This document shows, piece after piece, positions 1 through 64,000 of a stretch of DNA of 64,000 nucleotides. The translations under genes were made by a program, and so were the position numbers. The notes below the pieces were generated by a model, which was not told the origin of the DNA, made no database searches, and was given only the letters and a program-made list of their open reading frames with translations. The stretch's first letter is position 1, and each line of letters starts with the position of its first letter. This DNA is from Magallana gigas (lineage: Eukaryota): the NCBI RefSeq assembly GCF_963853765.1, contig NC_088857.1, positions 33,046,001 through 33,110,000 on the forward strand, given 5' to 3'.

Positions 1-760
1 ACATTGTCAACATTGCCAATATTTCTTTGCCGTTTACATCGTCGACATTGTCGACATCGCAACGTTGACGATGTTGAACCTATATCGAGTTTTCATCGTC
101 AACATTGCCGATATTTCTTTGCTGTTAACATCGTCGACATTGTCGACATCGAAATTTCGACGATGTTGAACCAATATCGAATTTACATTGTCTACATCGC
201 GAGTAGAAATATACAATGTAAGACATATAAAATATCACCATGTTGGTCATCATTGCGATACTGACAATGTCGACGATGTAAACAGGATATAAGAGGTACG
301 ATGTAGACACGATATCTACACGATGTCGAGCAACATTGCGATGTCGACGGTGTAAACAGGTTATAAGAGGTACGATGTAGACACGAAGTCTACACGTTGT
401 TGATCAACACTGCAATGTCGACGGTGTAAACAGAAAAGGAGGCACACGATGTATACACGGTATCGACTCGATGTCGATCAACATTGCGATATCGACTATG
501 TAAACAGGATATAAGAGGTACGATGTAAACACGATGTCGACCCGATATCGATCAACATTGCGATGTCGATGATGTAAACAGGAAACAAGACACTCGATGT
601 GGACACAATGTCGACTCGATGTTGGTTAACATTGCGATATCGAAAGTGTACACAGAATATGAATGGTACGCTGCAAATGCAAATTTAATAATTATACTAA
701 TATGATATTAACACAATGTCTACTCGATATTGGCCAACATTGCAATGTCGTCAATATTGA
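1..760. repeat. CpG-rich tandem arrays in inverted orientation (foldback-like)
   Basis: AACATTGCGA-type unit starts at 332, 406, 480, 554, 628 (74-bp period), with a further copy at 736. A second array has a ~92-bp period (8, 100). GTTTACATCGTCGACATTGTC (32-52) is the exact reverse complement of 263-283. Confidence 0.8.
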
Positions 761-1771
761 TAAAACATTGTGCATTGGACATACCTCCTCGATAGAGATT
801 CCTTCTTCAACATGCTCAAGGGTTTGTTTTAAGAGCAAGCACTCCAAGCAGCCCTACTAAACAGATCGAGAGCTCTTTTATGTAGAATCGACAATTTATG
901 TACTTGAAAATTGCGAGTTATGAGGAACAAATTTATGTACTTGAAAATTGCGAGTTATGAGGACCAAATTTTAATCATATCATATCTATACTCTGTCCTG
1001 AGTTTTTGATTCCACCACTTTTTGCTTGATATTTCGATAATCATATATGCCTTTGTGCTCAAACTACGTTCATCCACTAATAAGAAAAATGTCCAGATTA
1101 TCTAACAGTAACCTAATTCCGCAAATTTGCAAACAAATGAAAATATTCTCATTTTTGCTCTATATTTTGCATTGGGAAGTATAGAGCGCAGGTCTGCTCA
1201 AGTGCGATTTTAACATATGTTTTTCTTCAAATAGTTATATATATTATACTAAAAAATGGTACTTGAGCAAGCCTGAGCTTGATGTTTCCCAGTCGAAAAA
1301 CCATTGGAAAACACCCATATTTTGCTACAAAACGTCAATTTATCAAAATAATGCAATCATCATGACGTCATTTCTACATTATGAGGTCACTGCTGTGATA
1401 ACCTTTAACACCTTTATTTCCAATATGATTTTAACTATCTTTTCACTTATTTTTTAAGCTCTTTCTAAAACTTTGATTTTGGGGGGCAAAAAATGCATAA
1501 AACCGCACATAGGCCATTGTTTTGGTTCCTGTGAACTTTTATGAGTGAAAAATGATAACTGTTTAATGAGGATGTCTTTGATATATTCCCTTTTATCGAT
1601 TTCAACTGTTAAATTCTTTCAAAGGTATGTGTATTTTTATCAAAATCATCAAAAAGTGATTGAAGCAATAACTTGGGACAAACTATAGTTCTTTAAATGT
1701 AATAATACACAACTGTCTTGAAAAAATTAATACATGTATACAGAGAACATGAACAGTCATGTTTTCTTCAG

Positions 1772-2017
1772 TTAGGCCACACCAATATAATTTCTTGTTT
1801 GTCGGACCCCGCACTCTCGTTTTTTAATAAAACTACACAAATGATATACCGGTAATTAATAATAATTTAAATTTACAATTTCAGGAAATTCTGCACTGTT
1901 TTATTTTCTATTTCCGCTTTTATTTTTCGCATTTTAAATAGTCTTATTAAATTAATTTATCAGAAACAAGTAGAAGAAATATAATCGTCTGCACAAATTT
2001 ATTAATGTACGGCCTAA
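1772..2017. mobile_element. Possible short MITE
   Basis: TTAGGCC at 1772 and GGCCTAA ending 2017 form a short terminal inverted match around ~245 bp of AT-rich DNA; weak. Confidence 0.3.
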
Positions 2018-2345
2018 AAATTTTGGCTACAAGTCATTTAGAAATAGAAATGTTTTTTAATTGTTCGCACACTCGTATCTTTTTTCACTGGCCTTACGTG
2101 TTGATAATAAAGTATAATACCCCTGGTATCAACAGATAAAACTTCTAGTTTCATGAATAAACATCTGAACATTTAAAAAAAAAAATCCTGTTATTTAATT
2201 CTATAGATAAGGCAATATCATCATAAAGTAGAACTTTACAATGTACAATGTCAATTCTTGCTGAAAAATATCAACAAAGGCAAGCTTTTGCCTCAGCTCT
2301 CATAGACAATGTATTAATCTTCATGTGTGTTATGTTTAATTCCAG

Positions 2346-2456
2346 ACTACTGTCCAGTATTTAACCTAAACGCTAAAGGGTTTGATGCAGTACCTTGTGA
2401 TCCGCAGAGAGGAATATGTTCATCTCAACAATTCCAATCTAGAGACGTGTTCAAAT
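2346..2456 (+). CDS. Exon encoding Cys-rich ectodomain segment
   Basis: ttccag acceptor and gtaag donor; phase 1-1; YCPVFN...PC...C...SRDVFKY, continuing PGCL in the next exon. Confidence 0.75.
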
Positions 2457-5400
2457 GTAAGGAAAGCATGATTTTTTGTTGTTTTGTTATGTTTTTAGCT
2501 TACCTTAGCCAAAGGATCAAGTAAGCTTTCCTGATCAAAGTTTATCTGTTGTCTATCATCGTTGTCTTGTTGTGGTAAACTTTTCACATTATTCAATTTT
2601 CTTCACCAAATCCATCAGACCAATTTTAACCAAACTTGGCACAAAGCATTATTTGGTGAAGGGGATTTACGTTTGTTCAAATGAATGCATGAAGGGCCAT
2701 ACCCTCTTTAAAGTGGAGATAAAATTTGTTGGTATTTTTCAAAAATCTCTTGGCCAGAAAAGCTGAAACTTGTGTAGAAGCATCCTCAGGTAGTGTAGAA
2801 ACAAGTTTATTCAGATCCTTATCCCCTGGGGTATGCTTGGGCCACAATGATGGTGGGGGGGGTTGGTCAAATTTTTACATTCATGTAGAAGTATATAGAG
2901 AAATATGCTTTAAAATCTTCTCAATAACTATTTGGCCAGAAAATCTAAAACTTGTATGGAAGCATCCTCAGGTAGTGTAGATTCATGTTTGTTTAGTTCC
3001 CTATCCCTGAGGGTAAGGTGGGGCCACGGTGGGGGTTGGGGTGGAGGAGGGGGGGGGGGGGGGGGTTAGTCGACTTTTTGATATTCAATTTTGTTTAAAC
3101 CAGGCTCTCTAGAAGGGGGTAGATGTTTTTATTTCTTATTCTCAAAAACTGATATGAAACTGAAACAACAAAAGTAGCTAAATGTTTAACTTAAGAATAT
3201 GTGGAGAAAAAATTGGAAATTCTTTATAAACAAGGTATACTCTACTAAGTTGTCTATTTATTTTACTGGTGTATTTGATACTCATAAGACAACCTAAAGC
3301 TTTTTGTTCAATTATGGTAGCTGCAGGTCTGTAGCTCCTTATCTAAACAAAATTTAGATGGATGACCTTAGAGCTAAAGTTCCCTATGTATTAAAAAGGT
3401 TGCAATATACAGCACACTAAAAATTGAACTAGTATTGGAATGATTAACCTTATTTACACACAACATGCACAAATTCAGTTGAAATAATTATTACCATTAA
3501 ATTCTTCAGACAATTTACCACACATGACATATTGTCACTTTACTTGCTTCTAATATTCTTTTAAACACCATCACCAGCCCCATAAAGTAAGGTAATGTTG
3601 TGTTTTTGAATTTAACATACTTCATTTTCCAAAGTCAGTGTGTTTTAGAGAAAGTCTGAGGCAAGTAAAAAGACGACTTCATTCAGTCATATTCAGACTG
3701 GGAGCTACAAACCTGCAGCTACAGTTTTGGCTATTTTTACTCAGATGAGGGATGTGGCCTAGGTACATGCAATTTCATACCCTTAATTTTAACGCTACCC
3801 TTTTATTCACATGTCTATTTCTACCTACTTCATCTCCCGCATCCAACTTCAATTCAAATAAAATTCTACCATGTTTCTATGAAATTTGTTTTTCTTTTGC
3901 AGCCATCCTGTAAGTCATTATAGATAAAATCTCTTGATGGTTTGAAATTATAGGGCATGACTTGAATCTAGAGCTACAAACAATTTTTTGGTACTTATTT
4001 TTTATGAAATATATCAAGATTAAACAAGATGCCAAGGAACCACATTTCTCTATCTCCCTGAAAAGAACTCTTTCTCACTGTGCATCATGTTCATTTTAAA
4101 CTCTTCCATGCTTGGATCAATGGTTACCTGAAAAGTTACGAACTGTTGTCAGTGAGAGAAATCACCAGGCGAACGTGTGAATGATGTAAAGTCATCCTAC
4201 ATAAAACATTTGTGTGAGGCCTCAGGCTACTAGGCTTTTTGTAAGATATATAGTCAAAGCCACAATACTGACTGCTGCATACATGTCCCATTAAAACATG
4301 GGGCATGATTAAGACACGCAGAATTTCATTGATGTGAATTTCTGATGAAGTTTGAACTGTTTGATTATATTCAATCATAAAATGTTTATCTTTTCCCACC
4401 TTTAGATCCAGGCTGTCTGAACTTCACAAGACAACCACCAGAGTAAGTTTTTTTTCTCATAATTTTTTCCAGTGATACATGTACAATAAAATCAAGAGTG
4501 GTAATAAATACCAACAAAATGTATACTTCAAATAAAGAAAACATTCAGTAGCAGTAAAAATTCAAATTCAAATACAGGTATATTAGTATCGAATGTATAT
4601 TTACAGTGTTTTAATTTACACCAGAGGATTGTTGATTTTTTATGTTATCCAGAAATAAAATTTATACCATAAGACACTTTTTTCATTCATTCAAAATGTG
4701 ATTTTGGTAAAAGGTGTTCAGTGACCTTGAACCTTGCATACAGATCAAAGGCCAAGGTCATAGCAATCTTCTTTGTGAAATCCTTATTCAGGCCATTTAA
4801 TTATAATATCCCTTTGGCCTGAACTGGCTCAAATATCACCCAATAGTTCCTTTGTGATAAGTGTGCAGTGACCATGTCAAAACTCAATGCAAGGTCACAA
4901 CAGACTCCTGTTTAAGACTTGTAAGTCCTAGTCTGGACCACTTTGGTCCAATTTGACTTACTGTAGATTCCTAATTAAATGCGAGAAATTAATATCTGTG
5001 TAAAATTGCAAAAAGCAGCCCTCGCGGATTTTGAAATCTCGCTTTTATTTTTAAGACAGTTTTGTACTTTAGGAAATTATAACAAATAATTTGTGCCTGC
5101 GATTTTGTATTCTTACGATTGGATACAAAACAGTGGTATCGCGGAATAAAGTACTCACGTAATATAAGGAATTTACGGTATACTTACCAAATGACTGCAT
5201 GTAGGTACATGTAGTAACTGTGCAGTAACCTTAAGCCACAAAACAGGACATAGCAATACCATTTGAATTTTTAAAAAATAATTTGTTTATGGTTTCTTTG
5301 AATACAGCGTTGTTCATAATGGTGGCATGAAGCTTGGGCCCAACTTCCTACCAATGATTGCGGGGGCAGGGGTCGCTGTGGCTACCTTAGTGGTCATCGG

Positions 5401-8331
5401 CATTTGTTGTGTCTGGTACTGTAGAAGGAGAAGTGGAGGATCAGGTACGCTTGTTAAGTTTGACCTGCTATTTATTACTTGATACTGTTGTTGGATAGGA
5501 AAACGGAAGCCCATGACCTTGTTCAGATATGGTACATGTATCATTGTGTACAAGTACGGTAAATGACGTTGTTTTGATTTTTACATCTTATAGACATGGT
5601 TAGCATCTTTTTTTTTTTAATAATTCAGTCGGTCATTTAATGATATCAAGGGATAAAAGCCACCCTGATAAAAGAAATTAAAGTAAAATGAAATCTACTG
5701 TTTGTTTTGATTATTACTTGCTCTAATGAATATATATAAAATACATGGTTACTGTCTTGAAATATAAGCTATACCGGTATTTGGGCGAGGGAAAGAAAAC
5801 ATGACAGAGGGCAAGGCTTACCAAGCCCTCTTCATGTTTTTCACCCGAACCCAAATATCACTTATATTTCAAGACAGTTATCATGTATTTAATACATATT
5901 CACAAGTCTGTTCAAGAAGTGTTTACTTTCTTATCCTCAAAAGTACAAGATGGCCGCACATCCCCCTTGAAAGCAAGAGGTTATATTGGGGGCATTGACC
6001 GAATATAGCTTTGGTTTATTTGGTTACTTTTTTTTGGTCAATGCAAAGGGTAGCTGCAGGATAAATAATCAAAGTCAGTTAATTTGCATGTTTAAATTCA
6101 ACAACTATTGAAAAGATAAGCAGTATCTACTTTCATAATTCCTATTGAATTTGTCAAATAATCAGATGATCAAATGAATATTCAGTTCTATAATCAATAA
6201 GTGAACTCTAGTTATTTACATTTTCTCCAGAGTCATTTAACTGTAGAATTTTGATTGTAGAATTGCTGAAAATTATAGAAATATAAGTAAGAAGGAATCT
6301 TTCTTTGAACATTATGAGGTGATCATATACAATCAGACTTTAATTGATTTGATCACCCGGACCCTATTTGATCACCTTAAAATGCTCAAAGAATGTTTCC
6401 TTATTCCTTAAATTAAAGTTACTTTCAATGCCCCTGAAATTGAGAGGTGGATTTTGGTTTAGGGTGATAGTATTATATTTGTTTATCTAATACATGTGTA
6501 TCTTTTTAATTATATCACTGTGTTTAAAAAAATCTTTTTGAAAATTTGTTTCAAAACTTGTTGTGGTTCTTGGAAGTCAAAGAGAACTATGTACCGGTAA
6601 TTGTTTCTTGGTGGTTTTAAGTTGTTATTATGAAAGATGCAAATTAAAGTGTACTGGACCAGCATTGTGAGCAGTATGTTTACTTAATGATAATCTGTTT
6701 TCAGGGAAAAATAAAAAGGATGACATAGAGATGAGACAACCATTAGTAAAGAAATTTCCTGAAGGTAAAAAATGTAAATCTGGCCCATTTACTTATAGAA
6801 CTAAAACCATAACAATGCATTGTTTTATTATGAAGTACAAAAATGTTTGCATTTAGTTTTGAAAATAGAAGAACTGTAACTAACTTGCATTATTCTTTTA
6901 TTTTTGCTTCAATTTTTATATGTAAAAAGAAAAAAATGTATTTGTAAGTTCTTGAATATTCAGTTAGGGTTTTTCTTTTGATATGATGATACAAAATGAT
7001 TTTTTTTTCAAACAGAACTTCTCAGAACTTGTCATTATTTGACAGCCAATGTCTTCTACCCAACCAAAGTCTACACAAAATGCATAGGTTTGTTTGAGGT
7101 GCATGGCATTTTGACATTTGTCGGTCCCCATGGATCCGGGAAGACTACTAGTGCAGTCAATCTCCTTAGCAAGAAGGAAGGAACACAAATCAATGGCAAA
7201 AAATGTGTGGTTGAAATCTGCGAGTCAGTTGAAGAAGTTGGGAGTAAAATGGTTGAAGGTTGTGTTACTTTTGTGCTACTGGATGATGTTTTAGATCAGT
7301 ATGCCTATCAACCAGCACTGCTTAAGTCTCATAAAGAAAAATTCACAGATTTGAAAAAATTTATAGATGAAGGCAAGCTTCGATTGATATGCACTGTAAC
7401 AGATACAACGTGGAAAAATTGTGCAAAAGAGATTGGTGACTGCCCACTGTTCCATAAAGACTTTGTAGTTGAGTTAACAGAAAAGGCACTAGATAAGCAA
7501 GAAAAATTAGAAATACTGAAAAAACATATTGCCTACAACAAGTTTAATGTCACTCAGAAGAAGAAGGAAGAGAATTTGAAAACAATAGACAAGCGACATG
7601 CAAATAATTCTTTAATTACTATCCATGAAAAGACACTGCAAAACTGGGCAAAGAAAGCTAAAGCAAAAGGAGGGATTGGCATTCCACTTCTCTTTGATAT
7701 GATGTGTGTAAACAAACATTTGTTTGCATGTGCAGACACTCTTCTATCTGACAGCTTGGAAAATGTCTTGAAAATGCGAATTGATTTTGATGCTAAATCT
7801 TCAACAGGTTCCGACAGCAAGGATTATGTCTGTTTACTGCTTTTTGCAGCCTTTTTTGGCGGAAAAATTTCATTGGAAGATTTTAGAAAAAAAGGTGATA
7901 AAAGAAAGGAGGAAGTATATGTTAGTATTTGCAGTAAGAAAGGTTGTAGTATAAAAGAAGAGAATAAAATTGGAGAATTGTTGAGGTCAGATGAATTGAG
8001 CGGGTATTTTTACCCTCTGGGAGATGCCAATGTATTTCATCACAAAGTTTTGACTCCTTTGCTTTTATCGATTATTGCTAAAGAAGACGAGGTCTTAGTT
8101 TTGAAACATGCCGAACTTGATGTTCTTTTTAAGGTTCTTCAACCTCAGAAATCAAAGTATCCATTCGCAGTAACAGTAAGCGAGAAGGCATTATTGTCAG
8201 ATCTAATTCCAAGAATTTTGGAAGCTCCCGAAGTCATTGGTAAATGGAAACGGCACGTGGTCATGCAATCAGAAAAACTGAAAAAGCAATTGGAAAATCC
8301 ACCGTCCTCGGATGGAGAGAAGAAGAAATGA
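2346..8331 (+). CDS. Type I membrane protein: Cys-rich ectodomain + TM + cytosolic nSTAND3-type P-loop NTPase (5'-incomplete, ~553 aa visible)
   Basis: Exons 2346-2456, 4406-4442, 5308-5444, 6705-6764, 7016-8331; all AG/GT junctions join in frame (intron phases 1,2,1,1). Joined translation: YCPVFNLNAKGFDAVPCDPQRGICSSQQFQSRDVFKYPGCLNFTRQPPDVVHNGGMKLGPNFLPMIAGAGVAVATLVVIGICCVWYCRRRSGGSGKNKKDDIEMRQPLVKKFPEELLRTCHYLTANVFYPTKVY...GPHGSGKT...FVLLDD. Confidence 0.8.
2492..3010 (-). mobile_element. HINE/Helentron-like non-autonomous element fragment with ~166-bp satellite units
   Basis: Begins with the reverse complement of the 3' hairpin end seen at 33625-33667 and 39095-39140. Contains GAAGCATCCTCAGGTAGTGTAGA, the reverse complement of the satellite core. 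Confidence 0.7.
4961..5178. mobile_element. Tc1/mariner-type MITE
   Basis: Imperfect TIRs (CTGTAGATTCCT / AGGAATTTACGG) flanked by TA at 4959-60 and 5179-80. Confidence 0.65.
5308..5444 (+). CDS. Transmembrane exon
   Basis: tacag/gtacgc boundaries; encodes the hydrophobic stretch IAGAGVAVATLVVIGICCVWYC followed by the basic stop-transfer motif RRR. Confidence 0.8.
7016..8331 (+). CDS. Terminal exon: nSTAND3-like NTPase with helical/winged-helix region
   Basis: Uninterrupted 430+ aa ORF. Has an FYPTKVY pre-P-loop segment, Walker A GPHGSGKT, Walker B FVLLDD, GxP-type GIGIPLL and an FHH motif. The acceptor aaacag at 7015 is in frame with the ORF. Confidence 0.85.
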
Positions 8332-11099
8332 AGAGGAAATGCATTGCAGTTTTGATTCACTCTGAAAGTACATCTATATCATGTAACAAAAGTTTTATTA
8401 GGACAGAGAAGAATTCTTTATTTTTTGTTTTTGAAATGTGATCAAACCTGGTATATAATCATGCTAATGACAAGCTTAGAAAATAATCAGTGTTTTTCTG
8501 TGTATTCTCAAGACTTTGCCACTCTTATTCAGAGTTTAAACGAATCGTGATTTTTTTTTTGGTTGTTTTTTGAAACCATGTCCTGGATTCATGTTCGAAT
8601 AAAGAATGACAGCATAAAAAATGCGCGAGAAATGCCATGTACTTTGAATTGTTTAGAGGCAGCAAGTGCAAGTACTCATAAACTCGATTTTGGTGATGTG
8701 GGAAAGTTTTTTTTTTACAGATAAGGTTTGACCCAAAAGGAACCGTTATCTTACTGCCAAGAAGAACTGCATACTTGCATGTTGTTGTACATGTACATGT
8801 GAAGTGGAACCCAATTATATAGATGGACATGTCATATAATTTAATACATAATTTTTTATACGTTATGTTTTTACGCTTGTGTGAATTAAAAAAAATATAT
8901 GTATAAACATTGATTTGAGCTGAAGTAACATTATTCCGACTTTTTTATAATCTGACAATATCAGGAGGAAATATGGAGAAGAAATACATTATTGCAGCGA
9001 ACATTATTCTGTTTTTATCATTATTACACATGTATCATAACTCAGAAGTAGAGGTTTTCCAAAAAAAAAAAGTTGATTAGCTAATTGAATATCAATTGTA
9101 AGTGTCACTTACATCAAAGTTCTATGGAGAAACAATATCGGATTAGAATAGACTTATTAATGAACCAGATCTGGTTACAATGATCAGGTTTGACATTCTT
9201 GGGAATGATTAATGGATAGACGACTTCTTAATTGTGATTTTTTGTTTGCTTGACGAATATGTCAATGACATCGTTAAAATTTGATAAACCATCGTGGACT
9301 AGAAAATATCTCATGAGTGTCTTTGTAAACTCTTAATCGAGTTGAGTATCAGCTTACCTTTAGATGTTGTTAGTAATTGGTGTTTGTTTGTGAATAGGAT
9401 TGTAATTTTGTGGTATTGTGATCTGAATTATTACATACAGGTACATGTATTACATTTTATCGTCAATGTTTATGTTGACACTGGACAAAAACCATTTTTG
9501 TGCAATAACCAATTGTTGTGTCTGAAACAATCAATTTATACATTTATTCTTACCGTTCTTTTTTGGGGTGTACCTGCATGCTATGTCGTAAAATGTTGAT
9601 AATGTTCGCTGCAAAGGAAGCATTTCTTACACGTTTTAGTAAAGACTATCGCTTTGATTATCCATCAAGTCAATGACTTGTTTTCCTTTACAATGGATTG
9701 AATAACACTACCCCTCCCCCAAAAGAGTATTTTATTCCCCTGTTCGCTGTTCAAACAGCATTATTCGATTATTCCAAACTTTTCATTGATTTGGCACTGT
9801 ATTTGAGGGATGATGATATTATAAATGTAAAACAATATGATAAATCAATGATTATTCTTTAATTGTTTCATGAAATAACATTAAAATTAGAAATAATATA
9901 ATTATGTTAGAAGCACCCTACTAAGACCACGTATTTCAAATTTCACAAAACTCGGTTAATCGTATGATATCCATGACGATAAAGCTTGTCAGACATGTTA
10001 CATGTTATAACTTTGTTAAACACCTGTGTACTATATACATGTAGTTACCAATGCTTCTTTGAGCCGAGGATCCATTGAAATCTCATGCAAATAAACATAA
10101 GTAAGCATGTTGAAATGTTGCACAAATATTGAGAAGAGTCGTATTTATATTCCTAATACTCCTAAATGTAAACACAGTTACCAACTTGTGTTACACGTAA
10201 TATTATCAAGTGCCATATATATATAGAGAGAGAAACCTTGTATAGATATCTAACCATGGACTTTGTGTCATTTTATTAACATATTTTAGAAATGTATATT
10301 AGCTAAATACATGACTTATAAGTTAATGTCAGGTAATGTTCGCTCCTCATTGCTAAATATGTACAATTCAAAGTGTCTTAAATCTTGAATGTGTTTATTT
10401 GTTGTGGATTTTTTATATTCTGAATATTTTAATTAAACGCATTCCAATTTCACATGCATTTATTATCGTATTTTTTTTAATAATTATAGTTGATGATATC
10501 CTTAACTCATCTTTGAATGTTAATCTTTAAATAAAAACAAACAACGTATTTGAGACATTTGACTAATGATTCATGCAAAGAGAAGAGCCATATACATATT
10601 TTTGTGATATAATTTTTTAACTATGCTAAATGTTAACCTAGTTCTTCTTAATTTAAGTGTAAATTTGTATAACAATAACAGATTATTTGGCACATTTGTG
10701 TAATGAATCTTGTTAAGAGAAGAACTCTTAAATACGATAATTTTGTCAAACCCTTTTACATTGTAAATTCAGAAGGTAGAACTAAGTAGCTTTGCACAGA
10801 AAATTATATTGAAATTTTTCTATAAAATATACTAGTTTTTTATTACATTAATTTGTTTTATGTTGGGCAGTATCAAGAATTTTTTGTACTATTTTTTTAA
10901 TTTTCAAATTACTGTTATATTTTGATTAAGACGTTATAGGCAAATAACCTCTGTGTTGTATTCTAAATGCAAGTGTTAACCACTATGAAATAGCAAGTCT
11001 GCTATTTGACTATATGTTGCTTACATAGAAATAAAAATGTTGTATTAAACATACTCGTTTATGTTGGAATTATTCAGAAACAATCTATCGAACAGTGGT

Positions 11100-12470
11100 T
11101 AAATTACTAGAAATGAACAGGATATGCAGGAAATTTTTAAGGTTGTGATTAAGTGGTGTACAAAATGTGGGTAACTCCAGCTTATAATATGTTTCAGTTT
11201 ACAAATATCTTGGTATTTTATTCAACGGAAACAGAGATTTCAAAAGTAAGAAAATTTATTCAAATCAGAAAGGCGATCGTTAATATCAATAATTCATCAA
11301 TTGAAAGATATGAGCTTTTCCTCTCTTGAAAAACTGTTTAACAGCTGCGTTGTACCAGTCCTCGATAACTGTAGTGGGGTGTGGGGTTCTCAGAATTTCT
11401 ACTCTTTTCACTCATTGGACAAGTTCAGGATCACGCTATACGGTATTTCCTTATTGTTATACTTTCATGTTAAATACTGAAATCTGATTGGTTAAGACGC
11501 AGTTAATAATATTTTCTATTACCCTCAGCGTTAGCAACGCACTTAGCAACGGGTAACATTAAAAAATGTTACATGCGCGAAAATTATGCGCGTACGGTTC
11601 GCTGTAGAATTCACGTTATTCCTATATAAAAGCAGTAACATTTTCTTAAAAATTAAGACATTCAGTATAACAAAATAAATAGTGCCTGTTTGGGAGGATA
11701 ACAGTTGAAATTGACACCCCTCGAAAACCATTGTCAACCTCCGCTTCGCGTCGGTTGACAATGGTTTTCTCGGGGTGTCAATTTCAACTGTTACCCTCCC
11801 AAACAGGCACTATTTATATATTACAGAATAGCACCGTTATTAGCTTTTCGAGGAGAATGTGGACTGGCTCCTGCCAGTTCTCGACACAAAACAAATATGA
11901 TTCGTCTCTGGAATAGGTTAAAAAAAATTTAATACCAACAGATTTATAAAGAGTCTTTATTTGGGATGAAAATTTTAATAACGAGAGAACATAAATACCG
12001 GTTAATGAAATAACACTTCACCACTGAAAACTATGTGCTACTGGACATTCCAAAAACATGAAATCCACTCTGGCGCAAATTAGATGTGGGATCCCCCTCC
12101 GTGTTGAAACTGGGTGGTTTCGTGGCCTCGACGATAGAATTTGCATCTCTTGTGCCTTAAACGAAATTGAAACTGAAGAACACTTTCTTTTAAAATGCTC
12201 ATTATATAACGACTTACGCAACTCTCTTTTAAAAACCACTTTAGGCTCCGAAAATTTTAATGACAACGATTATTTAGAACACTACTGTGTAATTTTCCCC
12301 GACAATGTGCTCAATTCATATTTAAAGCTTTCAGGTTAAGACAAACAAAATTTTCACACTGACTTTTATATTTAGAGGTCCGGTGGGCTGGGTGTGACAA
12401 TAATATGTTACATTTCAATGTGTATATGTTTAATTGAAACACGTTACTATAATAAATAATTTACTTACTT
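11100..12470 (+). mobile_element. Degenerate 3' fragment of a non-LTR retrotransposon (CR1/L2-group-like), interrupted by a palindromic element
   Basis: EKLFNSCVVPVLDNCSGVWG (~11330-11390), MIRLWNRL (~11900) and C-terminal LAQIRCGIPLRVETG...RICISC...EEHFLLKCSLYNDLR (12058-12339) match typical LINE ORF2 end motifs; frameshifts and stops are present. Confidence 0.75.
11457..11820. mobile_element. Non-autonomous element with long terminal hairpin, copy 1
   Basis: Near-identical to 35842-36173. Internal inverted repeat 11675-11817 with ~65-bp arms around TCCGCTTCGCGTC. Confidence 0.8.
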
Positions 12471-12780
12471 ACCAAGTCCCATTTATTTATGTAACATCAG
12501 AACCATTATTTTAAAATAATTGATCAGGGAGATCTTTTTTTTGTGTTCAGTTAGTCGATTCAATGGCACCTACATTTTTACGTAATAAAAATTACACCTA
12601 CCTAATAAGTATATATGTAGGTAAGGTGTACATAAAAAATTATATTTTCCATAAAAAGAATTTAGAAGATGGCACGTTATGCAGATGGTTGCGAATTCAT
12701 GGAATAAAAGCAATCTTTGTAATTGGTATTTTATTAATCTAACAATAACCTAGACAATCGAAAAAAGACACCCCCCCCCC

Positions 12781-12914
12781 CAGGCACGTAGTATCGTTTT
12801 TGAAAGTGGGGGGGGGGGGGGGCCAGACTCATCCAAAAAATCTTGACAAGCAAAAAAAAAAAAAAAAAAAAAAAAAAGGAAAATGTTGTTTCCCAAAATC
12901 TTCAAAATCCTAAT

Positions 12915-12950
<36 letters not shown>

Positions 12951-13157
12951 CTGACTGGCTTACTCTATAACTTCAATTTCACTACTCATTTCCTTATTTT
13001 CATATCAATTTTTTACATACTCCCAAAAAAGTGTGGGGGGGGGGCAACTCAATGATAATTCCATTTTTTATATGTAAATTTTAAAAAATTTGTTGCTGCG
13101 AGAAAAAGTGGGGGAGGGGGGGGGGGCAGGCCCCCCCCCCCCCATGCTTCGTGCCTG
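12781..13157. mobile_element. G/C-tract MITE with CAGGCACGTAGCAT-type TIRs
   Basis: CAGGCACGTAGTAT ... ATGCTTCGTGCCTG ends. Internal CTCATCCAAAAAA..TGACAAGC and CAAAATCCTAATCCG are shared with 63206-63378. Confidence 0.75.
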
Positions 13158-13888
13158 CCCCCCCCCCCCCCCCCCCCCTTCAAAAAAAAAGAATGTACAT
13201 ATCAGTATTTGAGGACAAGTCCTTTAATTTTGAACATTTAGAGAAAGATGCTTGAAGTTTTTAATGAAGATGTCTGACAATGATATGTTTAATTTATTAA
13301 ATCATACAAATAGAGCTCTTGATGCATATCCTACAGTTTGTCATTGAACATTTGCTCAGCAAATGGTGTCAGGCATCATTGGTTTATTTAGGGAAGAGAT
13401 TTATGAACTCACGTTATATGATGTTAATAATAACATATAATCTATTTGAGTAATGTTATTTCAAAATCATATTTCTCTCCCCCCCCCCCCACCCCCAAAG
13501 AAAAACTGCAAGCTTAGATAACAAAAAAGCAAACTGTGGTGTTTGTATGATTATAATTATTACTAAAGGTCAATTGGGCCGGAGTAGTTAATTCATCAAC
13601 AGTTTTTTTTCTTTCGAGAATTTGTTTATTGTTCAATAATAAAAAACACAACATCAAGTTATAAAGTCATTAAAAGATCACAGGCGTTTTTAAACAATGT
13701 ACATTTGTAGAGGCAGTTTTAAATAGTCCGAAAATAAAGAAAGTGTACTAGCATCACATATTTTATCAAGTGGGTGTTCCAGCACCGAATCACAGGAAGT
13801 AAATATACAAAAATATTGCAAATTCTTAATTTACTTTAAAAACTGTGTACCAAAAGTTCTCGTGCCATTGAATTTCGGGAGTTTCGCC

Positions 13889-13893
<5 letters not shown>

Positions 13894-13936
<43 letters not shown>
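13894..13936. repeat. (CT)n microsatellite
   Basis: Direct reading. Confidence 0.95.
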
Positions 13937-13942
<6 letters not shown>

Positions 13943-14265
13943 CAAGCTTAAGTAGATACATGTATTTTGTGTATAATGTTCATAGTAATAGCATTTGAAT
14001 AATGTAAATCAATTATTTAAACACAGTCTATGTTATAAGAAGAATCACAGCATTTGCAAAAATATCGATAATATAATAAAAATAAAAAGAGGCACCTTGT
14101 ATATGATTCAATAGATGAGTCGTAATGCAATTGTTCCAATAATCTATTTTTGTCATGTTTATATCTTAAGTTTGTTTAGTTTAATACCCAAATCGGCCAG
14201 TACATACCGGTATTGTACTCGAGTATATATTGACAACGGCGGTATAACTAATACTGCATATGCAC

Positions 14266-17200
14266 TTATCCATCGTCTTCTTCTTCCTCGTCCTCATCAG
14301 ATGACTCAGCTGGTTTCTCCCCGAACATATCTTCCCCTTCGTCCTCAATACTAGGCATGTCGCTGGACATAAGCTTTAAGATGACGATTTCTGGGATATC
14401 ATGCAGCCCGAAAGTGATCACGCGGCCGCTGTTAACAACGTGACAACAGGTTATTTTGGTGTCAGGTGAGAAAACTGCAAGTAAAACACCTCTTTCAATA
14501 TCCCACACAGAGATGTCGCCTGCGAAAACTACAGCACGAGTGTCATTATCGACGATAAAAATTTTGCTTAATTCATTAAATTCCAAACCATCGATGTTTT
14601 TGATTTTCCGAAGAGAAGGAGTTTTTTGTGGTTCCCATATGTGTATTTCTTTGTTTCCTTTTCCGATGATAACTTTCGAAGCATCTTCACTGATACCGAG
14701 AGCCATCACGTTGCTTTCATTCTTTAGTCGTTTCTTCACCACGCCTTCAAAGCAATCCCACAAGGTAACATAACTAGTTCTCTGCTCCTCGTCATAATTT
14801 GCCTGTACAAGGTAGTTCCCGGTGTGTGTTAGAGAGGCTACAAGCAAAGATAGCATAGACGTGTCACTCTCAAGAGTGGTCATATGCGTGTGATTTTCGA
14901 TGTCAAACACACACATGAAATGTGCAAAGAAAGATGCAACGGCGATATTCTGATCTCCACTGAGAAGGTACCTATCAATGCCACTGCTGCTGATCTCCTT
15001 CTTCAATTCTTCCACTCGTTGTCGCTCAATGTCAACAGCGGCATCTCTACGACGTTGTTTTGCAGACAAAGATTCTACACGGCGCTCCCATGGTGTCAGT
15101 TTGGCTGTATGACAGCGATCTTTTGCAAGCGACATTACGTCAGTTTCAGCTATCTTCTTTTCCAGATCCTTTAACATTGGTCGTATACGATGTTCCACTT
15201 GGCCGTTTTTTAAGTTCCAGATAACAAAGTGTGACCGGTTTTCAGAGAGTCCCAGCAGCATTTCATCCTTTAGCATGACGTACTCATGAGAAGGACATGG
15301 CGTTATAAAGCATTTCTTGATTTTCTTCACGAACTTTTTCTGAAGCAGGTCATAAATTAGGACGGTCTGAAAGACAGGGCGAGCGTTATCCTTGGCGTTT
15401 GCAATGCCTTTGTCAGTTAGAACAACTACTTTTGTGTCCCTCACCACAACAATATCGGATGAATCGGACAGACTACGTTCAATTCTGACCGCCGATTTCA
15501 GTTGTTTTGCTCTTGCTATGTTCCACACGCTGACGGGACCATTATTAAATTGGCGGGCCACTGCATATCGGGGGTTTTTAGTCATGGACATGATTTGATA
15601 AACACCAGACTGTTTCTTCAGTCTAGGCATTGACTGGTTAATTTTGCCTGTGAGATTCCATATGTTGAGCGTTTTATCGTTTCTACCTGCAGTAAGACAG
15701 TATTTGAAGTCTGCACATGCGCCTAGCACTGAAGCTCCAGCGTGACGAGCCAAATGTTTATGGTCTTCTGTTTCTATATTCCACACTGCTATGTCTGACG
15801 TGTTTGTTTCTTCGCTGGCACAAATAGCAATTGCATGTGATCCAATATAGTTAATGTGAAGGTCCTTGATTTTATCATGTATGCAACCTCGAACACTTCG
15901 TAAATACTTTCCTCTCTTCAAATCAAAAAGTTCCAGTTGGTATATTTCATGAAGTTGCATGTAATGCTGTCTGCAAGCCACGATGTAATAATCTCGGGAT
16001 ATACCTAGACTTATCACAGCTGAAGAATGGTCATTGCACTTCAGTGATAGAACCTGTTTTCCGTTCCGAACGTTGTTGACAAGCGCACAGTTGGCTCCCC
16101 TCGAGGCATGCAGGATCCGTTCATCAAACGAAAAGGGTGCAATCAGAGCGGAATTGTCTTTGTACACTCTGTGGTTTTCTGTGTGAGCCTCACTAATCAT
16201 CGGATAGCCCGCTTTGTTCAAGTTCCATGTTCGCAAAGTATTGTTCCCATCAAATAAGGCACATAGATACTTCCCTTCTCCTGCCATACCAATCACGGGC
16301 GGATCAGGGTACTTATCTACGCGTAACACGCGCTCTGAAAACCGAAGATTCCAGACCTGAATGACGTTTTCCTCCACGGTAATAACGAAAGCAACGTTAT
16401 ATCCAACACGTATTCTTGTGATGTTTGTGCCCACGTCATGAATGGTTTTCATCACTTTCCCAGTCCTCAGGTCCCACATTTTCATCGTGTTATCTTTAGA
16501 GGCAGTAAAGGCTTTTCCACCATCTGATGTAACTTCGACTGCTGTAATTGGATCCGTGTGCCCAGAGAGCAAATCGAATAAAATTCCTCCGGGTTCTGTC
16601 AGGCATCGAATGGATGGAATCAAAGCAGGAAGTGATGGTTCGTGAGCCTGTTTAAGTAAAGCGTGGATGTATGGATATCTTGGGGGGTCCCCGGGTGCTC
16701 TTGGTATGTCGTTAGCAATGATAGTCGCCAAACGCCCAACAATTTGAGATGCTAGCTGTCGTGGATCTTTTGATAGTGCCTTCGCTGAAAGTTGAATAAC
16801 ATCTGACATCATCTTCAGTTCAGAATCGGTTGGTTCTACCGATAATCCTGTTTGGTACTCTTCTACAAGAGACCGCAGTGATGTCCCACAGAGCTTTGCA
16901 TGAATCCATTCAAAATGGCAGAGAGATTCTGATTTGTACAGAGCTATTTGCTGTGAATTGAGAAGATGGTATGGCAATTCGTTCACCTTTCTCACATTGT
17001 AACTTCTATCAGATCCATCATGATTATTTTCGCATGGTTCGTAGTAAAATGGCTGCTTTGATACATAACGGAGGACTCCTTTCTCGCTACCCGTACACGG
17101 CTTTGGTTTCGACGCCCACACTCCCTGAAAATATTCAGCCATGACTTTGTGGTATGAAGGTGCTTTATCTCGGTTTTGAAGATACCGGTCATCTGCCGCT

Positions 17201-17858
17201 TGGTGAAACTGGGAATGCGCCCAAACATAGGTGATTACGCCATACGTTAGTGTTGGCGTAAGAAGATCGGATAAGTCTTCAAGTAGTCTAATCCATAAGA
17301 CGCTTGGACAACGCCGCTTTGATGGTCTATAATTAGCCATTACATCATCCATCACTGCCTCATCTAGTGAAAGAATATCCTCCATTTCAATGGAAGCAAT
17401 TCCTTCACGAGAAGCTGTAATGTACCCTAGCGCACGTCTCACTAATGGTTCACCATGTTTCGACTCAAGTTTTCCAAATTTTAATGCAGCCAATTTTGTA
17501 ATTGTTTCTGAAAGCTTGCAGTTTTCAATCTCCGTGAAGGATGACCATGATTTTGATTCCATGAATGCTAATTTGAGATAAAGAGGTAATGAGCATTTGT
17601 TGTAAGCTTTTATGATGACGTCAAATTGATGTTGCGTTAATTCACGATTGTCATGTTGCAACCAGTACTTAAGTATCGACTCTGCGTCTTCTTGTGGCAT
17701 ATTGGGAATCGCTAATGTGATATCTTTGTTTGATCCGTAGACTTTCATAAGGCCTGGAAAACTTTCAAATTGTTCTTCAGGGTTTGTTGTTATTATCATT
17801 TTGACGTTGTGTGGGAGTTCTTTTGGAAGCCAAGACATTTTGTGTCCTTCATGTTCGT
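14266..17858 (-). CDS. 3.6-kb terminal exon of the NWD-like gene (HD/WHD, helical region, WD40 propellers, acidic tail)
   Basis: 1190-aa ORF in the track; the acceptor at 17859-60 gives [12 protein letters not shown] in frame with the upstream exon. Confidence 0.92.
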
Positions 17859-20800
17859 CTGAAAGAAGAAATAGAGACGATGCAAAAACAGGTACATATC
17901 ATAACACGAATGTTGAAACTTCTTAACGTGTCTACCAGAAAAAACTTATCATGAACGTTTTTTCTTTCATGAACTTCACAAATGAAGAAAACTGTGACAT
18001 TTCTGTTCTTTCATTGACATTATTGGATATCAATGTTTCCTAATTTAGTACAAGTTTCGAGGACGATACGTAATTTCGTTGGTGATATGCCTTTCAATTA
18101 ATAAACTATGCTGACACATATCTAATTTTTTTAAATTGACTCAATGACAAAATCAACGATTTTAAAATAATCATTGGTGTTCATCGAATATATACATATA
18201 CATGTATATGGAATCAAATATATACAAATCCAAGGAAGATACATACCAGAAAGTTGGTCTACAGCGTCAAATATTAAAACTAACGGATCTGCTGTTGACG
18301 CATGGCCAAGTCTTTGGGCAAAGTCATTCACGAGTCCTTTGAATTCCTAGAATATTTAAAAAAAACCATGTTTACCTTTCAACCCTCTTTTCTGCATTAA
18401 AAAGGCTTATTATACATTGATTAATAATTTGTTGTTTGTTACCATTGGAACCTCCTCTGTTTTGCTTCCAAATATATGAGACATCTGTAAACATACACTA
18501 CGCAATAATGTTCGGACGTTTCTCGAGGCTGTTGTACGACCTACTGTCCTTATGATCACGTGGGATTTAATCCTAAAACCAAAAATAATAGACATAATTA
18601 CATTGTAGATACAATCTTTCATATTCGGGTTTTTGTGAACTATCAATAAATAAACTTACCCTTTGAACCATTTTTGAGTTTCGAGAGCTACTTTACAAGC
18701 AAGCGCCGTTTTACCACAGCCAGCTTTGCCATGTAAAATTAGAGGCAGACGACACTTTGACCGGATATACGATTTCACTGTTTGTAACAGTTCCCGTCTG
18801 CCTTGGAAATGCCGTCCTCTGTAAAAACAAAGAAGAGATATAGAAATAGTATCATAAAAATAAAATGGAAAATACACCTTAAAACAATTTAGTACCAAAT
18901 ACACAATTTTAGAGAGTCTGCATATGATATACCTTTCCTGACAAAGGGACACATGCTGTGAAATTTCCTGGTACAGTTTAGAAGTTGGGTCTATCTGCTG
19001 CACGTGTTCTGTGATGTGACAAGAAAACTCCCTTTTCAGCACCTCTAGTACTTGTTTGGACATCCGGTCTAGATAGAGGTGATGAGCACGGTTCTGTGCT
19101 GGCTGAACGCCTCCTTTGCTCCACTCGATCTCGTGGTTTAAGATGTGGTTATTATCCACCTATACAATGTAACATACATTAAAGATTCAATATACTAGTA
19201 GTTATACACCAAATTATTTTCAAATCAATATTGTCAGTTGAAGCATCAATATGATGTCTATTTTTATTCTTGAAAATTGTTCATACTTTTTCCGGAATGA
19301 TTTCCGTTTTCAGTTTTTGCATGTAAGATGTCTGAGGCTCGGACAACGTTTTGTCCTGTGTGGAACTTAAATCTGCGTAGTCGGCCATTGTCGAGTCTCC
19401 AAGATTACTTAGCAAGTCCGTAATGTTTCTATTGACAACAATGACGTCTTCCGTGACGTCGTCATTATTCAAGAGACATTGATCAAGTTCTTGTTCAAGG
19501 GCTGTAAAAGAAAATGAAACAAATTTGTTATCGAATTTGATAAAGGCATATTTATCTTTGATATTGATAAAGTACGAAAATATACGCCTGATGTAACTTA
19601 CAAGACGAAAAATAATTCTTTCTAGATTGTTCATCTTTGATGGCCAAATCCGCGAATTGATCCAAAAGTTTGCGTAGTTTTTGAACTGTTTCGTTCCACA
19701 TAATTCGACCTGATTCTCGTGTTCGTGCGTCCCCTCGGCTGTATTCCTTGATCACTGAGCTAAAATGACACATCAAAAAATGAAACTTCTGTTTCAAGAG
19801 TGGTTTTGACAATAAATCGATCGCGACATATCATATTCACACAAGAAAAAACTTTGTTCTTAACATATAAGCGGAAGCATTTTAGCTGACTAAGACGAAA
19901 ATATACTTTCGGTCAAGTAATCTTAATCTTACACTCAAATCTTAACCTTGTGTAGAAGGAAATTTTAAACACACCACCTTATGTTTTGGAGTCTGTACAC
20001 TGGCGGTAGACAATTCTCGTCCAGTTTATACCACTGACTAAGGAGATGAGGGCTTGGCATTGTTTCTTCTTTTACTTTCAGCGCTTTGATAATTTGTTGC
20101 TCCCTTTTGACCATGTCTGCCAAATTCCTGAACATATTAAGAGACTCCTTTCCCGTAGTTTCTTCCAGCTTAATGTTTAGATCCTGTGTTTTGAGGTGGT
20201 CCTTTTTTGTTACCTCCATAATCTGGCCTTCGGTGAGACCCTGTTGAATCTTCTTGTCGCGATCCTGTGACGCTGACTCGATTTCAGCGATTCTTTTTCT
20301 CATTTTGTCAACTTTCTGTTTCCATTCATGCAAGGACTGTTCGTGTATTGCGTGAAAATCGTCTACGGGAATCACAGACGGAAGAATGTAGGACCCATAC
20401 TTGTTTCCAAGAACGACCTACCATCAACAAACGTTAACAACGATAAGACGAGGACAATATAAATAACAGAAAAGTGTCTTTTACTAATTAACAATTCTCA
20501 ATTGTCAATGAGTCCATAGTCATGGACTCATTGACAATTAAGAACTGTTAATTAGTAAAAGACAAACGTTTTTTTATTTTTATTGTACTTGTGACGAGTG
20601 TCAAATGGCAAAGGTACTTTTATCATAGGAAGAATGTATAGAACGAATATATTTATAAACTGACCAATACGATCCCACCACTAGGTGACGTCTGACATTT
20701 CCGGAGGTAGTTAAGACACATGGACGGAAGGCTATGATCCTCTGTACTGTCGTCCCTAAGTCCCCAGTGTAGGTCGTGTATCTGGAGTTCAAACCCATGT

Positions 20801-23800
20801 TCTCGACAGTGCGTGCGCAGCTCCGGATATACTTTCTCTATAAAGGTGGATCTTTCTGCCTCAGTGTCTAAACAACAAAAAACCATTTGTTAATGATATA
20901 ACAAAAAAAGTTATGCTTTTGTTTAATATTCTGAATTTATACATACAGTAAATCAAAGCTATGACGAAGCCCCAAGGAAAAGCTATATAAATAAGTTGTA
21001 ATATAACCATATTTCGTTATATTCGATCTGATAAGATTTTGATATACAACAATATAATAATATTTTTATTAATATCAAATTATATACATTTGAGTGAGCT
21101 ATAACCCTGTTTTACTTTTAGATAATATACGGCAACAAAAAAATATTACACAATACATAATTATGTGAACATGTAAAATTGTTTTCTTTATTCTTGTATA
21201 GGCCAATCATGAATACTTGCCCGTGAAGCCAGCACTGACATATAGGGACACCGATTTACTCTCAGCTACACATGGAGGGTGAACGTCTCCTTTTAAGATG
21301 TCCGCCATGTTATCCGAATTCTCCCGCGCTTTGTGCCTTGTGATGGGTCTGAAAACAACGGGAGTCTGAACTGGGGAAACCTGCAATTCCCTGAAATTTT
21401 CGTTAACGTCCGGTTCTTCATTTGCAGCCACTTTTGATAACGTCATTAGCTCCTCATCACTTTCGTCTCCATCCGATAAATGTCCGTTCGTTGTTTCGTC
21501 ACTACCGTTAGCCACTTGGTCTTTGATTTCGGGTAATACTTGTTTAGCGGGAAAATCTCCATTCATTTCCCCGTCTTCCTGAGATTCGACTTGTTCTTTT
21601 TCACACTCGTCACTACTCAACAATTTTGATTTTCTAAATTGGTTTCTATACGGTATTTTTTCTCCTAATTCTGAGTATTTTGTAAATATGTTTTTGTCTT
21701 CCTTTTCGTTCTGTTGAAAATTGAAAAAAAAGTTATCAAATCAGTATGGGCAAAGCATGCGTTCAAAACTGCGTTTTTTCGGTATGCTTTTAATGCTTCT
21801 ATCAGACCATTAAAATAACTGGTAATCTTTAAAAGTAGTAATGTATCTTGTCCAATGTTTAACCCAAAATATTTCCATTTTGAATACTAGAAAATTGCAT
21901 AATAGTATTCTTTTAAATTGGCTGTTTTATTTATTATTTTCTCATCAATTTAAATACCTACCATTTTTCCGTTGGTCTTTGTCACTGATTCCTCTGTTTT
22001 CTTTTCTTCATCAGATTCGGCGTCAGTGCTTTGGTATTTGTCGTCAAGGCGTTTGTTCAACTTCCTCTGAATAAGTTAGTCTTAATGAGTATCATTATGC
22101 ATGTATCACCTGCTTCATATTAATTAGAACATGTCACTGTGAAAAAAAAAACATTTACCACTTTTTATTAAATATGATACATGCTAAAGAGTTAACTCGC
22201 GTTGTACTTACCCTCAAGTGAGTTACCACTTTACGGTCAATTTCAAAACTGACCCTCTTGTACTTTTTCTGCCAATGACTTTCTCCGGCCTAGAAAGAAT
22301 GACAAGTTTATCAGTATGTCATACTTAGGAACTTCAAGGTTTGGAAAGTGTTAATTTTTTTTATAACATTTTTTATAATGTCAAATGCAATAAACATGCG
22401 ATTTGTTCATTCAGAAAATAAAAAATAAACTTAATGATCAAAACGTTGAAGGATTGCAGTAGATTTTTTTTAATAAGAACAGATAAATTTGTTGTACCTC
22501 GTCCGGGTTTTGGAGGGACACAAACCCCCGGGGTGTCCGGTGGAACGTGGGCTCCCTCTCCATGGGAAGAGGCGGGAGAGCGTTGGCGCGTTTCCTTCCT
22601 TCATCTGCGGCCTGGAAAAAATGTACAGTCAAAGAAATGTTTCTTTATTTCAGATGGTTTTATTTTTCTTTGGATGATATTATCATTATGCATATGAATA
22701 TGAATGGGCCAACGAACCTGACAAAGCCATGCGATATATTTGCATGCTGAATTAAGTGTGTGATGGGACCTATAGGGTTATTGAATTATACTTTATATAA
22801 ATTCTGAGTTGCAGTGAATCATAACGAAGAAAAACAAAACTGTTTTATAGCGAGGAAATTAATGTGTTGTCATTGAATCCTGGAGATATTAACCAGTGTA
22901 TAGTAAAATGGAATTCTATACCCACTGTATCAATAGTATTGTTTACAAATACATCAGTCTGTATTGGATTGGCAAACATTCCCGAGCAGAAAAAGCAATT
23001 AGAAATATATCGTACAGGCAACATCCAAATAAATATAATATGTACCAAGAATTACTGACTGACCATTAGAGAGACGCTTTCTGTTTGACAATAGCTTGTG
23101 TACTTAGGAGGCCCTCTATGAGAGAACAATCGACTCGCGGGGTTCAATCAGCATCCATTACCAAGATTTGTCAATAGAAAAACTATTCTTGTGATTTGTT
23201 ACATTGATTTCATAAAACCAATGCATACAATAAAATTATAGATTCATACCGATTCTAAATCTCAGGAGCTTTAGAGAAGAGTTGCTTTGTAATAAGTAAT
23301 GCCACTTCTTCCAGATATAAATAACAACATGCCAAAGAATTAATTTGCAAATATTAAATATATGCATAGTCAGACAATTTTTTCTGTCAATTCCCCAACT
23401 GACCCTAAATTCTTTTACTTAACTATGAAATATCAGACCAGATAAACAGCAATATTCACCAAAGATATAGTGAAGTGTTCTTCACTGAAATGTGTTGTAT
23501 TTACATACAAACACAATTCACTGTGAAGGTGCTTGAACATTGTTGTTTTGATTTAGGCACTCTTAAAAGCAAGCAAACAGTATTGACACAAATCAAGCAG
23601 ACGACTCAGATTTCACACGTGATCTTCGGAACTTTACTGATGAGCCAATGGATGACGTCTTGACCCGGAATCATAAACTTTCTCTTTTTTAAGGGTATAA
23701 ACTTTTAAATTGAATGACAGATTTATGAGTTTGATGATTTTGTCTTTTGTTGTTTTTATCTGTGGTTTAAACACGAGTTTGGGCTTATCGAGATCAAAAT

Positions 23801-26595
23801 AAATACCTCAATCACATATTCTTAGTATTGTCGTCATGAGAAGGGGACACTTACTGATAAAAACCAAACATATTCTTACACTTAAAGTTAAACTAATAGT
23901 GAAGACCCGCGGACAACAATGCTGTGCCCTCCAGAGTCCCTTTAAAGATATTCTGAGGGAGTATTAAGTCCGCTTGCGTTTGCAGAATGGCATTTACCTG
24001 TTATTGAAAGTTTTAAAGAATGGGAAAATGGTTTTTCTACACCAAAGCATCTCTTGAAAATCTAATCAAGCGTGGTGGGTAATTACAATTTGGGAATATT
24101 TTGTTCAGGTCTTTGACACCATCCTTGTTTATAATAAATTGGAACACCGAGCCTTAGTAACATGTACCAAATAAGGAACTTCAAAGTTTGTACTCATAAA
24201 ACAACATTTGACCGATAAGAAAACCTACAAGGATTAATTAGTGTATAAAATTAAAAGAAAATAAATAAAAGTAACTAATGTAGGTATTAAATTCAATTAA
24301 ATACAAATTTGATCGACAGACGAGCGATGCTCTAAAGGCCAATGGATTTATTTGTTTCGAGGAAAAATCAGCGATACATGTATATAAAACGGTTTGAAAA
24401 TAAATTTTATACAATTATATATACAAGTATCGAAAGCGTAATTTTGGTGTATTCTTCTGTATTTTTATCGTTTTCTTCTATGACGATAAAAATTCGGTTG
24501 CTAATAACTAGCGTTTTAGATTTATTAAATTGCAAATGAAAATTAAACATTGATGGACACTACATATTAAAAAGATGTAGATTATAAATCGTTCTTACGA
24601 CTTCTGATTTGTCCGCTTAACACTAGTATCTAAATGATCATGTTACACGTAAAGTACTGTCAGATAAAATGAGGAAAAGATCATTTGAAACAAAAACAAC
24701 AAGAAAGATGAAATATAACGATCCTATTTATCTATTAGATCTCTTTGATTTTCAATGAGTAGTGATTTTATTACGATTATTTATCAGCTCCCAGAAAAAT
24801 GGAAATATCAAATTGTGAAAGTGTATCGAACTTGTCTGAAAGCAAACTTTTCCGGGTTTTTAATGTGTATACGATGAACGTTGTTTCTTGACTACATTAT
24901 AACGATGACCGGTGAAATGTTTAAGTAGGGTAGCTAGGATTGGGACTCGTGTGTCATTCGAGGCTCTGTGTGCTAATATTGATTTCTGCGGTGAAGCTAA
25001 TTTCGGGATGAGAAATTGATCTACTCCCGTAAATTATAAACCAAACATTGAGCCTCTACTGAAATTTTTGGTAAATGTTTTTATCACGAATCGATGGGTT
25101 TGCTCTTTGAAATCGAGAATGTTGTTAAAGTACTTGTTCTTCAAATCACGTGTATCTGGTATGCAAATTGTAAATCACTGGGGTTGTTTTTTTTTATTTT
25201 TGGAAAGTATTGAAAATTTATTTTGCTTTATTCTACAAAGTAAGTCCCAAAATCAAAAATGCTAAACTTTTATTTTATTACTTAGGACTTATTCTCCCAT
25301 TAATGATCAAATAAATGTAATGACTATGACAAACTATCGTATGTAATTTTGAAAGCAGTTTATCTTCCCGTATTCCGACTCTCATTCGAATAAATTGCTT
25401 TAATATTTCCCCAAGTCATTAGGTTGATAGGTTGATTGTCTGTAAAGATTCAACATTTTTGTAGAATACCCATTTTAAATTATTCATGCTCTAATACAAA
25501 TTTCTAATACCGCCGAAGACTTGCATGCACAAGCTAGGACTGACTTCACTGGGTCTGGAATTAACGTACACGTACTACCGGAGTGTGAAATTGCAACTTC
25601 GAGGTGGGCTTTTTAAAATGCAATTTTAAAAATAGGAAAATAAAATATAACGATTTCGGAACAGAACATCAAAGATTTTGCTCGTAAATTAAAGAATATG
25701 TGTTTTGGAATTTTCGAAAGAAAAACCTTTACCCATATTTATAATTGAATATGATGTAATTGCTCATTTACTCAACATGGAAAAAATGAATCATAATTGC
25801 AACCGTTGCTAGCATAAATATATATTAAGCATTTGATCTCCACAAAGTGAACTTTAACTTTAGAATATCATTTTCATGTAATTGCTTATTTGCTAGCTTT
25901 AAGGGATAGGGATGGTAATTATATCGACGGGGTCTTAGACAGTTTGAATAATCGAAGGAGGCGTATATGTTTTTAAGGGGATAATCCCTTCTTTGTCTGT
26001 TAAAAGAGAACCTTCCTATTCCTTTTAAAAGGAAAGTGTGACTTTTTTAAAAAAGATTTCTTTATATTGCATGCCAAGCCATCTATTTTTATACCGTTGA
26101 TGGAACGCATTAAGCCTTATTTAGTCTGTCGTACATGCAAAGACTTGTATTCAAATAAATATTCCTATTTTTAAGAAAAGATTGACCCATTCAAATAATA
26201 GAAATGATTATTTTCATAGAACTGAAAACCTCATCAAGAACACTCTTAAATGGAACACGAATGTGAAACGTGTTCATTTAGGCTTACATTTCACTTCTCT
26301 TTTTCTTTTAGTCAAATAATAAAATGAACATTGAAATACGCTGCCACTCCAATTCGAGCAAAACAAAATATTTTGAAAATGTATAGAAAGTTTCAACAGA
26401 AGGCTTTTTAATGGCCAGCTACTTTTGGATATATTGCACAATCCTAAATATACATGTCATTCGAAGAGAACAATGTTAATAAACGCAGCACTCTTTCATT
26501 AGCGGACTTGAAATTTGTCATTAATCGACTGAAATATTTTCATATTTAGAGATAATCATGAAAAAGATCTTAATCTACTTGTTCCATTACGACTA

Positions 26596-26639
<44 letters not shown>

Positions 26640-29590
26640 TTTTTTTTGGGAGGGGGGGGGGGGTTCAAAGGAAAATATTAATGAATCGAGAGAAGTTACC
26701 TTAATAAGTGAAGATATCCTAGTATTCACATTTTGCAGTTGAACTCCATCAATACTTTTCAAACGCACTGCGCGTCTGTTTTTAGGCATTGAAAACGGGT
26801 GAAAACGGCGGTTTTCCTTCACTCCAAAAACAGCAGTTGGCATAGCCAAAATCTTAGTGTCGTATTACAGATTAAAAATATTTATCCGATTTTCAGTCAG
26901 AGTATGTATATTCCATCACAAAGTTCATCAAATTTTTAGAAATCTGAGAGATAAACTGTCGTTGATATTTAAATCCATTATCTAGCTCTCTCAGTTTTGA
27001 CTTCATTTGACGATTGCTAAGTAATTTCCTAAAACGATCTTTAAGCCGCGGAGGGGAAAACGTTTTAAAGGGACATCTATATAGCGAAAACGGATATATA
27101 GACAAGGACTAATACAGGAGGATTATTGAAGACAGAAGGTGATCGGACGGTTCTAAATTATTCAACAAACAGCGGACTTTAAACTTTTAACAACGACAGA
27201 CTCACCCCGGAGACGTTAATGAAATAAAACTCTCACAAAAAACTTTCGGAATTAAAATCATTGCCACAATAGGCGGCAAATATTTGTTTGGTACATGGAA
27301 CATAGTGTTTTTATAAAGGCTTTTGTGGGCATTTTCTTTTTCTTTTTTTTTTTCCACTGTAGGGTTTCAGACGATTACCCTGTTGTGGTATTTGCACTTT
27401 CCAGTATATATACTGTGTGGTTAAACACCTACATATCCGCCACGTTTCACCGATTTTAACCTCTTCTTTCCGAAATTCGATTTTAATTACAGTTTGGACC
27501 TGTTTTAATTCACGGTTGCTAAGAGTTTCATGAATAATTATCAAGCGTTCGGAACAGGGAAGGATTTGGTATGGTCAAGGTTTAAGATCAGATGTAATTA
27601 TATCTTTTAGAAATTATTGCAAATAGCCAATTATATATTAACCAGGTATGCATTTATTGAATGTATAATATGTTATTTAAAATTTTCGTAGTTAAAACTA
27701 AATGGTATTTGAAAAAAAAAATAAAGTGTTAATTTTGAAATAGTTATTAGAATAGAAAAAATGTTGCATCAATTTAATATCTAAGATCGCTTTGAAAAAT
27801 TGCCATATTTAGATCACAAAATTACGAAATCAACTATGAAACTATGAAATCCAAACTGTCACTCGAGTCGCGGATTATCGCAATGTAGCCTGAACCACTG
27901 CACTCCACTTTATAGGAAAGAGAATCCACATGAAAAAAACTCTTTTAAAATGACGATGTCGAGTTTTTAATAAGAAATACAGATATTAAATACATTCATT
28001 TACATTGTACAACTAATTCTTTCAGATTATATTTTCAGCTATATTTTCAGATATATTTATCAGATATATTCCAATATTTAAAAATTAATTTATTCCTAAA
28101 TTAATGGTTGACACCAATAAAAACTGAAACGGCCACTCTGTAAAGTTAGAAATATAGCACGTACTCTCCAAAGGACAAAGGTTCTAAATCAACTCCTCAA
28201 AGTAGTTTTACAACATTAATTTACTTTCTATAAATCATTAATAGTTTAGCCTTTTTAACCACATTGCACTTTATGTAATAGACACGATCGAGAAAGGTGC
28301 ATGGTACCAAAACAAAATAAAAATGCTTTTTAAAGATTAATATTCTTATCGCAAAATATGTTAAGCATATGTAACCCAGTAATCAGATACACTAATATTT
28401 TCTGTGTTTTCGTCCTTGAGTTTATAGCAACCCTTTATCCTCAACTAAAAAGTTTACAGTCTGCTTCGCATAATATTTAAATCTTCATATACAATGATAT
28501 ATATTCAGAAACAGGCAATGTAGTGGGTACTTTAGTGGTTTAAAGAGGTACAACGATATTTGCAATCATGTAGAAGAGATGCAATTACAATTTTTTTAAA
28601 AATAAACCAACTAGGATAGGAATGCAGTTTCTCTTTTATGAATCGTTATATACAGTTGGGATAATTGCAAATTTTAACAAAAACATTACGGAATCACTCC
28701 TGTTTAATGCATTTGATATGAAAGCTGTTTGTGAAATGGGCTTTAAATTGTGGTAAATGCAACAAAGAATGCAAATCTTGACACAGACTTTATTGGAAAT
28801 TTCGAATTTACTTTTATTCATATCGCCTCTCATCGATGCGTGTAATAAATTTGCCAAGCCTCGTGTCCTCTAAAACCTACAACAACTTCATTCCATTTCT
28901 AAACATGTTAAAAGTGCATAAATACCCCAAGGTAGTACCTCATTTTTTTTCATTAATTTGACATTTCCTATCTGAATAACGGCATTAACGGATCCTTGAT
29001 GAATTTTATTTGTCTATTGACAGGTCTTGTACTTGTATTACGAGAATGTAAATTATTTTTTGATCTGAAAGAATCACGAAAAATTGAGCCATCTTATATT
29101 GATATTTATCTAATAATCTATATATTATCATTCTTTTGGATAGAAATGTAGAACGATATTTTTGGTAAGTAAATCTTATCGGTGGGTATGAAAAGTTTTT
29201 TTTAAAAAAATGATAAAATTTAAAAAAAAGGGGGGGGGGGGGTAGGGGGGGGGTATATCACTTCTTTTAGCAAGGTACAGCAGATGAAAACAATCATTTT
29301 AATTTTTATAAATTATTTGGACACAGAATTATAATATTATTGATTTGTTTTTATTTTACTCTACCACCCTCCAAATTGAACGCACTTTTTAATTAACAGC
29401 GATGACTTACCTTTATCAAGAGTTTGACTCTCTTGTCAATATCCTTAGAAATACGTACTCCATCGCGAGATTCCTTAACACGCAAACTCGGAGTTTGCTG
29501 CAGCGATCTGGAACTCCGGCTCCGCGATTCTGACGCTGGACTTCTCAGCAAATCGACTTTATTCGGATGGAGTTTGTGAACGACATCCAT
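14266..29590 (-). CDS. NWD2: NACHT and WD40 repeat protein (NWD1/NWD2-like), ~2063 aa with the 29590 first exon
   Basis: Exons (minus): 29590-29411 (candidate first), 22611-22498, 22289-22212, 22066-21962, 21710-21221, 20867-20665, 20417-19978, 19759-19602, 19501-19287, 19159-18933, 18818-18660, 18572-18443, 18346-18247, 17858-14266; total 6192 nt in frame. Motifs: YVSAGFTDTEAER/DLHWG/LGNKYG (DUF4062-like), Walker A GKAGCGKT, Walker [20 protein letters not shown]40 repeats (GHTDPITAV...WDL). The symbol means -like; NWD1 vs NWD2 orthology is not resolved. Confidence 0.85.
20475..20564. repeat. Intronic hairpin (43-bp arms, 4-nt loop)
   Basis: TGTCTTTTACTAATTAACAATTCTCAATTGTCAATGAGTCCAT-agtc-ATGGACTCATTGACAATTAAGAACTGTTAATTAGTAAAAGACA; 2 mismatches. 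Confidence 0.9.
23616..23670. promoter_or_regulatory. Cluster of candidate TF motifs (E-box, CCAAT, CRE-like, ETS-like)
   Basis: CACGTG 23616-21, CCAAT 23645-49, TGACGTC 23653-59 and CCGGAA 23665-70 within 55 bp of otherwise AT-rich DNA; function is inferred. Confidence 0.35.
26597..26636. repeat. (CT)n microsatellite
   Basis: Direct reading. Confidence 0.95.
26700..26843 (-). CDS. Candidate alternative first coding exon of the NWD-like gene
   Basis: ATG at 26843; 48 codons [14 protein letters not shown]...RISSLIK, then an AAG|gtaact donor in phase 0, compatible with the 22611 acceptor. Confidence 0.45.
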
Positions 29591-32354
29591 TGGTATCTTA
29601 CAAGTATTCAGGCATGTTCACTTCTGATTAAATCCCGTATCGTTCATGAATTTAAATACAAGAATCGCCCCAGTTATTAAAGCATCAATTTTCTTCCAAA
29701 ATATTTTTACCCATTAGGTCAATGCGTGTTAAATGAGTAGACATACACATATTCAAGTATAAAAGAAATCGAGACTATTTAAACATTTCTCCATGTTCAC
29801 TTTTCGCCAGCATTCATTAGAACCCTCTAATGCCTGGTGCTTAAAGACTCTGAATAGCCTCAATACCGTTTATTTAGACATTTGAAAATTTATGTTTTTT
29901 CCACCAAACAAAAGCGCGAATAGACTGATTGTAGTTTAGTGACCGCACCTATGGCGCTGGTGTTTAGAAAGTAATAGATTTTTGGCTTGAATTTTAATTA
30001 ACCATTTTTATTCGGGGTGAATTTTTTTGAACGAAAATTATCGCAATAATTCATAGTCATGTGTCGCTATTTAAAGCAACATTAAATACGTGCAGCGACT
30101 TTGATGAAACTTTAACTGTTTATTTCAATGGAAACTTTAAAGCTCGAGAACAAAAAGGTCTTTTATTTTATTTGGGCCACTTGAAACTTTCTTGTTTTAA
30201 ATGTTAAATTTGAGATCGTAAATCAGAATAGTTCAAAAGATCTCAACTCTAAATGTATTCTGTTACTAGATGATCAAAAGCATATGAATGAGGGGATTTC
30301 GACAATATGTTATGTTAATTCAAAAACTGCTAAAATTAGTAAAAATACTTGCACATAAAATACTCAGTTTATGAGTGATTTATTTACTTTAAGTACAGAT
30401 GAAAAGTTTTAAAGAGGCATAACCCCTACTTCAACGATCATAGTTCTAGGACCAGATTTCAACAACGATCGATATAGACTATAATATAAAAATATAAAGA
30501 AAATGTACGCTTAATGCTGCAGAATAATAAATACGATAGATAACGATGACCGTAAAATCTTTTATCATTGTTAAATACATGTATATACTGTCTACAAAAG
30601 TTCATGCAGCGTTAATACGTTAAAAGAAGGAAAGGAAAACATTTAGAAAACAACATCTTAAGCTGAGAAGACAGAATCATGCAACAGAGAAATGACAGCT
30701 TTTTCTGACAGTCCAATAGCCCTAATGGAAAACAATTAGTTATCCGAGTGAACAACAGAAGACAGGAAATAACTCTGGGAGGACAGTGATAGCTTTATCC
30801 CGAATAAAATACAATATGTCCTCTGTTAGAAATGGTTTAAGTATATGACAATCTGTCCAAAAGTATAACAGTATGTCAATATTTGTGAAAGGATTTCAGT
30901 ATGCAAATCTGTAAGGGAGAATTTAAGTATGCCCATCTTTAAGAAGGACTTTATAAAGTCCATTTTTTCCAAAAGGAGAAAAGAAAAGATATATGCCCAT
31001 GCATTAAGACGTGATTTTCCGAGCCTGCCGGAAAGGCCCGAGAAGCTGCGATTGTGGATAGGAATGACAGGAAAATAGATATGGTAGAGAGGCGATGATT
31101 AACCTGGATTTTGCCTCTCTGAACTCCATGCGTGTTTACAACCTAAAGTTAAACATTTAAACGAGGACGTTATATATACATGTATTTAAGATTTTTAAAT
31201 TAAATGATCGGTAAAACTTTAATTACAGAGATAAAAGTGATAAACACCTGACTGTTAATTATCCAGTTTAACATATTTACTGAAGTAGAATTTGATAACT
31301 TTGTGTTGAAAATCGTGTCTTAGATCTCGGAGTTTAGAAGATATAAACATGTGCAATGAAAGAGACAGAGTCGTGTTAATAGAGTACTAAAACTGACAGC
31401 AGGGTGTATTATAATTAAATGTGTATTGGGGTGTAGAAAAATCAACCTAGAAGTTCTTTCGTGGAAATTTACAATGTATGAAATTAAAATATTTTCAACG
31501 AAATGTATTCTTCACCCAGAATGAGTGCATAAAAATAAAGAGAAAACCCCGTGAATGTAATAATAAATGTTGTAACTGCATTTTATTTTTATTCAAATCA
31601 GAACTTTAATACTCTCATAGTCTAAATAAGTTACTAATTGGCAATAGTGAGTCATAAAATTCCGAAAACTTGCAACTGTATAAATTCAAACTTTAAAACT
31701 TTACTAGGCTTGTATGCATTAGATTGATGTTGGTTTACAAGGGAGTGAATCTTTAATTGCAGATATTAAAAGTCTGCACATCGCCTTTGGTTATTCAAAT
31801 CAAAAGAAATTTTTGAAGTTTACAAAGTACGAAATCATTCTGATTAAGTCCCCGAGTATATAGATGAAACCGTACACCAGTCGTAGTGGGAAGATTCGGG
31901 TGGGGTTTTAAACCTCATGATTCTAAACAAAACACCATTGTTTTACTTATTACAAACAGTGAAATACATGTAAATACATCCAACACATGATTCAGTTTCC
32001 GCTAGAACTCTCACAGTAATCCGATAGCACATTTACCTGTTTAACTCAGTGAACACAGGCAAAAAAAAAATTATCCCATAACTTAAAGTTGTTTTTATGC
32101 TTTTGAAAAATACTGGGATCTTCAATGTACAGTACTGTATGTGAAATACGGTTCCTGGTAGAGGGGTATTTTGTTTTTAGTCTTGCGCAGCCAAGTGACC
32201 AGTAGAGCATTTATCACTACTGTCCCGACTTCACACCAAATTCTACACCGAAGAGAAAACATACAAACAAGAGAGTTTGTATGAGCATACACGTAACATG
32301 TGACTAATTTTTAAAGAAAGGATTAGAATGTACAATATTATAGCAGAAGAAAAT

Positions 32355-33667
32355 ACAAGAGCCCAGGGGCCACATCGCTCACCTGAGCAACAACAGCCTA
32401 ACAAGTACTCTGATGAAATTAACATTACAGTATCAAAATCAAAATATCTTGACAACTAAGTACAGTAGATCTTGCTCAAAATTTTTTTTAAAAATCTACC
32501 GATTTTTATCCACATATTTTTATGGTAAGCCCTTTTGCTGTTGTTCCTGTAAGAAGATTTTTCTCTATTCCTTTATAACCCCCTTCTCTGCTTTTTGGAC
32601 TAAAAACTTTCCTAGAATATTTTTCAAGATTTTTTCTATATTTTCCTATGTAAAAATTTACCATCCCCCGATTGTGGCTCCGCCTTACCCCCGGGGACCA
32701 TGATTTATACAAACTTGAATCCACACTATTTGAGGATGCCTCCACACAAGTTTGAGCTTTTCTGGCCTAATAGTTTTTGAGAAGAAGATTTTTAAAGGTT
32801 TTCTCTATGTATTCTTAAGTAAAAATTCACCCCCCCCCCCCAATTGTGCCCAAACCCTAACCCTGGGGACCATGATTTAAGCAAAATTAAATCTACACTA
32901 TCTGAGGATGCTTCCACTCCAATTTGAGCTTTTCTGGCCTAATAGGTTTTGAAAAGATTTCAAAAGATTTTTTCTCTATATATTACTGTACAATGGTAAA
33001 GCTCATCCCCCATTGTGGCCCCATCCTACCCCAGGGAACCATGATTTAAATAAACTTGAATCTACACTGCCTGAGGATGCTTCAACTCCAATTTGAGCTT
33101 TTCTGGCCTTATCGTTTTTGAGAAGAAGAATTTTTAAAGATTTTCTCTACATATTCCTATATAAATTTCATCCCCCATTGTGGCCTCAGCCTACCCCCGG
33201 GGACCATAATTTAAACAAATTTGAATCTAAACTATCTGAAAGTGCTTCCACTCTAATTTGAGCTTTTCTGGCCCACACATTTCGATGTTGAACTGTGAAC
33301 CCTTTCGGGGCCCTAGTATTGGTCTGGGGGTCATGGTTTTATCATAAATCTTCACTATATAGATGTTTCTATGCTTTAGTGTAAATGTTGGCATTTCTGG
33401 TGCAGTGTATCTTGAGAAGAAGATTTTTTTAGACAAACACTCTATCTCTATTGCTTCGTGATAACTTATCTCCCTTTTAAAAAGGGTTTTGCCCTTTATG
33501 TCAACAATTTATAATTCACTTCCCATAAGAATACTTTGTACCAAATTATATTCAATTTGGCCTAGTGGTTCTAAATAAGTAGTCAAAAACGTGACAAGTT
33601 TACAGACAGACGGACAACAGGTGATCAGAAAAACTCACTTGAACCTTAGGTTTAGGTGAACTAAAAA
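32355..33667 (+). mobile_element. HINE/Helentron-like element with internal ~166-bp satellite (Cg170-like) array
   Basis: 5' ACAAGAG..GGCCACATCGCTCACCTGAG; several TCTACACTA.CTGAGGATGCTTC units; GACAGACGGAC microsatellite; 3' hairpin CTCACTTGAACC..AGGTGAACTAAAAA. Confidence 0.8.
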
Positions 33668-34410
33668 CAACACGTTATTTAAAACAATGCCATCAATGCC
33701 GAGTACAATTGACATATATACGAGAAAACATGCCCTTTTGCTATTTTTTTCAAACACCAGGTGCTTTGTCCAGTTGAACTCTAATGCTCTTTTGCAGGAC
33801 CTTTAAAAACGCCACACACAAAGTAACCATTAAAACCAATTGTATCAAAATCTCCATCGACCTTGTAAAACAACCTTTGTATCACAAAAAAATCTGATCG
33901 CGTCCATCTCGTGTATATATGAATGTCTCGTATATATGCATATGTTGTGTACCTTACATTGCAAGTATACATAGGTCGAAAAGGGCGCGTCTGATCTCAT
34001 GCACATTCTGTCTGTGTCTACAGTCAAAGAGAATTAATCTTTAAAACTTTTCAGAAAAAAAAATATTTTTAAAATAAACGTTGAAGATTTAAAAGTATTG
34101 ACATTTTTTATCGCTGTTTTCGCGTAACAAACATATGCGTATATACATGTATATCCATGCTTGTACTTTGAACAGGTAGAATCTGTATAGATCTGCATGT
34201 AGAACAACAAAAGGAACGGTAACTCATCTTTTACCTCGGAAACAATGCAGCAACGCAACTATTTAAAATCATACTATCCATTTACTAGAATAGACAAAAT
34301 TACCTCCACTGACATACCGGCATATTTTTAATTCCTATATTACAGTTCGCATTCTTTTAGCAAGATTTGAAAAGACTGAACGAAGTAAAGTCATCATTGA
34401 GACATATTAC

Positions 34411-34500
34411 CTTTCCCTCTCCTGTCCAATCCACAGGTACATAGGTTGTTATCCAAACCTTGGATCGAGCAGTAATAAAATCAGGGAAAACAGTCGACAT
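34411..34500 (-). CDS. Candidate alternative first coding exon of the NWD-like gene
   Basis: ATG at 34500; 30 codons MSTVFPDFITARSKVWITTYVPVDWTGEGK, then AAG|gtaata in phase 0. An NRF1-like GACGCATGCGCA lies at 34939-50 upstream. Confidence 0.3.
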
Positions 34501-35693
34501 TTTCTTTAATCCTTGAAAATTAGTTCAAAACTCGTATAATGAAATCAACGTCTATACGTAGTGAAAATCGGTTTGTGAATCTTGTTGATTGCTTTTATAT
34601 CCTCGGGTTTTTATGCATTTCAACAGTTTCTTGCTACTTCATTTAGCAACAAAGTTTAGTCCAAGTAATCTGATCTAGAAACGACAATGCATCGTCTACA
34701 TTGATATTTGTTTTACGACTGGGCTTCAGCCAGCAACATCGAGAGCTCTATGAGACAACGAGCCCTGGACTAGTTATCTTTTGAAGATGTCCTTCGAATT
34801 ACGATGGGTCATTATCATAAGTACTTTGTCGATAGTGGCCCACTCGATAACTTTATGGCAAAGGAACAGTTTAATGCTTCTTTAACGATTCTTCTCCGTT
34901 GCTTCCTTTTTGACATGCAATTTGTTAGACCCATCCATGACGCATGCGCAGCATCATCTTTAGAATTATGACAATAAATCCAGTGTCACATATAAACTGT
35001 GATTGCGAAAGTATACAGACTCATTGTATGGTTAAATTCCTGACACAATGAAGCCAATTAAAATAAGTCTCCTCTAAACAGCGGCAAAACAGCGGGGGAA
35101 CATTAATTAAATTTCCATGCTATACCCGGTTACAAATTGTGTATCACTTGTCCGCAGTAACTCAATAAACAGGCGTCATCTTTTTTCATAAAGTTTAAAA
35201 GTTCATTAGTGTCGCCTCTAACGCTTTAACACTGAGTGAAGTGAATATTCAGCTTTCAAATCATAAATAAAATCAATATGGCGCTTTTACTTCTGAAGTC
35301 ATGATAGATTTGCATGTAATCGCGTAAAATCGTTAAATCGAATTTTTAAGTGCATTTAAAACTCGAAATCTTTCAAATTTTGTGACTCATGCAATAGACC
35401 AACGTTACCAAGTGATTAACAATTTTATGAAAGTATCGTAAATGTTCGTAAAGGGATTGTTTCTTTATAAAGGGAACAAATCGCTGTGTAAAAACCTGTT
35501 AACATGTTGCATTGTAAATGTGTGAACGAGATATTTCACAATGCAGAATTTGTTAAATTAAAGCAGTGGTTCACATTATTAAAGGTCAAATTGGGGACAG
35601 AGCCACGAACCGTCAACCATTCTTCAAATTTTCAAAGAATTTTTTTCAAAAATCCTGTTTTTGGATATCAATAAGCAAGTTCTCATATCATCC

Positions 35694-35695
<2 letters not shown>

Positions 35696-35762
<67 letters not shown>
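35696..35762. repeat. (CT)n microsatellite
   Basis: Direct reading. Confidence 0.95.
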
Positions 35763-35765
<3 letters not shown>

Positions 35766-35841
35766 ATTCAGAGATAAATCAATAATGTTCTCAACGTCTG
35801 TTAAAACTTCACAGAATGTTTGACTATTTTATTTTGTTTTA

Positions 35842-36173
35842 TTATACTTTCATGTTAAATACTGAAATCTGATTGGTTAAGACGCAGTTGATAATCCGTT
35901 CTATTACCCTCAGCGTTAGCAACACCCTTGGCAACGGGTAACACAACGAATTGTTACATGCGCGTGAATTATGCGCTTACGGTTCGCCATAAAATTCACG
36001 TCATTTCTATATAAAAACAGAAAGTTTTCTTTGTACTTAAGACATTCAGTATAATAAAATAAATAGTGCCTGTTTGGGAAGGTAACAGTTGAAATTAACA
36101 CCCCTCGAAAACCATTGTTTTTCTCGGGGTGTCAATTTCATCTCTTACCCTCCCAAACAGGCACTATCTATAT
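35842..36173. mobile_element. Non-autonomous element with long terminal hairpin, copy 2 (hairpin tip deleted)
   Basis: Same start TTATACTTTCATGTTAAATACTGAAATCTGATTGG and same hairpin arms as 11457-11820, but lacking the central ~30 bp. Confidence 0.8.
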
Positions 36174-37194
36174 GCTATAACATTTACCGTGTCAATGATA
36201 ATTGTATTTTGTTCTATAACATTTATCGTATATGTAAAATCATCTTCAGTATATATTATAACTTCAAGCACTTTTATGATGCAATTCGTACATATATATT
36301 GAATTCAGGTAAATGTAGGTGAACGAAATCTAAATGAGCGTTAATAAATTCAGCTATCTGCATCCCGTTAACTACATGTATAGGTGAAGTGTCAGACGAA
36401 ATTAGGTTACGCATCACAAATTATCTGAATATCTGACTTGTTTTTATTTTGGATCAATCTACCGAGAAAAACGAGTGTGTTTCACATGTACTATTACTGT
36501 ATGACGAGTAATTGGAATCAATTTGAAGATTCCTCGCTTTAAAGGGTGTATGGACCGTCAATTTGTTAGAAAAACCGGCATGTAATAATGACAGCAGTCA
36601 TTTTTAGACAGATTGTCATATCGTAAGTTTTGTGTTTAGACCCATCCAGTAAATTCAACATTTAAAATATGACACAGCATCGTCGGAACCCACGGGTTTT
36701 CTATCCGCTACACTGATGTATGACAAAGATAATGAATGAATAGGTACTGCGTTTTCCAATTTCACCAAAATAACTTTACATCTGTGGGTCAATCAAAGTG
36801 CAACACCCGTATGTATGAATTCGAATTCAAGGCCCTATCACTAAATGGAATTTGTTAAAGTTTTCATTTATTGTTATTATAGCAACTAAAATAGATACAA
36901 TGTTTCTGCATTATTGAAATTTTGAATTCATTTTTTAAAGTGCTTTACTAATTCATTATCTCTTAGAATCGATGACTATTTCAAGATCACCAAAAGAATA
37001 GCAGCATTGAAAACAACAGACTGAGAACATACCCTATAATTGGTTCTTTATTTATGTTACTCTATAATCACTGATTAACATTTTTTAGTACTTTCACTTG
37101 TTCCAAATGAATAGATAGCCCTGATTGCTGAAAATATTTACAAGAGCAGACTTTAATCACCGCTCCTGCACATATATAGGGACTCAACGTTATG

Positions 37195-37455
37195 CAGGCA
37201 GAGATAACCGCACACCTACGCAACTCAACAGGTACCAACGTTAATGCAAGCAGAGGTAACGCAAGCAGGGATGACCTCACACTTGCGCCAACAGCTCAAC
37301 CTAACGCAGGGAATGCCGCACACTTGCGCTAGAAAGGCCAGAACACCAGCAGGGATGACCATACACTAGTGCTCCGCCGCAACCACCACCAATACAAGCA
37401 GGTATGACCGCACACTTGTATTAATGCAATACAGGGCAGAAATGACCGCACATTC
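37195..37455. repeat. Degenerate GC-richer minisatellite
   Basis: Repeated GCAGGGATGACCGCACACTTG-like motif at irregular ~40-60 bp spacing. Confidence 0.6.
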
Positions 37456-37939
37456 TGTATCGTTGGTTAGAATAACACGAAGATTAGAAAGAGCAGGGAT
37501 GTCAACACCCTCAATCTCTCCGTACCTGTTCAAGTTTAACCCCAAACAGTCGCTCTTTGCAATGCTATAGACACTGTCGCTATATATGTGACCAGCCTAA
37601 AATAATTCATAGTATCTAAAAATTGGAAATCAAAAATAAACAAACTAATCCAGCCTAACCCAAAACTACTTATGCAGAACAACTTATATACATTGAATAT
37701 TTATTATTGTATAAAAATAATCATCACAATAATTGGTTAACAGTGGATGCATTAATTAAAATAATCAAGAATCAATAAATCAAGGGCAATGACCCAAAAC
37801 AGTAATACAAAAAGATTCTAATGAAAAAATAGCTGCCTGCTTCAATTTTATAGTCATATCACATGTTGAGTATTGCAGTTCTCAAAAAGATCCTTTACAA
37901 TTGTTTATATATGGGATATTTAGCTACATCAAACTCTGA

Positions 37940-39104
37940 ACCTTCTTAGGAGGCCGAAGAATTGTCCTGGAGCCAAAGTCTTAACAATTATAAAGAATCA
38001 TCTTGCTGATTAGTTTCTGAGAAGAAGATTTTTAAAGATTTACTCTTTATTCCTATGTAAAACTTTAACACACCCCCCATGTGGCCTCACCCTACCCCCA
38101 GGGGTCATGATTTTCACAACTTTGAATCTACACTACCTGAGGATACTTCCACACAAGTTTCAGCTTTCCTGGCTGATTAGTTTCTGAGAAGAAGATTTTT
38201 AAAGATTTACTCTATATATTCCTATGTAAAACTTTAACACCCCCCCCCCAATGTGGCCTCACCCTACCCCCAGGGATCATGATTTTCACAACTTTGAATC
38301 TACACTACCTGAGGATGCTTCCACACAAGTTTCAGCTTTCCTGGCTGTTTAGTTTCTGAGAAGAAGATTTTTAAAGATTTACTCTATATATTCCTATGTA
38401 AAACTTCGACCCCCCATTGTGGCCCCAACCTAACCCCAGGGATCATGATTTTCACAACTTTGAATCTACACTACCTGAGGATGCTTCCACACAAGTTTCA
38501 GCTTTCCTGGCTGATTAGTTTCTGAGAAGAAGATTTTTAAAGATTTATTCTATATATTCCTATGTAAAACTTCGACCCCCCATTGTGGCCCCACCCTACA
38601 CCCGGGGGTCATGATTTTCACAACTTTGAATCTACACTACCTGAGGATGCTTCCACACAAGTTTCAGCTTTCCTGGGTGATTAGTTTCTGAGAAGAAGAT
38701 TTTTAAAGATGTACTCTATATATTCCTATGTAAAACTTCAACCCCCCATTGTGGCCCCACCCTACACCCGGGGGTCATGAATTTCACAACTTTGAATTTA
38801 CACTACCTGAGGATGCTTCCACACAAGTTTCAGCTTTCCTGGCTTTCTGGTTCTTGAGAAGAAGATTTTTGAAAATTTCTCGAAATTTTTCATTAATTTC
38901 TAATTATCTCCCCTTGAAAACGGGTGTGACCCTTAATTTTCACAACTTTGAATCCCCTTTGCCTAAAGATGATTTGTGCCAAGTTTGGTTGAAATTGGCC
39001 TAGTAGTTCTTGAGAAGATGTTGAAAATGTGAAAAGTTTACGGACAGACAGACAGACGGACGGACAGACGGACAGACGGACGACAGACAAAATGTGATCA
39101 GAAT

Positions 39105-39140
<36 letters not shown>
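37940..39140 (+). mobile_element. HINE/Helentron-like element with 5-6 tandem ~166-bp satellite units
   Basis: AATCTACACTACCTGAGGA recurs with a ~166-172 bp period from ~38125 to ~38800, followed by (GACA/GACG)n and the 3' hairpin AGCTCACTTGAGCTTTCAGCTCAGGTGAGCTAAAAA. Confidence 0.85.
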
Positions 39141-39141
<1 letters not shown>

Positions 39142-39239
39142 GAGTCAAAGAAAAATGTAGAAATACGCTGTAAACTTAAACAACTCTCTTTGGTGGTTCA
39201 AGCGGGATATGAAGGTATCGTAGCGATCATTGCCAGAAT

Positions 39240-39805
39240 ATTACATTTAGTGCATATGTTGATGATGATATGACCTTGACCTTGGTCATTGACAGATATC
39301 AGGGCCAAGACACAACCTTGGGTCATAGATAACTTTTAAACCAAGTATATGAGAACCTGTTTTCTGATGGTGGGACGTAAAGGTAAACTTCTGTTGCCCT
39401 TGGTACTCGAGGGATCAAGATGGAATCAGTTGAAGTTACTGTTACTGTAACCTAAATCCTCATTAGTGAGTTAGTAATATAAAGCAAATGTTATCGGACA
39501 TAGTGATCCGATTTTAATCCCACCAGATTTTTTTTAAAGGAGTATATGTCCTTAAAGTTGAGAAAAAAGGTAAAACGTAAGCAAAAGTTCAATTAGTAAG
39601 ACAATAATATGTCATCGTGATATTGTGGACAAAGAGAGTACAACCTAGACAAATGTTCCTTAGAACATGACCATGCACAATCATGTCTACAGACTGACAG
39701 ACAGACACACGGACGGACAGAGGAAGCAGTGGACGGAGAAAGGTACCGACGGACGTTATGATCCCATAATCCCCCTCTTTCGAACTTGGTTTGCTGGTTT
39801 AAAAT
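39240..39805 (+). mobile_element. Degenerate second HINE-like family
   Basis: TGACCTTGACCTT motif, GACAGACAGAC..GGACGGACAG microsatellite and ATAATCCCCCTC-type end. Confidence 0.45.
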
Positions 39806-40809
39806 ACAATGATTGAAGAATAAAAAATTAATAGACTACAATCATAGGTGGAAGGATTGGAAAGTTGTCTATGAATTATGTTCTTAAATATATTCTTGAG
39901 AAAAGAAAAAGTTTTAAACTACATGCTTTGATAACGTATCGCTTTTTGTGCGGGTTTAAATTTGGTAAAACAAAAGTAAGGTGGATGTCTCACGAGATGA
40001 ATCAAAACAAATAACTGTTCAAATACCTTGGTAATCTAAGGCAACAAGAAAGATAACTCTTATCATTTCACCAACTTCGATAAACAATTTTATTTCTTAT
40101 ATTAAAACACCTCGACGAATAAAATCCAATAGTGTTGATGAGGCTTTAATGTAGACACACTTGTTCTACTCAGTTAACCTTTAAAAAGGCTTTAATATAA
40201 TGCCTTTGCAGCAAAATAAAACAAAGTGAATATTTCACTACAACTACTCTGTAACAAGGGGAATATTGTTTACCTGTGAAATTAATTGTAAAGTGAGCTG
40301 GAGACATCGTACAAAATAACACATTTCGGTTTAAATTAACGAAATGTAAAGAGCAAAACAGCTTTGATTTCAGAAAGGATTGTTGCTAACGGTAAACTAG
40401 ATTTAAATTTTATTTTCATTGTAAGAAAACATTATCACTTTCATCTCCGTATCGACAATGGATTCGTATATATCACATGGGTGGTAAGGAGACACATGTT
40501 GACACAAACCATTCACTGTCCATGCGAACGCCTGCTTTTGCTGATTTTTTATAATTTACATATTTTTGGAAGCCAAATAATATTTAAATACATATTATAC
40601 CTATCGACATCGGACCCAAACAAAATAGTTTAGTTGACTTGCTTACCTCTACTTTAATTCAGTAAAAAAAAATTCAATCAGTTTTATTAATTAGCAATCA
40701 ATAATTCAAATAATAATTATTTTTCCTTATAGAGACCTTGTTTCAATGATTTCAATTGTCCAAAAAGACCAGGCCACGGCTATTAAGCCCTTATAAGAAA
40801 CAAGATAGG

Positions 40810-40949
40810 NNNNNNNNNNNNNNNNNNNNNNNNNNNNNNNNNNNNNNNNNNNNNNNNNNNNNNNNNNNNNNNNNNNNNNNNNNNNNNNNNNNNNNNNNNN
40901 NNNNNNNNNNNNNNNNNNNNNNNNNNNNNNNNNNNNNNNNNNNNNNNNN
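40810..40949. other. Assembly gap (N run)
   Basis: Ns. Confidence 1.
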
Positions 40950-41177
40950 GCACAAAAGTAAATTAATGAAAAAAAAACATTTTCAACAAGAAGTCCGTGG
41001 GCCTTGACGGTACGTAGGTACATACCTCGTTAGAAAATTCTTCTTTAAAAATAATTAAATGGCAGTTATGAAATAATTAAAAAAAAAACCTTTTAGTAGT
41101 TATTTTAGAAAAGTTACAATAGAATCAGTACTCTGTTTCTTCCCAAGAAATTTTAATAATTTTAATTAATTACTTAC

Positions 41178-41468
41178 CTTAACCGATACCCTCATTCCAA
41201 TCACAGTGTGAGATTTTGGTCCTAATGATAAAAACATGGCCTCCTTTTTATCCAAAGCAGACACCTCCCTCCGCAACCCCATCCCCTGGGGAATCACGTG
41301 ACGAAGCTCCATCGTCTGCTCGCAAAAACGTCTTCTGCTGTCTGTCATCTTTAACAAATTTAAGTCTCGTCCTGTTGGTTGTTCAATAACATCTTGTAGC
41401 TCTAGCGAGGAAGTCGTAAGTAACTTTTTATCTATCCAATATACACCTCTCGGGACTTTTAAATACAT
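41178..41468 (-). CDS. Candidate distal first coding exon (NWD-like gene)
   Basis: 97-codon open frame from ATG 41468 ending GMRVSVK at a consensus AAG|gtaagt donor in phase 0; GC content is higher than the flanks. Confidence 0.45.
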
Positions 41469-42304
41469 ACACGGAACACGGGTGTCAAAAGTAAGTCTTG
41501 GATTTCATAGGAATATGGAGAGATTGGCATCTGATTACAAATTTATTGGAGAAAATCAAAACAAAAGCGGCGTTCATTCGCCTCAGGAGATCCATTTGAA
41601 TTGTATCGTATTGATGGTAAAGTCGAGATTACATCATTGAAATTTAAATGACAATTTCTGTCTACATGTTTCCATGAAGAAATAAACCAGATATTTTCTA
41701 CACTGTACGTTCATTGTTTAAAAGGTCTATGTAGGTAAAATAGAATCAAAAGCATTAACAAGATACCAGACAATTCTTCATCTATACAATTAACGGTATT
41801 TTGGAAATTGAAAGTTTTTTATTTTCCATTTTTTTTGTTGGTTACGGTTACTTTGTTGTATTTTTTTTTAAATATTGTTTTGTTTTATTTGATATTAGGT
41901 TATTTTTATCGGATGAGGGTTTTCGGTATTGACTTAAATTCATTGCTTATGATATTCAAAATAAAAAGTAATCAAAGTAATAAGAATCCATTACTAATAC
42001 AGGATAAAACTTCATGTAAATGCAATCAGTAATAAACCCAGGATATCAGACGCCTTCTAAATCAATAATTAACGTATATACATGGGATCGACTTCGTCGA
42101 CATTTTAATTTGGATATTCATTGCTACGAAACCGGAACCCTCTATGAGAAATTAATCATTTCTTATTACAGAAAATAGATATCTGTCAAAACGTATTAAC
42201 TTATCACTGTACCTTTTTATATCTACTGTAAGTCCGTGTGTAATATAAGCTGGATATTAAAGATTTATCAACACGAAATCATTCCTACACAATTTCATTA
42301 CATC

Positions 42305-44190
42305 ACAAGAGGCCCATTGGCCACACCATTCACCCGAGCAACAATAAGTTTAACTCTTATCTGATCAACTCAAAAATGTGTTACACCCCCTCCCCTTTCC
42401 CCCAACAGTAGCCTTTCTCTGATCCACTAAACCTTACCATTATCTCAACTTAAAAATCGTTCAAATTATTTTGCATCAACTTTACCGCCTATATATATAT
42501 TTCTATGTAAAATTGAATATCACATCCCATACCTGTTGGCCTCCATGTACGAATTTTAATCAAAAATGTTGTTTCAGTTGCTCAATTGAGATGAAATAAA
42601 ACAAAACTTGAGAACTAATTGCTACTACACAATGCTCTGAACTAAACTGACTTTCAAATTGTCTCTTATAGAAAATAAATGTACCCATTTACATGAATAT
42701 TGATTATCAAAATGATTCTTTACTCAAATACAAGCCAAGTCATGCGTGTTAAGCTGCTGACACAAAGCATGTATAATTTAATTTTATATGTTCCATCTTC
42801 CTCAAGTACAAAGGATCATGAACAAAATAGTCATTTAGTTCTCCTTTTTCTATCACACAATCGATATCGCACGAAATTCGGCATAGTTTAGTATGGAGAG
42901 ATATGTTCGGTAAAAAATATCGTGGTCAACTTCAAGTAGAGCAACGGTTACTTTATCTTGGATCTTTTACAATAAAATCAAGTTTCCTATTGAAATCAGT
43001 GTTGAAATTTCGTGGGGGGAGGGGGTCACCCCTTTCATTAAAGAAGAGAAAAGAAAAACAAATCAGGGTTAGGAATCATCTTATTAAATTCATATAATTA
43101 TGACTTAATAAAACATTGAACAAAGAGGATGTTATGATTTTAAAATGAAGTTTTATTGATGACTTTTTCACAGGTCTGAAAGACGTTATTTAAAAGACCC
43201 CGAAAATATTTCAAACATTGTTTTACAACTTCTATAATTGTAGTCAATAGCTATAATACTGTACTGAAAACATAAAACTCTGCGCCAAATCTATTGATCT
43301 AGCTCGCAATATTTGAATCATAATTCAATGCCTTCCAAATGTGCAATTACCATGTTAAATGTAGTAAATAAAGGTTCATACAGAAAAAAGAAAGCAGTAA
43401 TTGCAAAATGTTGATTTTTTTGTTTGCCAACAATGAGTTAAATCCATAAGGAAAGACATTAACATTCGTCAGACAATCATAAGACGTAAATGAAGTCGCA
43501 ACATTATTTAATATCAAAATTAATGTTTTACAACTAAATGACATCGTGTGCTTGTTGGTTACCGTTCCTGAATTAATTAGCATTTTATTGTTGACACTTG
43601 CAGTAAAAGTGAAAATATTATACAACAAATTCTAACAATGCTCATCTTTTTTATGCACTTGGAAAAGAGGAAATCTTTTTTCAACTATATTAAAATTAAT
43701 ACAGTTGGAGCCTGCCAACCGAATTATGTCTAAATGGACTCCATTTTCTCCTTTGTATATTTGTAAAATTTTCACCCATTACTACGGACCCACATTGTGG
43801 GCCCTCCTTGACTTTTAATGATCATGGTTTGTACAAACTTTAACCTTTCAGGTATATATGAAAGCTTAAGGTAAAGTTATTATATTACTGAACAAGTGGT
43901 TCTAGAGATTAAAGGGGTTTTTTTTAGAATACACATATATCATCTTAGATTCTTTTATTCCCCCATTCTCTTTTCTTGAAAGCGGTACATGGGTCCTTCA
44001 TTCCGCTATACCTGAAAACCGTTTGCCCAAGGTTTCCTTGTCTCAAATTTGGGTTCAAAATGATCATTTGAGGTTTCAGAGAAGATGACCATATAAAATA
44101 TAAATACTTGGAGCAACAATGATGAAAGACACAGGAAAAATGATTGCCCTCAAACACTCACTATGTTCTTCAGCTCTGATAAGCTAAAAA
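42305..44190 (+). mobile_element. Old degenerate HINE-like element downstream of NAT10
   Basis: 5' ACAAGAGGCCCATTGGCCACACCATTCACC.GAG and 3' CTCACT..TTCAGCTC.GATAAGCTAAAAA resemble the ends of 32355-33667; the interior is degraded. Confidence 0.5.
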
Positions 44191-44248
44191 TATGTTTTCA
44201 ACTCGATGTAACATAAACAATTTAATGTGATAAAAAGTTCTATATACA

Positions 44249-47200
44249 TCAACTTTTATGTTTTTTCTTCATTTTCTTCTTTTTACCAGAGCCCTCTAGC
44301 ATTGCTATTGCATCCTCTGTTTTTCTCTTCTTTTCTAGAGTAGCCCTGAAAACAAAAATTGACTCATTATTATATTTCATAGTTTGACTGTTGTGACATA
44401 TTCACAACCACAACTCCGTTGATATTTTAAAACAAACACTGTAGATTTTAATGGAAAGATTTGCATTGGCGTGGCTGTCACAAAAACACAGTACCGGTAA
44501 TTGATTCTCATTAACCAGAGCACTTAATACTCTCTTTATGCTCAATCTCTAAATGCCGATCATCTTTCAGGCTGACCTCAGTACACGAGAGCGTCTCCTT
44601 TCTGTTAATCATCTATTAGCACTTTCTATAACTTACCTCTTTAATGCTGATCATCTTGGAGTTTGTGCCAAGAACCTCCAATAACTTACCCCCTTTGTGC
44701 TACAGGTCTGAACTATCATAATCTAGATATTACCTTCTTGAAGTAAATCATCCTTGAGCCTGGTCAAAAAACTTTACCCAATGATGTTGATCATCTTTCA
44801 GCCTGCAGCTGGTTCAATAACTTACAAAACCTTGCTGCTCAATGCTTATTTTTCTAGAGTCTAAACTAACAAAACCTAAAGAACAACTTACCAATTTGTG
44901 CTAAAGTCTGAGCTGAACACATCATACAATTTACCCCTTGATGCTGATCATCTTTGAACCTGATCCTTAACCTTTAATGCTGATCATATTTAAACCTGAT
45001 CCTATAACTTACTTTATAATGCTGATCATCTTTGAACCTAATCCTGAACCTCAAAGTTGATGCTGGTCATCTCTGAACCTGATCTTAAAACTTACCCCTT
45101 GATGCTGATCATATTTAAACCTCATCGTATAACTTACTCTATAATGCTGATTATCTCTGTTCCTGATCTTAAAACTTACCCCTTGATGCTGATCATCTTG
45201 GACCCAGAGCTGAGTGCCTGCTTCCACTCATGTTCCGATCCTTTCACTTCATACTGTGTCAGGTCCAAGTCTTTGAGAATGGCCAGCTCCTTCTTCTGAG
45301 TGGCTTCCACTTCTTTGGCTGCTGCATTCTGTAGAACAATAATTTCATGATTAAGTAAAAATCCTGCACTGTTTCATCTCTAAAAGACATTAAAAAATAT
45401 ATATCAAATATATCTATACCATGCAATCAAAAAACATGTATAATTTTGACACAAAATTCTCAAAAACTATTTATGCAAACAAGAAGAAGGTTTTGACAAT
45501 TTACGGCAATAAAATCTATACGACACCGTACATCTGTGTATATAAATTCGATTTTATTCTTTGCATGTACTAGACAATAGATCTAGGGTTCGCAAATCCC
45601 GGCAATTTTTCCGGAAAGCTTAAGTTCTGTAGCTCAGCAGAATACTACAGTCATCTATGAAGCACATTATTTTTGCCTTCATGTTTCATTATTTATCGCA
45701 AATATAGCATGGATGTATACGCTACGGCCAATGTAGCATTGCGTTGAGTGACGACTCTTTCTAACCGGTATGTATTTCAATTGCGAGTCGCAACAAACTG
45801 GCACATTTATAAATTTATATTTACATCTACCATGTATGATAATGACTGAATTCATCGATGAAGCAAAATTGCTGTATGAAATGGCGAACCAGTTTAAATA
45901 GTGTGTTTTTGACAATTGTTTACATCATGAAAAAAAACAAGAAGCGATTATTGTGAGATCAATTATCGCAGTGATATAGTTTATGCAGTCCTGATACAGA
46001 GTTACATGTAAACGTCACAACTGGCAGTTGGTGCATAAATTATCAATACCGCGTAAGCAGACAGGGTAACGGCTCATTTAAAATAAAACACAATTTCATA
46101 CATTATTTAAATGTATGTACAAAATAATTAGCAGATATAATGCTTAAAATATCTGATACGGTGAAAATTAATTCTCATACTGAAATCAACACATAGATAA
46201 AACATAGCCTGTAACACTGCATACCTAACAGAGTTATCGTTCCTTATCCGCTAGGGTCCCCATGAGAAATACTCTTCCGGCCAGGGCCGTAGCAATAGAC
46301 CGTGGCTATTTATAGCCACCGTCTAAAAAGCCATTGTTTCTTTGATGGTTCATCTTACTTTAAATTGTGTTTGAGGTATTTCAGTGAATTTAAAGAGTGG
46401 TTGAGGTTGAATACAAGAAGTGAGACATTTCTTTTAAATACTGACCAGTTCATCTTCCATGGACTGTTCTGTGGGCTGCAGTGTGATTTCCTTTCTCTCT
46501 ATCATGTCTTTTTCTACATCAGCTTCCATGACAGCATTCAGACACTTAACAATTAATATCACATAACAGTTAAAAATTAAAACAGAACACTAATGAACTT
46601 GAAGATAGACAAAATGACAATAATACATGTACATGTAAATTATTATTCAACAGAAACATGTATTTGCATGTACATGAAGCTGTATATAAATTATGATCCG
46701 AGGTTATATTGTTGTATGAAATACAATAACTGACATAGCCTCTAAGTTACCTGCTACTTTTTTAACTATTTCAGCAGAATCATCAAAAACAATTTATATG
46801 TCAACAGTGTATAAAATAAAAAGATAAACATTTATTGATTGTTATAAAAGGTAAAAAGTTTTCTCACGTCACTATAAATGCCTTTACCAAGTATAATTCT
46901 ACATTTTCTTCAGCTGAAACCTATAAGACTTACATTTACAACTTTGCGGATGATTCTGTTAAAGAGACCCAGTAACTGGCTGGACGGGAGATCAAGCTCT
47001 TTCTCCAAATCCTCCACAGTTTTGTGTTGCAAACCTAGACCAAGAAGCATGGCCTGTGTATAAAATAAAAATAAAATAACATGTGACAATTCTAGGAAAT
47101 TAGACAATTACATATAAATTCTTTCATTAATATCATAGTACATTGTAGTTCAAAAGGACTTTAAAGAGAGGTGCAAATCTTTATCTTTATACAAAGCAAT

Positions 47201-50200
47201 ATACATATGTATTAAAAAATATTTTAAAATTTCAACAACAAAAGGGCTTGCCATGTATGCCATAAATGTCAACAGAATAGCTTGTGAGTCAATGAGCTGA
47301 CTTACACTCTGTACAATACTGAGCTGAATGTCCATCTGGTTGAGGAAGAAGAGCCGGCTGATTGACGGCAGCAGGTCCACTATCAGGTGATAGTCCACCA
47401 TGTTCTGGGCATACAGCTCCAACCTCTTAACATCGTACCTAGTGAAGTAAGTCTCCATCTCCTGAACTGTTGGATCTACAATTATCCAGAAAAAACTAAT
47501 GTTACCAGTTCAAATATAGCAAAAGTTTAGCTCTGAAAATGTTATGTAATTCTTTTAACATATATTTTAACTGTGGTATACTCAAATGTATTGTAAAAAC
47601 ATGCATACAGACATCTACATTCAAAATTTACAGGTTAATGTCTTCAAAGAAATATAAACATTCAAAGTTTTAATTGAGATCGAAAGCTAGATGTATTAAT
47701 CCCATTTAATATTCATACCACTGGAAAAATTACCCTACATTTAAATGTACATTTGTTGATACATGATAGGTATTGTAAAATACTGTTACAGCTAAGTGCC
47801 AGGGTTGACCAATTTTGATTCATAACAGTAAATGTAATTCATCTTAAGGTTTCAGTAATAAAACATTTTTAAGACTGAGGGAAATGAAACTGTCTTCACT
47901 GTAAAAGTGAATTCATTACATCTAAAGTATATTTTCTGTAACCATGCATAATTGTAGTTGTCCATCTTTGTTAGCTGTTTCACTACCTACTTGTTTTTCT
48001 GGATTTAAATTGTTTCTGCTCCAGGATGCTAAGTGACATAGATGGAGTGAAATTCTTAAACTGGTATGCTAATAATGACACAAAACGCCTTCTAAAATCT
48101 GTAACCAAAAAATAAAAAAAATAGAATTTAAAAATTTCACAAAATTCAAATCAAAACAGATTCCTGAAATATTACCTTGATTACCTACAAATGGCAACAT
48201 GTACATACCTTTCCAGAATGCATATAACCATGAATCCTCCTTCTTGTCCTGTCCATCCTCTGTATCTTCATCAGACAACAGGTGTAACATGATACAGGAG
48301 TGTTCACCTGTCAGGTCATTCTGTAATATGTAAGGTAAAACATTACAATAGGTGTGTTGTACAATTCAACAGAAAGTGTTCATCTGCTAATTAAAGTCAA
48401 CCTGTAATCAGTCATGTAACAAGAACACAGCTCTTGAATAGATGTAAATTTTGAGAATTTCAATATTTACATTGTACATACATGTACATGTATAGTCAAA
48501 TAGGTATAATAAGTCACTTACAGGTGTTTGCCTGAGGTACACAGGTGCAAAGCCATTTTTCTTCCAGAATCTGCAAAGACAGATTCTTGTTTAATTACAT
48601 GTGTAAAAGTAATAATTAAGATTCTGTAAGCTATGATTGCCAGCAATAAGTTACCAATATAACTTACTGGTAATTGTCATAATACAATGAAAAAATTAAA
48701 TGAATTTGTCTTTCATTCTGTACACAAATTTGAATTCAAGACTTAATAAGCATTGAAATAAAATATATATATTGAAGTATAGTTCACAAGGCAAAAAATA
48801 AAAAAAATGTAGGAATATTATTTTGAAAAGTAAGCATTTTGCTATTGGGTTTTTTTCTACGATTATTCATGTACTTACTTGAGTAAACCAGAAGTCAAGC
48901 CATAGGAGACGCCGAGATAGTTCAGCTTCTCCGGTTTCCTCTCACTCAGCTTCATCAGCAAGGGAGGTAAATTCTTCCTTGGGGTAAGTCTTTCCTCTAG
49001 TAAATCTACCTCCTGTTCAGTATAGCAGACATAAATATACAAAATCAAGTGAATCAACATCTATACATTTACAGTATTATTTATGACTTATAAACACTCG
49101 AACATCAATTTAGGTATCAAATACTATGGTTATCACAAAGTGGGTTGGAAGTCACAACTACTATTTATTTATGAATTTTAACTTCTACATATATATATAT
49201 GTATATCCTGAACCTGGTTTATATGGATTTGATATACATTTTGCAAGGCAAATGTCAGAGACTCAAAATCTGGGTAATTTTGTGTTTTTATTGAACTTTT
49301 AAAAAACCCATATGAATAGAATTACTGGTATTAGAGGACAAAATGGGAAACAACAATATTTTTTAATACATGTTTAATATATGTACATACAAATTGGGCC
49401 TTGCATTTGCATCTGATAATTGCTTGACAAGAATTTTTCTTATCAGTGAAATATAAAGATATGTTTTTCTAAAAGCATGTTTGGTTAATATTAAGCTTGC
49501 AATACTGCAAGTGTCTTGTAAATTACCTGGTCATCTACCACATTGGTCTGAGGCTCCGAGTCCACTGTCTCTGACAGACTGACCACTTCACCTTTGTAAT
49601 ACTGCTTCAGCAAAGACAGAGCCCTGCTGCCATAGCCCATCTGTTCAATTTAGAAAAAAAGGCCAATCTTATTTATCAAATATTACATCATATCTACCTA
49701 CCTACGTCAGCACGAAAAATCTTCAAAGAGGATTAATTTACATGTATCTGATTTTCATTTCAAAAGCAAATGTGTCTGGCTTGGCATGATGTCCGATATA
49801 TTTATGGAAAATTTGAGTTATGAAACAATTGTTCTATGCACGCTAGGCGATAACAGACTTACAGACTGGTAATCAGGGTGTGTGGCAATCCTAACGACGC
49901 GGGCTCCTGACAGTCCTGGGAAATCATGGTCTTGAAACTGTTATTGACAAAAAAATTAATAAGTGTCTTGAGTATCAATACCATTTGTAAATGCCAACCA
50001 GTATGAAACCTTATTCATACCAGTATATTATCTGCTCCATGTTGTATACATAGACCTATACATTTATATGATGGAACAATAATCTAAATAAACATGTACC
50101 GGGTACACAAAGTTTTAGCACCTAATACATACCTGTTGGGAGATGGTCCAGGGAATCAAGTCACCAGATGCCCTCTTTCCCCTTGACAAACTGCTCATTA

Positions 50201-53200
50201 TAGAGGCTTTAGAGATTTCTCCCTCCAAACACACCTACAAAAACAGGAAATCTTACTAAACCATGTCGGTCACAAAATAAAACAAAAGAATATAAATTAA
50301 CATAAATCAACTGGGGACAAAAGACCAGCTTACCTGGAGTATACATAGAACCTCTGGGAGGGAGGTCTGATTGGGATCCACTGGACCAAGCAAAGCAAAG
50401 ACATGGTGAGCAGGGGCATCAGACAACAACTGAAGGTCATTTGGAGTGTTCTGAAAGGTGAAATTTTTAACTCATAACATAGGTACATAACTAGGTACAG
50501 GAACAGGGGGAATAAAACTCCTTTTTATACACGATGCTTGCCAAAATTCCCTATAACTGTAACACATATTTTGGCAAGTGATCACAAGCACCAGCTCCGC
50601 TAAACAGACCTCATATTGCAAATGCATTGCATAAAACTCACTATATTGTAAGCACACGTATTGTATTAATCACAATGTATACACAAGGTATTGAAGTAGT
50701 GTTGAATATTCTGAGAGAATGCAGACCTTGTAGTGAGAAGACACATAGAGAGCCATCACTCTGTGGAGGAACGCCTCTGAGGCTTTATGATAGGAGAACA
50801 GTGTGTCTCTGTTTATGTAGTACAGGTCACAGGCCTCAGGGAGGGGGCAGCCAGAGGAAATTCTGGAGACGTTTGTTGCACCCAAACACAATAGGTCGTA
50901 CAGCCAGCGCTCCACAGGATCTCCATTGGCATATCGTATAGATTCATTCAGCACCACTTCATGGAGAACTCGGCCTGAATATAAGAAAATAATTCAAAAC
51001 TCAAAGGAATTTGTTAATGGTATACATAATAATCTGTAACACTAATTTAATTTGTTGATACTGTAATAATAACAATATTAAATCAAGATGTTTTTTTTAA
51101 TCATCTATTCTATTCCATGTGAATGTATCTGACCTGACGTTGACAGGACTCCATCTGTTTTGTTGGTCATTGTGATTGTCTTCTGGACCTCTGAGGAGTT
51201 CCCACCAAATGTACTGGACTGCTGCCTCAGCTGTTGGACCAGCTTCAGGGAGAGGGAGCGCCCTGTGCCCTCATATCTACAAACAATGCAATAATGAAAA
51301 TATACAGATGCTTTCAGAAAATAGATAATGTTGATTTAAGAGTTGTACAAAATAAAGTTGTACTTGGTTTTGGAATCTTACTCATTTATTCTGCATAGAC
51401 TAGATGGACATAACTTGAAACGAATTATCTTAATCTGTGAGGTTCACACCTCAGGAATAAATCATTACTTATTTGTAAGAATCATGATAGTTTTGCTCAC
51501 CCATTGATGGTGGAGGACATGAACACTAAATAGGGCCCAAGCAGACTCTTAACCAGTGGGAGAGGAATGGCAGCTGCCTCATCAATACACACCAGCTCAG
51601 CCTGACCAAGCTTGTGGGAATCGGTCGGATGGATGTACTGAGAGGGAGGGGAAAACATTTAAAGAACAATTCATTATCTGAATGTAATAGAAATCTTTCA
51701 GCCTCAGTTTTATTTGTGTTTCTCTGGCAAATAACCATTACAAAAGCATGATACATGTAAATAATTAAACCTAAGGACATGGATTTCTACATGGCAGTTT
51801 TATCTATTAACATGCTCATATGTTCTTAAGCTAGTAAAGCTACATGTTGCCCATAAAGTGTACCTTTATATGATATTGACAAATTCAAAGAATCTACCTG
51901 TATAGTTTGCCTGTGTTCTCTGAAGATGTTTACTCTCACAATGGCTTTGTTAAAATCTGGGTTGGTGGACTGAATTATCTCATAGTCCATGTGTTCCTGA
52001 ACAGAAAAAGTTTAACGGTTATATTGACATGAATAAGAGTGTCTTGGATAAAAAAGATTTTTGTTTAATTCCTAAGATTAAAATATTTTTATTACACATA
52101 CTTCATGTCGATATTCAAAATCTTGTTTTACGATTTACAGAATGATGAAATTACCTGGTATTCTAGAGCATCAAATCCTTTAAATATAAATTCAAATAAT
52201 GTCTTCAAATTTTCTGGACTTGGTGCAGTCACAAAAATATTGGAGTATCTACAAAAATAAAAGAAATTGAACATTTAAGATTACAAAGCATTATCACCTT
52301 ATACCTATTTCATTATAAGAGGTCTATAACATAATAAAGGTACTGTACCCAAATCCCACAGCTGTTGCCATGGCCAGTCCCAGAGCAGCTGACTTGCCCC
52401 GCCCCCTGGCAGCTGTCATGATCACAGTACTCCTCAATGTCTTCTCAGATATAGCCTCAATAAACTTCAAAAGGGCTTTACCCTGCATGGTTGAAAAGAG
52501 TTACACACCCATTTGATTACCAGTAAACAAATTAATTCTTTTTTTATTTTAATTTAAAAATAAATTGTTTTCATTGTCATGGTGCTTCAAAATGAACTTG
52601 CATGATCTATTATTTTCTATTACAAAATGTGAATACTATGTTAAGTTTCAAAAGACATTTACCGGTATGTAATTACACAAAAATATGTCATGGACTACTT
52701 TATGTGCTTCAACATCTATTCTTTATTCATCTTGCCTGTAGTTTGTATGATATCAATATGAAATGGGCACAATGATTTAGAACAATGGAAAATTTTTGAG
52801 ATACAGTGTATATTAAAGTCAAAACATAGGTACTAAATTTTTAGCCCCCGATTCATAGATTGCTTGAACATAATGGAGCTTTTTTCTCTGACCTGGTCCA
52901 AGGTTCTGCAGCAGTTCACAATGGCTCCTACAGGCTGAGTGTCCTGTAGAGAGTCCTTCAGCTCCTTCAGCTCAACCTCCCTAGCAGGAACATCCTCCTG
53001 TAGTACACATGTATGTATGATTATATGTGTAAGTGATTTCAAAACATTAAATTTCCTTTTTACATAGAAACAGCATTGAATAACATTCAATAATCACCGC
53101 AAATTTGTTTATGTTATAAAATACTGAATTAAAAAAAACACAAATTACAGTTGAACTTTGATATCTGGAATACCGATATCTCAAAGGCAATGGATATGTC

Positions 53201-64000: not shown

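Follow-up and report, generated by a model that had tools for sequence, protein, structure and literature searches.

In the window (the whole 64,000-nucleotide stretch of Magallana gigas DNA that was analyzed) lie exons 2 to 6 (or later) of an oyster gene that is expressed and that is a minimal, stripped-down variant of a computationally described, receptor-like oyster STAND family and not a new class. As established by sequence, Pfam, and hydropathy, its product runs from a Cys-rich N-terminal domain through one transmembrane (TM) helix and a short linker to an nSTAND3 NTPase (NOD) module, which is the order that a sequence-only reading of the same DNA had put forward. We propose, with about an even chance of being right, that the protein is a membrane-anchored minimal STAND with its ectodomain outside, which would act as an oligomerization switch at the membrane in an immunity-type pathway.

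Five exons on the + strand, spanning 2346–8331 and bounded by AG acceptors and GT donors, join in frame as predicted earlier, giving an open frame of 552 codons within the window that ends with a TGA stop at 8329–8331 (Table 1). The 5' edge of the window cuts the gene, such that its first 61 codons, with four of the eight ectodomain cysteines, are absent; when orthologue N-termini were compared with window positions 1–2345 by tblastn, residues 1–61 found no match, and the first coding exon is therefore placed outside the window. RNA contigs extend ~241 nt upstream of 2346, reading ...EVCMGSGWVQPN, and the exon at 2346–2456 is 92% identical to residues 62–99 of the orthologue P0006 (tblastn). 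Counting the part encoded 5' of the window, the full protein comprises ~610 residues. A 3' UTR extending to about 10976 is probable, as judged from contig L001, a transcript of a closely related gene that aligns collinearly at 79–82% identity from window position 7013 to 10976 (blastn), with reads of the species itself examined up to 8335. No paralogues of the gene were found within the window by tblastn.

Table 1. Coordinates of the gene features in the window, with the evidence or remarks for each.
Feature	Position	Strand	Evidence or remarks
Coding exon, mid 8-Cys ectodomain, Cys5 to Cys7 (YCPVFNLNAKGFDAVPCDPQRGICSS...)	2346..2456	+	Splice sites, frame, tblastn, RNA junction 2456/4406
37-nt micro-exon, ectodomain end (YPGCLNFTRQPP; Cys8 and NFT sequon)	4406..4442	+	Frame, tblastn, junctions 2456/4406 and 4442/5308
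Exon with short stalk, TM helix, RRR stop-transfer	5308..5444	+	Hydropathy scan and flanking charges on orthologues; RNA contig
Predicted TM helix FLPMIAGAGVAVATLVVIGICCVWYC	~5345-5422	+	Hydropathy scan on orthologues
RRR stop-transfer	5423-5431	+	Flanking charges
Exon with charged juxtamembrane linker (GKNKKDDIEMRQPLVKKFPE)	6705..6764	+	Frame, tblastn, junctions 5444/6705 and 6764/7016 (X1, X14 contigs)
Last coding exon: complete NOD module and stop codon	7016..8331	+	
nSTAND3 P-loop domain	~7054-7530	+	Followed by helical domain, winged-helix domain, short C-terminal helical extension
Walker A, GPHGSGKT	7123..7146	+	Column conserved in 85-93% of family members
Walker B, FVLLDD	7270..7287	+	DD conserved in 73-78% of family members
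Sensor-1 position, Thr (LICTVTD; CTVTD)	7399..7401	+	Family alignment; canonical nSTAND3 Arg (TSR)
GxP motif (GIP), helical domain	7678..7686	+	Pro conserved in 89% of family members
His-His of VFHHKVL, winged-helix end; counterpart of AP-ATPase MHD/LHD His	8038..8043 (FHH 8035-8043)	+	His in 80% of family members
Probable 3' UTR, same terminal exon	8332..10976	+	Collinear blastn match to contig L001

All four proposed junctions are supported by RNA, in contigs from three studies and in raw reads: 2456/4406 by contigs of X1, X14, and X9 and four raw reads of X20, 4442/5308 by contigs of X1, X14, and X9, and both 5444/6705 and 6764/7016 by contigs of X1 and X14. X1 record 3, a single contig of 414 nt, comprises the end of exon 2 together with the TM exon and exon 4 and continues for 189 nt into exon 5 (the last coding exon, 7016–8331), beyond Walker A, and it thereby links the TM exon to the P-loop on one transcript, as the sequence-only reading required. 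Over the exons, first mates of X20 map to the − strand, as expected for an mRNA of the + strand. The 'TGA' variant seen at 4439/5308 reflects a synonymous SNP adjoining the junction. Variants without part or all of the ectodomain are seen in transcript L001 and in C. virginica isoform X2; such transcript and isoform variants count against the switch that we propose.

Orthologues were found in at least four oyster species (LOC105342697 of C. gigas, LOC111134856 of C. virginica, and LOC133191024/LOC134241095 of Saccostrea), and the dN/dS of 0.36 overall, 0.27 for the P-loop domain, and 0.29 for the part of the ectodomain covered places the gene under purifying selection. The truncation of the gene by the window edge, with a 5' exon unseen in the genome sequence of the species itself, could suggest an artefact of annotation or assembly that merges two unrelated genes, or else a decaying copy. 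However, a single RNA contig reaches from the TM exon into the P-loop, every junction occurs in two to four independent data sets, and the NCBI models of four oyster species have the same exon order; together with the open frame and the dN/dS, this makes such an artefact almost certainly a wrong explanation, and the pseudogene or chimera reading was rejected. No paper on LOC105342697 was found in the literature, and the supplements of Kaur et al. do not list the gene or its orthologues. Proteins with the same domain order, a count of which had been suggested as a check, form 17 further clusters at 50% identity that combine ectodomain, TM, and NTPase; in the ESM Atlas, two clusters, with 78 and 92 mollusc proteins, combine the same ectodomain fold with nSTAND3, with or without Ank.

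The NTPase is a STAND of the nSTAND3 clade according to profile matches and structural modeling, and nucleotide switching and oligomerization are predicted for it; the STAND criteria follow Leipe, Koonin & Aravind 2004. Residues 13–171 of exon 5 match Pfam nSTAND3 (PF20720) with 67.9 bits and E 1e-18 (cut-off 27.2), as against E 0.018 for the runner-up family, AAA_22, and the orthologues match nSTAND3 with E 1e-19 to 1e-22, such that the earlier STAND assignment is borne out. A PDB sequence search with the family profile returned generic P-loop/AAA+ matches only (E about 1e-5 to 1e-6), which is uninformative for placing the clade, and structure comparison was thus needed. The predicted monomer model of the C. 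gigas orthologue displays, at high confidence, STAND-type NBD, helical, and winged-helix domains and no repeats. Over 270–320 residues including the winged helix, this model is matched only by the STAND structures MalT, NRC1 NB-ARC, and Apaf-1, which are also the only ones to align with its residues 425–600; AAA+ proteins match it over just ~200 residues.

The NOD comprises ~440 residues, and the protein ends ~95 residues past the winged-helix His. In agreement with the earlier observation that intracellular sensor repeats are missing, Pfam detects no C-terminal repeat family in the gene or its orthologues, and neither Pfam nor the predicted model reveals a death-fold, TIR, or TRADD-N domain. 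NACHT, NB-ARC, and LRR do not appear at threshold, the best NACHT match (E 0.0019, 18.5 bits vs. a cut-off of 26.7) coming from one orthologue, and the protein is not an NLR in the strict sense, i.e., NACHT/NB-ARC with C-terminal LRRs.

Thr occupies the sensor-1 position, at which the published nSTAND3 alignment has TSR, SVR, or TLR (PMC8195603). The same position reads TVQE or TAQE (Gln) in sister groups and T[SC]R in family members further removed; some of the sister groups also have a degenerate Walker B. The P-loop NTPase had been described as 'intact', a term that, because Thr replaces the sensor-1 Arg, holds for the Walker motifs only; the GxP motif cited alongside them is also present. 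Nucleotide hydrolysis or sensing may accordingly differ from that of canonical STANDs. Loss of sensor-1 or Walker B is often seen in regulatory, non-hydrolyzing paralogues, and helper/sensor NLR pairs and truncated regulators act by nucleating or dampening the assembly of a partner. It is conceivable, albeit unlikely, that the protein is such an adaptor, helper, or decoy, in which the ectodomain and TM serve only for anchoring, sorting, or homotypic packing and have no sensing role, and the NOD would hetero-oligomerize with nSTAND3 paralogues bearing ankyrin, TRADD-N, or death-fold domains, nucleating or dampening their assembly at the membrane. The loss of the sensor-1 Arg throughout the orthogroup and its sisters points in this direction, as do the degenerate Walker B of some sisters, the lack of an effector or sensor domain in the protein itself, the many paralogues that share the NOD and ectodomain and add ankyrin or B-box modules, and the ectodomain-less isoforms. 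Nevertheless, hetero-oligomerization is purely conjectural, Walker A/B, GxP, and His are intact in the orthogroup, and the ectodomain is the best-conserved part of a protein under purifying selection, which would be unexpected for a mere anchor.

The N-terminal domain comprises ~95 residues with eight invariant or near-invariant Cys and two to three conserved NxS/T sequons. It matches no Pfam family and, by Foldseek or an exhaustive aligner, no PDB structure, and it was found in molluscs only; no Pfam family was matched either by the C-terminal 277 residues or by the ectodomain+TM proteins without a P-loop (P0044, P0063, P0066). Ectodomain relatives were gathered by an exhaustive phmmer search. 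As a query for a word-based search, the C. virginica ectodomain retrieved orthologues only, and a language-model atlas search with the ectodomain scored < 0.9; both were superseded by the exhaustive phmmer and fold searches. In some oyster paralogues, the 8-Cys domain follows a signal peptide and precedes TM and nSTAND3, with or without ankyrin repeats, and in others it stands ahead of ankyrin repeats alone or of B-boxes. The sequence-only reading took the sensor to be extracellular, a role that is putative for the ectodomain. Since there are paralogues that keep C-terminal ankyrin repeats along with the ectodomain, the latter is not a simple replacement for an intracellular sensor. Between species, the ectodomain is the most conserved and not the most variable region (70% vs. 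53–63%), a pattern more in keeping with a ligand that is conserved or endogenous, or with a structural role, than with an arms race with pathogens.

Prediction gives a single-pass protein with its N-terminus outside, on the basis of one TM helix (hydropathy 2.5–3.1), a positive-inside flank (RRR/KK on the C-terminal side in orthologues), and extracellular hallmarks. The helix is fully hydrophobic and rich in small residues (AGAGVAVA), and the charged linker of ~45 residues between it and the NBD has no Pfam match and appears as a low-confidence coil in the model. An extracellular location of the Cys-rich domain is very probable, given the eight Cys, the sequons, the basic TM flank, and the signal peptides and Ser/Thr-rich stalks of dozens of paralogues; signal-peptide-like leaders together with such stalks occur in at least 13 paralogue clusters and in most of the 34 in another set. 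We infer a membrane protein (plasma or endomembrane) whose Cys-rich domain faces the outside or the lumen and whose NTPase is cytosolic. None of the four annotated orthologues has a signal peptide, their models starting 10–12 residues before Cys1 without a hydrophobic leader, and at the C. virginica locus the ATG lies just 3' of a possible acceptor site, which is compatible both with the presence and with the absence of an upstream signal-peptide exon. Type III insertion is proposed because the annotated orthogroup lacks a signal peptide. The crossing of a membrane by an N-terminal disulfide-rich domain of 110–120 residues without a signal peptide is unusual and counts against our preferred explanation.

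For the preferred reading, that of a membrane-anchored oligomerization switch, the protein would have two states, as in other STAND proteins, and pass between them: a closed monomer with nucleotide bound and an oligomer with NTP bound. Clustering of the ectodomain/TM by a ligand, or a change in its conformation, would make it easier for the NOD to oligomerize at the membrane, and the assembled ring or its C-terminal helices could then recruit a separate partner, which is needed because the protein itself lacks an effector domain; candidate partners are paralogues bearing death-fold, TRADD-N, or ankyrin domains. Precedents for this mechanism are the oyster proteins of Kaur et al. (PMC8195603) and AjNLRC4 (PMC8699970). 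Outside-in signaling, proposed from the architecture, is plausible, and the pathway is probably one of innate immunity, cell death, or self/non-self recognition, as read from family context only. A bolder version, which we regard as a long shot, takes the 8-Cys domain as a new fold that serves as a homotypic or endogenous-ligand module, whose contact-driven clustering would directly nucleate a membrane-apposed STAND ring, with converging TM helices or C-terminal tails as a resistosome-like output, e.g., in allorecognition or in the defense of oysters against transmissible neoplasia.

In a further, very improbable reading, the TM segment itself would be the effector, and an NTP-driven ring would bundle the N-terminal TM helices into a pore or channel. 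Analogues would be the N-terminal helices of the resistosomes formed by plant CC-NLRs and, in bacteria, the TM effectors of STAND defense proteins. The NBD N-termini of STAND rings come together on one face, the TM helix here lies close to the NBD, the Foldseek matches of the NOD include a wheat resistosome and Avs5, and, with no other effector domain present, the TM helix is left as a candidate. However, the idea is purely geometric, the helix has no polar face, and bulky disulfide-rich ectodomains would crowd the pore mouth.

STAND/NLR switches are textbook cytosolic sensors, and the behavior of such a switch when wired to the cell exterior is documented, to our knowledge, by one echinoderm case and otherwise by computational catalogues. 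With a single helix joining an orphan ectodomain to a bare NOD, the gene represents the smallest natural receptor-STAND wiring among those seen here, and its small size makes it a tractable construct, which could be used to ask whether extracellular clustering leads to STAND oligomerization, what the output of a NOD without sensor or effector is, and which ligand the 8-Cys domain binds. If the endogenous-ligand reading is true, it would be the simplest natural 'clustering-to-oligomerization' converter. Additionally, the lineage-specific expansions of oysters, which are immune-like and poorly annotated, gain a well-supported gene model.

The sequence-only reading had suggested from this architecture a surface receptor-STAND signaling class with no characterized example known to it; that such a class would be new and without precedent does not survive comparison with the proteins of Kaur et al. 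2021 (PMC8195603), AjNLRC4 (PMC8699970), and the Anthozoan TM-NLRs (PMC3879445). Apaf-1, CED-4, plant NB-ARC proteins, and MalT are related to the gene here in sequence via the nSTAND3 profile only; in place of their cytosolic CARD, CC, or TIR, it has an N-terminal TM helix and an ectodomain as anchor, and it lacks an effector domain and the sensor-1 Arg. The Anthozoan NLRs with N-terminal multi-TM regions, noted in 2013, are early putative membrane-bound metazoan STANDs of the NACHT type (Yuen, Bayes & Degnan 2014, Mol Biol Evol 31:106; PMC3879445). In these uncharacterized proteins, a gap-junction-like region with three to four TM helices accompanies NACHT plus LRR, and, unlike in the gene here, there is no Cys-rich single-pass ectodomain.

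AjNLRC4 of the sea cucumber Apostichopus japonicus is a membrane NACHT receptor that dimerizes on Vibrio binding (Chen et al. 2021, PLoS Pathog 17:e1010145; PMC8699970); its role as a surface receptor has been shown by experiment, and its output is actin- and Arp2/3-driven phagocytosis. Like the product predicted for the gene here, it is an invertebrate membrane protein with an extracellular recognition domain (putative in the gene here), an intracellular STAND NTPase, and no CARD or LRR. However, AjNLRC4 has a NACHT-clade NTPase, an Ig ectodomain, and two predicted TM segments in place of nSTAND3, the orphan 8-Cys domain, and one TM, and the sequence relationship is limited to the P-loop fold. 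By analogy, the ectodomain might bind microbes or glycans, with the NTPase mainly as a protein-interaction platform for the cytoskeleton or trafficking rather than an oligomerizing switch for death or inflammation. That the sole characterized invertebrate membrane STAND works in this way (PMC8699970; related AjNLR-new, PMC13133943) and that a death-fold or TIR output domain is missing from the gene speak for such a phagocytic or adhesion receptor, which we nonetheless consider decidedly unlikely, given the other NTPase clade and ectodomain, the conjectural binding, and the links of family relatives to TRADD-N and death-fold domains.

Closest to the gene here are the oyster proteins with the order Cys-rich region–TM–TRADD-N–nSTAND3–ankyrin on which nSTAND3 was defined (Kaur, Iyer, Burroughs & Aravind 2021, eLife 10:e70394; PMC8195603), including a receptor-like form reported as 'TM + cysteine-rich region + TM + ... 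+ nSTAND3 + ankyrin'; their description is computational only. Compared with these proteins, the gene here lacks a signal peptide, the DED/alpha-rich region, the NCOA6-clade TRADD-N, and ankyrin repeats, has ~45 residues between TM and NBD and ~610 residues in all vs. 740–2660, and carries Thr for the sensor-1 Arg. Common to both are the lineage, the nSTAND3 clade, and the logic of a Cys-rich extracellular region, a TM, and an intracellular STAND. The themes of nSTAND3 with Ank and of B-boxes described by Kaur et al. both recur in oyster proteins that carry the 8-Cys domain, which, as compared by shared architectures, is likely their 'cysteine-rich region'.

The five exons proposed by the sequence-only reading are joined into a single open frame of 552 codons, and their splice sites, the frame and the RNA junctions all agree. 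RNA data were aligned over window positions 2340-8335. The 2456/4406 junction is crossed by contigs from three RNA runs of three studies (X1, X14 and X9) and by four raw poly-A reads (X20), the 4442/5308 junction by contigs in X1, X14 and X9, and junctions 5444/6705 and 6764/7016 by contigs in X1 and X14. The decisive check on that reading was whether the TM exon is spliced to the exon at 7016. X1 record 3, a single contig of 414 nt, runs from exon 2 through the TM exon and exon 4 into 189 nt of exon 5, beyond the Walker A codons; since it crosses both, the TM and NTPase exons lie on one RNA. First mates of stranded raw reads fall on the - strand across the exons, which fits a + strand mRNA. 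The rival explanation that the gene model is an artefact is contradicted by these data, by NCBI models with the same exon order in C. gigas, C. virginica, Saccostrea echinata and S. cucullata, and by a dN/dS versus a close relative of 0.36 overall (0.27 for the NBD and 0.29 for the ectodomain part). The architecture, expression and conservation of the TM-nSTAND3 gene are established.

Positions of the gene and its downstream neighbour in the window
Feature	Position	Strand	Remarks
Coding exon 1 in window	2346-2456	+	AG acceptor, GT donor
Exon 2 in window	4406-4442	+	AG acceptor, GT donor
TM exon (exon 3 in window)	5308-5444	+	AG acceptor, GT donor
Exon 4 in window	6705-6764	+	AG acceptor, GT donor
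NTPase exon (exon 5)	7016-8331	+	AG acceptor, GT donor; stop TGA 8329-8331
Cytosolic STAND gene, NWD1 type	14266 to about 21620	-	NACHT start, NWD1 winged helix, WD40 propellers
1190-aa ORF	14266-17838	-	HTH_NWD1 + WD40
ORF with NACHT Walker-A start	18656-19159	-	Part of the NWD1-type gene

The 5' part of the gene lies beyond the window edge. Window 1-2345 contains nothing that matches residues 1-61 of the C. gigas orthologue (P0006, XP_011448024.1), and RNA contigs extend past 2346 in the upstream direction by about 241 nt, with the sequence ...EVCMGSGWVQPN, exactly what the orthologue has before YCP. Because the edge cuts the gene, Cys5-Cys8, the second half of the ectodomain, are in the window and the first half is not. 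At the other end, a collinear match to a related transcript contig indicates that the 3' UTR of the terminal exon probably reaches about 10976. Relatives vary in their isoforms at the 5' end and internally (L001 1-60; P0014; P0017), and some of their transcripts or isoforms lack the ectodomain in part or completely. In L001, the transcript contig of a closely related gene, an alternative 5' exon contains an in-frame stop, so that the first ATG comes only after Cys4, and C. virginica isoform X2 starts immediately before the TM helix, without the ectodomain. C. gigas isoform X1 carries an extra 12 residues (FHRTCHFYSQTE) between exons 4 and 5.

Intron 1 (2540-3140) contains a duplicated repeat element, with copies at about 2726-2800 and 2930-2990, and a G-run of about 25 at 3040-3066. 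In every run the repeat has an RNA word depth between 5,000 and 120,000, and hundreds of reads continue from it into sequence of a different kind. The element is interspersed, multi-copy and highly expressed, and does not belong to the mRNA of the gene. At window 1-540, overlapping ORFs on both strands with repetitive translations (…VDNVDDVNS… / …HRRHCRHRNVDDV…) suggest a tandem minisatellite upstream of the gene part. Downstream, the NWD1-type gene, a classical cytosolic STAND gene, stands tail-to-tail with the TM-nSTAND3 gene at a distance of about 3-6 kb. Since the same neighbour, of 2063 aa (L002 27236-33118), adjoins the C. virginica orthologue, the pairing is conserved synteny, with no functional link implied.

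The NTPase scores best as nSTAND3, as had been proposed, and not as a non-STAND family: exon 5 residues 13-171 match the Pfam profile with 67.9 bits (cut-off 27.2; E 1e-18), while the runner-up, AAA_22, has an E of 0.018, and the orthologues give the same picture. The description of an intact P-loop NTPase holds for Walker A (GPHGSGKT), Walker B (FVLLDD) and GxP (GIP), but not for sensor 1, where canonical nSTAND3 has an Arg, as TSR in the published alignment. This position is Thr in the orthogroup (LICTVTD) and Gln in sister groups, and the Arg is kept in more distant family members. Conserved family columns comprise Walker A, the Walker B DD, the GxP Pro (89%) and the His at the winged-helix end (80%; FHH, 8035-8043).

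Because a profile search against PDB sequences gave only generic AAA+/P-loop matches, the C. gigas orthologue was modeled with AlphaFold2 from an 81-sequence family alignment (mean pLDDT 90.4) and structures were compared. Relative to the window protein, the ectodomain part of this orthologue is 96% identical, the NBD 89%, the helical/winged-helix part 80% and the C-terminal tail 93%. The model matches MalT (13.6; 306; residues 176-602), the NRC1 NB-ARC (13.4; 271; residues 184-535; 18% identity) and Apaf-1 (12.1; 322; residues 165-616), as well as the AAA+ proteins p97, Rpt and DnaA (12-13; about 200; about 170-425). From these aligned ranges, the AAA+ matches are limited to the NBD and first helical lid, and the STAND matches add the winged helix. 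Together with the conserved columns, the structure matches therefore assign the C-terminal 265 residues, as modeled, to the NOD helical and winged-helix arms plus a short helical tail, with no hidden sensor or effector. Pfam profiles detected no repeats, death-fold, TIR or TRADD-N in the window protein or its orthologues, and the proposed lack of C-terminal sensor repeats is upheld.

Full orthologues carry 111-123 residues, with 8 invariant or near-invariant Cys and 2-3 conserved NxS/T sequons, ahead of one strongly hydrophobic helix directly followed by RRR/KK. The ectodomain alignment delimits a domain of about 95 residues, CP..W..C..YHC..E.C..W..CP.YN..C..CP..S..VYKY.C. Models of four species show no signal peptide and start 10-12 residues ahead of Cys1. 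A hydrophobic N-terminal leader precedes the 8-Cys domain in at least 13 ectodomain clusters, and also in most of the 34 clusters that make up a second subgroup, found with P0097. In several clusters a Ser/Thr-rich stalk separates the domain from the TM helix. Given these leaders and stalks in paralogues, the domain is very likely extracellular or lumenal, and since paralogues carry leaders before the same domain, the orthogroup reads as a type III (signal-anchor) variant. Modeled alone, the domain reaches a pLDDT of 90.5; it has no match in Pfam or, by Foldseek, in the PDB (best E 1.7), and by prediction is an orphan fold. Its ESM Atlas matches are confined to mollusc clusters, two of which carry nSTAND3 (78 members) and nSTAND3 with ankyrin repeats (92 members).

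When 1.84 billion cluster representatives were searched exhaustively with phmmer, 95 clusters were found, and these were sorted with profiles built in the analysis. Ectodomain, TM and P-loop are combined in 17 additional 50%-identity clusters; about 25 have ectodomain and TM only, many of them short and some with degenerate NTPases, and in the remainder the NTPase stands alone. The named members are, without exception, Ostreidae 'uncharacterized proteins'. In oysters, the ectodomain-TM unit occurs with nSTAND3 alone, with nSTAND3 and at least 10 ankyrin repeats (P0081, P0133, P0152), with ankyrin repeats but no nSTAND3, or with B-boxes (P0145). P0139, a Magallana gigas UniRef model of 926 aa with the 8-Cys ectodomain, POU and homeobox, is probably a mis-fused prediction.

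We propose that the protein is oriented N-out, C-in, with the NOD as a nucleotide-dependent oligomerization switch whose assembly at the membrane would be favored by clustering or conformational change of the ectodomain/TM unit. As the protein has no effector domain, output would pass through a separate partner protein. Conservation between C. gigas and C. virginica is highest in the ectodomain (70% identity, compared with 63% for the NBD and 53% for the helical/winged-helix part), a pattern that points to a ligand that is conserved or endogenous and not to an arms-race sensor. The ectodomain-sensor version of the sequence-only reading is tempered by paralogues that retain ankyrin repeats beside the ectodomain, and likewise by the ectodomain-less isoforms and the absent sensor-1 Arg. 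These same features speak for a less likely rival, an anchor-only adaptor or decoy serving paralogues; the retained Walker A, Walker B and GxP motifs speak against it. Bundling of the single TM helices into a pore is a further, unlikely rival to the proposed membrane-assembled switch.

The Cys-rich-TM-nSTAND3 order, the single transcript and the absence of repeats stand, but the claim of a new 'receptor-STAND' class without a characterized example does not, since it is preceded by the oyster proteins of Kaur et al., AjNLRC4, a second echinoderm TM-NLR and anthozoan TM-NLRs. Kaur, Iyer, Burroughs and Aravind (2021) described the same joining pattern in Crassostrea lineage-specific expansions and proposed that receptor-like architectures allow external stimuli to set off an intracellular switch (PMC8195603). 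Their 'cysteine-rich region', as in XP_022297444.1, XP_019920469.1 and XP_022302851.1, judged from shared architectures rather than compared sequences, would correspond to the 8-Cys domain. The gene and its orthologues are absent from their tables, a TRADD-N protein collection (PMC8195603), and the window gene differs from their oyster proteins in having no TRADD-N/DED, ankyrin repeats or signal peptide. AjNLRC4, a sea-cucumber membrane NACHT receptor, is the characterized case: it binds microbes, dimerizes and drives phagocytosis (PMC8699970), and a phagocytic receptor of this kind is a less likely rival reading of the oyster protein. A second echinoderm TM-NLR was published in 2026 (PMC13133943), and N-terminal TM helices in anthozoan NLRs were noted in 2013 (PMC3879445). 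The gene belongs to a receptor-like STAND kind already known from computational description, as a minimal variant joined to an orphan ectodomain fold, and its value is that of a small, clean, expressed and conserved test case rather than a new class.
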